Source of the DNA: Chloroflexota bacterium
GTDB taxonomy: Bacteria; Chloroflexota; UBA11872; VXOZ01
Direction: 5' to 3'
Length of the DNA: 64,000 bases
Assembly (NCBI GenBank): GCA_965221905.1
Contig: OZ244922.1
Span: 2,752,001 to 2,816,000 of the forward strand
The notes below the pieces were generated by a model, which was not told where the DNA came from, did not search any database, and worked only from the letters and a program-made list of their open reading frames with translations. Shown here piece by piece: positions 1 through 64,000 of this stretch. The number at the start of each line of letters is the position of its first letter. Positions within the stretch are counted from its first letter, which is position 1. The position numbers were made by a program, and so were the translations under genes.

Positions 1-1528
1 GGTGTCCCAGGCCGTGCCCTTCTTCATCCGCATTCATGTACGCCCACTCGAAGCCGCTGATCGGTACGAATTCACCCGGCTTGTGGTAGCGCTGCACCAG
101 GACTTGATTGGCGGTCCACTGGTTGTCGGTCTCGTACTCGGCGTGCTCCGAGGCGCACATGAAGTCAAGATTCGCCACGTGGCGCCCGTGCTCATACTGG
201 GCCTCGATTTCTCCAACCGCATCACCGGAGTAGATGGAATGAGAGTGAATATCGCCGAAGTACACGCGCAACTCCGGCAGCTCCGGCGCGCTCACGACCG
301 GACTGGAAACGCCCGCAAGGCCGTCATCGGTCTCGGCCGTAATCACGTATGTGCCCTCGCCCTGGGGCACCCACGTCACCCGGCAATGGCTGCCGTCTTC
401 CTCCCGCAAGTGAATTGGGGCGGGGAGTTCTACGTCATCCCGGTCGCAGGAGAAGCGCACGCGCCCGGTGTACGCCGGCACGGCCAGCGCCTGAAACCGG
501 TCCAACACCGCTATGTTCAGATCATGGGGCACGCCGACCTGGGCATGGGCTTTGGCCGTGACGAAGAGCTTGGCGGGCCTATCCGGGACCACCGTGAAAG
601 TGTGCGCATGGTCGCGCGCAAGCGGCAGAAACGTCTCCGTGGCGCGGGCGTCAACCCAGACCGTGAGCACGGGCATGCGGTGCCACCACGCCCGCTTGTA
701 GTTGTGGGTATAGGTCCAAGCGACGACGTTGGCTTGCGCGCCAGGGCCGCCCCCACTCCGGTCGCCGAAGACGAGCGTGATAGTATCGCCCGTCCGTAAC
801 GGCGCAACGGACACGGTCACACGAATTCCAAACTCACGGTCGTGCAGGCCGGTTACCGGTTCGACGATTTCGGTTATGTCAACGCGGCTGCTTCCTGCAT
901 GCGATACGGTTACGTAGCCCGGTCCACTCGGATCCTCGGTCTGTGGGATATGGTTGTCACGCCACAGCGAACCCTCCACAAATGCCAAGATGCCGCCGCC
1001 CACGGCAATGCCCTCTTTGCCCACGGTGTGGGTCATGCGAAACTCGTGGCGGGAGCAAGAGACCACCCGATTCGGCGTCAATTCGCTGAATCCGCTGGGA
1101 TCGCTAAACAGCGCGTGCAGATCGGACTCGGTGCGCACTGCCGGGGGTACCTCCAAAGCCAGGTCATCGCTGAGGACAACGCCGTGAAAACCCCGCAGTG
1201 TCGCTTCCGGCATGGAGACGCGCATCTGCAGGAAATTCGCACGCAACGAAACGGTGGCAACCCGCGTCCACACGAGTTCCGGCCGCACCCGCGGATCAAG
1301 GCGTACGCGGCCGCTGGCGCCATCCAACTCAACTTCAACGTAGCGCTCTTCCGCAGGGTGCGGCGAGACACCCAGCCACAGGTCGTAAGGGCGGTCCACG
1401 TTCCAGCCGCGAGCTTGGAGCGTGAGGTCGGCAACCGTGCGTTGGTAGTGCTGGCCCCGGAACGCGACCTTCTGCTCGCTGTAGGCGAACTCGGTCGGCT
1501 CGAATAATAGATAGCGTCGGTCGTTCAT
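1..1528 (-). CDS. DUF3604/CehA-McbA-like PHP-fold metallohydrolase, 3'-truncated by window edge (absent from ORF track)
   Basis: Manual translation from ATG at 1528 (SD GGGAGG upstream) stays open to position 1: MNDRRYLLFEP...GDTITLVFGDRSGGGPG...VYFGDIHSHSIYSGDA...LDFMCASEH...ISGFEW. The HxH, D-F-x-x-x-x-EH and GFEW motifs are PHP-like. The + ORFs 2..799 and 842..1507 are its antisense shadows. Confidence 0.8.
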   Translation of the reverse strand, partial: MNDRRYLLFEPTEFAYSEQKVAFRGQHYQRTVADLTLQARGWNVDRPYDLWLGVSPHPAEERYVEVELDGASGRVRLDPRVRPELVWTRVATVSLRANFLQMRVSMPEATLRGFHGVVLSDDLALEVPPAVRTESDLHALFSDPSGFSELTPNRVVSCSRHEFRMTHTVGKEGIAVGGGILAFVEGSLWRDNHIPQTEDPSGPGYVTVSHAGSSRVDITEIVEPVTGLHDREFGIRVTVSVAPLRTGDTITLVFGDRSGGGPGAQANVVAWTYTHNYKRAWWHRMPVLTVWVDARATETFLPLARDHAHTFTVVPDRPAKLFVTAKAHAQVGVPHDLNIAVLDRFQALAVPAYTGRVRFSCDRDDVELPAPIHLREEDGSHCRVTWVPQGEGTYVITAETDDGLAGVSSPVVSAPELPELRVYFGDIHSHSIYSGDAVGEIEAQYEHGRHVANLDFMCASEHAEYETDNQWTANQVLVQRYHKPGEFVPISGFEWAYMNADEEGHGLGH

Positions 1529-1752
1529 ACGTGCTTCCTCCCTAGAGAATCAGGAACGCCCGACCTACATTGCGGGCAGATCCGGCGTCCTAGCCTTACA
1601 CAATTTGACACGCACATCTTCTTCAATCTAGAGCGTTCGCCCTATCACGGCGCAAACCGGAGTCTATTGCAGGAAATCGACTGCAATTCTAGCACGAACG
1701 CACATGATCGGCCATGAAAATGTACTTTTGAGGGTTATGCCGTCCTAGGCGC

Positions 1753-3123
1753 TTACTTTTCTATGCCCAGCCGCGCCAATTCCTCTTGCTCTTTTTCGAG
1801 GACGAGATTACCAGCCTTTACGGCGGTGTCAACCGCTTCCTCTATGCTAACTTCATTAAGCCAGCCCTTGTTCAATTCATTCCGCACCGCTGCTACCCAT
1901 TCATTCGTAAAGTATGAGTACGGGTAGGCGTAGCCAACTTCCATAGCCTGCACAAACACTTTTGCGGCCTCGGGGTAGTCGCTCAGCTCTGCCCAATTAG
2001 CCGCGCCGCGCCACGTGGCAGGCAAGTTCCACACAGCCGTAGACTGTTCGCCCACCTCGGAAGTTGTAGAGTGCTTGATGAATTCCCATGCGGCATCCGG
2101 GTGAGCGATTGGGTTCAGCACGGCCAAGGCGCCGGCATGAATCACGCTGGCCGGTCGCACGCTGGCGGGCAGCATCTGCGCATGCCAGTTGAATTCCCTC
2201 ATCTGCGGGCGGCCGAAGAGAAAGGACCCACTCGAGTACAGCGCTATCGCTCCCGAGGTAAACATCGTGAAGTGATTACCAAGATCTGTCATCTCTTGGT
2301 TTGTTGGCGCCACGCGGTACTTGTAGACCAGGTCATGAACGAATTTTATCGCTTCCAGGCCGGGTTCCTCCCCAAACTTAAAAGCGGTTTTGTCTTCGTT
2401 GAGGATGTCGCCGCCGTTAAGCACGATCCAGTTGTAGCCCTGCGTCTGACCCCACGGACTCACCTGGGTGCCAAAGCGCTCAACTTTGTCCCCCTGACGG
2501 GTTGTTAGCTTCTCAGACAGATCAAGCCAATCTTCCCAATTCCACCCCTCTTGCGGGGCATCCAGACCCGCCTGCTGCAGCGCATCCACATTGTAGAACA
2601 TATTGACGGTTGCTTGATTCTTCGGCATGCCCCAGAACTTGCCGAACACCGTGTAAATGCTGAGCGCGTAGGGGGCGAAAATATCCTGCATGTCGATCCC
2701 ATCGCGCGCTATGTACGAGTCGAGCTCCGTCAGTAGTCCACCGGCCGCAAAGGACATAATTCCGTGTGCGTTGATCCACAAGAGATCATAGGGGATGGAA
2801 CCGGCAGCCGCCGCGATCTTGAGGTTGTTTTGCATCTCGCCCTGATTGGGGCTGATGTCCGTGGTCACATTTATGCGACCGCCGTTTTGCGCCACAAAAT
2901 CCTCATTAACCCGGTCATTATCGTCGGCAACCACTTGGGCGTGCGTAATGGCCTTGATCTCAATCGTCTCCGGCTCAGGAGCAGGCTTAGTCTCCGGCTT
3001 CGCTTCAGCCTGCTCCGCCTCTGGCGCAGTGGCGACGGTGGCGGTCCCACAAGCTGCAAGTGTGACTGGAACGCTCGCCGCTCCAATGAGTGCTAGTACT
3101 CGTCGACGTGTTGTGGCAATCAT
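1753..3123 (-). CDS. ABC transporter sugar-binding lipoprotein (family 1 SBP), Tat/lipoprotein signal
   Basis: Start reassigned to MIATTRRRVL (ATG 3123). Twin-Arg, LAACG lipobox, Ala/Pro/Glu linker, YN.D...AG...P..GW.W motif, PDAAWEFIK. Confidence 0.88.
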   Translation of the reverse strand: MIATTRRRVLALIGAASVPVTLAACGTATVATAPEAEQAEAKPETKPAPEPETIEIKAITHAQVVADDNDRVNEDFVAQNGGRINVTTDISPNQGEMQNNLKIAAAAGSIPYDLLWINAHGIMSFAAGGLLTELDSYIARDGIDMQDIFAPYALSIYTVFGKFWGMPKNQATVNMFYNVDALQQAGLDAPQEGWNWEDWLDLSEKLTTRQGDKVERFGTQVSPWGQTQGYNWIVLNGGDILNEDKTAFKFGEEPGLEAIKFVHDLVYKYRVAPTNQEMTDLGNHFTMFTSGAIALYSSGSFLFGRPQMREFNWHAQMLPASVRPASVIHAGALAVLNPIAHPDAAWEFIKHSTTSEVGEQSTAVWNLPATWRGAANWAELSDYPEAAKVFVQAMEVGYAYPYSYFTNEWVAAVRNELNKGWLNEVSIEEAVDTAVKAGNLVLEKEQEELARLGIEK

Positions 3124-3162
3124 GAGATATCTCCATGAATTACTTTCTACACACAACTACAT

Positions 3163-4086
3163 TTAGGACGAATCTACGCTTGAAGCATAGTGGCCTAACG
3201 CATCGTCTGTCAACCGCGACCACGTATCGAGCTCGCGCAGCGATTGCGCGTCTACTGTCGTGACCGGCTCACGCACGGTCGCATGCGCGATGGCGCCCGC
3301 GCGCACGAGGAGATGCTTTGCGGACTGGATGAACATCTGCAGATTTGCTCCCTTTGCCACGAGCACCGGCAGGATCGCGGCATAAATGGCCCGCGCTCCG
3401 TCAATATCGCCCGCCAGATAGCGCTCGTAGACCTGAGCCATTGGACCAATCGCATCAGCGCCGGGCATGCACCCTACGGCACCGCGCTCCAGCGCCTCGA
3501 TGAAGCCGATCCCGCCCCAACCCACGAGCATGGCAAGGCGATCGCCGCTTTGCTCACGAAGCGCTTCCATGAGCGGCCACGCGGGCTGCGCCTCAAGTTT
3601 CACATATTGAATGTTCGAGCATCGCTCCGCCATCTGCGCAATCATGCCGGCCGTAAGGCCGTAACCCACCACTTGCGGACAGTCCTGTACCATGATGGGC
3701 ACGTTGACGGCGTCCGCCACCGCCGTGTAGAACTGCACGACACTCGCAGCGTCTACCGGACCGGGCGGCGGCAATACCATGAGCCCGACCACACCCGCTG
3801 CCACCAGCCAACGCGCTTGACGCACAGCTTCCACTGTGGCTGCCGCCTGAAGACCGGAAATCACAGGCACGCGGTCGCCCACTTGCGCCACGACGGTCTC
3901 CACAACGAGCAGCTTTTCCTCCTCGCTCAAGCGATTGGTCTCACTGGCAAGGCCCAGGCATACCACGGCATGCGCGCCTTCATCCAAGACATGATCGGTC
4001 AAGCGGCGCAGACTGTCGTAGTCCAGCGACTCATCCGGCATGAAGGGCGTGCAAAGCACCGCCAAGACGCCGTGAAAGTCGTCCAT
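3163..4086 (-). CDS. Dihydrodipicolinate synthase-family aldolase/dehydratase
   Basis: TPF...LD, GLASE..LS.EE, VPIMVQD, Schiff-base Lys in YVKLE. Confidence 0.88.
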   Translation of the reverse strand: MDDFHGVLAVLCTPFMPDESLDYDSLRRLTDHVLDEGAHAVVCLGLASETNRLSEEEKLLVVETVVAQVGDRVPVISGLQAAATVEAVRQARWLVAAGVVGLMVLPPPGPVDAASVVQFYTAVADAVNVPIMVQDCPQVVGYGLTAGMIAQMAERCSNIQYVKLEAQPAWPLMEALREQSGDRLAMLVGWGGIGFIEALERGAVGCMPGADAIGPMAQVYERYLAGDIDGARAIYAAILPVLVAKGANLQMFIQSAKHLLVRAGAIAHATVREPVTTVDAQSLRELDTWSRLTDDALGHYASSVDSS

Positions 4087-4150
4087 TGAATTACTCCCTC
4101 CAGGGCAAGAGAACTGCGTGTCACTCCGAGCGCAGCGAGGAATCTAGAGC

Positions 4151-4212
4151 GTAACGCGGGGGCTTGTCGTCCTTGTCTTGCTAGATCGTAGCGCGGGCGC
4201 TTGGCCCCCGCC
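4151..4212. repeat. GTAG-type REP-like palindromes (GTAGCGCGGG-N-CTTG-N-CCCCGC family)
   Basis: gtagcgcgggcgcttggcccccgcc at 4188-4212 plus a degenerate copy at 4151. Related to copies at 18576 and 61706. Confidence 0.55.
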
Positions 4213-4347
4213 TTTCGGCACGGGAAGATAAAAACTGCTACGGTAATCTGCTCAAGTCCCATGCTACCTTGTATCCCAAGAAGCCACAGTTATGTGGTCT
4301 GTTCCTTGTGGAATTACCAAAAGTCTGGTGCACCAGGCCCGACAAGG

Positions 4348-5316
4348 CTATCCTCCGCCTGCACCATCAGACTGCGCCGTCAACGCCTCGCTCACCTCCC
4401 ACAGCCGCTGGGCCGCTTCCGTATCATTGGAAGCTGGCGACGACTCCACGACTTCCCGTCGTTCAAAATAGCAGCCGGTGACCTCGGCTACCTCAGGAGC
4501 AGCGGCAAGGTAGATTGCCGTGTCGGCCCCTTGCGCGGGCGTGAGCAACATCGGGCGAGCAATTCTAACCGAAAGCCCTAGTAACCGCGGCAAATGACGA
4601 AAGAGCGCCGTCGAAACCACGCCGGGATGGAGGCAATTGGCGGTGACGCCTGTCCCCTCCAGGCGGCGCGCCAACTCATACGTAAAGTACACGTTAGCCA
4701 GCTTCGTTTGACTGTAGACGTCAAACGGCACGTACCGCTGCTCGTTCTGCAGGTCGTCAAAGTCTAGTGTCACCCGCCGGTGCGCCCCCGAACTAACAGT
4801 GACGACACGCGCCGGGGCACTCGCCTTGAGCCGGTCAAGCAGAAGGCTAGTAAACAGGAACGGCGCCAGGTGGTTCACGGCGAACGTCAGCTCCAGCCCG
4901 TCTTCTGCTGCCGCGCGCCACTGCCACGGAGTCACACCCGCGTTGTTGACCAGCACGTCGAGACGGTCGAACTGCTCAAGAAACGACGCCGCTACTTCAC
5001 GCACCTGCCGCTGCGAATTGAAGTCTGCCAAGAGAAGCGCAACAGAGTCGTTGCCGGTGCGCTGCTTAATCTCAGCCAGCGCCTCGCTCCCCCGGTACTC
5101 ACTGCGGCATACCAGCACAACCGTCGCGCCCATGTGCGCCAGGCTGAGCGCCGTCTCCTTGCCAATGCCGGAGTTTGCGCCGGTGACCACACAGACTTTG
5201 CCGCGCATATCGACATTAACGGCGGCAAAGTTCGGTCTCTTCATGCGGCGAACCCCGGCAATACCCACGCGAAGCGTGGAAATTCCCGCTCTTGCTTTCT
5301 TGATAACACTACTCAT
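4348..5316 (-). CDS. SDR oxidoreductase (retinol dehydrogenase/WWOX-like)
   Basis: TGANSGIG, NNAG, VNHLAPF, YSQTK (YxxxK), HPGVV. Confidence 0.92.
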   Translation of the reverse strand: MSSVIKKARAGISTLRVGIAGVRRMKRPNFAAVNVDMRGKVCVVTGANSGIGKETALSLAHMGATVVLVCRSEYRGSEALAEIKQRTGNDSVALLLADFNSQRQVREVAASFLEQFDRLDVLVNNAGVTPWQWRAAAEDGLELTFAVNHLAPFLFTSLLLDRLKASAPARVVTVSSGAHRRVTLDFDDLQNEQRYVPFDVYSQTKLANVYFTYELARRLEGTGVTANCLHPGVVSTALFRHLPRLLGLSVRIARPMLLTPAQGADTAIYLAAAPEVAEVTGCYFERREVVESSPASNDTEAAQRLWEVSEALTAQSDGAGGG

Positions 5317-5429
5317 AGCGGTCTGCCGTACCCATGGTGGTCTCCTATCGCAATTGTAGGTCTTGAGTGATTTGCCGGCAGAGCCCGCTTTCCAGCACCT
5401 GCTATAGGAAACAAAGTTTGTGCAGCTCC

Positions 5430-5497
5430 GTCATTCCGGCGAAAGCCGGAATCCATCTTCGCTACACCCCCTGGAATCCGGTTTTCGCCGGAGGGAC
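5430..5497. repeat. REP-like doublet GTCATTCCGGCGAA(A/G)GCCGGAATCCA ... inverted copy
   Basis: Two inverted palindromic units. Near-identical doublet at 35360-35426; half copies at 18091-18116 and 63573-63596. Confidence 0.8.
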
Positions 5498-5686
5498 CAC
5501 TACCAAACCGACCGCCCTTGAGATCCCGATTACTGTTGCGGCACGTCTAACGGATACTGCCACCTCCGCACACAATTCCTTGCAAGTTGGCTCTAACTGC
5601 TCCCCCGCTTCGCCAGCCAACTTGCCATCAGACCACCCAGACACTGATGACAATAGGCCTGCAAGTATTAAATGATGGTGGATCGC

Positions 5687-7168
5687 TCAGTGTCGCACGT
5701 CAACCTTCCAATACTCTGTATGCGCCCCCGGTTGCCCTTGGTTGCGCATCTCGGTATCGGGTACGTGCTGAACGGCGCGCACCGGCAACTCCCCATCTTC
5801 CAGCAATCCGCCGCCGCGCTCGCGTTGGCGTCTGATGAGTTCGTCCCGCAGCTCCTCTTTCTTGTCAGCGGCCCCTTTCGCGTGGGCGAGGTTGTGTGCT
5901 TCCTGTGGGTCGGATTCCAAGTCAAACAGTTGCTCGGCGGATCCTTCCGGATACCATATATACTTCCAGCATCCATCGGTGATTGCTAGATAAATGCAGT
6001 CAAGGCGTAGGTCCTTGCCCGTCGGCCCCGGCCCGTTCATCCCTTCCAGGTAGCGCCGTGGCGACTCAAGCTCGCCTCGCGCTACGGCGACCAGGTCTTG
6101 GCCGTCGGTATCAGCCGGTGGTTCGCCCCCGGCCGCCTTCAGCAGCGTGGGCAGAATGTCGGCATGCGTAACCGGCGTTGCAACTTGCGTGCCGTGGCAG
6201 CGATTGTCCCAGCTACTCGGCATGCGCATTGCGAAGGGCACGTGCGCCGAGGGCTCGTGGAAGTGACTCTTGCCGCCGGCACGGTGATCGCCCAGAAACT
6301 CCCCGTGGTCGGACGTATAGATGATAAGCGTCTCGTGGTAGAGCCTCAGGTCTTCAAGCGCGCTGTACACCCGCGCCAGATTATAGTCTATCTGCGTTAT
6401 CAAGCCGTAGTACGCGGAACGCGCCTCGCGGATAACTTCCGGCGTCAGGATGTCATAGGAGCGCCGCTTCTGTTGCTTCGCAAAGGCCGGCGGACAATCG
6501 TCGGTATCCCGCCAGTCGCCAATGACCGGATCGGGGATAGACTCTTGGCGGTACATCGAGTAATACGGTTCCGGCGGGTCGAACGGCGGATGCGGCTTGG
6601 TGAAAGAACACCACAGGAAGAACGGCACGGAAGGATCGCGGCGAAAGTGGATGTACTGTACACACTGCTCGGCAATCCAGGAAGTCAGCGTCAGGGCTTC
6701 CGGCACGGTGGCCATGCCGGGATAGAGTTCGTTCTGGCCGAGGCCGTGCCGCATCGGCTGGAAGTCATTGCCTGAATGGCGCATCTGGCGGTAGTAATCA
6801 TCGGGCAGGATCATTTCATCGAAGCCGTGCCGCACGCGCTCCGGGCCGAAGTGCATCTTGCCGATAGCAATCGTCTGGTACCCCAACTCGCGCAGATACC
6901 ACGGCAGTGTGCCTTCTCTTCCCAGTATCCTCGAGGTAATGCCGTTGCCGGTCATGCCGTGGGAAAAGACCTGCTTGCCCGTCATGATGCCCATGCGCGA
7001 GGGCACGCAAACCGGATCATCCGTATAGCCGCTGGTAAACTCAACACCCTCGTAACGCAGGCGGTCGTAGTGCGGCGTGCGGAGGAAGGACGGCCCGGCG
7101 CCGCCGGACGCATCATAGCGCTGTTGGTCGGTGGTAATGAGGAGAATGTTTGGTTGCTCTACAGCCAT
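5687..7168 (-). CDS. Arylsulfatase/choline-sulfatase-like sulfatase (Cys-type, FGly-dependent)
   Basis: PNILLITTDQQR, CVPSR (CxPxR), GKMHF, PHPPF, TSDHGE. Confidence 0.93.
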   Translation of the reverse strand: MAVEQPNILLITTDQQRYDASGGAGPSFLRTPHYDRLRYEGVEFTSGYTDDPVCVPSRMGIMTGKQVFSHGMTGNGITSRILGREGTLPWYLRELGYQTIAIGKMHFGPERVRHGFDEMILPDDYYRQMRHSGNDFQPMRHGLGQNELYPGMATVPEALTLTSWIAEQCVQYIHFRRDPSVPFFLWCSFTKPHPPFDPPEPYYSMYRQESIPDPVIGDWRDTDDCPPAFAKQQKRRSYDILTPEVIREARSAYYGLITQIDYNLARVYSALEDLRLYHETLIIYTSDHGEFLGDHRAGGKSHFHEPSAHVPFAMRMPSSWDNRCHGTQVATPVTHADILPTLLKAAGGEPPADTDGQDLVAVARGELESPRRYLEGMNGPGPTGKDLRLDCIYLAITDGCWKYIWYPEGSAEQLFDLESDPQEAHNLAHAKGAADKKEELRDELIRRQRERGGGLLEDGELPVRAVQHVPDTEMRNQGQPGAHTEYWKVDVRH

Positions 7169-7180
7169 GAATAGTAACCC

Positions 7181-8206
7181 TTAGAGCTCCTGATACGCTT
7201 CGACCACCATCTGCCACGCCAGGGCCGGATCGCCGCCGTGATGATACGCTGTGCCGCCCGGTTCCCCCAAGAACGACCACACGGCCAGCATGTCCGCGCC
7301 CATCTCGGCCGCCGCCAGCAAGCTGCGCTTCACGTCGGGCTCTCTGTTGGGCGGAATCCAAATTGACTGCACCCAAATCTGACAGGGCTTCTTATACTTG
7401 TGAGATAAGTCAATCGCCTTCTGGGTATTCTGCTCAAAGTACTCCCAGTCGCCGCCGTGGCGATGGATCCAATACGGATCGGTGGAGAACACGTCCACCT
7501 CAGGAAGCGCGACAAATGGTTCCCAGTCGTCTACACCGTACCAACCGGGACCGGAAGACGGGTGCCGTCCGCTCTCATCCAGCGGCATGAGGCAGAGTAC
7601 GTTCTCGCCTCCGCCTACCTCTTTACCGGCGCGGAGCAGCCGCGTCAGGAAGATCTGCAGAGAATCTTGACGAAATTGCCGTACGTCGTCGTCGAGTTGC
7701 GTCGGCATGGCCCGCTTGAAACGGCGGGAATACGCCTCTTGGCACGAGGCGCAACGGCACGCCCAGACCTGAGGAAAGTTGCTGTCGCTTGAAAAGTGCG
7801 GCTCGTCCCAAAAGACGCCGTCCGGCTGAAAGTGCGCAATGATTTCCCGGGCGCGTTCCTCCATCCAGGCGGCGTATTCCGGGTTGTTCGGACACGCCAT
7901 CGCCTCGGTAGAACGGACGCCGTTCGAGAAATACTGCGCGGCTTCCGGGTGTTCCAAGAGGTAGCGCGTGGACTGTATGTATGAAGCAAACGCGCCAAAG
8001 CCGTGCCAGTTGAGATAGAACTTCAGACCCAACTCCCGGGCTTTCTCCACAATGCGTTCCCGTGCCGCGCGGAACAGATACCAATCGGTCTCGTTCACCG
8101 TCATGTTGATTGAGGTGCACCCGGCGGCCTTGATCTCTTCGAGGTCTTGATCGTTATGGTGCGGATACCATCCACCGGCATAGGCAACATTCTTATCAAT
8201 GACCAT
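7181..8206 (-). CDS. Putative TIM-barrel glycoside-hydrolase-like protein, co-oriented with the sulfatase
   Basis: DLEEIKAAGC, CPNNPEY, DGVFWDEP and WACRCASC (CxCxxC), as in GH42-like/GHL catalytic domains. Ends 12 nt before the sulfatase start. Confidence 0.6.
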   Translation of the reverse strand: MVIDKNVAYAGGWYPHHNDQDLEEIKAAGCTSINMTVNETDWYLFRAARERIVEKARELGLKFYLNWHGFGAFASYIQSTRYLLEHPEAAQYFSNGVRSTEAMACPNNPEYAAWMEERAREIIAHFQPDGVFWDEPHFSSDSNFPQVWACRCASCQEAYSRRFKRAMPTQLDDDVRQFRQDSLQIFLTRLLRAGKEVGGGENVLCLMPLDESGRHPSSGPGWYGVDDWEPFVALPEVDVFSTDPYWIHRHGGDWEYFEQNTQKAIDLSHKYKKPCQIWVQSIWIPPNREPDVKRSLLAAAEMGADMLAVWSFLGEPGGTAYHHGGDPALAWQMVVEAYQEL

Positions 8207-8285
8207 TCGCAGACACCTTTCTCACGGCCGAAACCGCTCGCCTAAAGCTAAGTCGTATCCAAAAGGGTGCGTGAAGTGCCTCACC

Positions 8286-8425
8286 CGTTCGCCGTTCATG
8301 GTTCGACAGGCTCACCACGAACGGACGTCTTTCCGCGGATGGAAGAGACTAGAGTTCGTCCTGATAGTCAGTATCCGTTCGTCCTGAGCGTGCCTGTCCT
8401 GAGCTTGTCGAAGGGTCGAAGGATG
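8286..8425. repeat. Family-A palindromic repeat cluster (CCGTTCG..(C/G)TGAGC(C/T)TGTCGAA / TTCGACAGGCTCA..ACGAACGG)
   Basis: Inverted copies of the motif found again at about 10719, 10948, 12455, 16447, 44091, 45010, 45814, 53499 and 59748. Confidence 0.8.
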
Positions 8426-8451
8426 AATGGATACTCCACTAGCACACCCGC

Positions 8452-9573
8452 TTACCGAATCTTGCCCCGCGCCCAGATCGGCCAATTTGCCACCACCTCG
8501 CCGTTGCGGTGCATCGCTACTTCATCGAAATTGTTCGTCGCGCCGCAGGCGTGATTTGCTATTACGGAGACGCGCTCGCCGATCTCCGGCGTGCGTTCGC
8601 ATTGGCTCACGTCCACGTGGCCGTGCTCTTCGGACTGCGCAAACATGCGGGCTTCAGGGTACTCGATGATGTGGCAGAACGTACTGCGTGGATCACCAAC
8701 TTGCGGCATGTCGCTCGTAAACGTCTTGGTGCCGCCGTCGAGAATCACGCGCTCCGGCGTGGGCTTGCTCACAACGGTACAAATAATACGCTGGGCGCAC
8801 TGCGCATACGTCATGACGCCGTTGCCGACCGTATTGCGATCGCCGTAGTTGAAGGTGCCGACGCGCACCTCGGTAGCGTGAGGAATCTTGTGCAGGTTGT
8901 GGAAGTCCACTGATCCGCCGCCGCTGACAATTTCCACCGGCATGCCCTGCTGCTTGAAGTAGTCCCTCGCCGCCACGGTCGCCTGCTGCTGTTCCGGTTT
9001 CGTGGTGGGATACATCATGAGACCGCGAAAGTGCACGCCCCGCAGCTTATCTATCGTCTTGGCCAGCGTCAGCGCGTCTTCTTTAGTCGGCACACCCGTA
9101 CGCTCGAAATTCGGCATAGCAAGCTCGACAACGAGGTTTATCGGATGATTGGAATCGGCGTAGGCGGAGATCCCGCGGGCCGTGTATTCCGAGTCAACGG
9201 TGAGGGTAATGTCCGTAAGTTGCGAGACCGCGCGCAGGCGCTCGAGCTTCTGCGCGCCCATCACGTTGTAGCAAAGCATGATGTCGCCGGTGATGCCGGC
9301 TTCCACCATCACTTCAACCTCGCCCAGTTTCTGACACGCAATGCCGGTCGCCCCGGCATCGAGCTGCATCTTGGCGATATAGGTTACTTTATGCGTCTTG
9401 ATGTGGGGTCGGTTATTCAGGCCGTGGGCATCGCAATACGCCTGCAGTTCATTGATATTCGCCTGCAAGCGGTCCAAGTCTACGACCATTGCCGGTGTAT
9501 CGAGGTCTTCAATTGTAAGCGGTTTGCCGCGCGCCGGAGCCGCCGCAACTGCCGCCTGTGCCGCACTCGTCAT
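8452..9573 (-). CDS. PLP fold-type III enzyme, D-threonine aldolase/DSD1 family
   Basis: DTPAMVVDLDRL, RPHIKTHK (PLP Lys), SGGGS, DGGTK, SEEHG, NHAC. Confidence 0.9.
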   Translation of the reverse strand: MTSAAQAAVAAAPARGKPLTIEDLDTPAMVVDLDRLQANINELQAYCDAHGLNNRPHIKTHKVTYIAKMQLDAGATGIACQKLGEVEVMVEAGITGDIMLCYNVMGAQKLERLRAVSQLTDITLTVDSEYTARGISAYADSNHPINLVVELAMPNFERTGVPTKEDALTLAKTIDKLRGVHFRGLMMYPTTKPEQQQATVAARDYFKQQGMPVEIVSGGGSVDFHNLHKIPHATEVRVGTFNYGDRNTVGNGVMTYAQCAQRIICTVVSKPTPERVILDGGTKTFTSDMPQVGDPRSTFCHIIEYPEARMFAQSEEHGHVDVSQCERTPEIGERVSVIANHACGATNNFDEVAMHRNGEVVANWPIWARGKIR

Positions 9574-9676
9574 GTTCGCCTCACTTCCCTGTTCGTTGAC
9601 ACTCAGTATGCATACGATACCATAGAACTACTTATCTCTCCGTGCGGACTCAGCCGTTAGAGAAGGACGACAGTGG

Positions 9677-10603
9677 ATGGCTCTAGCTTCACGATACGCT
9701 GACCTGGCCGGCAACATTCCCACCATCTCGACACCCATGCGTGACGGTGCAGTCGACCACGCGAGCTTGCGGAGTCTATTGGCCTACATCTACCCTCACG
9801 TTGACGGCTATCTAACGTGCGGCAGCGTTGGCGAAGGCGCAAGCCTTACGCTCGACGAACGCATCGCCGTAATGCAGACCGTGGCTGCGTTCCGCGAGAA
9901 TACTACGCCGCGCGGCACCTGGTTCTTTGGTACATCGGGCACGGCCCTTCCTGAAATTGAGCGCCTTGTGCGGGTCTGCGTGGACTACGGCGTGGACGCG
10001 CTCTTGACCCCTCAGCCGTCATATTTCGCCATCTCACCCCCCATGCCCCAGCAGTTCTTCGCGGCCGTCGCGGGCATGAGCGACCTGCCCGTTGTGATTT
10101 ATGACAACCCGTACCCTACGAGCTACTATCTGGGTACCGATGAGATAATCGCCTTGGCGGCTGACAACCCAACCATCGTCGGTGTGAAGATTACGGACCC
10201 GAATGTGCAGAAGGTCAGCGCGCTCAAGGCCCGCAGCGACATGCTCGTTTACACGGGCGATGACTTCATCTGCTGGCGCATGCTCTGCCGCGGCGCTGAC
10301 GGCGCCATGCTCGCCTATCCGATGATCTTGCCGGAGACTTTCGCGCGCATGTACCGCCAGCTTAGAGAGGGCCGTCGCGATGAAGCGTTTGCGGTCTGGT
10401 CGCAGGAGATACTCCCTTTTGTAAATGAGTGTCTGCGCGACACGGACTACGTGCAGACCAGCAAGGCCGCGCTCCACCGCCTCGGCGTAATCGCTTCCGC
10501 GGAGATGCGTTTGCCGCTAACGCCCTTGGACGCCACGCGCCGGCAAGAGGTAGACGAAGCGCTCGCGTTCATCCCTGAGGCGCAATCACGCTTGAGCATT
10601 TAG
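9677..10603 (+). CDS. Dihydrodipicolinate synthase-family protein
   Basis: GSVGE..LT.DER, PVVIYDNP, GVKITD. Confidence 0.88.
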   Translation: MALASRYADLAGNIPTISTPMRDGAVDHASLRSLLAYIYPHVDGYLTCGSVGEGASLTLDERIAVMQTVAAFRENTTPRGTWFFGTSGTALPEIERLVRVCVDYGVDALLTPQPSYFAISPPMPQQFFAAVAGMSDLPVVIYDNPYPTSYYLGTDEIIALAADNPTIVGVKITDPNVQKVSALKARSDMLVYTGDDFICWRMLCRGADGAMLAYPMILPETFARMYRQLREGRRDEAFAVWSQEILPFVNECLRDTDYVQTSKAALHRLGVIASAEMRLPLTPLDATRRQEVDEALAFIPEAQSRLSI

Positions 10604-10718
10604 TACATCCTGCGCTCGAACTAAAGCGCAGTCACGTCACTAAAGGGATAGTTTCTGGAGAACTGGATGTCGGGCCAACAAGACAATCCGATGGATAACA
10701 AGCATGAGCCGACCTGCA

Positions 10719-11004
10719 CTTCGACAGGCTCAGTGCGAACGGATAAGTGAGGGCCGTAAGGTCAATAAATGAGAGCCGGTAGGTCAACAAAGCACTTTGT
10801 CAAGAGTTAACTCTTGGTGGGTAGGCTCTTCAAGAATTCGCTCATGAAATGCCGGCTCGCAGAGGGTGGACATTCACAAGTTCGCACATGGAGCGTTGGC
10901 TTGCGACGAGCGCGTTCAAAAGAGTAAGGATTTCGTTCAGCCCAAGCCCGTTCGTGCTGAGCCTCGCCCGTCCTGAGCTTGCCGAAGGATCGAAGCATGA
11001 ACGG
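10719..11004. repeat. Family-A palindromic repeats (two clusters)
   Basis: cttcgacaggctcagtgcgaacgg at 10719 and ccgttcgtgctgagc...gagcttgccgaaggatcgaagcatgaacgg at 10948. Confidence 0.75.
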
Positions 11005-11131
11005 AAACATCGAAAGAACGTGCACTGGCTCTGAAATCAAAATGCGCAGCGGCCCCATTCTTCCCATTCTCAGCGCAGATATGGCAAAGTGAACAACACG
11101 ATAACATCCAAGACAAAGAAGGAGGCAGCTA

Positions 11132-12433
11132 ATGGCCGATCCGGCGCAGCAAATTGACGACTGGGTAGAAACCCACAAAGATGAGCTTATAAAATTCCTG
11201 CAGCAGCTTGTGCAAATCCCGTCGGAGTCGCTCCCGCCCGAGGGACACGAGGCGGCTGCCCAAGAGTTCGTTGCCAACGCCTTCCGTCAGGCCGGTGCGG
11301 ACGTTGACGTATTCGACCCCATCGACGTGCCCGGCCTCACCGAACACCCCATCTACCTGCCGGTGTGGGGAGACATGCCCCGCAAATTAGAGGATCGACC
11401 CTGTGTCGTCGGCGTCTTTCGGGGTTCCGGCGGTGGCAAATCCTTGCTTGTTTCGAGCCACATTGACACCGTTGGCGCCGATGATCCCGCGTTGTGGACG
11501 GAAGCCGCACCCTTTAGTGCGGCAATTATCGACGGCAAGATGTACGGTCGCGGCACCTACGATACCAAGGCCGGCATCGCCTCCAGCCTCTTTGCCATTC
11601 GCTGCCTGCGCGAGCTTGGGCTGCCGCTCAAAGGCGACGTCATCGTCGAGAGCGTCTCGGACGAGGAGTTTGGCGGCTCCCACGGCACGCTGGCGTGTCG
11701 CCTCAAGGGCTACAACGCCGACATTGCCATTAACTCCGAACCGACGAACATGCACGTTGCTCCGGCCACTCGCGGCGGCGGCCAGTGGAAGATCACCGTG
11801 CAAGGTGAAGCCGGCATGGCGCTCGGCGGCGCGGAGCGTGTGAGTTCATCATTCAAGATCGCCTGGGTCATTGAAGCGCTGCGCCAATACAACCTCAAGC
11901 GCAATCGGGACATCCCCACACCGCCGCATTACGCCCATGATCCGGGCCTGCCGCTCTATGTCTCCCAGATCGGCGGCGGCGGCGATACGTTTGCGGAAGA
12001 CCAAGGCGCAGCGCCGCCATCCTGCTACGCGAACGTGTGGTGCGAGGTTTATGCCGGTATGACGGCGGAAGAGCACATGCAGGAGATCAAGACGTTCGTC
12101 AACTCCTACCTGGACGGCATCGAGGGTTTCGACGGCGAATACCCTGAGTACAAGCTGGAACTGCGTTTCCTGCCGGGCAGCGAAACCAGCACCGAGCACC
12201 CCATCTTTGACCACTTAGCCGATGCGTACCAGTCGGCGAATCGCGACTACCAGATTCAGGGTGCGCCCTTTGCTTCCGACGGCTACGTTTTCAACCTGCA
12301 CAGTCCCACGCCGGTCATCACCGTGGGCGTAGGCGGCGATAACGCCCATGCGCCCAACGAGTACATTTACGTGCAGGACCTGATCGACCTCACCCGTATC
12401 TTTGCACGCACCATGACCTCGTGGTGCGGCTAG
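11132..12433 (+). CDS. M20/M25/M40 metallopeptidase (ArgE/DapE-like deacylase)
   Basis: SD AAGGAGG. SHIDTV, YGRGTYDTKAG, SDEE, AHAPNE metal ligands. Confidence 0.92.
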   Translation: MADPAQQIDDWVETHKDELIKFLQQLVQIPSESLPPEGHEAAAQEFVANAFRQAGADVDVFDPIDVPGLTEHPIYLPVWGDMPRKLEDRPCVVGVFRGSGGGKSLLVSSHIDTVGADDPALWTEAAPFSAAIIDGKMYGRGTYDTKAGIASSLFAIRCLRELGLPLKGDVIVESVSDEEFGGSHGTLACRLKGYNADIAINSEPTNMHVAPATRGGGQWKITVQGEAGMALGGAERVSSSFKIAWVIEALRQYNLKRNRDIPTPPHYAHDPGLPLYVSQIGGGGDTFAEDQGAAPPSCYANVWCEVYAGMTAEEHMQEIKTFVNSYLDGIEGFDGEYPEYKLELRFLPGSETSTEHPIFDHLADAYQSANRDYQIQGAPFASDGYVFNLHSPTPVITVGVGGDNAHAPNEYIYVQDLIDLTRIFARTMTSWCG

Positions 12434-12454
12434 AAGGGTTCGTGAAATGAGTAG

Positions 12455-12684
12455 CCGTTCATCCTTAGACCCTTCGACAAGCTCAGGACAGGCAGGCTCA
12501 GTGGCTGCCCCGTACTCGATACGGGGACGAACGGATATTGGCTTTCTTCAAGGAATTCTTCTTTCTTCCCTTCGTAGTGAGCCTGTCGAACGAGGAATTA
12601 TCCTTTCTTCCGTTCGTGGTGAGCTTGTCGAGCGAGGTATTATTATTTCTTCCGTTCGTGGTGAGCCTGTCGAACCATGAACGG
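12455..12684. repeat. Family-A repeat cluster containing 3 x 42-bp tandem units (12551-12676)
   Basis: aggaatt..ctttcttcc(c/g)ttcgt(a/g)gtgagc(c/t)tgtcga occurs three times. Confidence 0.85.
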
Positions 12685-12729
12685 CGATTGGCTGAGATTT
12701 TTCGCACATCCCCTAAGAGAGGTCTTGCC

Positions 12730-14142
12730 ATGCAGCAACCCCACATTCTGCTGATCACGTCCGATCAGCATCGCGGTGACAGCTTAGGCATCAACGGGCA
12801 TCCGGTGGTCAGCGCGCCCAATCTCGACTATCTCGCCGCCTCCGGCGCCAACTTCCCACGTGCCTACGTGGAAGGGCCCTCCTGCATCGCCGCGCGCCGC
12901 ACGATTATCTCCGGCCAGAAGCCGGTGACCCACGGCATGGTGACCTATTGGGACGGCGTGCCCTGGGAAATCGAACACACTCTGCCGGGTGAGCTAGGCA
13001 AAGCGGGGTACCAGACCCAACTCGTAGGCAAGCTCCACATGCATCCGCCCCGCAAGCGCTATGGGTTCGATCACGTGATTTGGGCCGATTCGCCCTGGGG
13101 AGATAACGACTACACGAACTGGCTGCACGAGAACGGCGTTCAGTCCGTCGCGCCGGGGGTTGCCCACGGCCAGGACATGAACTCCTGGGTTGCCCGACCT
13201 TCTCATCTGCCGGAAGAACTGGAGCACACCACCTGGTGCACCAACGAGGCCATGCGTTTCCTTGACCGCCGTGATCCGTCGGCGCCCTTCTTTCTCTATG
13301 TGTCGTACTTTGCGCCCCATCCACCGCTCACGCCGCCGCAGTTCTACTACGACCGCTATCTGTCGCTGCCCACGCCTGAACCCGTCGTCGGCGACTGGGC
13401 GGACAAATATGACGGTCCGGTGGTTGGGCTTGACCCCAACGCTCCGCGCGGCTCGTGGGACCCCGAGGCCATGCATCGCTGCCGCGCGGCGTACTACGGG
13501 CTGATAAACTTCGTCGACGACCAGGTAGCCCGCCTCCTGCAGCACGTGCGCAAGCTTGGTCTCTTGCAAGACACGTTCATTCTCTATACCTCCGACCACG
13601 GCGAGATGCTGGGCGACCACAACCTCTTCCGCAAGACGTTTGCCTACGAAGGATCCGCCCGCATTCCGTTCATGGTCAATGCGCCGGACTGGCTGGTGAA
13701 CGAGAGTGGTACGGCCAGCGCAAACGTGGTGGGGCTGCAAGACGTCATGCCGACGCTCCTCGACGCAGCCGGCGCGCCCATCCCTGACACGGTTGACGGC
13801 GCCAGCCTGCTGCCGCTCATGCGCGGCGAGGACACGGCGTGGCGCGACTACCTCCACGGCGAGCACCTGGGCACCTATCGCCCGGAAGACGCCATGCAAT
13901 ACCTCACCGACGGCAAGGAGAAGTACATCTGGTACACGGTAAAAGGCGAAGAACAGCTCTTCAACCTGGCAGACGACCCGCAGGAGTGCCTTAATCTTGC
14001 CCCAGACCCCAACCACCAGGATTGCCTCATGCTCTGGCGCAAGCGCATGATCCAAGAGCTATCGAGCCGCACTGAAGGCTACACAGACGGCCAAACCCTC
14101 ATCTCCGGCCGCCGTCCAAATGCTTTCCAACCGGATGAGTGA
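12730..14142 (+). CDS. Arylsulfatase (Cys-type, CxAxR)
   Basis: Start reassigned to MQQPHILLITSDQHR (SD GAGAGG). CIAAR, GKLHMHP, PHPPL, SDHGEMLGDH. Confidence 0.92.
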   Translation: MQQPHILLITSDQHRGDSLGINGHPVVSAPNLDYLAASGANFPRAYVEGPSCIAARRTIISGQKPVTHGMVTYWDGVPWEIEHTLPGELGKAGYQTQLVGKLHMHPPRKRYGFDHVIWADSPWGDNDYTNWLHENGVQSVAPGVAHGQDMNSWVARPSHLPEELEHTTWCTNEAMRFLDRRDPSAPFFLYVSYFAPHPPLTPPQFYYDRYLSLPTPEPVVGDWADKYDGPVVGLDPNAPRGSWDPEAMHRCRAAYYGLINFVDDQVARLLQHVRKLGLLQDTFILYTSDHGEMLGDHNLFRKTFAYEGSARIPFMVNAPDWLVNESGTASANVVGLQDVMPTLLDAAGAPIPDTVDGASLLPLMRGEDTAWRDYLHGEHLGTYRPEDAMQYLTDGKEKYIWYTVKGEEQLFNLADDPQECLNLAPDPNHQDCLMLWRKRMIQELSSRTEGYTDGQTLISGRRPNAFQPDE

Positions 14143-14212
14143 TTCCAAGAGAGGAAAGGGTTGGTGCGAAGGGAATTCTAGGCATTGCAAGAACACGTGG
14201 TGAGTGGAATCA

Positions 14213-14247
14213 CAAAGGGGGCGCTCTTTGAAAGAGCGCCCCCTTTG
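14213..14247. terminator. Probable bidirectional terminator between convergent genes
   Basis: Perfect 17-bp inverted repeat caaagggggcgctcttt-g-aaagagcgccccctttg. Confidence 0.75.
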
Positions 14248-14279
14248 ACTATGTGCCTATCGCAGATGCAAGTCTGCTG

Positions 14280-15653
14280 CTAGCTGATGACGCCCAAGCG
14301 CTTGAGCTCTACCTGCTCCTCTTCCAGAATCTTGTTGCCGATGGCGACGCCGGTGGCGACGGCTTCATCCATTGTCACCTCGTTGTCCACGGCCTTGTTA
14401 AGCTCGGCCGGGATGGCGCTGTTCCACTCCAGGGTGGAGTACGACTGCGGGTAGTCGTAGCCCCAGTCCATGGAGTCTAGGAACTTCTGGGCCAATTCGG
14501 GGAAATCGTTATTGGCGGTCCAATTGCGGGAGCCCTTCCAACTGCCGGGCATGGTGAACTCGGCAGTGGAGTTTTCGCCGGTGTCCGACGTGGTGGCGTA
14601 CTTGATAAATTCCCACGAGTGGTCCGGCGTTTCCACCTGGTCGCCCGCCGAGAATGAGGAGCCGTGTACCACGTTGGCCTGCCGGGCGTTCATGGGCAGG
14701 TACTGCACGCCCCAGTTGATGTGATCCAGCGGCGCGAGATGACCGAATTCCCACGGGCCGCTGGCGCGGAACGTAATTAAACCGTTGTGGAACATATTCC
14801 GCTTGCCGCCGGAATCGGAGGCTTCCGGACGCGTGGGCGCCACGCCATGCTGGTGAATGAGGCCGTGCATGAAGTTAAACGCTTCCAGCCCTTCCGGCTG
14901 ACCAAAGAGGAACTCCGTCTTCTCTTTGTTCAGGATTTCGCCGCCATTCGCAAGGACGTAGTTGTAGCCTTCGGTCTGTCCCCAAACCGAGACGTAGGTA
15001 CCCCAGCGCTCCGGCGTTTCGCCCTTGCGGACCGTGAGCTTCTGCGACATCTCCAACCAGTCATCAAACGTCCAGCCCACTGCCGGCTCGTCCAGTCCTG
15101 CCTCTCCCAAATGCTCTCGGTTGTAGTACATGCCGATGGTGGCGTGGAAGTTGGGTAGACCCCAAACCTTGCCGAACAGTGTATAGACGTTCACGAGATA
15201 CCCTGGGAACGTCTCCAGCATGTCTATGTTGTCGGCCTTTACGTAGGGCGAAAGGTCGAAGAGGATGTTGTTCGCCGCGTGGAACATGATGTTGGGGCCG
15301 TTCATGATCATCACATCGAACGGTGTGCCCGCGGCGGCTGAGGTCTTGAGCTTCGGCCAATACTCTCCCCACGCCGTAATATCGATGGAGAGGTCGAGAT
15401 TCGCGCTGACCTCCTGCTTGTAGCCGTCAATACACCGTTGGTAGTCCCCGCCCTGCGCCTCCGTATAGCAGATGGCATTGAGCGCCACCGTTTCCGGCTC
15501 CGCCGGTTTTGCTTCCGCCGCCGGTTTCTCAGCCATGTCCGCGTCCGGCTCGCTCGTCATTGTGGCCTGGCCGCACGCCGCGAGCAGCAGCGCGCCGCTC
15601 CACCCAAGCATGCCCGCCAGCACCCCACGTCGTGTTGCTCTGTTCTGAAGCAT
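14280..15653 (-). CDS. ABC transporter sugar-binding lipoprotein; close paralog of 1753..3123
   Basis: TRRGVL...LAACG. Shares YT(L/V)FGK.WG.P, WGQT.GYN, WEFIK and a similar C-terminus with the first SBP. Confidence 0.9.
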   Translation of the reverse strand: MLQNRATRRGVLAGMLGWSGALLLAACGQATMTSEPDADMAEKPAAEAKPAEPETVALNAICYTEAQGGDYQRCIDGYKQEVSANLDLSIDITAWGEYWPKLKTSAAAGTPFDVMIMNGPNIMFHAANNILFDLSPYVKADNIDMLETFPGYLVNVYTLFGKVWGLPNFHATIGMYYNREHLGEAGLDEPAVGWTFDDWLEMSQKLTVRKGETPERWGTYVSVWGQTEGYNYVLANGGEILNKEKTEFLFGQPEGLEAFNFMHGLIHQHGVAPTRPEASDSGGKRNMFHNGLITFRASGPWEFGHLAPLDHINWGVQYLPMNARQANVVHGSSFSAGDQVETPDHSWEFIKYATTSDTGENSTAEFTMPGSWKGSRNWTANNDFPELAQKFLDSMDWGYDYPQSYSTLEWNSAIPAELNKAVDNEVTMDEAVATGVAIGNKILEEEQVELKRLGVIS

Positions 15654-15984
15654 TGCTCTCCTCCTTGAATTGCTTTCAACGCTCCTACGATATGGGCAGT
15701 ATACCCACCAATAGTCATGCCAGCAAGGCCGTAGGACTTGGGCAATGGTGACCTGCGGTCAATGAAATGAGCGACGTGACTATTCAAGAACGTCTGAGAG
15801 GCCAAAGCAATTGAGACTTACCCCCCCCCTCGGATGACGCCTGCATGACCCGAAAACGCGACCAGTGAAGATTCGGGAGACGAATTGCTCCAAGACCTCC
15901 GTGATATTGCTATGCTGGAATAGAGTGAAATTCCCAAACTGGCGACGGAGAGTTAGAGGTCTTCACAATAGGGCGGAGGTAGTC

Positions 15985-16329
15985 ATGGCACCACTAGCCG
16001 CAGAGAATTGCGTGGTCTGTCGCGTAGGCGCGCCGACGATGACCGCAGACGAAATAGCCGAATTTCAGCCCCAAATCCCCGAATGGAAGCTCGTTGAGCG
16101 GGATGGCATTCCGCAGTTGGAGCGAGTCTACGCCTTTCGGAATTTTACCCAATCGCTGGCATTCACCAACAAAATCGGCGCCTTGGCGGAAGAGGAAGGA
16201 CATCATCCCGCTATTCTCACCGAGTGGGTGGGCGTCACTGTGTCGTGGTGGACCCACAAGATACGCGGGCTGCACCGCAACGACTTCATCATGGCGGCCA
16301 AGACGGACGCACTCTATGGGAGCGATTAG
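15985..16329 (+). CDS. phhB: Pterin-4a-carbinolamine dehydratase
   Basis: Start MAPLAAENC (SD GGAGG). AEEEGHHP, WWTHKIRGL..NDFIMAAK. Confidence 0.92.
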   Translation: MAPLAAENCVVCRVGAPTMTADEIAEFQPQIPEWKLVERDGIPQLERVYAFRNFTQSLAFTNKIGALAEEEGHHPAILTEWVGVTVSWWTHKIRGLHRNDFIMAAKTDALYGSD

Positions 16330-16446
16330 CGTTCCTGAATGCCACCTCTACACTAGGGCCGTTCATCTAAAGTGCACGTGAGAATTAACCGCATCTCCTT
16401 CCCCAACCTAGCCTGGTTCCGCGTCCCTAGAGAGTGAGGCGCTCTC

Positions 16447-16541
16447 CGTTCGTGCTGAGCTTGTCGAAGTACGGACGGAGAACGGGAACCACCAACCTGC
16501 CATCTCTGCCGTTCACCCTTCGACAGGCTCAGGGCGAACGG
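16447..16541. repeat. Family-A inverted repeat doublet
   Basis: cgttcgtgctgagcttgtcgaag ... cttcgacaggctcagggcgaacgg. Confidence 0.8.
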
Positions 16542-16639
16542 CAGGGCTTGCCCAACGTTCGCAACCGTCTTGCGCCGGACGCGTCGAGATACGACGAGGA
16601 ACACGCCACGGGAAATAGTTAGCGTGATTCTCTTGAATT

Positions 16640-18073
16640 TCAGCCTTCCCCTAGTTCTTCCTCGGCATTGCGGCGCAGTATCAGCGGGCTGAGCACGGCG
16701 TAGAGTACAAACGCCACGATGAATGACGGCAGCGAGCCGCCGAAGCCCGTCAGTGCGTCCGGCACGAGGCCCTGTACACCTGAAACGTACGTGCTTAAGA
16801 GCGTAGGGCTCACGGCGTGGTAGACAATGACGCCGGCTGCCCAGCAGAACAGCCCCAGCCAGTTCACACCGCCCAGGTACCAGTATTTGCCATCACGCTC
16901 GTAAAGCTCCGCAGTCTCATACTCCTGCCGCCGCACCACGAAGTAGTCCGCCGCCATCACGCCAAAAAGCGAGATAAAGATCGAGCCAATGAGCAGCAGG
17001 AATATCTCGTACGTCACCATGTTCAAGAACGACGCCAAGATCAGGCCGATCGCGGCGACAATCACGACGAAAACCCGCTGCGGGATGCGCGTGAACACAT
17101 TTTGAGCGGTGACGGCCGCCGAGTAGATGTCGGCGAAGGCCTGATCGGTCTCCACGGCCAGGGTGGCAAGCAGCGCCAGCCAGCCGGCGGTAAACACAAG
17201 GATCGCGCCTGCGATTGCCACTGCCGGGTTGCTCAAGTCGCCGAGCGTCACCGTCGCCACCAACAGTATGCCGAGCGCGTAGAACCAGATGTTCGCCAAG
17301 AGATACCCCAGCCCGGATCCGGCAAACGCGCCGTTATCGCTGCGGCCAAACCGGCTGTAGTCCGCGATGAGCGGTATCCAGGAAATCGGCATGGCGATGA
17401 CGAGATCCACACCTACCCAGAAAGGCGCGCCATCCGTACTCGACTGGGAGAGCACGTCGCCAAGGTTGAAACTGCTCACGATGGAGTAAGTGAGCCAGAG
17501 CGACGCCGCCGTCATTACCCAAATGCCGAACTTCTCCATCCACTGACGCACAACCACAATCGGGCCGCCCAGGGCAAACGCTGTGCAAATAATCGCAAAG
17601 ATGACGAGCCAGAGCAGGTACGCGTCAAAGCCGAACACGGTCTTTGCGACATGATTTGCCGCCCACGACATGGCCCACAGCTCAAATGCCGTCCACCCCA
17701 CAAGCTGCAGGAAGTTGAAGGCGCTAGGCACATAGGAACCGCGAATGCCCAAGACGGGACGCAACAGTACCATGGTGGGCACGTTCACGCGAGCGCCTGC
17801 ATAGGCCATGAGTGCCAGCAGAAAGACTCCGATAATGCTGCCGACGATTACCGCCAGCAGCGCCTGCCGGGGGGCCATGCCCAGGCCGTGGTCTTCTGCC
17901 GGCAGCACCAGCAAGGCGCCGGTGAGAATAACAAGCAGACCGATCCCGAGGTTGAACCAGAGCACGAAATGCTGCCGAAACGTCATGCGGCGCTCTGACG
18001 GCGGTACGGGGTCGACGCCCCATTCCGGCGGTACCTCGACCCTTGGCAGTACCTTGGACAGTGATCCGAGCAT
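16640..18073 (-). CDS. cytX: NCS1/cytosine-permease family transporter, probably for a thiamine precursor (HMP, CytX-like)
   Basis: About 12 TM segments, LRPVLGIRGS, QLVGWTAFE, AMPISWIPLIADYSR. Lies under a TPP riboswitch. Confidence 0.8.
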   Translation of the reverse strand: MLGSLSKVLPRVEVPPEWGVDPVPPSERRMTFRQHFVLWFNLGIGLLVILTGALLVLPAEDHGLGMAPRQALLAVIVGSIIGVFLLALMAYAGARVNVPTMVLLRPVLGIRGSYVPSAFNFLQLVGWTAFELWAMSWAANHVAKTVFGFDAYLLWLVIFAIICTAFALGGPIVVVRQWMEKFGIWVMTAASLWLTYSIVSSFNLGDVLSQSSTDGAPFWVGVDLVIAMPISWIPLIADYSRFGRSDNGAFAGSGLGYLLANIWFYALGILLVATVTLGDLSNPAVAIAGAILVFTAGWLALLATLAVETDQAFADIYSAAVTAQNVFTRIPQRVFVVIVAAIGLILASFLNMVTYEIFLLLIGSIFISLFGVMAADYFVVRRQEYETAELYERDGKYWYLGGVNWLGLFCWAAGVIVYHAVSPTLLSTYVSGVQGLVPDALTGFGGSLPSFIVAFVLYAVLSPLILRRNAEEELGEG

Positions 18074-18155
18074 CGGTGCAAACCTCCTTCTGGATTCCGG
18101 CTTTCGCCGGAATTACGATAGTTTTGCGCCTGGACCTTACCAGGCAATCTGTTAA

Positions 18156-18188
18156 CAAAAACAGGCGTGCTGCGGATTCAGCACGCCT
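18156..18188 (-). terminator. Intrinsic terminator (riboswitch expression platform)
   Basis: Minus strand aggcgtgctg-aatccg-cagcacgcct followed by gttttt, between the aptamer and the RBS. Confidence 0.8.
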
Positions 18189-18207
18189 AAAGTATGCAAG
18201 GCTTTGC

Positions 18208-18308
18208 AGTGCATTCCCTCCGCAGGTATTACCCTGATCAGGTTCAAGGGTATGAGGACGTAAGCGCGTCTCTCGTCTCAGCCCGGACTCTCGGGCTCCC
18301 CTATCACG
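18208..18308 (-). promoter_or_regulatory. TPP riboswitch
   Basis: Minus strand: gggGAGCCCG..CGGGCTGAGA...ACCCTTGAACCTGATCAGGGTAATACCTGCGGAGGGAA, the THI-box consensus elements (CTGAGA, ACCTGAT, GTAAT.C..GCG.AGG). Confidence 0.95.
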
Positions 18309-18367
18309 CCACTCTTCAATTGTCCGACGCCGTTTACTCTATCACTATCGTGTCAAACGTGCAACAG

Positions 18368-19093
18368 CTATCGTCCCCCCAGAAACGCTTCGAGCACAAG
18401 CCGAAACTGACGCAAGCATTCTATTGCAAAATTGCGCTGATTAGCCACACGTCCGGAATCCGCAAGTAAGTGCGTGGTTGTCCAGACCTGCTCCTGTCCA
18501 GCATGTAAGTCAGCCGTAGACTGGGACCTGGCGCCCCGCCCACATGTGTGTTCTCCTTCATCGCTTGACTCTGCCGTAGCGCGGGGACTTGTCCCCCGCT
18601 CCTCTGCCAGTGGACCGATTCCACTCGGCCCAGCCACGGCAAGACACGCCATTCCCACCGGTTTCGCGGAACGGCGGCCGGTTTGGGGACCGGCAATGCC
18701 ACTCTCCGCCAGCGCCCAATCGGACGCAAAGGTGCGCCGGGCTAATTGTGCCAGGGCTGCCGCGTATTCCTCGCTCACAACACCGTGTTCGCTTGCTACG
18801 CCCTGAATACTCTGCACGAGCGGCGTCCTGCTGCCCGCGTATACAATAATCCCACCGCGAAACCACTCTTCATGCGCGGGAATAGCATGGATGAGCATGG
18901 CGATGGCGCCACCGGCGGCAGTCTCTGCCACTGCGAGCGTCTCTCCCCTTTTGGCAAGTGTCGTTCCAACTCCATCGAGCAGACGCTGCAGGTTGAGGCT
19001 TGTTTTCGCCCCCGCACCTTGACTGCGCGCCTCGGCATCTGAGCCCCGGTCTAAAGATGACCTTGCCGGACTATTCAGCCAGGGTGCGTTCAT
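18368..19093 (-). CDS. CinA C-terminal/PncC-like protein with degenerate motif and in-frame repeat-derived insertion; start uncertain
   Basis: LAVAETAAGG, WFRGGIIVY, HGVVSEE.A, SGIAGP, KPVGMACLAV. 5' end overlaps the selB stop. Confidence 0.75.
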   Translation of the reverse strand: MNAPWLNSPARSSLDRGSDAEARSQGAGAKTSLNLQRLLDGVGTTLAKRGETLAVAETAAGGAIAMLIHAIPAHEEWFRGGIIVYAGSRTPLVQSIQGVASEHGVVSEEYAAALAQLARRTFASDWALAESGIAGPQTGRRSAKPVGMACLAVAGPSGIGPLAEERGTSPRATAESSDEGEHTCGRGARSQSTADLHAGQEQVWTTTHLLADSGRVANQRNFAIECLRQFRLVLEAFLGGR

Positions 19094-20942
19094 CGCCATC
19101 TCGCTGGGTGACATTATCACGGTCCATTTGCTCCAACAATGGCAGCACGTACTTCCGACTTGTGCCAAAGACGTCTCGTAGCTGTGCCACCGTGGCGCGA
19201 GCTTCCCGCGCCAAATGCTCACGCACCTGCGCCACCGCCTGTTGGTAGGCTCGACGCGAATAGATGAGGTCATTGTTCACCCGGACAATCCGGCCCTGCG
19301 CTGCCAACACGTTCACCAAGTCATCGTCCAATGCGAGCGACGTACGAAGGTCGCCCAGACTCGGGGGCGCCATTGGCTCTCGTTCCAGCACGTCGAGCAA
19401 AGCCGTCGCCACTTCCTCTTGCACCGCGCTCAACGCAATCGCAAACCCAAATTGACGCAGGTCGCCTCTCTCTTCCGCTATCACCTCGTCGGCACAGAGC
19501 CGCCGCACGATCTGGTTGAAGACGCGGCTTTCCAATCCAAGCTGCCGCCGCACTTCCTCTTTTCCCATGCCGTTGCGCAAGGAGTAGCGCACGTGAAAGT
19601 CCTGGACTACAGAGACCAAACGCTCTGTAATCTCGGCCCAACCGGCAGCGGAATAAAGAAAACTGCCCAAGTCTACGGCTCGTTCCGCACCCAGCAGCCC
19701 TGCCAAAACGTCGTCAATCTGCGCGGTGGTGAGAGGCAACACTCGATTGAGCACGTCTTGCGTGCAGGGCTCCCGCTGCCGAATAGCCTGCAGCACCACG
19801 TCATCGGGCGAGCCGCGCTCCAACGTATCCAAGGTCGAAATCACGTCTTCCGCAAAGCGTTTATGGCGGGGCGGGTATGGGTCGAGGACTTCGCCGCCAC
19901 CAAGGGTACAAGACGGGCTGAGTTGCCGGATGATGAAAAGATCGCCCTTGATGAGACTTGCAGGTTTAACGAGAAGCAGTTGTACAAGCCCATCTTCCCC
20001 TGGCGAGATGGTCTCACGATCGAGAAGCCTAACACGGGCGAGAGTTTCCATGGTCCCGGCATGGAATGTAACCATAGTCCCGTGAACCAGCGGGCGAGGC
20101 GCGGCAGGCAAGAGCCGGATGCGTACGTCCGCAAAGCGCGTAGCGGCAAGCATGCGGGGCAATGTGAGTACCTGTCCGCGATAGACTTCATCAACGTCAA
20201 CCCCGCCTACGTTGACGGCAACGCGATTACCAGGCAGAGCGTTCTCGATCTTGTGCTTATGACTCTGCAGCCCGCGTATGCGGCCGCTCATGTTGCCGGG
20301 AACGACGTGGACGTCGTCACCGACGTGGAGTTGACCGTCGAGCAGCGTGCCGGTGACCACGGTGCCAAAGCCACTGAGGGTGAAGGCCCGATCGATAGGC
20401 AGGCGCGGGCGGCCTACGTCCCGTTTAGCTTCCGTATCTGCGAGCAAGTCATCGAGGACACTGCACAGTTCGTCTAATCCCTCTCCAGAAATTGCGGATA
20501 CACGCACTAGCGGGCTATCGGCGAGTACAGTACCTGCCACCGTTTCACGCAGCTCTTCCTCAACAAGGTGCAACCAATCTTCGTCTTCAACCAGGTCGCA
20601 CCGCGTTAGCACCAGTACTCCCGCCGGCACCCGCAGCAAGTCCAGAATGTCAAGGTGCTCGCGAGTCTGGGGCATCACGCCTTCATCGGCGGCAACCACC
20701 AACAGACCCGCATCAATTCCACCCACACCCGCCAGCATGTTCTTGATGAAACGCTCGTGACCGGGCACGTCGACTATTGAAATCTCCTTGCCGCTGGGCA
20801 GCGTAAGCCACGCGAATCCCAGATCGATCGTCAGCCCACGCTCTTTTTCTTCGCGCAGCCGGTCCGGGTCTATACCCGTAAGCGCCTGAATCAGCGTAGA
20901 CTTGCCGTGGTCGACGTGACCTGCAGTGCCAATCGTGAACAT
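19071..20942 (-). CDS. selB: Selenocysteine-specific translation elongation factor SelB
   Basis: GTAGHVDHGKS, DPDRLREEKERGLTIDLGFA, DVPGHERFIKNMLAG, C-terminal winged-helix SRKY..P.LE..D motif. Confidence 0.97.
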   Translation of the reverse strand: MFTIGTAGHVDHGKSTLIQALTGIDPDRLREEKERGLTIDLGFAWLTLPSGKEISIVDVPGHERFIKNMLAGVGGIDAGLLVVAADEGVMPQTREHLDILDLLRVPAGVLVLTRCDLVEDEDWLHLVEEELRETVAGTVLADSPLVRVSAISGEGLDELCSVLDDLLADTEAKRDVGRPRLPIDRAFTLSGFGTVVTGTLLDGQLHVGDDVHVVPGNMSGRIRGLQSHKHKIENALPGNRVAVNVGGVDVDEVYRGQVLTLPRMLAATRFADVRIRLLPAAPRPLVHGTMVTFHAGTMETLARVRLLDRETISPGEDGLVQLLLVKPASLIKGDLFIIRQLSPSCTLGGGEVLDPYPPRHKRFAEDVISTLDTLERGSPDDVVLQAIRQREPCTQDVLNRVLPLTTAQIDDVLAGLLGAERAVDLGSFLYSAAGWAEITERLVSVVQDFHVRYSLRNGMGKEEVRRQLGLESRVFNQIVRRLCADEVIAEERGDLRQFGFAIALSAVQEEVATALLDVLEREPMAPPSLGDLRTSLALDDDLVNVLAAQGRIVRVNNDLIYSRRAYQQAVAQVREHLAREARATVAQLRDVFGTSRKYVLPLLEQMDRDNVTQRDGDERTLAE

Positions 20943-21148
20943 TGCGCAGTCTCAATTGCTTCCTGCACGTAACCACTTATCGATGCCAGCCTGCCATTTA
21001 CTACAGCTAGGCCTGCTGGACTTCGGCCCAGCATCTTCACTGCCTCCGCAGATACCGATAGACCACCGGCCGCCATGGTCTTGCGCGCAGCGTATCACAT
21101 TGTTGGAGGCCGGTGCGGTCGCACCCCACCACCTTCGCATCGTCTCGC

Positions 21149-22180
21149 CTAAGCGGCTTTCTCGATCTTGTACACGCTCGCCTTCTTCCCCGAAACGAGC
21201 ACATCGTAGCGCTTCAGTACCGTGAACTTGCCCGCGAAGTCACGCATACAGTCTTCGAAGATATCCGGCGTCCCTACGATCAATACCAGGAGGCCCTTAA
21301 GCCGTAGGACTCTATGAAACTCCTTTAACATCGCCTGGTTAAACTGTCTCGGGTCGGCGTTTTGCATGCGGTAGAAGCCCCATGGCGGGTCGGTAATGAT
21401 CTTACCAACAGAATCCGATGCAAACGTTCGCAGGTTTAGGGCGTCCCAACGACCGATGACAACTTTCTGCCTCTGCCGCCGCAGTTTCATGCGCAAGCTC
21501 TTTATGAGCTTTGCATCGATGTCTCCCGTCAAGACTGTTTGATAGGGAAAGGCGTTTGCACGTGCCAGCGGGATCGCTCCAGACCCGCAGAAGGGGTCGA
21601 GCACGACGTCCATTTCCGAGGGATCTGAGATTAGACAAAGTAGATGGCAGAGCTCCGGGCGTAACTCGCCGCGCTCCAGGGTCTTTTCGTATGCCGTGTG
21701 GCGGGTAATGCGCATGCCCACAAAGCCAAAGCCCTCACGCCGGGCGAGCAGCCAAAACTCGACGTCGGGATTGCTGTGATCGGGCTTGAGCCGGGTATTG
21801 CCCGAGAGAAGCCGCTCCAGGCCGGTACGGCTGCGCTGGGGAATCGAGACGAATTGGTTGCCGTACGAGGCGACAAACCGGTAGGTCTTGACCTTGCCGG
21901 GCAAGAAGGGCGTTAAGCGGCGCAAGAGCTGCCCGTCCGCCTGGACAGTCTGGACCATCTCCGCAATGGGATCACGGCCCAGCCCATCGAACAACATGAG
22001 ACAGACGAAGCTATTGTTGCAGAACCGCAGCGCTTGCACGTTCGCAACACTGGACGAAGAACGGTAAACAACCAGGCCGTCGAGGAGCAGGTCAATTTCT
22101 AGGTTCTCGAGCCCATGCCTGAGCGCTTCCGCGACGACTTCTCCCATGCCGGGAATGAAAGAAGAAACGTATGTGGTCAT
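21149..22180 (-). CDS. SAM-dependent RNA methyltransferase (UPF0020/Trm11-like)
   Basis: VLDPFCGSG, GDID, WDA, ITDPPWG. Confidence 0.8.
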   Translation of the reverse strand: MTTYVSSFIPGMGEVVAEALRHGLENLEIDLLLDGLVVYRSSSSVANVQALRFCNNSFVCLMLFDGLGRDPIAEMVQTVQADGQLLRRLTPFLPGKVKTYRFVASYGNQFVSIPQRSRTGLERLLSGNTRLKPDHSNPDVEFWLLARREGFGFVGMRITRHTAYEKTLERGELRPELCHLLCLISDPSEMDVVLDPFCGSGAIPLARANAFPYQTVLTGDIDAKLIKSLRMKLRRQRQKVVIGRWDALNLRTFASDSVGKIITDPPWGFYRMQNADPRQFNQAMLKEFHRVLRLKGLLVLIVGTPDIFEDCMRDFAGKFTVLKRYDVLVSGKKASVYKIEKAA

Positions 22181-22309
22181 GCAAATAGCTTACCCGGAGT
22201 TGCGCGGGAGCGTACAGCGCAGCCGGGAAATCTCGCTAGGAAGGAACGCATTTCACCACGACAGAAACTGCAATTGGCGCGATCGCAACCGGTCGTCATT
22301 GGCGCTTTT

Positions 22310-23500
22310 CTATTTCTCGCACACTACGCCATCGCCGTCGCCGTCCCGCGGCGGATCGGTGAACAACCCAATCGGAAAGCCACGTCCGGCACCAGAGTCC
22401 CCCTGAATGCGTTCTTCTCCAGCGGCAATTGCTTCATCGCAGCTTGCGTACTTGGCTGTTGGGGTCGCAGATGCAGACGGTGTCGGTGTAGGTGTGTGCG
22501 TTGGGGTTGCCGTCGGCGTTGGTGTGCGCGTCGGTCTTGGCGTAGGCAGAGGCGTAGGCGTCGGAGTGCCCAAAATTGCCGGCCTTGGTGACGGCGTCGG
22601 CAAGAGTGAGGGCCGAGGAATCGGGCTGGAAGTTGGCGCGGGCGTGCGCCCCGCAGTTGGCGTAGGAGTTGGCGTGCGCCGAATCAACGATCCGGGTGTC
22701 GGCGTCGACGTTGGCGTCCCCGACGGCGTCGGCGTAGCACTCGGCGTGGGTGTCGGCGTAGGAGTTGGCAGCACAATCAATGGATCTTCATCACACGCTT
22801 CCAGCATCGTGCGCAGTGCGCTCACCTCATCGTCATCCGCGCTCAGTCCCCAAAATACCTTGACAGCAATCCAATCTTGCGCGTATTGGCACCATGCAGA
22901 CTCCGCAGGCGGTTTCCATTCACCTGGATCGCGCGCCCCTTTTGAGCGATTGCTCGACGCCGAGACCGCCGTCAAGGTCTGCGGCAAGGTCAGATCGTTC
23001 GCATACGCGTAGCGCCGCTCATAAGACCACCGCCATCCTCCCGATTCATGCACTTCGGCGAGCGGCACCATGTGGTCGATGTCCACGCCTGACGCGCTCG
23101 TAATCGTCCTCTCGTCGTACCACGACAACCATGTGCCGTCCGGCACGCAAGACTCATCGTCACTTTCGAGCGTACTCGCTTCGGCAACCAAGACTTCCTC
23201 GCGCGTGTCACAGCCGTCGTCATCTATGTCACCCCAACCGTTCTGCTCGTACCTCCAGCGTCCGTAGGTCACGCCGCCATCGGATTCCGGCGCTGTCTTG
23301 AGCTGCACACCCGCAATATACGTCGTCGAAGGAATGGCTTGCTCCGGTTCGCAATTGGCCTCGTAGAAAACATCTACGCCGCTCCAGCCAGCGAGTTTCA
23401 AGCTCTCCCGCGCAGCATTGAGTTGTGTGCATACATCCGTTGTCGGGCCATCGTCGATGGTGATGGCAAACCAAACGATCGCTAGGAACAACGCCAGCAC
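22310..23500 (-). CDS. Exported DUF1524 HNH-type nuclease + Pro/Thr linker + Excalibur Ca-binding domain
   Basis: N-terminal hydrophobic segment, CDTREEVL, DIDHMVPLAE, NRSKG..DP..W.P, (PT)n linker, SCDEA...DGDGDGVVCE. Confidence 0.85.
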   Translation of the reverse strand: MLALFLAIVWFAITIDDGPTTDVCTQLNAARESLKLAGWSGVDVFYEANCEPEQAIPSTTYIAGVQLKTAPESDGGVTYGRWRYEQNGWGDIDDDGCDTREEVLVAEASTLESDDESCVPDGTWLSWYDERTITSASGVDIDHMVPLAEVHESGGWRWSYERRYAYANDLTLPQTLTAVSASSNRSKGARDPGEWKPPAESAWCQYAQDWIAVKVFWGLSADDDEVSALRTMLEACDEDPLIVLPTPTPTPTPSATPTPSGTPTSTPTPGSLIRRTPTPTPTAGRTPAPTSSPIPRPSLLPTPSPRPAILGTPTPTPLPTPRPTRTPTPTATPTHTPTPTPSASATPTAKYASCDEAIAAGEERIQGDSGAGRGFPIGLFTDPPRDGDGDGVVCEK

Positions 23501-23687
23501 GTCTCACCTCTTTGTGACTAGAGCGCACATCAACGTGCACTCAAACGACTAAACCCTCCAACTGCCCTGAGCCCAGCAGCAAGCATACTGCCCTATAACG
23601 CAATAGTCAAGAAGATTGAGCGCATCGTACGGGTGCATCCGGCCTGTCTCTTTATCGGTAATGCTAAAGGAGCTGCAACCCGCAACC

Positions 23688-25112
23688 CTACTCACCGGCA
23701 GAATCAGGCGCAGTCCAACGCTCTGCCAGCAAATACAAGCCCATGCCATGCGAACCTTTGATGAGCACCACGTCGTGCGGCCGGACTTCCCTGGCGAGAT
23801 GCGCCTCGGCAGCGTCCAGGGCCGCCTCGAGCGAGTCGCCACCCGCGTGGTCTGCCGGTATTTCGGTAATCTGTGCCGGGTCCATGCCGGCTGCGCGAGC
23901 GCCGGCCGCAATATGAGTACTCTCACTGCCTATGGTCAATAGATGGTCGGCAAATTGCGCCACAGAATGGCCGAGCAGGCGGTGCTCTTCCGCGGCATAC
24001 GGGCCAAGCTCCAGCATGTCACCGAGCACTGCAATGCGTTTGCCATTCGCTCCCAACTGCGCGAGCGATTCTAGGGCTACAACAGCCGAAACGCGATTGG
24101 CATTGTAAGCGTCATCGAGCAGGACCGATCCGTTACGGCCCTTTCGCACGTGCAGGCGACCCGGCGCGGGACGAACCTTCGCCAACCCCGCCGCAATCTC
24201 GTCCAGTGAGAGGCCATACTCACAACCCACTGCCGTCGCCGCCAACGCAGCGTAAACCCCGGCTTGGCCGAGGATGTGTGTAACGACTTTGCCCCTTTGG
24301 GTTCCCGCAAGGACATCGAACTGCGTCCGGCCGTCAGACAGCACCCTTACGTCTTGTGCCGAAACATCCGTCGATCCATCGACGCCGTAGGTAATTATGT
24401 TTGCGCGCGTTCGGGCGGACATCTGCCTGACCCGCGAGTCGTCCCCATTGAGTACGGCCCTGCCGCGTGCAGGCAGCGCTTGTACTAATTCGGCCTTTGC
24501 TTGCTGCACAACGTCAAGCGACCCAAAGAGTTCCAGATGCACCGGCCCCACCGCCGTTACGACACCAATATGGGGCCTGATCCTGCGGCAATAGCTCGCA
24601 ATCTCACCGCGCCACTGGGCGCCCATCTCAAGCACAAGCACTTCGTCTTCCGGCCCGCAACGGGCAACCGAGCGGGGAATGCCAATCTCATTGTTCTCTG
24701 TGCCAAGCGCCCTGCAAACGGCAAAGCGTTCCGCCAGTACCGATGCAATCGCCTCTTTTGTGGTCGTCTTGCCATAGCTACCGGTCACGGCAACAATTCG
24801 CAGATCGGTTCGTTGCCGCACCAGGTAGCGGGCAAGCTTCCAAGCAGCATCGTTTGGGTTTCGCACCCGTATTTGGGGTACGGCGACATCAGGCCGGGGT
24901 CGCTGGCAAAGAATTGCAGCGGCGCCCTTCGCAACGGCGTCATCGATGAACGCATGCCCGTCGCGCTGGTTGGTGCGCAACGCAAGAAAGACCTCGCCCG
25001 GTTGGAGTATGCGCGAATCGTGGCAAAGTCCCGTGCACACGACACTCTCCGCCACTGGGGTTGGCGGCGGCGTGCGTCGCAATGCGCGGTAGACGTCGGC
25101 AAGGAAGAACAA
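23688..25112 (-). CDS. murF: UDP-N-acetylmuramoyl-tripeptide--D-Ala-D-Ala ligase
   Basis: DSR, DGH.F, TGSYGKTTTKE, NNEIG.P, LEMG, DDAYNAN, LGDMLELG, KGS. Confidence 0.93.
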   Translation of the reverse strand: MFFLADVYRALRRTPPPTPVAESVVCTGLCHDSRILQPGEVFLALRTNQRDGHAFIDDAVAKGAAAILCQRPRPDVAVPQIRVRNPNDAAWKLARYLVRQRTDLRIVAVTGSYGKTTTKEAIASVLAERFAVCRALGTENNEIGIPRSVARCGPEDEVLVLEMGAQWRGEIASYCRRIRPHIGVVTAVGPVHLELFGSLDVVQQAKAELVQALPARGRAVLNGDDSRVRQMSARTRANIITYGVDGSTDVSAQDVRVLSDGRTQFDVLAGTQRGKVVTHILGQAGVYAALAATAVGCEYGLSLDEIAAGLAKVRPAPGRLHVRKGRNGSVLLDDAYNANRVSAVVALESLAQLGANGKRIAVLGDMLELGPYAAEEHRLLGHSVAQFADHLLTIGSESTHIAAGARAAGMDPAQITEIPADHAGGDSLEAALDAAEAHLAREVRPHDVVLIKGSHGMGLYLLAERWTAPDSAGE

Positions 25113-25513
25113 CGGTGGCAGTGCTCCTTAATTCGTCCGTCTCGACTTTGACAGATCGCTGCAAAGTCTTGACACGTGTGATGCGGGATTGTGCCAAAAG
25201 CAGCAGGTGCTTGGCTCGTCGCTCTCGTCGGGACACAAGGCGGACTGCACGTGGGCGGCCCCTTGAGGAATGTGCCATTCGCACCGAGGAGTAGGGAAAG
25301 TGCCCCGCACAGTGCCTATGGCGGCTCTGGAAAACCCAGCAAGACCGCGCCTAGGGAGCACTCCGCGGAGTATTTTCCCATGCAGAGCACGCAACTACTA
25401 CTCGTTCCGGGCTTCCTGGGCCAAGACTGCATCCTAGGAGAGTCTACGCCAACCTGCTATAATGATGCCACCTCTCGTCAGCATAGCAAACGGACACCGG
25501 TGCTTCTTCAACT

Positions 25514-26623
25514 ATGAGCAACAAGCTCCGAGTTGGCCTGCTATTTGGCGGCCGTTCAGCCGAACATGACGTTTCTGTAGTTTCCGCCCGCTCGGTGATG
25601 GCAGCGCTTGATCCAACCAAATACGAGTTGATTCCTATCGGCATTATGCGTGACGGACGTTGGCTGCTGAACGTTAACCCTCAGCGTGCGCTGGCGGACC
25701 AACTGCACCTGGCAAGCGACGCCACTTCATTGCAGCTTGCCTTCAGCCCTCCGACCGCTTTGACCGATCCCCATGCGTCTCAGGATTCTGGCGAACCCAA
25801 AGGAGCAGGCGCGCTAGACGTAATCTTCCCAATTCTTCACGGCCCAAACGGCGAAGACGGCAGCATCCAAGGCCTGTTGCAACTCGCTGACGTGCCATAC
25901 GTTGGTTGCGACGTGCTGAGTTCGGCGCTGGGCATGGACAAGATTGTGCAAAAGAAGCTCTTTGCTCACGCAGGGCTGCCAATTGTTGACTTTGTCGCGG
26001 TGCGCCGCAAGCACTGGCGCGCGCAACCGGATGCATGCATAGCTGAGATCGAGGGGAGCCTCTCTTACCCGCTCTTCGTAAAGCCGGCCGCTCTCGGTTC
26101 GAGCGTCGGCATTTCGAAAACCTACGACCGCGCTGCACTCACACGTGCCCTCGATGAGGCTGCGCGCTACGGTCGCAAGATGATTGTCGAGGCCGCGGTT
26201 CCTCATGCGCGGGAAATCGAGTTCTCGGTACTCGGCAACGACGATCCGATTGTGTCCGTTCCGGGAGAGATCGTGGCCGCACATGAGTTCTACGACTACG
26301 CGGCAAAATATGAGGCAGACTCGGCGCTGCACGTTCCGGCGCAAATTACGGACGCGCTAACAAACGAACTGCAAGCACTGGCGGTCCGCGCCTTTCAGGC
26401 GCTTGAGTGTTGCGGCATGGCGCGGGTGGACTTTCTACTCGACGGAAAAACCGGCGATGCATACATAAGCGAAATCAATACCATACCCGGTTTTACGTCG
26501 ATAAGCATGTATCCAAAGCTGTGGGAAGCCTCCGGTCTAGCGTATCCCGACCTGCTAGACGAACTCATTAGGCTAGCTCTGGAACGCCACCGGGAAGTCA
26601 GTGAACAGGAAACCGCGCGCTAA
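25514..26623 (+). CDS. ddl: D-alanine--D-alanine ligase
   Basis: FGGRSAEHDVS, LHGPNGEDG, GSSVG, FYDY.AKY, EINTIPGFT. Confidence 0.96.
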   Translation: MSNKLRVGLLFGGRSAEHDVSVVSARSVMAALDPTKYELIPIGIMRDGRWLLNVNPQRALADQLHLASDATSLQLAFSPPTALTDPHASQDSGEPKGAGALDVIFPILHGPNGEDGSIQGLLQLADVPYVGCDVLSSALGMDKIVQKKLFAHAGLPIVDFVAVRRKHWRAQPDACIAEIEGSLSYPLFVKPAALGSSVGISKTYDRAALTRALDEAARYGRKMIVEAAVPHAREIEFSVLGNDDPIVSVPGEIVAAHEFYDYAAKYEADSALHVPAQITDALTNELQALAVRAFQALECCGMARVDFLLDGKTGDAYISEINTIPGFTSISMYPKLWEASGLAYPDLLDELIRLALERHREVSEQETAR

Positions 26624-26668
26624 TGCGCGACAAATGGGGGAATAGCATGTTCAGAGGGGACAGCCGCA

Positions 26669-27619
26669 ATGGTTAATGGGGACATCAAGATCTTCTCCGG
26701 CATGGCCAACAATCCTTTGGCTGCCGAGATCGCCGACCTGCTCGGCACTGGTCTCGGTGACGTCAGCATTCACGAGGCTCCGGATTCAGAGACCTTGGTC
26801 ATGGTCAACGAAAGTGTGCGCGGCTGCGACGTGTACGTCGTTCAACCCACCTCGGCGCCGGTCAACGACAACTTGATGCACCTCTTGCTCATAGTCGACG
26901 CTCTCCGTCGGGCCTCCGCCAAGCGCATAACTGCGGTCATACCTTACTTCGGGTATTCCCGCCAGGAACGAATGGCCCACGGACGCGAGCCGATCAGCGC
27001 CAAGGTGGTGGCGGACATGCTCCAATCCGTGGGGGTTGACCGCATCATACTCACCGACATCCATGCGCCGGCAATGCAGGGCTTTTTCAATATCCCCCTT
27101 GAAACCCTCTCTGCCGTACCTCTAATCATTGACTACTTGAAGCAGCGAGACCTATCGGACTCGGTGATAGTCGCGCCGGACGTAGGCCGCGCGAAACTTG
27201 CGGAGAGATATGCAGAGAGCTTGGGAGTTCCCCTCGCCTTGATTCACAAAGCGCGTGAATCTGCCACCACGTCCCGCATCGTTGGCATGATAGGCGATCT
27301 GAAAGGCAAGTACCCTATCATCATCGATGACATCATCTCCACCGGCGGCACCATCGTCGAGACCGCGCACGCGGTCATCAATGCCGGAGCAAGACCTCAA
27401 TTGTGCTTAGCGGCAGTACACGGGCTGCTTGCAGGCTCCGCACCGGACCGGTTGAATCAGGACTTCATTAATGAGGTGGTCCTCACTGACACAGTGCATA
27501 TACCGCCCGATAGGCGGACGCCCAACATGACCATCCTCTCCGTGGCCCAGCTCTTTGCCGAGGCGATACACCGCTCCCACAATGAAAAATCGGTGAGCGG
27601 ACTCTACCTCCTCACGTAG
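26669..27619 (+). CDS. prs: Ribose-phosphate pyrophosphokinase
   Basis: DALRRASAKRITAVIPYFGYSRQ, APDVG, IDDIISTGGT. Confidence 0.95.
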   Translation: MVNGDIKIFSGMANNPLAAEIADLLGTGLGDVSIHEAPDSETLVMVNESVRGCDVYVVQPTSAPVNDNLMHLLLIVDALRRASAKRITAVIPYFGYSRQERMAHGREPISAKVVADMLQSVGVDRIILTDIHAPAMQGFFNIPLETLSAVPLIIDYLKQRDLSDSVIVAPDVGRAKLAERYAESLGVPLALIHKARESATTSRIVGMIGDLKGKYPIIIDDIISTGGTIVETAHAVINAGARPQLCLAAVHGLLAGSAPDRLNQDFINEVVLTDTVHIPPDRRTPNMTILSVAQLFAEAIHRSHNEKSVSGLYLLT

Positions 27620-27970
27620 GGCCATTGAACGCAACGTCTCAAGACTTCCTCACGATTTTCTGTATTCTCCAGGCCAAAGTGAAGCGATGTATTGCATTAT
27701 TCTGTAGGCATACATACAGAATCGGGCTGTCACCTTGGTATACTTAGAGCCAAGCAGGTCGGATGTACACCCAAGGCGCGGCAACCCAAAAAACCCGCGC
27801 CGAAGTTACATGCGGCGCTGGCGACCGGGCACACAGAACGCCTGGTTGCAGTGCGCTGACTCTGCAACAGATAGCCAAGGTGGTTTGGCTTATCAGAGCG
27901 CAACGGCGATCCATGCTGTGGCGTTGACCGTTTCGTTCAATGAACGTGTTGGGAAGGGAGGGCATATCGC

Positions 27971-28708
27971 ATGTTTCTCGATGTAGGAATTGCATTCGGC
28001 GGTGGAATTCTCTCTTTTCTCTCGCCGTGCTTTCTCCCACTCATACCGGCCTACCTTGTTTACCTCGGTGGACGCCAAGCCAACGCCGTCCGCCACGATA
28101 AGTCACCGCGCCGTGCCGTCTTCATCAATGCCCTCGCTTTCATTCTCGGATTTGGCACGATATTCATCGCCCTCGGTGTAGCCATTACCTTCGTCGGCCT
28201 TGCCTTTCAGCAGGGGCTGCCTACGATGCGGCTTGTCGGCGGCGGGTTGCTCGTCATCTTTGGACTAAGTTTCCTGGGCCTCCTCCGTGTGCCCTGGCTG
28301 CAGCAAATCCTGCAGCGTGAAGTTTCGCTCCGCAACACGCCGCTGGGCCGCATCGACACGGAGAAGACCGGTCCAATCACCTCTTACTTGATCGGTCTCG
28401 TATTCGGGACGGGCTGGACGCCCTGTGTCGGCCCGATACTCGGGGCAATTCTGCTCCAGGCTTCCGGTTCCGACACTGTGCTCCGCGGGGGCATCTTGCT
28501 GGCAATTTACGCCGCCGGCATGGGCATTCCGTTTCTCGCCATGGCAGTGGCCATCGATCGGGCCTCTGCGCTTCTCAAATGGCTCAGGTCCCACATGTTG
28601 GCGGTCGAACGGGTGAGTGGCGTGTTCCTGATCCTAATGGGGATTGCGGTCGCAACGAACTTTCTAGCGATGATCTCTGGCATACTCGGGATATACTCGC
28701 TAGGATAG
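27971..28708 (+). CDS. ccdA: CcdA/DsbD-beta transmembrane electron transporter
   Basis: SFLSPCFLPLIPAY and GWTPCVGPILG redox Cys motifs, 6 TM segments, SD GGAGG. Confidence 0.93.
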   Translation: MFLDVGIAFGGGILSFLSPCFLPLIPAYLVYLGGRQANAVRHDKSPRRAVFINALAFILGFGTIFIALGVAITFVGLAFQQGLPTMRLVGGGLLVIFGLSFLGLLRVPWLQQILQREVSLRNTPLGRIDTEKTGPITSYLIGLVFGTGWTPCVGPILGAILLQASGSDTVLRGGILLAIYAAGMGIPFLAMAVAIDRASALLKWLRSHMLAVERVSGVFLILMGIAVATNFLAMISGILGIYSLG

Positions 28709-28911
28709 CAGGTAAGGGATCAAATTCTTCACTAGGGTGGTGTACGATCAGTGCCGGTATGTTCGAGACTCCAAAGACGAATGAGGTCAAAGGACGGTAG
28801 TTCCGGAGTGGGCACTGGATGTTAGTATGCCGGACTATGCCTAATAGGGTCTGAGGCCATAGAACTTTCTGAGTGTCGCGTGTAAGAAAGAAACAATAGG
28901 GAGTGAGAGCA

Positions 28912-29580
28912 ATGCGACGACGATCTGTATGCTCGCTACTGCTCAGCGGTGCGTCCGTAGCCGCGCTAGCGGCGTGTGGCGGCGGCTCAACACTGCTAGA
29001 AACTGAGGAGCAAGAGCCGGCAAGCGCCAAGCAAGAGGCCGCGGCGGAGCCGACCGCCGCCCCTGCGGAAGCTCAACCGACGGCTGAACCCGCGAAGCAA
29101 GCTGAAGTTGAGCCGACGGCCGCGCCAACCCTTGACCTGCCCAACTTTGGGAAGGCACCGGAGATTACGCTCACGGAATGGCTCAATTCCGAGCCCATTA
29201 CGTTGGCAAGCTTGGAGGGCAAGGCTTCCGCTCTAATTGTCTTCTGGACATACACCTGACCGATTTGCCGCGGCGAAATCCCCAGTTGGGTGGATATTCA
29301 GAGCAAGTACGTTGACGACGGCTTCAAACTCATCAGCATCCACATCCCGGCCTTGGGTGCTTCCACGGACGTAAGCGTCATTGCCGAACAGGCATCAAAA
29401 CTTAACGCTGCCTTTCCGATTGGGATAGACAACGGTAAGGTAATCTGGGACGCCTTCGGCAACAATGCCTTTCCGGTAGCCTACGGTATCGATAAGCAAG
29501 GGAACATTCGCTCTAAGCAGGTCGGTCCCGGCATCGATACGATCATTGAGGTAATAGAGAAGCTCAAAGCGGCGGGCTAG
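28912..29580 (+). CDS. Selenocysteine-containing TlpA/DipZ-type thioredoxin lipoprotein (UPIC motif; Sec codon 29257-29259)
   Basis: ORFs 28903..29259 and 29290..29580 are in the same frame, separated only by TGA: FWTYT-TGA-PICRGEIPSWVD...KLISIH.P...FPIGIDN...WDAFGNNAFP.AYGIDKQGNIR. RR and LAAC signal. Confidence 0.9.
29278..29295 (+). promoter_or_regulatory. Candidate bacterial SECIS hairpin
   Basis: AUCC-CC-[AGUUG]-GG-U-GGAU starting 18 nt after the UGA, with bulged U and GU-containing loop. Confidence 0.7.
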
Positions 29581-29617
29581 CACTACGCCACTTGAGTTAG
29601 CGCTCTTTGGAAGAGTT

Positions 29618-29654
29618 GCCCGCTTGCGGTCCGATAGTCTCACCGCAAGCGGGC
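29618..29654. terminator. Terminator-like hairpin between the convergent selenoprotein genes
   Basis: 13-bp perfect stem gcccgcttgcggt / accgcaagcgggc followed by cttatt. Confidence 0.7.
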
Positions 29655-29868
29655 CTTATTGCCTAGAGTCGCAAACCGGCGTGCCAGATGCGAGTCTCTT
29701 GTGCCGTGAAGACGAAGGGCTGCAGGAACCAACGGCGCATACTTGAGCGGGGAGGGGTCTCCTTTAGCTGACGATCAGACTGTGATGCTTACGGACCCCT
29801 CAAACTAAACTTTCTTCCTTACGAACGAGCTACATGTATCCGAAACTATTGAGCAGCGCCCCCACCTC

Positions 29869-30540
29869 TTAGCCAAATTCCTTGAGCTTCTCCACGGCTT
29901 CAATCACGATCTCGAAGTTACCGCCGCCGAATTTCGCAAACCGGATATTGCCCTGCCGATCGATGCCGTAGAATGCCGGCCACGTACGGTTGCCAAAGGC
30001 ATTCCAAAGTACCAGATCGTTGTCCACTACCACCGGATAGTTGACGCCGAGGGCGTCGGCCCGCTCCTTAATCTGGCTGATGTCACCAGAAGAACCGGCG
30101 TGCGGAAAGTGCACGCTGATCAGCTTGAAGCGGTCGTCGTGGTAGGTATTGAAGAGGTCCACCAAACTGGGGACTTCGCCGCGGCACACCGGTCAGGTGT
30201 AAGTCCAGAAGACCACCAGGGCAGCGGCTTTGCCTTCCAGACTCGCCATGGTGATGGGTTCAGAGTTGAACCAACCTGTGAGGGTAATCTCGGGTGCCTT
30301 GCCGAGGTTAGGCAGGTCAAGTGTTGGCGCCTGTGTGGCCGCAGGTTGCGCCTCCGCTTGGCTCTCAGACTTTGGCTGCTCTTGCGCCGGGGCGGCAGTC
30401 GGCTCCGCCGCGGCCTCTTGCGTGGTGCTTGCCGGCTCTTGCTCCTCAGATTCCGGCAGTGCTGAGCCGCCGCCGCACGCTGCCAGCGCGGCTACGGACG
30501 CGCCGCTGAGCAATAGCGAGCATACAGAACGTCGTTGCAT
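29869..30540 (-). CDS. Second selenocysteine-containing TlpA/DipZ-type thioredoxin lipoprotein (UPVC motif; Sec codon 30195-30193)
   Basis: ORFs 30193..30540 and 29869..30189 join in frame: FWTYT-TGA-PVCRGEVPSLVD...YPVVVDND..LWNAFGNRTWPAFYGIDRQGNIR. SD GGAGG, RR and LAAC signal. Confidence 0.9.
30157..30174 (-). promoter_or_regulatory. Candidate bacterial SECIS hairpin
   Basis: GUCC-CC-[AGUUU]-GG-U-GGAC at the same 18-nt distance from UGA. Closing pair is G-C here and A-U in the paralog. Confidence 0.7.
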
Positions 30541-30787
30541 CGTTCGCCTCCAATTCCATTACCGTGCCAGCTAGCTGCTGTTTATCCAAAGCGCGCTTTG
30601 TTCCGCTGAACCGCTCTCTCCCGTACTGTTTCACATGGCATCGCGGCCTTCACGCTTCACTTATTTCTATCGTAACGAGTACGATCCAAGATTTCCAATT
30701 ACATAGTCTCTGAACACTTCAGCTACTGAGCACGCCTGTGCTAGGCTACTCGAAAAGGTAACTATACAAAGACAAGGAGCGAGTCTA

Positions 30788-32086
30788 ATGGACTCTCCGG
30801 ATCTTCCCCAGCCCGAACCAACGCTCGGCAATACCGCTTGGTGGACACATGACCGTTTCGGCATTTTCATTCACTGGGGAATCTACGCGCTGGCCGCCCG
30901 CCACGAATGGGTGAAGAAGTACGAGGAAATCAGCGACGCGGACTACCAACCGTACTTCGACCACTTCGACCCCGATCTCTACGACCCGGCGGCCTGGGCG
31001 CGGAGCGCGCGGGAGGCAGGGATGCGCTATGTCGTCCTCACCAGCAAGCACCATGACGGTTTCTGCTTGTGGGACAGCCGGCTTACCGATTACAAGGCCA
31101 CGAATACCCCCGCCCGGCGCGACCTCTTGCAGCCGTTCGTCGAGGCCTTCCGCGCTGAGGGACTCAAGGTCGGCTTCTACTATTCGCTGATTGACTGGCA
31201 CCATCCTGAGTTTCCCGTAGACGGCGTGCATCCCCAGGCAAACGACCTCGCGTTCCGGGAGGCTACCAAAGATCGCGACGTGCGCAAGTACGCCGCATAC
31301 CTCCACGGCCAGGTGCGTGAAATTCTCACCATGTTCGGCACCATCGATCTCCTCTGGCTCGACTTCTCCTACTCCCAGCAAGACTATGGCTGGAGCAAGG
31401 GCAAGGGCAAAGACGACTGGCAGAGTGAGGAACTCATCCGGATGGTGCGCGAGTTACAGCCCGATATCATCATCAACAATCGCTCTGAATTGGAGCAGGA
31501 CTTCCACACGCCCGAGCAATTCATCCCGCCCAGTTGGCTGCACGTAGACGGCAAGCCCGTCAATTGGGAAGCCTGCCAGACCCTCAATGGCTCCTGGGGC
31601 TACCACCGGGACAATCTGGACTGGAAGTCGCCCAAACTGCTCGTGCAGATGCTCATCGATTGCGTCTCCAAGGGCGGCAATATGCTGATGAACGTCGGCC
31701 CCACGGGACGCGGCGAGTTCGATCCACGCGCCCAGGCGACGTTGGCAGAAATCGGCGAATGGATGCGGCAGCACGGGCGCTCGATCTACGGGTGCACGCA
31801 AGCGCCGTTCACACCGCCGGCGGATTGCCGATACACGTATAACCCGGAGACGAATCGGCTCTATCTTCACGTCTTCGCCTGGCCGCTCAAGTATCTGCAC
31901 TTGCCGGGCCTCCGCAACCGCGTACGCTACGCGCAACTCCTGAACGACGGTTCCGAAGTCAAGACCTTCGACTTCACCCAGCATCACCGCTATCCCAGCG
32001 AGGGCCAGGAAACTCTCACATTAGAGCTGCCTATCCGCCAACCGGACGTCTATACGCCGGTAGTTGAACTTTTCCTGACTGATTGA
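30788..32086 (+). CDS. Alpha-L-fucosidase (GH29)
   Basis: RFGIFIHWG, TSKHHDGFCLW, YYSLIDWHHP, LWLDFS, VSKGGN.LMNVGP. Confidence 0.93.
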   Translation: MDSPDLPQPEPTLGNTAWWTHDRFGIFIHWGIYALAARHEWVKKYEEISDADYQPYFDHFDPDLYDPAAWARSAREAGMRYVVLTSKHHDGFCLWDSRLTDYKATNTPARRDLLQPFVEAFRAEGLKVGFYYSLIDWHHPEFPVDGVHPQANDLAFREATKDRDVRKYAAYLHGQVREILTMFGTIDLLWLDFSYSQQDYGWSKGKGKDDWQSEELIRMVRELQPDIIINNRSELEQDFHTPEQFIPPSWLHVDGKPVNWEACQTLNGSWGYHRDNLDWKSPKLLVQMLIDCVSKGGNMLMNVGPTGRGEFDPRAQATLAEIGEWMRQHGRSIYGCTQAPFTPPADCRYTYNPETNRLYLHVFAWPLKYLHLPGLRNRVRYAQLLNDGSEVKTFDFTQHHRYPSEGQETLTLELPIRQPDVYTPVVELFLTD

Positions 32087-32365
32087 TAAACTACACGTAC
32101 CGGTAAACTAGACACCTGGATTTACTCGAGACGGTCTTGCCAGCGCCAGTTCTAGCTTTACGACCGAGTACGATCGAGTAGTCGAGTGTAGGGGCGTAGT
32201 CGAACCGTGGGCGACAGGTACGACAGTCTCGAAGGGGCGTGACCGGGGACAGGAATGCACGTGCATCCCTGTCCCCGACACAGGCTTGGAAAGGAGGTAT
32301 GAAGAGACTCCAACGGAGTGAAGGTGAAGCGTTGTCTGATTCCTAACAACCGGAGGTGAAGTATC

Positions 32366-33778
32366 ATGACGAAACGCAATTCGGCACTCAGCGCGTTGAC
32401 GCGCCGCAACATGCTCTTGGGATTCGGTGCGCTCGGCGCGGCTAGTATGCTCGCCGCTTGCGGTACCGTAGCGCCCGCTCCGGCCGCGCAACCGGAACAG
32501 TCCGCCGAAGAAGAAGCGCCCGCCAAGACCGAAGAAGCCCCCGCGCCTGCGGAACGCGTAACGGTCTCTCACTATGTGGCCCTCAATGCTCGCCACGCCG
32601 AACTCTATCCCACCCTCATCGAAGAACCCTTCGAGAACGACTATCCGAACATCGATCTCGAGACCATTCTCAGAGAAGGCCCGTATTACACCAAGTTCAA
32701 TACCCTGGTTGCCGCCGGTGAGCCGCCGGACGTGCTCTGGCTTTCACAGACGGAGGTCTTTACCCAAGGCCACACCATCGACGTCGGACCGTTTATCAAG
32801 CGCGACAATTTCGATCTCAGCGTCTATCCGGAGCAGCTCTTCCGCGACGGCGTCATGTACGAGGAAAACACGCTCGGGCTGCCGAACCAATCGGGCGGCA
32901 ACTGGCCGGTGCTGCCGTACAACAAGGAAATCCTGGCCAACGCAGGTGTGTCCGATCCTCCGGTGGAATGGGGCGATCCGAGCTGGAACGCGGAATCGTT
33001 CCTGGAAGCCCTGGTTAAGACTACCCAGCGCGAGGGCGAAAACCCGGTCACGTTCGGCGTTGGCAACATCGGCCGCGGCGTAATCGCGGCTAACTGGGGA
33101 CCCTTCTGGGGCACCCGCTGGGTGGCGGAAGACTTCAAGACCGTGGTCTGCGACTCACCCGAGATGATCGACGCCATCCGCTACCTTACCGATTTGTCGT
33201 CGAAGCATCGCGTGATGCCTTTTCCGGGCGAACTCAATGACACATTCGGCACCGGCAGTACGCGCACGAATTTCCTCAATGGCAAGCTCGCGTTCTTGCA
33301 GACCTCCGGCGGCGGCACGTTTTCGATTGCCCAAGGTGTGCAAGAAGGTAAACCCTTTGCCTACGCGCCGCTGCCTACGTTCATGCATACCGCCTCTGCC
33401 CAGGCACTCGACTCCAACGGCTTGCTTGGCGCGAGCAAGGTGCAGGACGAGGGCTGGGAGCTCATCAAGTGGCACGCCACGCACCCAAACTGGGCCATCG
33501 GCCGCGGCAATGCACCGGCGCGTCTCGATCACTTTGAAGCCTGGGCGCGTGAACTCTACGGCGGCGACGTGGCAGAGAAGATTCGCGTGGAAGCCTACGC
33601 CAACTCGCTCGCAAACGCGGGTCGGTACGACGGCCTGCGCGTGCTGCCTAACTGGCGTAACCCCATCTTCGACAAGATCATCACGCCCGCGTTGGACGCA
33701 CTCTATCGCGGCCAAGGCGAGGTGGTCGAGACGATGTCGGCTCTGAAGCAGCAAATCCAGGCCGAGATTCCCGAGTAG
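32366..33778 (+). CDS. ABC transporter sugar-binding lipoprotein
   Basis: TRRNML...LAACG, AAGEPPDV, YNKEIL..AG, W.LIKW. SD GGAGG. Confidence 0.88.
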   Translation: MTKRNSALSALTRRNMLLGFGALGAASMLAACGTVAPAPAAQPEQSAEEEAPAKTEEAPAPAERVTVSHYVALNARHAELYPTLIEEPFENDYPNIDLETILREGPYYTKFNTLVAAGEPPDVLWLSQTEVFTQGHTIDVGPFIKRDNFDLSVYPEQLFRDGVMYEENTLGLPNQSGGNWPVLPYNKEILANAGVSDPPVEWGDPSWNAESFLEALVKTTQREGENPVTFGVGNIGRGVIAANWGPFWGTRWVAEDFKTVVCDSPEMIDAIRYLTDLSSKHRVMPFPGELNDTFGTGSTRTNFLNGKLAFLQTSGGGTFSIAQGVQEGKPFAYAPLPTFMHTASAQALDSNGLLGASKVQDEGWELIKWHATHPNWAIGRGNAPARLDHFEAWARELYGGDVAEKIRVEAYANSLANAGRYDGLRVLPNWRNPIFDKIITPALDALYRGQGEVVETMSALKQQIQAEIPE

Positions 33779-33936
33779 CCGGTCTGCCTGGAGTGCCGTC
33801 GTTGATGAAGTCTGCTGTGCCTGTACTTGCGCAGGACGGCGAGCATGACGCGAGGCCAGCCGGCGGTCGTCTTTGAGCAGGTGAATCAGAGGGGCACGGT
33901 GCACCGTGCCCCTTCGCTATAGAAAGGTGTTGGTGC

Positions 33937-35199
33937 ATGTCCGTTTCCGTCGATCAACTTGCCGTCGCCGGTGGGACGCCGGTACGAGATACCGCAGCGC
34001 GTCCGTGGACCACGTGGCCCATCGCGACTGAAGAAGACATCGCCGCCGTTGCCGACGTGCTCCGCAGCGGCAAGTGGAACCGCTGGCGCAGCGACCGCGT
34101 GGACGAACTGGAGGCGGCACTGCGGGAATTCACCGGCGCGGCCCATGTGGTGGCGCTGGCCAGCGGCACCGCCGGTCTGGAAGTCGCCCTCAAGGCCGCC
34201 GGTGTTCGCCCCGGCGATGAGGTTATTTTGCCCGCCTACACCTACGTCGCCACGGCCACGGCGGTACTGCAGGTTGGCGGCGTGCCGGTCTTCGCCGACA
34301 TCATTCCCGAAACGGAAAATATCGATCCCACCTCGATAGCGTCATTGATCACCGAGCGCACTCGCGCGCTGCTGCCCGTGCACATTTCGGGCCTCCCCTG
34401 CGACATGGCGGCCATCAACACGCTTGCGGCGCGGCATGGTCTCCGCGTCATTGAAGACACCGCCCAAGGCATCGGCGGCATGTGGAACGGGCAGCGTCTC
34501 GGCACGATTGGGGACGTGGGCGAATACTCCTTCCAAGCCAGCAAGAACCTGCCGGGCGGCGAAGGCGGCGCAATCGTCACCAATGACCCGGCAATTGCCG
34601 AAAGAGCATTTATGTTGATGCACATCAACAATGAGGCCCTGGGCTGGAATTATCGGCTTACCGCGATGCAGGCCGCGTTGATTCTCTCCCAGCTCCAGCG
34701 TTTCCCTGCGCAGCAAGCCCGCCGCCAGGCAAATGCCGCCTTCCTGCGCGATGCCTTGGCGGAAATTCCCGGCATTGTGCCCACTCGCGAGGATGACTTT
34801 GTCACCGGCCACGGCCTGCACGGGCTGGGAGTGCGCTTCATCAGCGCGGAGTTTAGTACCGGCGCTCCCGTGCCGCGGGAAGTTTTTTCCAAAGCCCTGC
34901 ACGCCGAAGGCATCCCATGCGCTCTGGGCTACAGCGATCCGGTGTACAAGCTCCCGCTCTTCCAAGAGGCGCACACACGCATGCGGGACCACTGCCCCGT
35001 GGCTTGCAACCATCCCGCCATGGAATCCATGGACTACGCCAAGCTGCACCTGCCGAATGTGGAGCGCCTCTGCAGCCAAGAGGCCCTGCGCTTCAACCAA
35101 CCCCTCTTGCTCGGCACTCGCGAGGACATGGAAGACATCGTTGCCGCCGTCGTCAAGGTTCACGCTAATCAAGAGGCGCTCGCCGTAATTGTAAACTGA
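33937..35199 (+). CDS. DegT/DnrJ/EryC1/StrS PLP-dependent aminotransferase
   Basis: SGTAGLE, GDEVILP.YT, EDTAQ, SFQASKNL..GEGG, NYRLT. Confidence 0.92.
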   Translation: MSVSVDQLAVAGGTPVRDTAARPWTTWPIATEEDIAAVADVLRSGKWNRWRSDRVDELEAALREFTGAAHVVALASGTAGLEVALKAAGVRPGDEVILPAYTYVATATAVLQVGGVPVFADIIPETENIDPTSIASLITERTRALLPVHISGLPCDMAAINTLAARHGLRVIEDTAQGIGGMWNGQRLGTIGDVGEYSFQASKNLPGGEGGAIVTNDPAIAERAFMLMHINNEALGWNYRLTAMQAALILSQLQRFPAQQARRQANAAFLRDALAEIPGIVPTREDDFVTGHGLHGLGVRFISAEFSTGAPVPREVFSKALHAEGIPCALGYSDPVYKLPLFQEAHTRMRDHCPVACNHPAMESMDYAKLHLPNVERLCSQEALRFNQPLLLGTREDMEDIVAAVVKVHANQEALAVIVN

Positions 35200-35359
35200 T
35201 TCGCATGGGCCTGCTCTAGGAGAATTAGAACGGGACAGCCAATTTCGACTTGACCTAGAGCTGGGTCTATAATTTTGCCACTCTCAAGACTGTTGCCTAA
35301 TTCATTGGCATATCTTGCCGTTTGGCTGCCACTAATGGATAAACGAAGCACCCAACACC

Positions 35360-35426
35360 GTCATTCCGGCGAAGGCCGGAATCCATCTTCACTCCACCAC
35401 TGGACTCCGGCTTTCGCCGGAGTGAC
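35360..35426. repeat. REP-like doublet (same family as 5430)
   Basis: gtcattccggcgaaggccggaatcca ... tggactccggctttcgccggagtgac. Confidence 0.85.
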
Positions 35427-35599
35427 AGAATTCAAGCCAACGGCAACCCTCGTACCCGATTCTTGGCTTGACACGGCTCCACCTGCGCAATTAGTACTCA
35501 CTGTTGACTATAAGGCCGTCCATGGTTACAGTTGTGCCTCAAAGTTCATTCCGTCATCTAGCGCCAAACGCTCTCACAAAGCCTAGAGAGAACAAATCC

Positions 35600-36868
35600 A
35601 TGCTCCTCGCCGGTGTCGGCCGCACCACCCTCACGCCGCCGCTCGGCACGCCGCTCGTCGGCTACGGCGGACGCGAGCGCGGCACTGACTCCATCCGCGA
35701 CGACATATACGCCACGTCGCTGGTGCTCTCGGACGGCGAAACGACGGTTGCCCTCGTCACCTGCGATCTCTGCGCGCTGCCAATCCGGCAGGTACGGTAC
35801 GTGCAACGGCTGATCGAGGAGCGCACCGGCATCCCGCCTACCCACGTGCTAATAAACACGTCCCATGCCCACTCAGGGCCGCTTACAACATTTAACGAGG
35901 AAACCCCTGAGAGCGTGCGGCAAGTAGTGGTTGCGCTGCTTGACGCGATTGCGGAGTCGGTCGTCCAAGCGGCGGCTGCGCTCGTGCCGTGCCGCATTAG
36001 CGCAGGGCGGGGGTTGGTAAGGGCGAGCATTAACCGGCGCAAGCGCAATGGCTACAGCGATGCGGTGACGCCGGAGTTCCCCGAGGGCACGGTGGACCCG
36101 GACCTGCACGTGGTGCGCATTGATGGCCTTTACGGTACGCCGCTGGCCGTTGTTACCGCCTATGCCTGCCACCCGGTGGCGCTCCGCCCGCCCAGCCACG
36201 CCATCTCAGCGGACTTTGTCTGCGCCCTGCGCGCGACCGTGGAGTCGCAAGTCGGCGCGCCCCTGCTCTTTGCCCAAGGCGCGGCCGGGAACCTGGTGCC
36301 AATCGGCCCTGAGATGGAAATGGAGGAACGGCTTGAGCTAACCGGGAAAGTGCTCGGTACGGAAGCGCTGCGGGTGTATACCGCGCTCGGCGCGGAAGCC
36401 AGCGGCGCTAACGAATCGCTCAGCGGCGCAACACTCGCGCCGCCCAAACCTGAGCTCGCCGCGGCGTCCGCGACGCTCTTGCTCGATCTCTGGACGGAGC
36501 AGCCGCCCATCGCAGACGCGGAGCGGTCGCACCAGACATTTCCCTACCTCACTCCGCCGCTGGTGAACGGCAAGGTGGAGTGCGCGGTGCAAGCCCTACG
36601 CCTGGGCGACGCGGCGCTCGTGGGCGTCGCCGGCGAAGCGTTCGTGGAAATCGGCCTCACCGTGAAGGCACGCTCGCCCATCCCCCACACCATCTTCCTG
36701 GGCTACACCAACGGCTGCCTGGGCTACATCCCCACCGCCGCCGCCTACGAACCCGGCGGCTACGAAGTCCACCGCGCCCACGCCGTCTACCGCCTCCCCC
36801 ACACCATCGCCCCCGATAGCGCGGAGAGAATCATCACGACAAGCCTAAAACTCTTGGGCGAGCTGTAG
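35600..36868 (+). CDS. Neutral ceramidase-like metallo-amidohydrolase
   Basis: Start reassigned to MLLAGVGR. SHAHSGP, NRR, YACHPV, SADF, QGAAGN, GYIPT..AY..GGYE. Confidence 0.8.
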   Translation: MLLAGVGRTTLTPPLGTPLVGYGGRERGTDSIRDDIYATSLVLSDGETTVALVTCDLCALPIRQVRYVQRLIEERTGIPPTHVLINTSHAHSGPLTTFNEETPESVRQVVVALLDAIAESVVQAAAALVPCRISAGRGLVRASINRRKRNGYSDAVTPEFPEGTVDPDLHVVRIDGLYGTPLAVVTAYACHPVALRPPSHAISADFVCALRATVESQVGAPLLFAQGAAGNLVPIGPEMEMEERLELTGKVLGTEALRVYTALGAEASGANESLSGATLAPPKPELAAASATLLLDLWTEQPPIADAERSHQTFPYLTPPLVNGKVECAVQALRLGDAALVGVAGEAFVEIGLTVKARSPIPHTIFLGYTNGCLGYIPTAAAYEPGGYEVHRAHAVYRLPHTIAPDSAERIITTSLKLLGEL

Positions 36869-36964
36869 TGGCAGCCAATTGCAGCCTTCGATTTCTAGTC
36901 ATAGAATAGAGTTGGTCAAGGCGAAACAACTCCCAAACTGCATTCAGTAGCTGGCTAAAGAGAA

Positions 36965-38050
36965 ATGCGGCTCGAGAACACGATTGACAAGACGAGTCTC
37001 CCTTATAATCTAGCTGCCGTAGATCTATTCTGTGGTGCCGGGGGGCTTTCCTACGGAATGAAGCACGCTGGCATCAGAATCAGCGCCGGAATCGACATTA
37101 ATCCTGCTTGCAGGCACCCATTTCAAGCAAATGTCAATGCTGAGTTCTTTGAGAAGGATGTAGCTGCGCTATCGCCTCACTTTGTGGAGTCACTATTTCC
37201 AGAGAAATCTATCAGGATACTTGCAGGCTGTGCTCCATGTCAGCCATTCTCGTCCTACTCCAACAGGAGTCCTCAACACAATGCCCAATGGCAATTGCTT
37301 CCTAAGTTTGGAGAGGTCGTCACCGCACTAGAGCCTGAGATCGTCACAATGGAAAATGTTCCACGTTTGCAGGGGTATGCCGTCTTCGATGACTTCCAAG
37401 ATGTTCTGCATAAATCAGGCTATGATTACTATTACACCGTAGTTCGCTGCGCCGAGTATGGCGTTCCGCAATCGAGAAGACGCTTGGTTCTGCTAGCCTC
37501 AAAGCTCGGCCCTATCCAGATGATCCCTCCGACTCATACCAAGAGGGACTTTGTGACCGTCAGAGATGCGATCCGAAACCTGTCTCACATAGAGGCAGGG
37601 GATGCCTCCCCATCGGATCCGCTGCACAAGACGAGCGGCCTTTCCACAGAAAATTTGGCCCGAATTCAGCACTCTAAGCCTGGCGGAACTTGGCGCGATT
37701 GGAGTGAAGAACTCCGCGCCGAGTGCCACGTGAGGAAGTCTGGTATGACTTATCCGAGTGTCTATGGCCGTATGGAATGGGACAAACTCGCCCCTACCAT
37801 CACCACCCAGTTCCACGGGTACGGCAATGGTCGGTTCGGCCACCCAACACAGGATCGTGCCATCTCATTGCGGGAAGGCGCCTTGCTGCAGACATTTCCT
37901 AAGGAGTACTCATTCGTTCCATCTGAAGGATCTGTTCAGATTTCTTCAATAGCCCGGTTGATTGGCAATGCAGTTCCCGTGAAACTTGGTGAAGCGATTG
38001 GCAGGTCCATAGTCGCGCACTTGGAGGGAGCCAATGGCTCAGGAAGCTGA
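36965..38050 (+). CDS. DNA (cytosine-5)-methyltransferase
   Basis: Motifs I DLFCGAGG, IV APCQPF, VI ENV, VIII QSRRR, IX SLREGALLQTFP, X GNAVP. Confidence 0.96.
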   Translation: MRLENTIDKTSLPYNLAAVDLFCGAGGLSYGMKHAGIRISAGIDINPACRHPFQANVNAEFFEKDVAALSPHFVESLFPEKSIRILAGCAPCQPFSSYSNRSPQHNAQWQLLPKFGEVVTALEPEIVTMENVPRLQGYAVFDDFQDVLHKSGYDYYYTVVRCAEYGVPQSRRRLVLLASKLGPIQMIPPTHTKRDFVTVRDAIRNLSHIEAGDASPSDPLHKTSGLSTENLARIQHSKPGGTWRDWSEELRAECHVRKSGMTYPSVYGRMEWDKLAPTITTQFHGYGNGRFGHPTQDRAISLREGALLQTFPKEYSFVPSEGSVQISSIARLIGNAVPVKLGEAIGRSIVAHLEGANGSGS

Positions 38051-40076
38051 TACCACATATCGCATGACCCTGAGTCTGCATGTCTTGAATGAGTTGGGCA
38101 TTAACTTGTACAGCAACGTTCCTGCAGTCTTGGCTGAAGTCGTTGCCAATTCGTGGGATGCTGATGCCACTTGTGTCCGCATAGAAATAGATCGCGAGAA
38201 CAGACGTATTGTCATTACTGATGATGGACGCGGGATGCTAGTAGACGAGCAAGTAAACGAAATCAATGCCAAATACCTGACAGTGGGCTACCATCGACGT
38301 GATGAAGATGACGAAGTAGATGAACACGGAAGAATCCTCACGCGAGACGAGAAAGGGAATTCAATCACCCCTAAGTTTGGCCGGCCAGTGATGGGCAGAA
38401 AAGGAATTGGCAAACTCTCTCTCTTTGCGATTGCAGATGAGTTCCATGTTCACACGGCTAGACTTGGACATAAGGCTGGATGTGTTTTGTCTAGCGAGGG
38501 CATTAGGACGCAGCTCAAGGGGGAATCGGGCGTCTACCACCCGCTACAAATTGCCCCCAGTGCAGTAGAAGTCGAACAAGGTACGCGCATAATACTTACT
38601 GACCTGAAGAAAGACATTAGCCAAGCCTCCGGCAACTTGCGCACGCGTCTAGCTAGGAGGTTCGGCATAAGAGGAGAATCGTATGGCTTTAAGATTGTTA
38701 TTGACAACAAGAAGGTTTCAATAGAAGATCGTGATTACTTCCAAAAGGTCCAGCACTTATGGGAGTACGGGGAGTCTAAACCTACCTTCGAATCGCAATG
38801 CAATCGTTTGGCCGTGCATTTTAATAGACCTAACCAAGTTAGTCCCGAACATGATTGGCGAGTATCGGGATGGATCGGCACAGCATATCGTTCAGGTGAC
38901 TTAAAGGAAGGCAAAGAGAGCATCAACAAGCTTGTGATCTTGGTTAGAGAGAAGCTGGCCCAAGAAGACATACTTGAGGAATTCGGTGAAGGCGGGGTAT
39001 ACGCAAGCTACGTTTTTGGCGAACTCCACGCAGACTTTCTAGATATTGACAACGACGATGACATTGCAACTAGCAGTCGCCAGAGGATTATTGAGGATGA
39101 CTTAAGATACGTTGCACTTAGGAGATTCATTGGCGAAGAACTAAAGGAGATTCAAAGGAATTGGACTGGGTTGAGGAATAGAGAGGGTGAAGAAGTAGCC
39201 AAACAGATTCCTGCTATCGATTCCTGGTTTCAGAAGCTAGGTCCAGATCACCGGCAGAAGGCACGGTCAATATTTGGCAAGATCAATCAGCTCAACTTGG
39301 AAGATGATCAGCGTAGAGTCCTCCTACAAAACGGAGTGATCGCATTTGAAACTCTTCGCCACAAGGAACAACTTGAAAAGCTGGAGTCGCTTTCGACGCA
39401 AGACATGTCAACGATAGCAAAGATATTTGACGACCTAGATGATTTGGAGGCTACGCTGTACCATCGAATCGTAGCTGAGCGCCTTCAAGTGATTGAAGCG
39501 TTGAAGAGTGCCGTGGACAACAACGCCCTTGAAAGAGTCCTACAAGAACACATCTTTACCCATCTGTGGCTACTCGATCCATCTTGGGAACGAGCAACAG
39601 CGACTGTCCCATCTTACATGGAAGCATCTGTCACGAAGATGTTCGAGGATGAGGATAAGGATTTAACGAAAGAAGAACGTTCGAGTAGGATTGACATCAA
39701 GTACACTACTGCCCAAGGCAAGCACGTTATCGTTGAATTGAAGAAAGCGGATCGAAGTATACGCACAGACGAGGTTTACAGACAGTTGGACAACTATCGA
39801 AGGGCCTTCGAAAAGGTCGCCCGGCAACATGAAGACCCACCAAAGCCTCTTGAACTCATATGCATTGTTGGCAAAGATCTGCGTGGATGGGTAGATCACA
39901 GAGAACGTGAGCGAACTGCTGAAGCGCTCGCTGCCATTGGAGGGCGAGTGGTCACATATCAACAATTGATAGCTGGCTCAGAGGCAAGTTACCGGGAGTT
40001 TCTTACGCGACACGCGGAGGCAGGGAAAGTCTCTGAACTGATTCGCGAGATCGGTGAATGGGAGTGGAAAGACTAG
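38034..40076 (+). CDS. GHKL (MORC/MutL-like) ATPase fused to C-terminal PD-(D/E)xK nuclease; HgiDII-like restriction enzyme candidate
   Basis: EVVANSWDAD, DDGRGM, GRKGIGK, GTRI. C-terminal RIDI...IVELKK...QL..Y. Overlaps the MTase by 17 nt. Confidence 0.8.
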   Translation: MAQEADTTYRMTLSLHVLNELGINLYSNVPAVLAEVVANSWDADATCVRIEIDRENRRIVITDDGRGMLVDEQVNEINAKYLTVGYHRRDEDDEVDEHGRILTRDEKGNSITPKFGRPVMGRKGIGKLSLFAIADEFHVHTARLGHKAGCVLSSEGIRTQLKGESGVYHPLQIAPSAVEVEQGTRIILTDLKKDISQASGNLRTRLARRFGIRGESYGFKIVIDNKKVSIEDRDYFQKVQHLWEYGESKPTFESQCNRLAVHFNRPNQVSPEHDWRVSGWIGTAYRSGDLKEGKESINKLVILVREKLAQEDILEEFGEGGVYASYVFGELHADFLDIDNDDDIATSSRQRIIEDDLRYVALRRFIGEELKEIQRNWTGLRNREGEEVAKQIPAIDSWFQKLGPDHRQKARSIFGKINQLNLEDDQRRVLLQNGVIAFETLRHKEQLEKLESLSTQDMSTIAKIFDDLDDLEATLYHRIVAERLQVIEALKSAVDNNALERVLQEHIFTHLWLLDPSWERATATVPSYMEASVTKMFEDEDKDLTKEERSSRIDIKYTTAQGKHVIVELKKADRSIRTDEVYRQLDNYRRAFEKVARQHEDPPKPLELICIVGKDLRGWVDHRERERTAEALAAIGGRVVTYQQLIAGSEASYREFLTRHAEAGKVSELIREIGEWEWKD

Positions 40077-40079
40077 CAG

Positions 40080-40496
40080 CTAATAAGCTGCTAGTATCCT
40101 TGTGGCTGCTTCCTCTGGATTAACGTGTTCCCAAATCCGGATGACCTTCCATCCAATAGAACTCAAGTAATGGTTTGTATTCCTGTCCCTTTCGACGTTT
40201 TGCCAAAGCTTTGGAATCCAGTATTCCTGGTTGGTCTTTGGCGTAGTGCCGTGCTCTGGACACGAATGCCAAAAGCAACCGTCCACAAAAACTGCAATCT
40301 TCTTCCTGGTGAAGGCGATGTCTGCATGCACCGTCCGGCTGTTTGGCAAGCGAATGGGATAGTCTTTCCTGAACCGTAGCCCTCTCCGGTGTAGTAACGA
40401 CCTTAGGGCAATTTCCGGCTTCGTATCTACCCGACGATTAGCACGCATCTTCTTCGTCGCGGTAGCGCTTGTAGGTTTTGGATATGGAAGACTCAT
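40080..40496 (-). CDS. vsr: Very short patch repair endonuclease
   Basis: MRANR..DTKPE, FVDGCFWH.CP.H, NVERD, GWKVIRIWE. Confidence 0.93.
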   Translation of the reverse strand: MSLPYPKPTSATATKKMRANRRVDTKPEIALRSLLHRRGLRFRKDYPIRLPNSRTVHADIAFTRKKIAVFVDGCFWHSCPEHGTTPKTNQEYWIPKLWQNVERDRNTNHYLSSIGWKVIRIWEHVNPEEAATRILAAY

Positions 40497-40517
40497 CGAA
40501 CGCAACTTTCCGCCATG

Positions 40518-41309
40518 CTAGCTACTCGCGCTGGAGTACTTGGTCAGCGCCAGGCGCCAGAAGAGGTGGGAGAGGATGAGGAGGGCGGCGGTCATGGCGA
40601 AGGCGGCGAGGGCAAAGGCGGGGCTGAGGAGGCCCATGAGGGCTTGGCTGGGGACCATGGCGATGAACGCCACCGGCAGCACGAACGTAAGGCCGAGGCG
40701 GAGCGCGCCGCGAAAGACGTCGGTAGGCACGCGGGAAACCTCGATGAGATTGTAGTAGAGGTGACCCACGTTATTGAGCCTACCGGCCCAGAACGTGACC
40801 GACACGACCATGAACCAAAGCGAATAGGCAATCAAGCTCGCGCAGAGTATTAGCCCCACGAAGAGCAGCGCGCCGTGCCACGTAATCGGCTGCGCGAGCA
40901 TCCCGATTGCGTACCACAGTACAGCGCATCCAGTTACCACTTGCACCAGCGGGTCCCAATCGAACCGCCGCGTTGAGACATAGAAGCGCGTGCTTACCGG
41001 CTTGCTCAGCACGAAATCGAGCTCGCCGCGATTGATGAGCCCGGAGAGGGCGTTCATGTTTTCGCCAAAGATCGACTCCACAATACCGTCAACGATCATC
41101 ACGGTGGCCGCCAGCACCAGCATCTGCTCCATGCGCCAGCCAGCGACTGACTGCACGTGGGCGAAGATGAACTGGATCGAAAGCACATAGACCACAGCTA
41201 GGAGGACCGTCGCAATGCTCCAGACCGTGAAACTCAGCCGATATTCCAGCGAGTCGAGGATGGAATTCTTTGCAAAGGCGAGGTAGAGCCGCACGTACCG
41301 TTGCATCAT
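40518..41309 (-). CDS. ABC-2 type (DUF990) exporter permease
   Basis: GW.., GELDFVLSKP, PVAFIAMVP, YSSASS; multi-TM. Confidence 0.88.
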   Translation of the reverse strand: MMQRYVRLYLAFAKNSILDSLEYRLSFTVWSIATVLLAVVYVLSIQFIFAHVQSVAGWRMEQMLVLAATVMIVDGIVESIFGENMNALSGLINRGELDFVLSKPVSTRFYVSTRRFDWDPLVQVVTGCAVLWYAIGMLAQPITWHGALLFVGLILCASLIAYSLWFMVVSVTFWAGRLNNVGHLYYNLIEVSRVPTDVFRGALRLGLTFVLPVAFIAMVPSQALMGLLSPAFALAAFAMTAALLILSHLFWRLALTKYSSASS

Positions 41310-42122
41310 TCAGCCTCCATACGCGCCGTAGCGGCGCACCCCGGCGGCGAACACCCACTGCATGAGCAGGTACGCCAGCACCAACCACATGCCCTGTATA
41401 GCGAGTCCGCCGAGCGCAGACAGAAAGTCAAGCCGACCCTGGAGCAACTGCACCGGGAAGAAGTAGAGGTAGCGAAACGGCAGGAAGAACGTCACGCGCT
41501 CCACTGCCGCCGGCATCAAGTCCAAAGGGATGATGTTCCCGGCCAAAAAAACAATGACTATGGTATACACTTGGGCAATTCCATCCACGCGACCTATCCA
41601 AAACGCCAAAAGGCCCATGGCCAGCTTGAGGCAGTAGCTTAGCAAGAATGAGAGCACCATGCTTGCCAGCAGGATGGGCGCAGTCTCCCACGTGAGCGCG
41701 AATGCATCCAGCAGGCCCCACCCAAGAATGAGGACAATCAATAGAGTGAGCGGAATGAGAAAAAAGAGCCGGACGCCCCTTCCAGCGACTTCACCTGCGA
41801 GCAGCCACAGTTGGAACGGAAACGGCCGCACAAGGTGCAGAGAGATTGTGCCATTTCGAATTAGGTAGCTCGAGTACCCCTCTGGATACGGCGTCAGAAT
41901 CGTGTTCAGGACCAAGAACATGACGTAGTAGTGCACCATGTCCTCGACCGCATACTCTCCAATCCGATCTACGGTGCGGTACGCCGCCAGCCAGAACGCA
42001 ATCATCACGAGCGGTATAACGGCGTCGTTGATAAACCACACAAAGCCTTCGGCGCGATACGTGAGGGCATCTTGCCATGAAAAGAGAAGAGCCGCGCGTA
42101 GTTTACGAAACAGTTTCAGCAT
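41310..42122 (-). CDS. ABC-2 type (DUF990) exporter permease
   Basis: IRNGTI..HLVRP, AGNIIPLDLMP, LPFRY..FFP, GVRRY..YGG. Confidence 0.88.
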   Translation of the reverse strand: MLKLFRKLRAALLFSWQDALTYRAEGFVWFINDAVIPLVMIAFWLAAYRTVDRIGEYAVEDMVHYYVMFLVLNTILTPYPEGYSSYLIRNGTISLHLVRPFPFQLWLLAGEVAGRGVRLFFLIPLTLLIVLILGWGLLDAFALTWETAPILLASMVLSFLLSYCLKLAMGLLAFWIGRVDGIAQVYTIVIVFLAGNIIPLDLMPAAVERVTFFLPFRYLYFFPVQLLQGRLDFLSALGGLAIQGMWLVLAYLLMQWVFAAGVRRYGAYGG

Positions 42123-43104
42123 GCGCGGGCCGCCCACCGGAGAAGAACTGACGGATTACCTCGTCAACCTCGGGCTCGACGATGTTCAGGTCCAACACCG
42201 GATAGTCTTGCAGCAGTTGGGCGGAAACCTGCGGCACGGAAGCGCGGGCGATGCGCAGAGTGCTGGTGCGGGGCCGGTAGGCAACCACGGCGCCAAAGGT
42301 TGCCAACGCGGATTCCGCAACCGGCGTTGCGAATGTTGCGGTTAAGAGCTTATAGTCCGCGTAGCGGCGCACGACCGTTTCCAGATCGCCATCGAAGACG
42401 AGGTGGCCGTGGTCGATGATGAGCACACGTTCGCAGAGCGCCTCCACGTCCCGCATGTAGTGGCTCGTGAGAATGACAGTCGCGCCGTAGCGCGCATTGT
42501 ACTCGCGCACAAAATTGCGGATGTTCTGCTGCATCACCACGTCGAGTCCAATGGTCGGTTCGTCCAGGAAGAGCACCTGCGGCCGGTGCAGCAAAGCGGC
42601 CAGCAACTCGCACTTCATGCGCTCACCGAGGGAGAGCTTGCGCGCCTGCACGTTTATCACCTGCTCGAGCTCCAGTAACTGCACTAGTTCATCGAGCGTC
42701 GCCCGAAACTGCGCGTCCGGCACCTCGTAGATTTCTTTGTTGATAAGAAAGGTCTCCATGGGCGGCAAGTCCCACCAAAGTTGGTGCTTCTGCCCCATTA
42801 CCAAGGCAAAGCGCCGCTGAAACGCAGCCTGGCGCTGCCATGGCGTGTGCCCTAGCACTGAAACCTCACCTCCCGTGGGATAGAGCAGACCGGAGAGCAC
42901 TTTGAGAGTCGTGGTCTTGCCGGCGCCGTTGGGCCCCAGAAAGCCGACCAATTCGCCGCTCTCGATGGAGAACGAGATGTCGTCTACCGCCTTTACCGGA
43001 TAGGTCTTGCGCCGCACGAACGACTTGAGCGAGCCCACCAGACCCGGCTCTTTCTGATGGACGTCATAGAATTTGGAGAGATTCTGCACAGAGATTGCGC
43101 TCAT
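42103..43104 (-). CDS. ABC exporter ATP-binding subunit
   Basis: GPNGAGKTT, LSLGE, FLDEPTIGLD, TSH. Confidence 0.94.
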   Translation of the reverse strand: MSAISVQNLSKFYDVHQKEPGLVGSLKSFVRRKTYPVKAVDDISFSIESGELVGFLGPNGAGKTTTLKVLSGLLYPTGGEVSVLGHTPWQRQAAFQRRFALVMGQKHQLWWDLPPMETFLINKEIYEVPDAQFRATLDELVQLLELEQVINVQARKLSLGERMKCELLAALLHRPQVLFLDEPTIGLDVVMQQNIRNFVREYNARYGATVILTSHYMRDVEALCERVLIIDHGHLVFDGDLETVVRRYADYKLLTATFATPVAESALATFGAVVAYRPRTSTLRIARASVPQVSAQLLQDYPVLDLNIVEPEVDEVIRQFFSGGRPAHAETVS

Positions 43105-43427
43105 GATGGTCTTGATTCTAACTCCGACTACAGTGGGTTGAACGGCTTGTTCTCGGCGAAGCTTACAGCCCGGCCATCGTCGTCTTCACTGGGGCCACAC
43201 CGGCGCAGACAACGCACTATCTGCATGAATTGCCGCTGCATTCCTCCCGGGCAGACCCGCATGTGCTATTCTAACACGTACCCTTAGCGCCTCTGGCAGA
43301 GGGCCATTTGTGCGGAGGAAGCTGCGCTAAGTCCCTGTCGAAGTCCGAACTATCTGCATATGGTCAAACCGACAGAACCGTGGTGTGCATCACGCCCCGT
43401 CAGAAAGTGCATGCGAGTGATTGCCCT

Positions 43428-44060
43428 ATGGATACGAAACCACAATTAGAATCCCCAGAAGCCACGCCACCAATCGTCAACATCATAGGCGAGAAGGTCG
43501 CGCTAGGTCCGTTGCGCAAAGACCTGATCCACACCTATACGCGCTGGTACAACGACTTCAACACTCTACGCACGCTGGGCGCGATGCCTGTGCCGCTTAC
43601 CGTGGGGCAAGAAGAAAAGTGGTACGAGCGCGTGGTCGCGGGCGGCGGGAACGAAGTAGCCTTTACCGTGTACGAGCAAAGCACCATGCGACCCATCGGC
43701 AATAGCGGTCTCAGCGATATTGACTATCGCAACCGCACGGCCGAGTTCGGGATCACGATTGGCGAACCGGACGCCCGCGGCAAGGGATACGGCACGGAAA
43801 TCGCGCAACTGATGCTCGGCTATGCGTTCACGGCACTCGGCTTACAAAACGTGAAGCTAACCGTCCACGAATACAACCTTGCCGGTATCCGTGCCTACAC
43901 GAAAGCCGGATTCAAGCAATATGGGCGCCGCCGAGAGAAGATTCTAATGGGCGGCAGGCACTGGGACGAGATTCACATGGAGTGCCTGGCTACAGAATGG
44001 GGCCCCAGCCCGGTGCTGGCCGAGATATTCAAGCCCGACGAACCGCGTACGTCACCCTAG
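43428..44060 (+). CDS. RimJ/RimL-family GNAT acetyltransferase, copy 1
   Basis: Start reassigned to MDTKPQ. RGKGYGTE, N.AGIRAY.KAGF. Confidence 0.9.
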   Translation: MDTKPQLESPEATPPIVNIIGEKVALGPLRKDLIHTYTRWYNDFNTLRTLGAMPVPLTVGQEEKWYERVVAGGGNEVAFTVYEQSTMRPIGNSGLSDIDYRNRTAEFGITIGEPDARGKGYGTEIAQLMLGYAFTALGLQNVKLTVHEYNLAGIRAYTKAGFKQYGRRREKILMGGRHWDEIHMECLATEWGPSPVLAEIFKPDEPRTSP

Positions 44061-44090
44061 CCGTGGCAGCCGTTCGCCCTCTAACCCTTA

Positions 44091-44232
44091 CCGTTCGCCC
44101 GCGACACCGTACCGTTCGCCCTGAGCCTGTCGAAGGGTGAGCTATGTCAGCATCAAGACCTAAGGCCGTTCGCGGCCGTTCGTACTACGATCCTTCGGCA
44201 AGCTCAGGACAGGCAAGGCTCAGCACGAACGG
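44091..44232. repeat. Family-A repeat cluster, duplicated with 45794-45933
   Basis: ccgttcgccctgagcctgtcgaagg ... cttcggcaagctcaggacaggcaaggctcagcacgaacgg. Confidence 0.8.
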
Positions 44233-44307
44233 TATTATCACCGTCTTACCGAGTAAACTGGGGTGTGCAATGCATCCGCTTAAAACATTCACGCAGGTAG
44301 GTCTCAA

Positions 44308-44940
44308 ATGAACACGAAACAACCAACAGACTCACCCGAAGCAACGTCTCCGCTGTTCAACATTGTGGGCGAGAAAGTCGCGCTAGGTCCGCTGCGCAAA
44401 GACCTGGTCCCTCTATACGCGCGTTGGTTCAATGACTTTCGCACCTTGCGGATGTTGGGCCCCATGCCCCGGCCGCTTACCTTGGAACAAGAAGAGCAGT
44501 GGTACAAGCGCGCAATCACTCGCGGCGACGCAGTAATTGCATTTACGATTTATGAAAAGGCCACGAGACGCCCCATCGGCAATACCGGTCTCCATGACAT
44601 TGACCATCGCAACCGCACTGCATTATTCGGCATCACAATCGGTGAACCGGACGCACGCGGCAAGGGCTACGGCACGGAAGCAACGCAACTCATGCTCGAC
44701 TTTGCATTCACAGTGCAAGGTCTGCATAACGTGATGCTATTCGTCCACGAATACAACCTCGCCGGCATTCGCACATACACGAAAGCCGGCTTCAAAGAAT
44801 TCGGCCGCCGACGCGAGTGCCACTTCATGGGTGGCAAACGTTGGGACTTGATCCACATGGAGTGCCTGGCTACAGAGTGGGGCCCAAGCCCCGTGCTGGC
44901 CGATATCTTCAAGCCGGACAAACCGCGAACGTCACCCTAG
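44308..44940 (+). CDS. RimJ/RimL-family GNAT acetyltransferase, copy 2
   Basis: Same motifs. Shares IVGEKVALGPLRKDL and MECLATEWGPSPVLA. Confidence 0.92.
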   Translation: MNTKQPTDSPEATSPLFNIVGEKVALGPLRKDLVPLYARWFNDFRTLRMLGPMPRPLTLEQEEQWYKRAITRGDAVIAFTIYEKATRRPIGNTGLHDIDHRNRTALFGITIGEPDARGKGYGTEATQLMLDFAFTVQGLHNVMLFVHEYNLAGIRTYTKAGFKEFGRRRECHFMGGKRWDLIHMECLATEWGPSPVLADIFKPDKPRTSP

Positions 44941-45133
44941 CAGTGGCAGAATTCGGCCCACGTTACGTGAATCAGGATAGGCCAAATGAAGGCTGGATGC
45001 CTCTATTCATGTTTCGACCCATCGACAGGTTCAGGTTAGGCGAGCTCAGCACGAACGGTATAAATAAGGTCTCACGGAGAAAACTAGGGCGTGAAATCCA
45101 ACCGGTCAGAAAGAACACGCAGGTAGATCACTA

Positions 45134-45763
45134 ATGAGCACGAGTCAAGAAGCAGGTACATCTAAAGCAGCGCCACTCGTCAACATCGTGGGAGAAAAGG
45201 TCGCTTTGGGTCCGTTGCGCAAAGACCTGGTCCCCACCTACGTGCGCTGGATTAACGACTCCCATACACTGCGGACGCTGCTCAAGATGCCCATGCCACT
45301 TACCTTGGAGGAAGAGCAACAGTGGTACGAGCGCGCGAGCACACGAGGCGAGCCCGATACGATGTTTACGATTTTCGAGCGGAGCACGGAGCGTCCTGTC
45401 GGCAACACCGATCTGCACAAGATTGACTATCGCAACCGCACTGCCGGGTTCGGCATCATGATTGGTGAAGCAGACGCACGCGGTAAAGGATTCGGCACCG
45501 AAGCGGCGCAACTGATGCTCGACTATGCGTTCATCGCGCTAGGCTTGCACAACGTGATGCTGCGGGTCTTCGCATATAACCTCGCCGGCATCCGCGCTTA
45601 CACCAAAGCCGGATTCAAAGAGTTTGGCCGCCGCCGCGAATGCCACTTCATGGGCGGGAAGTACTGGGACGTGATCTACATGGAATGCCTTGCTACAGAG
45701 TGGGGCCCAAGCCCGGTGCTGGCCGATATCTTCAAACCGGACGAGCCGCGCCCGTCTCTCTAG
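45134..45763 (+). CDS. RimJ/RimL-family GNAT acetyltransferase, copy 3
   Basis: Same motifs as copies 1 and 2. Confidence 0.92.
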   Translation: MSTSQEAGTSKAAPLVNIVGEKVALGPLRKDLVPTYVRWINDSHTLRTLLKMPMPLTLEEEQQWYERASTRGEPDTMFTIFERSTERPVGNTDLHKIDYRNRTAGFGIMIGEADARGKGFGTEAAQLMLDYAFIALGLHNVMLRVFAYNLAGIRAYTKAGFKEFGRRRECHFMGGKYWDVIYMECLATEWGPSPVLADIFKPDEPRPSL

Positions 45764-45975
45764 TCGTGGCAGCCGTCCGCCCTGAGCCCTTCCCACTCGC
45801 CCGCGACACCTTACCGTTCGCCCTGAGCCCGTCGAAGGGGGAACCATGCAAGCATCAAGACCCCAGCACCCGTAGGCCGTTCATACTTCGATCCTTCGGC
45901 AAGCTCAGGACAGGCAAAGCTCAGCACGAACGGTCTACGGGTACTCTCCGGGAGAATTGAGTTTGCAAGATGCCG

Positions 45976-46761
45976 TCAATCCATACCCAGACGCTTTTCC
46001 AAGAACTCGCGATTATACACTGCCGAGGCATGCGCGTCGTCGCCGGTGGCGGTTTCCAGCACCAGCCAGCCGTCGTAGCCTATCGCTTCGATAGCCGCAA
46101 AGATAGCGTCCCAATCCAGCGGCCCGGCGCCCATGAGCGGGATGCTGTCCGGCTCCTTGGTATGAATCTGGCTGACGAGCCCGTCAAGCGCCCGGAGATC
46201 AGCGGCCGGATCGAACCCTTGCGTATGCGCGTTACCGACGTCGAAGTAGACGCCGAATTGCGGGGAATCAACGGCTGCGACCAAGCGGCGGAAACGCTCC
46301 ACCGACTGTGGATGAGTGCGGCCCACACTCTCCGGGGCCATCACGACGCCCGCCTGTTCTGCCGCGGGCATGATCTCACTGAAGCCATCCACCCAGCGGG
46401 CAAAGGACTCCTCGTAGGGTTGCTCCGGCGGCGCATCCATGGCGCAGAGGATCAGCCGGCCATCAAGTTCCGCAGCAGCCGCAATCGTGTCTGTAGCCAC
46501 GCGAATGCCCTGGGTACGCGCCGCGTCATCACCAGTGAGCATCAGTCCCAGATTGCCGACGCACAACGAACAGACCGCCACGCCCGTCTCCGCCGACTGG
46601 CGCTTGAGCAACTCCCATCCGGCCTTCTCCGCCAGCACATTTCCGTCTGGGTCGCGCGCACTGATGGAGAACTCAACACCTTCAAACCCCAACGAAGCCG
46701 CCAGCGGCAGGGCATCCTCAGGGTCGCCTCCGATTGAGCCGGTACGTGTGCCAATTCTCAT
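45976..46761 (-). CDS. Sugar phosphate isomerase/epimerase (xylose isomerase-like TIM barrel)
   Basis: GFEGVE, APES, YFDVGN, IHTKE, GYDGWLVLE. Confidence 0.88.
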   Translation of the reverse strand: MRIGTRTGSIGGDPEDALPLAASLGFEGVEFSISARDPDGNVLAEKAGWELLKRQSAETGVAVCSLCVGNLGLMLTGDDAARTQGIRVATDTIAAAAELDGRLILCAMDAPPEQPYEESFARWVDGFSEIMPAAEQAGVVMAPESVGRTHPQSVERFRRLVAAVDSPQFGVYFDVGNAHTQGFDPAADLRALDGLVSQIHTKEPDSIPLMGAGPLDWDAIFAAIEAIGYDGWLVLETATGDDAHASAVYNREFLEKRLGMD

Positions 46762-47795
46762 TGTGGCACCACTTCCAGGTCATCGGTGATCCGTACTTCA
46801 CGCCGCAGTTCCGCCGACTTCTGACCGGCATAGGTGAAGGCGAACGAGCGCAGCGCGTCGTCGTAGGGTGACAGAATGCCGTCCTGTGTGTTGTTCGCCA
46901 CCGCTGCTACAAATGCCTGATTCATCGAGAGGTTACAGTCTTGATCGGACGTGATGGTTTCCGCCTCTTGGCCGGAGCGCAAGACCGTCGTGCTGTTAAA
47001 TCCCGCCGTCACGGTGAGGTCTTTGGCGAGAATGTGGAGAACGTTGGTGACGTTGGGCGGCACGCCGGCATGTGCCGCCGGAGAGTTGCCAATCATGCCC
47101 ACCGCGCGATTCTTGAAACGCACGGTCATCGCATTCACATCAAGGATGTTGAGGTCCGGCACATCATTAAGCAAAACGGTGTCGCCGGCGGCGTAGATGG
47201 TATCCGGCTCACCCACGAAGTAGCGCACCAGGTCTATGCTATGTGTATGCTGCTCAATCAGCATGCCCCCAGACTGCTCCTGCACCCGCCACCACGGCGT
47301 GCCCGGCAAGCCGCCCCAGCGCACGGCAATGACCATCCCGATCGGCACACCTTCCAGCAAAGCACGCGTTTGCCCGACGGATGGCGCATACCGCATCTGA
47401 TATCCGACAGCATTTACAATTCCCGTCTCGGCAATGTGGGCCGAGATCTCTTTTGCCACGGAAAGCTCGATTGCGATAGGCTTCTCGATCATCACTGCCT
47501 TGCCCGCCGCAATCACGTCGTGGTCAATCTGGCCGTGCGCAAAGGTGGGCAGCGAGATGTAGACCGCATCCATCTCCACCGCATCCAGCATCGCCCGATG
47601 GTCGGTAAAGATACCGGGTTGGATTGGATTTCTGCCGGAAGGCATGACGCCGTTGAGGGTCTCGACTGCCGCCGTGCAGCGCGACTCATCAATATCGCAA
47701 AACGCCACTAGCTCGCATTCGGGAATCTTAATCAGGTCCCGCATCTCATGCACGGAACGTCCGCCAACCCCAATGAACCCAATTCTAACTGTCAC
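46758..47795 (-). CDS. Gfo/Idh/MocA oxidoreductase
   Basis: IGFIGVG, GKAVMIEKP, SGGMLIEQHTHSID. Confidence 0.92.
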   Translation of the reverse strand: MTVRIGFIGVGGRSVHEMRDLIKIPECELVAFCDIDESRCTAAVETLNGVMPSGRNPIQPGIFTDHRAMLDAVEMDAVYISLPTFAHGQIDHDVIAAGKAVMIEKPIAIELSVAKEISAHIAETGIVNAVGYQMRYAPSVGQTRALLEGVPIGMVIAVRWGGLPGTPWWRVQEQSGGMLIEQHTHSIDLVRYFVGEPDTIYAAGDTVLLNDVPDLNILDVNAMTVRFKNRAVGMIGNSPAAHAGVPPNVTNVLHILAKDLTVTAGFNSTTVLRSGQEAETITSDQDCNLSMNQAFVAAVANNTQDGILSPYDDALRSFAFTYAGQKSAELRREVRITDDLEVVPQ

Positions 47796-48053
47796 GATTC
47801 ATTACTCCCTTCGTCACTGCGCTCGCCACACTAGTACCGAGGCACCGACACTCCCCGCGCCGGCCGCTTATCTGCCTATTGTACGTGGCACCGGAAGAAA
47901 CACAAAATTGCCGCCTCACTCGAATTCAATCTGCACACTCCTCTTCACGTACGGGAACAACTGCCGGCGCTAAAATCAAGGCATTTTTTGTCTCGGAGAA
48001 TTCGGCAGACTATACTGAACAGTGAACGCACCTCTTCCTCAGGAGAACGCCCC

Positions 48054-48989
48054 ATGCAATTCACCGGCATCTACCCGCCGCTGGCAACACCATTTGTCAA
48101 CCAGGAACTCGCAGTCACGCACCTTGCGGAAAATGTCAGGAAACTCGCGTCATCGGGGCTTACCGGCTTTGTCGCGCTTGGTTCCAACGGAGAACTACCG
48201 GCGCTCACCGAAGTGGAAAAGCTGCAAGTAGTAGAAACGGTGGTTGCAAACGCCCCTGCGGACGCGCAGGTGATCGTGGGCGTAGGCTACGAATCGACGA
48301 GACAGGCGCTCGCCTTCATCGCGCAAGCCGCCGCACGCGGCGCGCAGGCTGCGCTCGTCCTGCCCCCTTCCTACTATAAGTCCGCGCTCACCCCCGATGT
48401 CCTCCGCGACTTCTACACTGCGCTGGCAGATGATGCCGCACTACCGCTTCTGATCTATAACATGCCCGCCTACACCGGCATCAACTTGGGACCGGAGGTA
48501 GTCGTACCGTTGGCGCAACACCCGCGCATCAGGGGCCTGAAAGATAGCTCCGGTAACATTGTGCAGATCACCGAAGTAATCCGGCAGACGCAAGACTTGG
48601 ACTTTGCGGTCCTGGCGGGCTCGGCGAGTTTCCTATTTACCGCCCTGTGCGTGGGAGCGGCGGGCGGAGTGGCGGCGCTGGCCAACCTGGCGCCACGAGA
48701 GTGTGTGCAACTTTACGATCTCTTCCAACGCGGCGCTATCGACGAGGCGCGCAGACTGCAATACCGGCTCATGGCGCCCAACGCCGCAGTCACCAATCGC
48801 TTTGGCGTTGCCGGCCTCAAAGCAGCCATGACGCTCTGCGGCTACGCAGGCGGTGAGCCCCGCCACCCACTTGTTCCTCTGTCGTCACACCTGCATGAAA
48901 CGGTGCGCGAAATCCTCGCCGATGCACAGCTCCTTCCCGCGGGCGTGAGCCGGCCTGCAATCGCTGCCCGTGCGTCTGCCGAATCTTAA
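48054..48989 (+). CDS. DHDPS-family aldolase (4-hydroxy-2-oxoglutarate aldolase-like)
   Basis: Start MQFTGIYPPLATPF. GSNGE, PPSYYK, YNMPAYTG, LKDSSG. Confidence 0.88.
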   Translation: MQFTGIYPPLATPFVNQELAVTHLAENVRKLASSGLTGFVALGSNGELPALTEVEKLQVVETVVANAPADAQVIVGVGYESTRQALAFIAQAAARGAQAALVLPPSYYKSALTPDVLRDFYTALADDAALPLLIYNMPAYTGINLGPEVVVPLAQHPRIRGLKDSSGNIVQITEVIRQTQDLDFAVLAGSASFLFTALCVGAAGGVAALANLAPRECVQLYDLFQRGAIDEARRLQYRLMAPNAAVTNRFGVAGLKAAMTLCGYAGGEPRHPLVPLSSHLHETVREILADAQLLPAGVSRPAIAARASAES

Positions 48990-49150
48990 GCAAACCGTTC
49001 CCTCTTGAACAGAACTGCCACTTCGCCGCTTCAATAGCGCTCGGTTCGCTTTCTGCGTAACCGGGTGACTATGACACTACCGCTTCTCTTGATTCAGAAG
49101 CGGTCGCAACGCAAACAAACGGATTTTTGCTATTTTACGCTTTAGAATAC

Positions 49151-49180
49151 TTGACTAATTTCCGCGAAGGGTTTTATAAT
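49151..49180 (+). promoter_or_regulatory. Sigma70-type promoter for the PspC-domain gene
   Basis: TTGACT-18 nt-TATAAT, about 45 nt upstream of the start. Confidence 0.65.
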
Positions 49181-49223
49181 CCTAAAGAGTATGTTTAGAC
49201 TTCACCGATTGGAGGGGTGAGAG

Positions 49224-50375
49224 ATGGCAGAGAACGTAGAAACCGCCGTGCGTCGCCTCATGCGAAGCCGAACAGACCGCACGTGTGCCGGAGTCTGTGG
49301 AGGCTTAGCGGAGTATATCGACTGGGACCCAACTATCGTTCGTCTGCTCTGGATACTTGCGCTCTTTCTCTCCGGTGGCATGGCGCTATTCGCTTACCTT
49401 GTCTTCTGGATCGTCATGCCTGAGGCGCCGGCATATTCTCGTGCGGACGCTGGCTTTGCGCACGCCAGACGCCTCACCCGTAGCCGCGACGAGCGCATGA
49501 TTTCGGGAGTTTGCGGCGGACTTGCTGAGTATCTTGGCATGGATACTACCCTCATGCGCGTGCTCTGGGTAGTTGCTACCTTCATAAGCGGCGGGGTAAC
49601 GCTCATAGCCTACCCCATCTTCTGGCTGGTGATGCCTGAAAGCGGTCGATACACGTCCGCCGCCGACGATACCTTCAAGAACGTGGCTGAGCGCGTAGAC
49701 CCAATGGTGGAGCGGATTGGCGACCGGGTGCGAGAGACGTTTAGCAGAGAGCCGCGCCCTACCGATCCTGCCGCCGCCAAGCGCGCCCAAGAACAGGAAT
49801 TGGAAAACGAGATTCTCGGCATCAGCGAGGAAGACCTGCAGGGAAAGAGTCCTCAAGAGGCGGCAGCGCCCAAGGTAAAGCCGAAGCACCGCTGGTTGCC
49901 TATTCTCGGCGTGGGTCTCCTTACTCTCGGCCTCATAATTCTTGCGGATACTGCGGACTGGCTCTGGTTCTCTCCTGAGTCGCTAGTCATCCTCGTGATT
50001 GGCGCGCTCTTGCTCTTCTATCGCAGTGATGATACACCGAGACCGGCCTGGCGTACCTGGGTCGGCGGCGGATTGATCCTACTGAGCATCCTAACCCTGG
50101 CGGACAGTCTAGGCCTATTCTGGGTTTCTGAAGGCATTGTCGGCTCCCTCTTCATAATGGGGATCGGCCTAGCGATGCTCCTTCAAAGAAATCGTGTGAT
50201 ACCGCGGCCGGCATGGCGCACCTGGATCGGCGGAGGGATGGTCGCGCTCGGCGGGCTCCTGCTCATCGATACCTTCCTGCCCTCGTTTGTATCCGATCTC
50301 ACCTGGCCGTTCGCCCTGATCGGTGCCGGCGCGCTGCTGCTGTGGCAGTGGAGCCGCCGCAAAGCAACAGGCTAA
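49224..50375 (+). CDS. Tandem PspC-domain membrane protein with C-terminal LiaF/DUF5668-like TM repeats
   Basis: Two RSR.(D/E)R...GVCGGLAEY...D.T..R...Y...W.VMPE units. Duplicated PRPAWRTW(V/I)GGG TM module. Confidence 0.85.
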   Translation: MAENVETAVRRLMRSRTDRTCAGVCGGLAEYIDWDPTIVRLLWILALFLSGGMALFAYLVFWIVMPEAPAYSRADAGFAHARRLTRSRDERMISGVCGGLAEYLGMDTTLMRVLWVVATFISGGVTLIAYPIFWLVMPESGRYTSAADDTFKNVAERVDPMVERIGDRVRETFSREPRPTDPAAAKRAQEQELENEILGISEEDLQGKSPQEAAAPKVKPKHRWLPILGVGLLTLGLIILADTADWLWFSPESLVILVIGALLLFYRSDDTPRPAWRTWVGGGLILLSILTLADSLGLFWVSEGIVGSLFIMGIGLAMLLQRNRVIPRPAWRTWIGGGMVALGGLLLIDTFLPSFVSDLTWPFALIGAGALLLWQWSRRKATG

Positions 50376-50636
50376 GATCGGAGTCATCGAAGACTCTCTC
50401 GGACGAGTAGAAAGAGGTGTGCGCTTGCCCAGCGCACACCTCTTGTCATTCCTTGCCTACACGTGTGGGCAAAAGCGGTCTTGGACTTTGCAAACAGCCG
50501 CGCACGGAGAGAATTAACAAATGCCAGCAAATCGCATCAAAAACCTCCCCGCATCTACTCCACTCTAGCAAAGAGTGCAGGGCACGAGAAATACCATGCC
50601 GCCCTCTACATTCAGACTGCCGGCGCCATACTCACG

Positions 50637-52040
50637 TTACCGCCACTCCTCCGGGCGACGGCTGTAAAGTTCGTTTAGTTCCTGTGCGGAGAGGCGCATC
50701 GCCTCAGCAGCATCCATTTCACCCCTCAACGCCGCAAGAATATGCCCCCGGCGCAGAATCTGCCAGGCTTCGCTCGTCTCGGGCGTCACCAGGCGATCAT
50801 GGCCGTCCGTTTCCCAGACGTTTGCCACTTCCAACACCTTCGTTCCCTCAAATCGCGAAAGCCACTTGGGGTGCTTGCTCGCCCAGACCGTCGGTGGCCA
50901 TGCAATCGCACCGAACTGGGGCGAATCAACCAGCCCCTCCTCCGAATGGAACCACATGAGAAAGTCCCAGGCCAGGTCCGGCACCTCTGAAAAGGTGAGA
51001 ATGGAATAGGCGTTGCCGCCAAGACTGGCTGTCTGCCGCACTCCGCGCGGCGGCGGGGCAAAGTCGAGCTTCTCCACCAGAGGTATGTGCGCCTTGATCG
51101 TATTGTGGCGGAAGATGCCGTTGAACTCCATTGCAACCATCTCCGCTTCCATGGGACGTATACCGGTGGGAAGCGCCTGCCGGGCTTCGGTCGTCGGTGT
51201 AACCCGATGCTTGATGTGCAAGTCCACGTCAAAGCGGAAGCCGCGGATCGCATTCTGGTCTTCCCCAAACACGGCCTTTGAACGGTCCTCGTTAACCAAC
51301 TGGCCGCCAAAGTTGTAGACAAACGTGCCTGCCATATAGTGCAGACCATTTTGTCCGATGAACGCTGCCCATTTCTTGTCGTCAGCATTGGTGAGCTTGA
51401 CGCAGGCGTCCAGGAACTCATCATAGGTCCAGTCTTTGTGCGGATAGGGTATACCCTTCTGGTCGAAGAGGTGCTTGTTGTACATTACCGCCTCGCCGCC
51501 CGACTGGAAGGGCAGCGCATAGAGCTTACCCCGCCAAGACCAAGACTCGATGTCCGCCGCGAAGTAGGTCTCTACCGGCACGTTGCTGGACTTGAGCAGT
51601 TGGAACTTCTCAACGAACATGCCGTTGAGCCCGCCGGTCAGCGCCCAGTTGTTCTGGTTATAGGTTATGTCAACCGTCGTCGTACCGGCAGCAAACTCAG
51701 TGGTGCGTTTCTGCCATACCTCCCGATACTCTTGCGGCGTTTCAATCGTGATGCCCAGGGCCTCAGCTCCCTCCGCAAAGGTCTGGGAGAGCGCGGTCCA
51801 GCGCGCATCCTCCGGACTGTGATAATTGGAGATGCGCAACACTTGGGGTTCAGCCTTGGGGGCCATTTCCGCCTTGGATTCTGCCTCCTTCTCCGTCGGC
51901 GCCGCCTCTCCGGCAGGAGCAGTGGATACCGCGCCACATGCCGCGAGAAGCATGCCCGTACCACCGATCACCGCCCCGCCGAGCACTACCCGCCGCGTAG
52001 GGGCATACAACTCTCTACCTCGTCGTGCTTGGATCGCCAT
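50637..52040 (-). CDS. ABC transporter sugar-binding lipoprotein
   Basis: Start reassigned to MAIQARRG (SD AAGGAGG). TRRVVL..LAACG, YALP, YNK.LFD..G..YP..DWT, PDLAWDFL. Confidence 0.88.
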   Translation of the reverse strand: MAIQARRGRELYAPTRRVVLGGAVIGGTGMLLAACGAVSTAPAGEAAPTEKEAESKAEMAPKAEPQVLRISNYHSPEDARWTALSQTFAEGAEALGITIETPQEYREVWQKRTTEFAAGTTTVDITYNQNNWALTGGLNGMFVEKFQLLKSSNVPVETYFAADIESWSWRGKLYALPFQSGGEAVMYNKHLFDQKGIPYPHKDWTYDEFLDACVKLTNADDKKWAAFIGQNGLHYMAGTFVYNFGGQLVNEDRSKAVFGEDQNAIRGFRFDVDLHIKHRVTPTTEARQALPTGIRPMEAEMVAMEFNGIFRHNTIKAHIPLVEKLDFAPPPRGVRQTASLGGNAYSILTFSEVPDLAWDFLMWFHSEEGLVDSPQFGAIAWPPTVWASKHPKWLSRFEGTKVLEVANVWETDGHDRLVTPETSEAWQILRRGHILAALRGEMDAAEAMRLSAQELNELYSRRPEEWR

Positions 52041-52088
52041 GTCGGCCCTCCTTTCACGAGAAACCGTGACTACCACAAAGCTCCACAC

Positions 52089-52132
52089 GCTTGACAACGA
52101 TATTCTAATATGCATAATAGTGATAGTCAAGC
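52089..52132. promoter_or_regulatory. Overlapping, mirror-image divergent promoters
   Basis: +: TTGACA-16-CATAAT. -: TTGACT-17-TAGAAT. Bounded by inverted GCTTGAC/GTCAAGC. Confidence 0.6.
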
Positions 52133-52162
52133 ATTTTAATCCATTTGTGAAAGAGGAATTTC

Positions 52163-53461
52163 ATGGCAAAGACTTTGAGCCCCACGTCCACATTGGCTCT
52201 GGATGGCGGGCCGCAAGCAGTGACTGCTCCAGTTGACGACCGCTGGCAGCGCGTGACCGATCTGGAAAAGGAGTACGTGCTGCGGGTCATGGACGATTTT
52301 GGCGATGCTTACGCCGAGTTAGACCGCTTCGAGGAAGAGTGGCGCGAGTTCATCGGCACCAAACATGCCCTCGCCATGTGCAATGGCACTGCCACGCTGC
52401 ATTCCGCAATTTTCGCCGCTGGCGCACACGCCGGCAAAGAGGTGATCGTGCCCTCGGTCACGTGGCATGCGAGCATAAGCCCCATCCTGCACTGCGGCGC
52501 AACGCCGGTGTTCTGCGATGCGGACCCGGAGACCTTCTGCGCGGACCCGGCAGACGTCAGGCGGAAGATCACCGACCGCACCTGCGCCATCGTCGTAACC
52601 CACGTCTACGGTAACCCGGCAGACCTCGACGCATTCCGCGATATCGTGGACGGCACCGACATCGTCCTCATCGAGGACGCTTCACACGCCCATGGCGCAA
52701 CGTGGGACGGCAAACCGGTGGGCTCGTTCGGCCACATCGGCTGCTTTAGCCTGCAAAAGGGCAAGGCGATGACGGGCATCGAGGCGGGCGTTGCTGTTAC
52801 CAATGACGACGTGCTCTATGACCGCATGCTGGCGCTCGGCCAGTACGGGCGCTGCGGCAAGCTCTGGTCCACTGCCGAATTCGCAGACCTGCGCAATATG
52901 GGCTTCGGCGTAAAGTACCGGGCCAACCCGCTTGCCATCGGCATGGTGCGCGCTCAATTCAGACGGCTACCGGAAATGAACGAGAAGCGCCGGGCGTGGT
53001 TCGACCGGCTCGACTCCCTGCTGAGCGCCATCCCTGGTGTGAACCCCCAAAAGGTCTATCCGAAAGCTATCCGGGGCGGCTTGGTGCACTACGCCGGGAC
53101 GCTCGACACTGAGGCAATCGGCGTGCCTGCAAATTCCATTCTTAAAGCGTTGGTCGCTGAAGGCGTACAGACAAAGTCGGAGATCACGCCGTTCGGCTAC
53201 GGCGTGATGCATCTGGAGCCGCTCTTCAACGACTATGCGCTCGAGAACGTCGGCGGACCGTGGAAAGACCTACCGTCCGACTCACGCGTGCGCAGAGGGC
53301 GTGGTCACCTGCCCGTGAGCGAACGCATCCACGATACGGCGTTCTGGATCAAGACGCCCGTCGACCCCAATCCTGAATGGGTAGAGCAAGTCGGCGAGGC
53401 CTTCCACAAAGTGATGGCCAACGCAGACCGCCTCGCGGAGCTTGCTCCGCAAGGAGTCTAA
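52163..53461 (+). CDS. DegT/DnrJ/EryC1/StrS aminotransferase
   Basis: NGTATLH, EDASHAHGA, FSLQKGK..EAG, KYRANPL. Confidence 0.92.
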   Translation: MAKTLSPTSTLALDGGPQAVTAPVDDRWQRVTDLEKEYVLRVMDDFGDAYAELDRFEEEWREFIGTKHALAMCNGTATLHSAIFAAGAHAGKEVIVPSVTWHASISPILHCGATPVFCDADPETFCADPADVRRKITDRTCAIVVTHVYGNPADLDAFRDIVDGTDIVLIEDASHAHGATWDGKPVGSFGHIGCFSLQKGKAMTGIEAGVAVTNDDVLYDRMLALGQYGRCGKLWSTAEFADLRNMGFGVKYRANPLAIGMVRAQFRRLPEMNEKRRAWFDRLDSLLSAIPGVNPQKVYPKAIRGGLVHYAGTLDTEAIGVPANSILKALVAEGVQTKSEITPFGYGVMHLEPLFNDYALENVGGPWKDLPSDSRVRRGRGHLPVSERIHDTAFWIKTPVDPNPEWVEQVGEAFHKVMANADRLAELAPQGV

Positions 53462-53697
53462 GCAGGGCGTTCACGATGATGCCGTCGTGCAGTGGACTCC
53501 GTTCGCCCTGAGCCTAGAGTAAACTCCGTTCGCCCTGAGCTTGTCGAAGGGCGGCACACGTCCCTTTGCAGTCACGTGTGCAAATTTCAGGCCGGTCAGC
53601 GTTAGAATCTAAATGCTGCCTGTGCTTTGCAGCGCAGGCAGCAGGTCTCTTGATCTGGGAGTGCGATGAATTCCCAAGACGCGTCCCATCAGCCGTC

Positions 53698-55410
53698 TCA
53701 CGCTCGACGACACCGTTCCGTAGCCTCCCGGTCAAGCTCTCCATTAGCGGCTATCACAACGCCGTAGACATCGCGTGCGCGTTCGCGTGACACCTTTTCG
53801 TTGCGCACGTCATCCAGGACTAGCTGCGGGTCTCGCTCCAGAGGGTTTCCCCAGCCGCCGGCCCCTGAAACCATGTGACGGAAGAGGTCGTTCTCAAATA
53901 TCGTCTCGGTCGCCTTGCTCGTTAGAACGCGAGCCTCAGTATCCGGATTGAGGATATTCCGCGAGGGCGCGCCGGGGAGACCTCCGGCGAGTCCGTACGT
54001 TTGAGTCTTATGTCGATCCGAACGCAGTTGCAGCGTCGCGCGCCGCTCGCGCAAGCGGTAGTCCCGCACTAACGCCAGGCCGCCGCGAAATTTGCCGGCG
54101 CCCTCGGAATCCGGCACATAGCCGTACCGTTCGATACGCAAAGGCAGCTCCGCTTCCACCACCTCAACCGGGTTATTCGAGAAATTCACAACGATGCTCG
54201 CCATGGCGTCGGTACCATCGCTCCAAGGCTTACCTCCCCACGACCCGAAGAGGAACTCCAGGTAGACGAAGGGGTTGCCATCGTCGTCGTAGCCTCCAAT
54301 ACTCACACCGGTGTCGCCTCCCACCTCGCATGCCGGAATGCGGTCCGGCGCCAGCTTGGCCAGGGCGCCCATCACAGCATTGGCGGTCCGGTAGCCGGTA
54401 AGGCCCCGCGCGGCCACGGGCGCGGGCATGCTGGGATTGACGACGGAGCTTTTGGGCGCAATCACCTCGATCGGGCGGAAGTACCCCTCGTTATTCGGTA
54501 TCTCTTCCCCCATGAGACTGCGCACGCAGGCATACACGGCCGAACGCGTGAATGGGATTGGCGAATTTATGCCACCGCGCACCTGCGGCGACGTGCCGGT
54601 AAAGTCCACCGTCATAGAGTCTCCGTGCACCCGCACGGTAACGGCGATGGGGATCGGCCCCGGGTCAAACCCGTCGTCGTCAATATAGTCGGTAAATGCA
54701 TATTCGCCATCTGGCATATCGGCAATGGCCTGTCGCGCCAGCCGTTCCGTGTAGTCGAGAAGCGCGGAAAAACGCGCCTGTAGCTCCTCGTGCCCGTAGC
54801 GGCCAAACAGCGGAATCACACGCCGCTCGCCCACGTGGCAGGCAGAGAGTTGGGCGCGAATATCGCCCAGCACCAGCCGCGGCACCCGCACGTTTGCCCG
54901 AATTAGCTTGAAGACACTCTCATTGGGTACGCCGGCATCGTAGAGCTTGAGCGGCGGGATGCGAATGCCTTCCTGGAAGATTTCGGTAGCGTCGCAGCCG
55001 TTCCCTCCTGCTACCATCCCGCCAACGTCGGCATGGTGCGCTATCGTCACAAGGTAGCAGGCAAGTACGCCATCCAAGAATACCGGCTTGAAGATGTAGA
55101 AATCCGGTAAGTGCGTGCCCCCGGCATAGGGGTCGTTGAGCAAGTAGACGTCACCGGGCCGAATGTCACCGCCAAACGTCGCGAAGATACTCTGCATAGC
55201 GTGGGGCACCGAGCCAAGGTGGAGCGGCAGCGTCAGGCCCTGAGCAATGAGCTCGCCGCTGGGCTGGCAAAGCGCGGTGGAAAAGTCCATGCTGTTCTTC
55301 AGATTGTTCGAATACGCCGTACGAAGTATAGTCATCGCCATCTCGTCCACCAGCGATTCCAGCGCGTTCTTGAGGATTTCCGTTTCTACCGGATCGAAGT
55401 CTCCGTTCAC
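53698..55410 (-). CDS. Hydantoinase B/5-oxoprolinase subunit
   Basis: NDPY.GGTHLPD, HH.DVGG, FQEG..IPP, GAGK.RGG, GAGGWG.P. Confidence 0.93.
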   Translation of the reverse strand: MNGDFDPVETEILKNALESLVDEMAMTILRTAYSNNLKNSMDFSTALCQPSGELIAQGLTLPLHLGSVPHAMQSIFATFGGDIRPGDVYLLNDPYAGGTHLPDFYIFKPVFLDGVLACYLVTIAHHADVGGMVAGGNGCDATEIFQEGIRIPPLKLYDAGVPNESVFKLIRANVRVPRLVLGDIRAQLSACHVGERRVIPLFGRYGHEELQARFSALLDYTERLARQAIADMPDGEYAFTDYIDDDGFDPGPIPIAVTVRVHGDSMTVDFTGTSPQVRGGINSPIPFTRSAVYACVRSLMGEEIPNNEGYFRPIEVIAPKSSVVNPSMPAPVAARGLTGYRTANAVMGALAKLAPDRIPACEVGGDTGVSIGGYDDDGNPFVYLEFLFGSWGGKPWSDGTDAMASIVVNFSNNPVEVVEAELPLRIERYGYVPDSEGAGKFRGGLALVRDYRLRERRATLQLRSDRHKTQTYGLAGGLPGAPSRNILNPDTEARVLTSKATETIFENDLFRHMVSGAGGWGNPLERDPQLVLDDVRNEKVSRERARDVYGVVIAANGELDREATERCRRA

Positions 55411-57500
55411 GTCAGTTCCTCTCCCACAGTGATCACCACGTTATCCCACGCATCTCGTCTTGCACTGCAATTTGGAGGCACCAATATCGTCGTGTCGTAT
55501 TCCTCCATGATCAGCGGCCCGGGTCGAGCTGCCGTGCCAAGCTCATGCCGCGCCAGTAACGGCACTTTGCGCTCGCCAATTGCAGCGCCAAAGTACGCCG
55601 ACCGCTCTCCCGGACCCTGTGGTGTTTCCTTCTTTGCCGCAGTACTTCCCCACTGATGCTGTCCTTCACGCGGCAGCGTGACTTCAACCCGCAGGTTGAC
55701 GAGTTCCACGGGGTCTTCAGACGCCTTATGGCCGTAGGTGCGCTCATGCTCACGCTCAAAAGCTTCACGCATAAACGCCGGACGAGAGTCTTGCAGCGGA
55801 ATGGTGAGTTCGAAGGACTGACCGGCATAGCGCAGGTCAGCAAATCGCTGCCAAAGGCCGCTTTGCCGAGCATCATCGCCTATCCCAAGCTCTCCGGCCA
55901 AGCGAGACTCCAGCGTAACGTATTGTTCATCGATCTCCTCTTCACTCACCGTGTCGATGGGTAGCAAGACCGTTTGCACGGCGTGTTGGGAGACATCTAC
56001 ACACAAGAGACCGAGTGAGCTAAACAGTCCTGGAAACGGCGGTACGACGACCTGCTTGACTCCAAGCTCCTGTGCCATTTCGGCGGCATGCAGCGGCCCG
56101 CTGCCGCCAAAGGCGAATAAGACGAAATCTGCTGGCGAGCGTCCGCGTTCCACAGTGACCGCCCGTACGGCGCGGCTCATATGGGAGACCGCTATACGAT
56201 GGATACCGTGGGCGGCATCTTCCACACGTAGGCCCAGCGGTTTCGCAAGCCGTTCCTCCAAGACGGAACGCGCGCGCGTAGCGTCAATCGGCAGTTCGCC
56301 ACCCAAGAAATGCGTGGGATTGAGAAAGCCCAGCGCTACATTGGCGTCGGTGAGTGTTGGTTCTTCGCCGCCGAGGGAGTAACACACGGGCCCGGGCTCA
56401 GCGCCCGCGCTATGCGGTCCGACCCGGAGTCCGCCGGCCGGATCGATCCACGCAATGCTGCCGCCGCCTGCGCCGACTTCCGCAATATCTATAGCCGGCA
56501 CACGCAGCGCGTAGCCCCCGCCCCGCTGGAGTCGCGCGCTGAGGCTAATGCCCCCGCCTACCTCATAGTCATTCGTGCGCGTGATGCGTCCGTCCTCGAT
56601 CACCGACGCTTTGGCCGTCGTGCCGCCCATGTCGAGCGTTATTGCATTTTGGGTATTCATCGCGTTGGCCAGCGAAAGCGCGCCCATCACACCGGCGGCA
56701 GGCCCGGACTCAATCACGTGAATTGGCTGTTCCGCCGCTTTCGCCGCGCCCATCATGCCGCCGCCGGACTGCATCATGTATACCGGGGCGGTGATTCGCC
56801 GTTCGACGAAGGCATCGTCCAAGCGGGAAAGGTATGAGCGCATTACGGGAGCAATGTACGCATTGATCACCGTCGTGCTCGTGCGCTCGTACTCGCGAAT
56901 TTCCGGGAGAACGTGGGAGGAAAGGGAAACGAAAACGTCAGGAGCCGCCGCGCGCAGCAACGCGCCAATGCGATCTTCATGTTCCGAATTGCGGTAGGCG
57001 TTGATGAGGCATACGGCAATCGAACGCACATCCGCCTTAAGCAAATGCGCTATTGCCGCGTGAACACTCTCCTCATCGAGCTCATGCACAATGTTTCCCA
57101 AAGTGTCCATGCGCTCGACGACTTCCCGTCGCAACGCGCGCGGCACCAACGGCTTCGGCGGCTCCCAGTGCAAGTCGTAGAGGCGCGGCATTCGCAAACG
57201 CCGTATCTCCAGCACGTCGCGGAAACCCGCAGTTGTGATGAGGCCCGTGGGCGCGCCTTTGGCTTCCAGGATAGCGTTGGTGGCTATCGTGGTGGCGTGA
57301 ATGACTTCACGAATATCCTCACTCGCAGCATTCGTATTGCTGATGAGGGTATCGAGCCCCTGCACTATTCCTTGCGCGAAGTCATCCGTGGTGGAAGAGA
57401 CCTTCGTCCACGCTCGCAACCCTTGGGCATCCATGAAGACAAGGTCGGTGAAGGTACCACCAATATCCACACCGACACGCAATGATGAGTCCACAAGCAC
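55407..57500 (-). CDS. Hydantoinase A/5-oxoprolinase subunit
   Basis: [44 protein letters not shown]. Confidence 0.94.
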
Positions 57501-57503
57501 GGC

Positions 57504-58247
57504 CTAGACGGTCACGGGTAACGGCCCCGCAACGGGGGAAAGCTCAAACACCCTACCGTAACCGGGTATCGCCGCAGTATGTCCCAGCGCGCGCAGGCAC
57601 TGCCAGTAGGTGGCTTGGTTGCTCGTGACAACCGGAATGCCGAGGTCCTCCTCAAGCGCTTGGATAACGTCCATGGTGCGGAGATTAGTGCAACTGATGA
57701 ATAGCGCGTCGGCGCCCGCGTCAACGTGCTCCCGGGCAAAGCGGTATGTTTCCGCAAGCGGCACAACGCCGATGTCGAAGGCCGTGAGAATTCCCATACC
57801 GGCCTGGCTCACCACCTCGAACCCCCAGCCCTCCAGGAACTTGACTTCAAGGTCATTGAGTTCCGGGATATACGGTGTCACCATGGAAACACGCTGTGCA
57901 TTGAGCGCACGAAGGGCACCGGCAACTGCTCCGGCAGTAGTCACTGCCTCAATCCGGCTGCCGCCCCGCAACCGTTCACGCAACGTCTCTTCACCATCAG
58001 TGCCCTCGAAGAAGCTGCCTGCAGTGCAAGCAAAGGCGATGACGTCTACGTTCGCGCTGAGCAATTCGTCTACGCCGCGATCAACGTGCGCACACATTTG
58101 CGCCATGTCGTCGGCATCCGAGCGGGAGTTGCGCATTCGTGTCGCGTAAACGGCAAATCCTTCGGGCAACAGCGCGCAGCCTTCCGGCTCCACCACCGTA
58201 TTCACCGACGGTACGAGTAATCCGATGCGTCCACGCCAACCAAACAT
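57504..58247 (-). CDS. Maleate cis-trans isomerase / Asp-Glu racemase family
   Basis: IGLLVPSVNTVVE, ACTAGSF, TPY, ISCTNL, VVTSNQA (two catalytic Cys). Confidence 0.88.
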   Translation of the reverse strand: MFGWRGRIGLLVPSVNTVVEPEGCALLPEGFAVYATRMRNSRSDADDMAQMCAHVDRGVDELLSANVDVIAFACTAGSFFEGTDGEETLRERLRGGSRIEAVTTAGAVAGALRALNAQRVSMVTPYIPELNDLEVKFLEGWGFEVVSQAGMGILTAFDIGVVPLAETYRFAREHVDAGADALFISCTNLRTMDVIQALEEDLGIPVVTSNQATYWQCLRALGHTAAIPGYGRVFELSPVAGPLPVTV

Positions 58248-58682
58248 GCCATCTCCTCCAATCACAATTGCTCAAGCGCCGTCGAGGGCTCAAGGTTGTT
58301 GCACTTCTTGGAACTCTAAAGCTAAAGAACACGATTACAAGACGTGTGCGACCGCAAAATTGCCGCTTCAACCCTCTATGCCGCACATCGCTCGTCGTTC
58401 GCTCTCTTGGAGCGCAAATTACTACAACGATGATAGCGCAGCAACCATGTCAAAACAACTAAGGTTGTAACAACCTCGGTTGTCGCTCAGGCGCTCGCGC
58501 CATACAATACCATACGGATGCCAGGCTGTGGCCGTGTGCAAACAGGCCGCATGGCCGCGTAAGAGTACGGCCGCACTCTCCTGGCGCCAATGAGTCTCCG
58601 GCGAAACGCAGTGTGGCAGCGTCACTATAGGCACTGCCAAGCGGTATTTATGCGTTTTGCCGCAACCCGCAAGGCAAAACTG

Positions 58683-59747
58683 ATGCAAATCGGCATTGTC
58701 GGCATACCGTATTCCGGCAAGACTACAGTCTTCAATGCAATTGCCGGCGGTGGGGCGGAGAATCGCCACCAGACGCACGGCCTGGAACCAACCTTGGCCA
58801 TGGTGAATCTGCGCGATTCGCGGCTTGAGGCGCTCTGTAACCTGTTTGGACCTGAGGAATGCATCCCAACGGAAGTTCAGTACCTCGATTTTCCCGGGGC
58901 CGGTTTCGGCAGACAGGAGAAGGAAGCTGCCTGGGTGGGCACACTCCGCACCGTAGACGCGCTACTAGTCGTTCTTGGCGCATTCAACGACGTGCAGAAT
59001 CCCACCCACGAACTGGAGAGCATTCATCTCGACCTGGTTCTGCCTGATATGCAAATCATAGAGAACCGTCTCCAGCGCCTCGCGCTGCAGATGCGTAGCG
59101 CCCCCGCGACGGAACGCCAGCACCTTGATCGAGAGCAGACGCTCCTGGAGCGCATTCAGAACGATCTTGAACAGGGCCTGCCGGTGCGTGCTCTCGATCT
59201 AACACCCGAAGAGTTGCAGACTATCCGTGGGTTTCAGCTCCTGACCCTAAAGCCCACGCTCGTAATCATCAATTGCTCCGAGGAACAATGGCCCCACGCT
59301 GAAGAAATGGCCGCACACGCCCGGGCTGCCTATCCTCACCCGCAGACTACGATCATTGCCCTCTGCGCACAATTGGAAATGGAAGTAGCCCAACTCCCAC
59401 CGGATGAGGCCGCACTCTTTCGCGAGGACTTGGGATTCGACGAAGCAGGCGCAACACAGGTCGTACGCGAGTCCCACGCACTGTTGGGTCTGATCCACTT
59501 CTTCACGATAAATGATAAAGAGGTGCGTGCTTGGGCCATCCCGCAAGGCACCAAAGCGCAGGACGCTGCCGGGAAAATCCACACGGACATGGCGCGCGGG
59601 TTTGCACGCGCGGAAGTGATCGCTTGGGAGCAATTGATCGAAAACAATAGCTACGCCGATGCGCGTAAGCATGGGCTCGTGCGTCAAGAAGGACGCGATT
59701 ACGTTGTCCAAGACGGCGACGTGCTCTTCATCCTGTTTACGCGGTGA
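58683..59747 (+). CDS. ychF: Divergent YchF/OLA1-like ATPase (DUF933 C-terminus)
   Basis: GIVGIPYSGKTT, D.RL..L, LT.KP, AAGKIHTD..RGF.RAEV, EGRDYVVQDGDV.. Confidence 0.8.
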   Translation: MQIGIVGIPYSGKTTVFNAIAGGGAENRHQTHGLEPTLAMVNLRDSRLEALCNLFGPEECIPTEVQYLDFPGAGFGRQEKEAAWVGTLRTVDALLVVLGAFNDVQNPTHELESIHLDLVLPDMQIIENRLQRLALQMRSAPATERQHLDREQTLLERIQNDLEQGLPVRALDLTPEELQTIRGFQLLTLKPTLVIINCSEEQWPHAEEMAAHARAAYPHPQTTIIALCAQLEMEVAQLPPDEAALFREDLGFDEAGATQVVRESHALLGLIHFFTINDKEVRAWAIPQGTKAQDAAGKIHTDMARGFARAEVIAWEQLIENNSYADARKHGLVRQEGRDYVVQDGDVLFILFTR

Positions 59748-59993
59748 TGTGGCTGAACATCTGACCGTTCGCGCTGAGCCTGTCGAAGCGTGGCTGAACA
59801 CCTGACCGTTCGCGTTGAGCCTGTCGAGATGTGGCTGAACATCTGACCGTTCGCGCTGAGCCTGTCGAGATGTGGCTGAACTCCTGACCGTTCGCGCTGA
59901 GCCTGTCGAAGCGCGGCTGAACTCCTGACCGTTCGCGCTGAGCCTGTCGAAGCGCGGCTGAACACCTGACCGTTCGCGCTGAGCCTGTCGAAG
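59748..59993 (+). repeat. Tandem array of 6 x 41-bp family-A units
   Basis: (t/c)g(t/c)ggctgaac(a/t)(t/c)ctgaccgttcgcgctgagcctgtcga(ag/ga) repeated head-to-tail with no unique spacers. Confidence 0.92.
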
Positions 59994-60119
59994 CGTGGGG
60001 CTTGCTTCACACGAGTAAGCAAAACCCTTGAAACGGTTTGCCGTTGTGCATGTTGACCAGTGTTTATATAATCACCGATGAACAAACTTTACTTGTGAGT
60101 ATCTGGAGGCAATCCGCTC

Positions 60120-61280
60120 GTGGCACCCCTTAGTAGCGCGCAGGCCGTATCCGACCGCATTTTGGCTCTAACACCATCTCCCACAATGGCGATGGACGCC
60201 AAGGCTAAGGCAATGTTGCGGTCAGGTATTGATGTCATCAATCTCTCCGTCGGTGAGCCGGACTTCGACACGCCGGCGCACATCAAGGAGGCTGCCATTG
60301 CCGCGATCCAGGACGGCTTCAACAAGTACACGCCGGCCGGCGGCATCCCCGAACTCAAAGAGGCCATTGCGGAAAAGCTCTCCCGTGAGAACAGTGTAGA
60401 CTACAGCCCGACCGAGGTGGTGGCCTGCGTGGGTGGCAAACAGGCAGTCTGCAACGTGTTTCTGGCGATTTGCAACCCCGGTGATGAAGTTGTCGTTCAC
60501 GCCCCCACCTGGCCGACCTTTCTGGAGCAGATCAAACTCGCGCAGGGAACGCACGTAACTGTCCCGCTCGCCTCGCCGTTCGCGATCACGGCAGACCCGT
60601 TACTAGAGCGCATTTCCGCCAAGACCCGCGCTATCCTCATTAACTCGCCGTGCAATCCCACCGGCGTGGTTGCCGATCCGGCGGAGATCCGTAAACTGGC
60701 CGCAGCCTGCGTGGAACGCGGCATCTACTTGATTGCCGACGAGACCTACGAGCACTTTCTCTATGGCGATGCCGAGCACCTCTCACCTGCAGGCATGGGG
60801 CCGGATGAGAAAGCACACGTCATCACCGTGAATACGGTGTCAAAAACCTACGCTATGACGGGTTGGCGTCTCGGCTACGTGGCCGGACCGGAACCCGTCA
60901 TCAAGGCCATCAACGACTTGATGTCACAGATAACCAGCAACCCAACGTCAGCCTCGCAGAAGGCCGCTATCGCCGCGCTGACCGGGCCGCAAGACTGCGT
61001 GCGGGAGATGGTGGCTGAGTTTCGTGAGCGGCGCACGCTTCTCGTAGAGGGACTGCGTAAAGCGGGCTATGCCTGCGCGCTGCCGGGCGGCGCGTTCTAC
61101 GCCTTCCCGCAAGTCAAGGGCAACGAGCATGATACTTCGGTTGCCGACCGCCTTCTGGAAGAGGCCCACATTGCCACCGTGCCGGGGTCTTCCTTCCTCG
61201 CCGACGGCTACCTGCGCATGTCCTACGCCACCAGCCGCGAGAAGCTGCAGGAAGCCCTCGAGCGGCTGGGCAAGGCATAG
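60120..61280 (+). CDS. Class I aminotransferase (aspartate aminotransferase-like)
   Basis: GEPDFDTP, NSPCNPTG, DETY, SKTYAMTGWRLGY, R.SYA. Confidence 0.93.
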   Translation: MAPLSSAQAVSDRILALTPSPTMAMDAKAKAMLRSGIDVINLSVGEPDFDTPAHIKEAAIAAIQDGFNKYTPAGGIPELKEAIAEKLSRENSVDYSPTEVVACVGGKQAVCNVFLAICNPGDEVVVHAPTWPTFLEQIKLAQGTHVTVPLASPFAITADPLLERISAKTRAILINSPCNPTGVVADPAEIRKLAAACVERGIYLIADETYEHFLYGDAEHLSPAGMGPDEKAHVITVNTVSKTYAMTGWRLGYVAGPEPVIKAINDLMSQITSNPTSASQKAAIAALTGPQDCVREMVAEFRERRTLLVEGLRKAGYACALPGGAFYAFPQVKGNEHDTSVADRLLEEAHIATVPGSSFLADGYLRMSYATSREKLQEALERLGKA

Positions 61281-61344
61281 TAAGCAACCCCGGCGTGACG
61301 GGCGCAGCGCTCCCACGTCCGCAAAGCCCGCGCCGGGGTAAATC

Positions 61345-61730
61345 GTAGGGGCGATTCGCGAATCGCCCCTATTGGCCGTTTGGGCGACCACAAGGGTCGC
61401 CCCTACCAGACGTCCAGGCATCCGCAACGGTCGCCCCTACTGGATGTCCGGGCGTCCGCAACGGCCCACGTACGGGCGACCCTTGTGGTTGCCCGAATAG
61501 ATTGCTGGACGCCCAGGCATCCGCAACGGCCCGCGTAGGGGCGACCCTTGTGGTTGCCCGAATAGATCGCCGGATGCAACCCTCCCTACCATCTTCCTGC
61601 GGTCAGCATAGCAACGGTAGGGGCAACCCTTGTGGTTGCCCGAATGTTGCCCGGCACAATTCATACACCTGTGCTACTGTCTCACTAAGAAACTGTTTGT
61701 AGACTGTAGCGCGGGGTCTTGTCCCCCGCC
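61345..61730. repeat. Cluster of GTAG-type REPs (GTAGGGGCGACCCTTGTGGTTGCCC etc.) with short tandem duplication
   Basis: At least five GTAG-GGGCG palindromes, two near-identical blocks of about 60 bp, and gtagcgcggggtcttgtcccccgc at 61706. Confidence 0.85.
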
Positions 61731-61803
61731 TCCTAATACGAGACGAGAGCCCCGGAACCGCCTGTTTCTCCAAACACAAACAAGCCTGAAGTGGAGGTAA
61801 GCC

Positions 61804-62937
61804 ATGAAAATCAGCGACGTCCAGACCCATACCGTGAACAACGGCACGCGAAACTACACGTTCGTCACCGTTACTGAGGAAAACGGGTTGTACGGCATAG
61901 GCGAATCCGGCTGTTCCGGCAAAGACAACGCGGTCGCGGCAACCGTGGAGCACTACCGTCCGCTGCTCATCGGCCAGGACCCCGCGCGCATCGAGCACAT
62001 CTGGCAGGACCACTTCCGCGGCAACTTCTGGCGCGCGGGCCCGGTGCTCACGGCGGCAATATCCGCGCTAGATATTGCGCTCTGGGATCTCGCCGGCAAG
62101 GCCCTGGAGGTCCCAACCTACCAATTGCTGGGCGGCAAGACCCGCGAGAAAGTGCGCTGCTACGCCCACTTTAGCGGCAACGACCCGGATTCCTGCGCAA
62201 AGGCGGCCAAAGCGCGTGTGGACGAAGGCTTTGAGGTGGTGCGGTTCGGCTTGCTCACTGACCCAGATGACATCTTGGAACCGGCGCGGGCGGTTTGCAA
62301 TACGGTGGAAGCCTTTCAAGCGGTGCGCGAGACCGTGGGACATGAAATCGAAATCGCCCTCGACGTACACACGCGCCTCAATCCGACGTGGGCAATCCAG
62401 TTATGTAAACGCCTTGAGCCGCTGCGCCCCTTCTTCATCGAAGACCCCATTCGCTCGGAGAATCCGCAGTCGTTCGCCAATCTGCGGCACCACACGAGCG
62501 TGCCCATCGCCACCGGCGAACAGCTCATCACCAAGTGGCAATTTCGGGAGCTTATCGAGAACGAGTGGATTGACTATGCACGCGCGGACCTGGGCCTCGT
62601 GGGCGGCATCACCGAGGGTAAGAAGATCGCCGCCATGTGCGAAGTGCACTACATCGACACGGCCTTGCACAACCCGCTGGGCCCTGTGAACACCGCGGCC
62701 AGCGTCCAACTCGACATGTGCATTCCCAACTTCGGCATTCAGGAACTCTCGATGGTCCCACCCGCGATGACGGACATCTTCCCCACACAATGCAGCGTCG
62801 TGGCCGGGCACCTCATTCCCGCCGACGTTCCGGGAATCGGTATCGAATTCAACTTCGAGGCGGCAAAGAATTACTCGTACCAGTACTGGGAACACGCCCG
62901 CTTGCGGCGGGATGACGGCTCGGTGACGGACTGGTAG
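61804..62937 (+). CDS. Mandelate racemase/enolase-superfamily acid-sugar dehydratase (DgoD-like)
   Basis: DIALWDLAGK, LDVH, FIEDP, ATGE, GGITE..K, HNP.GP. SD GGAGG. Confidence 0.92.
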   Translation: MKISDVQTHTVNNGTRNYTFVTVTEENGLYGIGESGCSGKDNAVAATVEHYRPLLIGQDPARIEHIWQDHFRGNFWRAGPVLTAAISALDIALWDLAGKALEVPTYQLLGGKTREKVRCYAHFSGNDPDSCAKAAKARVDEGFEVVRFGLLTDPDDILEPARAVCNTVEAFQAVRETVGHEIEIALDVHTRLNPTWAIQLCKRLEPLRPFFIEDPIRSENPQSFANLRHHTSVPIATGEQLITKWQFRELIENEWIDYARADLGLVGGITEGKKIAAMCEVHYIDTALHNPLGPVNTAASVQLDMCIPNFGIQELSMVPPAMTDIFPTQCSVVAGHLIPADVPGIGIEFNFEAAKNYSYQYWEHARLRRDDGSVTDW

Positions 62938-63132
62938 ATTCAGTTTTCGGGTATTGCTAATCCATCGCATTGGCCGCTGGATTTAGAACCGGGTTGCCTA
63001 CGTTTCGCCCTCTTTCGGTAGCGTAGGTTTGTAACCTGCGCCCTTCCAACGTAGCCGCTCCAAGTCATCCCGCTTTTTCCTTCCATGTAGCAGCGATAGG
63101 AAGATCACCCTCACCCCGGCCCTCTCCCTGAT

Positions 63133-63364
63133 GAGACCTTTGCATAACCCTTGCTGAGGCGAGAAAGTCCCCTCTCCCGGCGGGAGAGGGTTAGGGTGAG
63201 GGGGAATCTCCGCAATCCGGGCCATTTTCACCGATATTGCACACTTACTTATAGGTCTTAGAGGTAGAAAAGACAGAATAAGCAAGACTCCCCTCACCCC
63301 GGCCCTCTCCCGCCGGGAGAGGGAGTAATTCTTGCGCCGCTGGCCGAAGTTACGCAAAGGTCTC
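63133..63364. mobile_element. MITE with IS5-family-like TIRs and 5-bp target duplication
   Basis: TIR GAGACCTTTGC(A/G)TAAC (15/16 identical) at 63133-63148 and 63349-63364, flanked by CTGAT on both sides. No transposase. Confidence 0.85.
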
Positions 63365-63472
63365 CTGATGGAGAGGGTGTTTTCCTTACCTCTGTTCGGG
63401 CTAAGCACGGCTCTCCTGAGAGAAAGGAGGTTTCCAATGACTCTGATCGAGACTATGCAACGCTCGCCTTAG

Positions 63473-63615
63473 GGGACCTTTGCGATACCCCTTCCCCCTT
63501 GAGGGGGGAAGGTTGGAATGGGGGTGAAAAGGGCCTCACGGCAAGGTTCCGCGCTCTTCCCGCCTCCCCTGTATTCCGGCTTTCGCCGGAAAGACGGAGT
63601 TGTTCAAAGGTCACC
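63473..63615. mobile_element. Degenerate second MITE of the same TIR type
   Basis: GGGACCTTTGCGATAC ... GTTGTTCAAAGGTCACC flanked by CTTAG/CTAAG. Confidence 0.5.
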
Positions 63616-63709
63616 CTAAGGAGAGGAATCGATTGCGGATGAGGATAGGGAGAAGTGCGCCACCACAATATGAGCCGAATAGACCTCCTACTTACGCAAA
63701 CCGGCGCGG

Positions 63710-64000
63710 CTACGGTTGCGGACAAGACAGCAAGCGTTCAGCGATCCGCTTCACGATGTCCCAGTCCTGTTGCTTTGCCTTGAACTTGCCACTGACCTGC
63801 ACGCTCCATCCCTGAAACTCCCCAGCGTGGCTCTCGATTTCCACGTCGCCGGTCTTCTTGACGAATGACTTTATCGCCGGCTCGTTGGCGAGGACGCTAA
63901 GCAACCGCGTGGCGTGGTCTTCACCCTGCCACGTCACATCCACCACTTTCCCGAAGAGTGGGAAGGACTTGCTACGCACGGTCTTGATCTTCACCGCACG
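63710..64000 (-). CDS. Hypothetical protein, 5'-truncated by window edge
   Basis: Frame is open through position 64000 with plausible composition; no recognisable family. Confidence 0.55.
   Translation of the reverse strand, partial: RAVKIKTVRSKSFPLFGKVVDVTWQGEDHATRLLSVLANEPAIKSFVKKTGDVEIESHAGEFQGWSVQVSGKFKAKQQDWDIVKRIAERLLSCPQP

Follow-up and report, generated by a model that had tools for sequence, protein, structure and literature searches.

Putative selenocysteine-containing DipZ/TlpA-like lipoproteins encoded beside ccdA in a genus of uncultured Chloroflexota

The closest described systems are thiol-disulfide relays in which CcdA or DipZ reduces membrane-anchored thioredoxin-like partners, as passages of PMC3781833 describe. 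ResA and YkuV of Bacillus subtilis and TlpA of Bradyrhizobium are extracytoplasmic, membrane-tethered TlpA-like reductases, as the products of the two genes described here (genes A and B) are predicted to be, and the CcdA-dependent logic set out in those passages (PMC3781833) would be common to them all; the three differ from genes A and B in their Cys-x-x-Cys site and transmembrane anchor, and their sequences are further removed than that of DipZ. TlpA-like or thiol-disulfide isomerase-like UxxC proteins, with selenocysteine (Sec, U) in first position, have been catalogued since the 2005 Sargasso Sea survey (PMC1088965), and UxxC TlpA-like Sec proteins (cd02966) stand in a table of a 2026 review (PMC13188914); according to passages of these sources and of PMC1794560, they were predicted from Sec/Cys pairs together with a SECIS hairpin. 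Compared by description only, they have the TlpA-type thioredoxin fold and the leading Sec of UxxC in common with genes A and B. Since such selenoproteins have been on record since 2005, genes A and B constitute no new system, and they reveal no new type of mechanism. We found no description in the literature of these Sec lipoproteins or of their ccdA context; supplements may list such genes. In the parts of the sources that deal with UxxC proteins, ccdA linkage does not appear, ccdA being unmentioned in PMC1794560 and in a 2022 preprint, and the word lipoprotein is absent from PMC13188914.

Curated thioredoxin-like families with Sec forms include NCBIfam NF041057 (Rcas_1661 thioredoxin-like (seleno)lipoprotein), which resembles genes A and B in being a family of lipoproteins, and NF041054 (ResA-like WAxxUGC). 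Genes A and B score 15.4 and 16.4 bits on the former (cut-off 190) and 27.6 and 39.5 bits on the latter (cut-off 300), so far under the cut-offs that they are not members; catalogues nevertheless already contain UxxC TlpA-like selenoproteins as well as a family of thioredoxin-like (seleno)lipoproteins, which makes the "hidden system" announced in the preliminary description of the locus an overstatement. DipZ itself (Rv2874; 2hyx, 5cyy) is one polypeptide that comprises a CcdA domain, a TlpA-like domain and a C-terminal domain, which we take to be PF17991. DipZ resembles genes A and B in its association with a CcdA-type membrane module, by synteny in the case of genes A and B, but here CcdA is a separate gene beside them, and genes A and B have a predicted lipid anchor and stalk and would use Sec as nucleophile. 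The Pfam scan did not match PF17991 in either protein, both of which end after the thioredoxin domain; as this domain is present in most Cys-type relatives, the earlier term "split DipZ" does not fit.

Gene models, export signals and selenocysteine machinery

Within the window (the whole 64-kb stretch of DNA that was analysed), ccdA lies at 27971-28708 on the + strand and encodes a membrane thiol-disulfide electron carrier of 245 aa (Pfam DsbD_TM, 68.6 bits against a cut-off of 27.1). A spacer of 203 nt, with no fusion, separates it from gene A (28912-29580, + strand, stop codon at 29578-29580), which, translated with TGA as U, gives a DipZ/TlpA-like lipoprotein of 222 aa with U116 in the motif FWTYT-U-PIC; a GGAG is read in the sequence 8 nt before its ATG at 28912. 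Gene B (29869-30540, - strand, ATG at 30540) encodes a paralog of 223 aa, 65% identical in protein sequence, with U116 in FWTYT-U-PVC. The in-frame TGAs are at 29257-29259 (+ strand) in gene A and at 30195-30193 (- strand) in gene B. Read conventionally, gene A appears as open reading frames of 118 aa (28903-29259) and 96 aa (29290-29580) on the + strand, and gene B as frames of 115 aa (30193-30540) and 106 aa (29869-30189) on the - strand; these four short frames become two once TGA is read as U. The coordinates first given were all confirmed. Both genes had been placed directly after ccdA, and their linkage to it is indeed stable (see below), but only gene A trails ccdA on the same strand, gene B being convergent with gene A on the opposite one. 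A promoter and terminator scan returned no promoter-like site and one terminator-like site, inside gene B. Contigs from metatranscriptome libraries (three studies) span both genes and both TGA places, which speaks to coverage only and not to the letters at the TGAs, and such contigs do not prove transcription.

Both genes begin with a predicted signal peptide ending in a lipobox-like motif, MRRRSVCSLLLSGASVAALAA-C22 in gene A (28912-28977, + strand) and MQRRSVCSLLLSGASVAALAA-C22 in gene B (30475-30540, - strand). Such a motif is found in 37 of the 40 Sec-form genes scanned, with L-A-A-C22 conserved; LAAC fits the lipobox consensus. An Ala/Glu/Pro-rich stalk of about 50 residues is found in both proteins, and the genome encodes Lgt (201 bits), LspA (127 bits) and TatC. 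It is plausible from these features that both products are lipid-anchored outside the cell, and the lipoprotein signals and stalk reported at the outset are borne out.

The Sec machinery is complete in this genome. SelB, already noticed in the window, matches TIGR00475 with 360.7 bits against a cut-off of 242.25 (match range 19080-20936, - strand; G000:C1:2771080-2772936), and a search of the genome recovered SelA (468 bits), tRNA-Sec (selC, 67.1 bits) and SelD (380 bits), which has an in-frame TGA of its own and is thus itself Sec-containing; all four are above curated cut-offs. ARAGORN detected no tRNA within the window. TGA terminates 592 of the 1861 long open frames, so that the code is standard and TGA is otherwise an ordinary stop.

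Conservation of the in-frame TGA and selection on the downstream frame

In each of the 16 genomes of the same genus, one or more orthologs have a single in-frame TGA, and the TGA is retained in every ortholog found, a recurrence far beyond chance. In 15 of the 16, a TGA-bearing ortholog is found at the ccdA locus; the remaining genome (69% complete) has only an N-terminal fragment there. The motif FWTYT-U-P[IV]C, with the same TGA codon throughout, was read in 30 of 30 A and B genes. In the Cys forms of the phylum, 18 of 19 loci have C-x-x-C at the site aligned to the UGA, and residue 116 (C116 in the Cys forms) is invariant in an alignment of 50 proteins. This Cys/Sec alternation, together with the translation and the alignment to DipZ, bears out the early view that the four frames are two genes interrupted at the first Cys of CxxC. 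After the TGA, gene A has a dN/dS of 0.157 (13 orthologs) and gene B one of 0.141 (15 orthologs), from which the downstream frame is judged to be under purifying selection and translated. The two genes had been described as a pair of paralogous Sec reductases; A and B are paralogs, but a third one is present elsewhere in the genome, not beside ccdA.

Could the TGAs instead be true stops, the loci being split genes or pseudogenes, or be decoded as Trp or Cys by readthrough? Public protein sets look compatible with stops, since among the 50 matches listed they contain only halves, covering at most 52% of the query, with short proteins that end at the TGA, and in paralog B of one congener (G004) a second TGA stands in place of a Trp codon, possibly a sign of decay. 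Against this stand the same TGA in 30 congener genes with a dN/dS of 0.14-0.16 downstream of it, the Cys at this site in relatives and the complete Sec machinery, and readthrough as Trp or Cys is at odds with a codon that is so common a stop. Such explanations are extremely improbable, and pseudogenes, sequencing error and a reassigned TGA were rejected on these grounds. The halves confirm that standard annotation fragments the genes, as the preliminary description had anticipated, and five of the six named public half-proteins are called "hypothetical protein". Since the public sets hold halves only, counts of the Chloroflexota selenoproteome are too low: across the genus, three selenoprotein genes per genome lack annotation, and this window holds two of the three.

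A candidate SECIS hairpin after the UGA

In gene A, a candidate SECIS hairpin with an AGUUG loop and one bulged U spans 29275-29298 (+ strand; core stem 29278-29295), that is nt 19-42 counted after the U of the UGA; its counterpart in gene B (30154-30177, - strand) has the stem GUCCCC/GG-U-GGAC and the loop AGUUU. RNAalifold recovers the hairpin unprompted (core nt 22-39 after the UGA). Across the genus, the apical loops are AGUUG, AGUUU or GGUCU, a small loop with a G being a bacterial SECIS feature described in a passage of PMC1088965, and 99% of the hairpin cells are paired, a fraction that drops to 37-55% on sliding the partners. Covariation is seen at pair 22-39 (AU 18, GC 8, broken 0), with a score reached by none of 500 shuffles; within the genus this stem pair alone varies, and the covariation there therefore hangs on it. 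Synonymous heterozygosity falls to 0.057 and 0.055 in the hairpin codons, against 0.267 and 0.299 elsewhere. The lowest synonymous diversity among 140-141 sliding windows is at codons +1 to +6 after the U, and the gene B hairpin is the single lowest window of 141.

Elsewhere in the phylum, Sec forms from three further families carry a hairpin in this position; their stems differ in sequence and their loop contains GUU. A covariance model trained on the hairpins of the genus weakly matched two out-of-genus Sec forms (G281, E 0.0067; G304, E 0.054), missed those of G058, G217 and G126, and gave no formal cross-family pair count; on the ungapped alignment A2 pairs were not counted, as the out-of-genus stems fall in another register there.

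As a fold, this hairpin is weak. Against shuffles, 60-nt folds after the UGA show no extra stability (z +0.19 and +0.34), nor do 60- and 86-nt folds taken together, which add z -0.30 and -0.13, yield any signal. Among 1000 synonymous recodings of each gene, 243 (gene A) and 78 (gene B) had an energy equal to or lower than the native one; for other Sec forms 24-251 of 1000 recodings match or beat the native sequence, and Cys forms behave alike. Sec and Cys sequences (34 and 20, the latter including two chance off-frame motif matches) show no difference in local minimum free energy (p 0.14). Rfam returned no SECIS-type match over the whole window at gathering thresholds, nor over 29150-30300 at E up to 10. 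Because the thermodynamic tests are null, the hairpin is assigned as a candidate SECIS from where it lies, how well it is conserved and how it covaries, with energy left out of account. An ordinary hairpin is also what true stops would predict, but the RNA-level constraint sets in exactly after the TGA, which argues against them.

Fold family, ccdA linkage and a possible reducing pathway

The best Pfam match of both proteins is AhpC-TSA (43.1 bits for A and 50.8 for B, cut-off 26), followed by Redoxin (40.6 and 39.1 bits, cut-off 26.6), and the best solved relative is Mycobacterium tuberculosis DipZ (2hyx/5cyy, E 2e-19), the alignment starting at "APE...WLN", taking in F-W-x-Y-x-C-x-x-C, continuing until the thioredoxin fold ends, and placing U116 on the first Cys of C-I-N-C. 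U-P-[IV]-C also aligns with C-H-L-C of YkuV (E 8.6e-16); ResA (E 1.7e-10) and TlpA (E 8.5e-4) are weaker matches. Pro188, invariant in the alignment, is the sole indication of the cis-Pro loop expected of a thioredoxin fold. By sequence, both genes group with TlpA-like proteins of the DipZ type rather than with the ResA or CcmG branch, in agreement with the DipZ/TlpA-like thioredoxin domain initially assigned. Only the first Cys is present in 33 of the 50 aligned homologues (C-x-N-W), so the family can function without a resolving Cys; nevertheless, Cys119 is retained in 30 of 30 A and B genes.

Synteny with ccdA is conserved. In 15 of 15 loci of the genus ccdA adjoins the Sec genes, and in 14 of 19 Cys-form loci of relatives it is found within 1.5 kb; at two of these Cys-form loci (L070 and L077), the frames look like CcdA-TlpA fusions. 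Neither the third paralog nor the Sec forms from outside the genus have a ccdA within 1.5 kb (0 of 10 loci). In CcdA itself, C20 and C152, which are of catalytic type, are invariant in 16 aligned sequences. This synteny and what is known of the family suggest a possible relay from CcdA to genes A and B. These data could also be read differently, the proteins being real selenoproteins that do not depend on CcdA, such as selenium-based peroxidases or scavengers of oxidants or metals at the surface, with the ccdA adjacency a historical leftover. The top Pfam match to AhpC/TSA, the homologues devoid of a resolving Cys, the ccdA-free loci of the other Sec forms and the position of gene B on the strand opposite ccdA would all suit this reading, as would the resemblance of T113-x-x-U116 to the TxxU of Sec-peroxiredoxins (PxxxTxxU in a passage of PMC13188914). 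But the Pro of that motif is missing, residue 109 being Ile or Val, the 50-protein alignment has no invariant Arg, Cys119 is kept in every A and B gene read, and the closest solved relatives (DipZ, YkuV and ResA) are disulfide oxidoreductases and not peroxiredoxins. With position 109 and the Arg as they are, membership of the peroxiredoxins was rejected in spite of T113-x-x-U116; as ccdA adjacency in the genus and in the Cys forms also speaks against independence, we regard this alternative as unlikely.

A dedicated role in cytochrome c maturation, in which ResA/CcmG-type reductases fed by CcdA would reduce the CxxCH of apocytochrome, is also conceivable. The textbook reducing arm of that process pairs CcdA with a thioredoxin-like protein anchored in the membrane (PMC3781833, in the passages concerned), the genome has CcmF- and CcmC-like genes, and ResA is the top NCBIfam match of genes A and B, albeit below its cut-off. 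However, two canonical membrane-anchored Cys-type W-C-T-P-C proteins are encoded elsewhere in the genome, with 148 and 104 bits for ResA and 70 and 94 for DsbE, against 43-51 for genes A and B; ResB was not found in the genome, the ccm genes are about 170 kb away, and A and B fall in the DipZ branch. A dedicated cytochrome c role was thus rejected as highly unlikely, and since the genome already has these canonical ResA/DsbE-like genes, apocytochrome c is probably not what genes A and B act on.

Based on the evidence presented here, genes A and B almost certainly encode genuine Sec-containing, surface-anchored disulfide reductases, and we consider it likely that they are lipoproteins recoded with the help of SelB and a hairpin, fed by CcdA and acting on extracytoplasmic substrates. 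In the scheme that we propose, the UGA would be recoded to Sec by SelB and tRNA-Sec, guided by the small hairpin that starts some 19-22 nt past the UGA and carries G-U in its apical loop. The product of about 220 aa would then be exported and lipid-anchored via Cys22, with the stalk of about 50 residues holding its C-terminal DipZ-type TlpA-like thioredoxin-fold domain off the membrane and U-P-x-C replacing C-x-x-C in the active site. Cytoplasmic thioredoxin would reduce CcdA (C20/C152), CcdA would in turn reduce the U116-C119 selenosulfide outside the membrane, and the U116 selenolate would attack oxidised cysteines of extracytoplasmic substrates.

More tentatively, and with the balance of probability somewhat against it, the duplicated pair of Sec lipoproteins may have derived from a free-standing Sec gene, represented by the third paralog, and taken the ccdA-side place that in related families belongs to a long DipZ-like protein of the Cys type; in this uncultured Chloroflexota genus, an extracytoplasmic reducing pathway would then depend on selenium, with a Cys-Cys membrane carrier having to reduce a selenosulfide and the two diverged paralogs serving different surface substrates. 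Genes A and B represent a clean natural swap of Sec for Cys in a predicted exported, CcdA-linked reductase, and because Cys-type, 1-Cys and fused DipZ-type relatives are available, they are useful for asking what benefit selenium brings in an oxidising extracellular space. A further Sec protein of this genome is WAxxUGC-like (157 bits).

Two candidate selenoprotein genes beside ccdA

The ccdA gene (27971-28708, + strand) encodes a 245-residue protein that matches Pfam DsbD_TM with 68.6 bits and whose C20 and C152 are invariant in an alignment of 16 sequences. It is followed after a 203-nt spacer by gene A (28912-29580, + strand; 222 aa with TGA read as U), which has GGAG 8 nt upstream of its ATG, and convergent with gene A lies gene B (30540-29869, - strand; 223 aa with TGA read as U). 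The preliminary description had joined four short ORFs into these two genes, and this reading holds: with translation table 11 each gene shows up as two short ORFs, which join at a single TGA exactly where it had been placed, at 29257-29259 in gene A (FWTYT-U-PIC) and at 30195-30193 in gene B (FWTYT-U-PVC), U being residue 116 in each. The two proteins are 65% identical. Among strains the spacer between ccdA and gene A (28709-28911) varies by many letter differences, one inserted and one missing base, and a DNA contig of sequencing run X3 skips 111 nt inside it (28711 to 28823). Metatranscriptome libraries of three studies yielded contigs that cover both genes and both TGA places (records 12 and 16 of run X17, records 17 and 18 of run X18), and record 17 of X18 spans ccdA into gene A; contigs alone are no proof of transcription.

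Both proteins begin with M-[RQ]-R-R-S-V-C-S-L-L-L-S-G-A-S-V-A-A-L-A-A-C22, followed by a stalk enriched in Ala, Glu, Pro, Thr and Gln. The scan of 40 Sec-form genes detected a lipobox-like motif in 37, and U follows the lipid Cys at a distance of 53 to 98 residues, a variation expected of a flexible linker. Lgt, LspA and TatC are encoded in the genome; the R-R-x-hydrophobic pattern of the signal peptides is only suggestive for Sec versus Tat export.

Decoding of the TGA and the hairpin that follows it

In a six-frame search of 40 relatives for orthologs of A and B, every high-scoring match in all 16 genomes of the same genus holds one in-frame TGA. Both paralogs are present in 13 congeners (14 genomes counting the genome studied here); the second match is N-terminally shortened in G003 and G016, and G010 and G011 have a single paralog each. 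Downstream of the TGA, dN/dS is 0.157 for 13 A-type genes and 0.141 for 15 B-type genes, the B-type count leaving out L028 (- strand; second TGA) and L040 (+ strand; one extra codon). The second in-frame TGA of L028, the paralog B of G004, lies in LTG*FNSE at a codon that is Trp in all others; the copy may be decaying, or the TGA may be a sequencing error or be read through. The genetic code is standard, since across the genome 592 of the 1861 open frames of 300 codons or more end in TGA. As first described, selB lies in the window (19080-20936, 361 bits), and the partners that the preliminary description had left to be sought elsewhere are all encoded: SelA (468 bits), SelD (380 bits) and tRNA-Sec (67.1 bits). 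The selD locus (L014; G000:C1:1231935-1232864, - strand) is itself a selenoprotein gene (…LAACAG-U-AGKLGP), with a hairpin GCGCAG-GUU-CUGCGC about 30 nt 3' of the UGA whose loop again contains GUU. The selB match has a TPP riboswitch about 770 nt away (18197-18312, - strand; 59.6 bits, gathering score 54.3).

A sample of 301 genomes of the phylum yielded 55 with a match at E <=1e-18, and outside the genus the majority of matches are Cys forms. The expected alternation of Cys and Sec is indeed seen, the aligned site being C-x-x-C in 18 of the 19 Cys-form loci read; in the remaining one (L074) the pattern scan yielded no motif at this site. Judged from these sequences, genes A and B are almost certainly real selenoprotein genes absent from annotation.

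RNAalifold placed a hairpin, a candidate SECIS, at nt 19-42 counted from the U of UGA in 26 distinct genus sequences. In the structure specified for the pair count, 99% of cells are paired, versus 37-55% with slid partners. At pair 22-39, 18 sequences have AU, eight have GC and none is broken, the remaining seven pairs are almost invariant within the genus, and the covariation score was reached by none of 500 shuffles. Synonymous diversity in the hairpin codons (+6 to +13) is 0.057 for A and 0.055 for B, against 0.267 and 0.299 elsewhere, and is lowest at codons +1 to +6 past U (140-141 sliding windows). Sec forms of three other families have a hairpin at the same place with different stem sequences, UAAUCCCG/CGGGAUUG in G281/G304, AUUCCUUC/GAAGGAAU in G058/G217 and AUUCCCUC/GAGGGAAU in G126, and the loop contains GUU in all of them; a small apical loop with G, as in the candidate hairpin, is a bacterial SECIS feature described in passages of PMC1088965. 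L069 (G295, - strand) is a Cys form that nests among Sec forms; its hairpin stem is intact, but the loop G has become C (CUU), and from its sequence it resembles a recent conversion of Sec to Cys that left a relic SECIS. Three results count against the element: the folding energy was ordinary in three separate tests, Rfam gave no match to the hairpin, and a covariance model built from the genus hairpins recovered only part of the distant Sec forms.

Relatives, annotation and further Sec genes

A and B pass the Pfam cut-offs for AhpC-TSA and Redoxin, whereas all their NCBIfam matches, to ResA, WAxxUGC and the Rcas_1661 (seleno)lipoprotein family, stay below cut-off. The closest solved relative is DipZ of M. 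tuberculosis (E 2e-19), whose first active-site Cys aligns with U116, followed by YkuV and then ResA. Searching 5.8 billion public proteins in the length range 122-389 aa gave 55 matches, all at most 47% identical (at most 42% where query coverage is at least 53%); nearly all are Cys forms with an extra C-terminal PF17991 domain, which is absent from A and B. The shorter public proteins (74-121 aa) are halves in 50 of 50 cases among the matches listed, with 19-52% query coverage and up to 98% identity, and all those with names are called 'hypothetical protein' except for a single 'glucose/arabinose dehydrogenase'. Public annotation therefore splits genes A and B, as had been suspected of standard annotation. 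Among the 50 public homologues of alignment A3 the motif is C-x-N-W, with the first Cys only, in 33, C-x-x-C in 16 and C-x-N-S in one; the DipZ-like family has a large 1-Cys branch, mostly with PF17991.

UxxC thiol:disulfide oxidoreductases have long been catalogued: entries in PMC1794560 include 'Thiol:disulfide interchange protein' and 'Prx-like thiol:disulfide oxidoreductase', and a table of the 2026 review (PMC13188914) has UxxC and UGC forms of the TlpA family (cd02966) and NF041057. The motif family of A and B was not found in the passages covered of PMC1088965, PMC1794560 and PMC13188914, nor does the word 'ccda' occur in PMC1794560 or in a 2022 preprint; in the article texts covered, we found no description of the family or its context. 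A and B are an addition to a known kind of selenoprotein, with an ordinary mechanism.

Two paralogous reductases had been counted, and this number is too low, as the genome has a third Sec paralog outside the window (G000:C1:414877-415341; L047:1390-1980), a lipoprotein of 196 aa (LSAC; motif FWTYG-U-INC) that lacks the long stalk. Its neighbours are the 3' end of leuS and a metallophosphoesterase-like ORF, and ccdA is not close by. The gene is kept together with its TGA in all 16 congeners, and it carries the hairpin seen in A and B, here with a GGUCU loop. A tree of 55 domain sequences, in which Sec was entered as Cys, groups A and B into a single clade with a long branch (0.82), its nearest neighbours being the third-paralog sequences of the genus; a well-supported branch has all 32 genus Sec forms on the same side. 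At least two changes of the Sec/Cys label are required on the tree, and the order of events is only suggested because long branches meet there. A fourth Sec thioredoxin-like gene (L050:1486-2370; G000:C1, ~2.321 Mb; W-A-S-W-U-G-C) has a TPR-like tail, lacks a signal peptide and scores 157 bits against NCBIfam WAxxUGC_long (cut-off 300).

Linkage to ccdA and possible roles

The proposed synteny with ccdA is borne out within the genus: ccdA adjoins the Sec genes in 15 of 15 loci (15 of 16 genomes), the 16th genome, 69% complete, yielding an N-terminal fragment only. It lies at most 1.5 kb away in 14 of the 19 Cys-form loci. Two of these 14, L070 and L077 (G203 and G177), have open frames of 622-628 aa in which a CcdA-like stretch precedes the TlpA-like domain on the same strand; true DipZ-type fusions therefore exist in the same phylum. 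Against a simple link to CcdA stand the strand of gene B, opposite to ccdA, the third Sec paralog, which stands alone after leuS, and the ten Sec loci other than those of A and B, none of which has ccdA close by.

In cytochrome c maturation CcdA/DipZ is known to pass electrons to thioredoxin-like partners anchored in the membrane, as sections of PMC3781833 set out, and CcmF and CcmC are encoded in the genome; yet ResB was not found there, and two canonical membrane-anchored Cys-type proteins (W-C-T-P-C) match ResA/DsbE far better than A and B do, which makes it unlikely that A and B are dedicated cytochrome c reductases. From their sequences they might, though with low probability, have a peroxiredoxin-like role, given their T-x-x-U and the 1-Cys forms that make up 33 of the 50 homologues, although the defining Pro and Arg of peroxiredoxins are absent. 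The genome has a second, lone ccdA (L061:1486-2199; G000:C1:2513093-2513734), 43% identical to that of the window, which has no thioredoxin-like neighbour and is flanked by a solute-binding-protein-like ORF and a large ORF.
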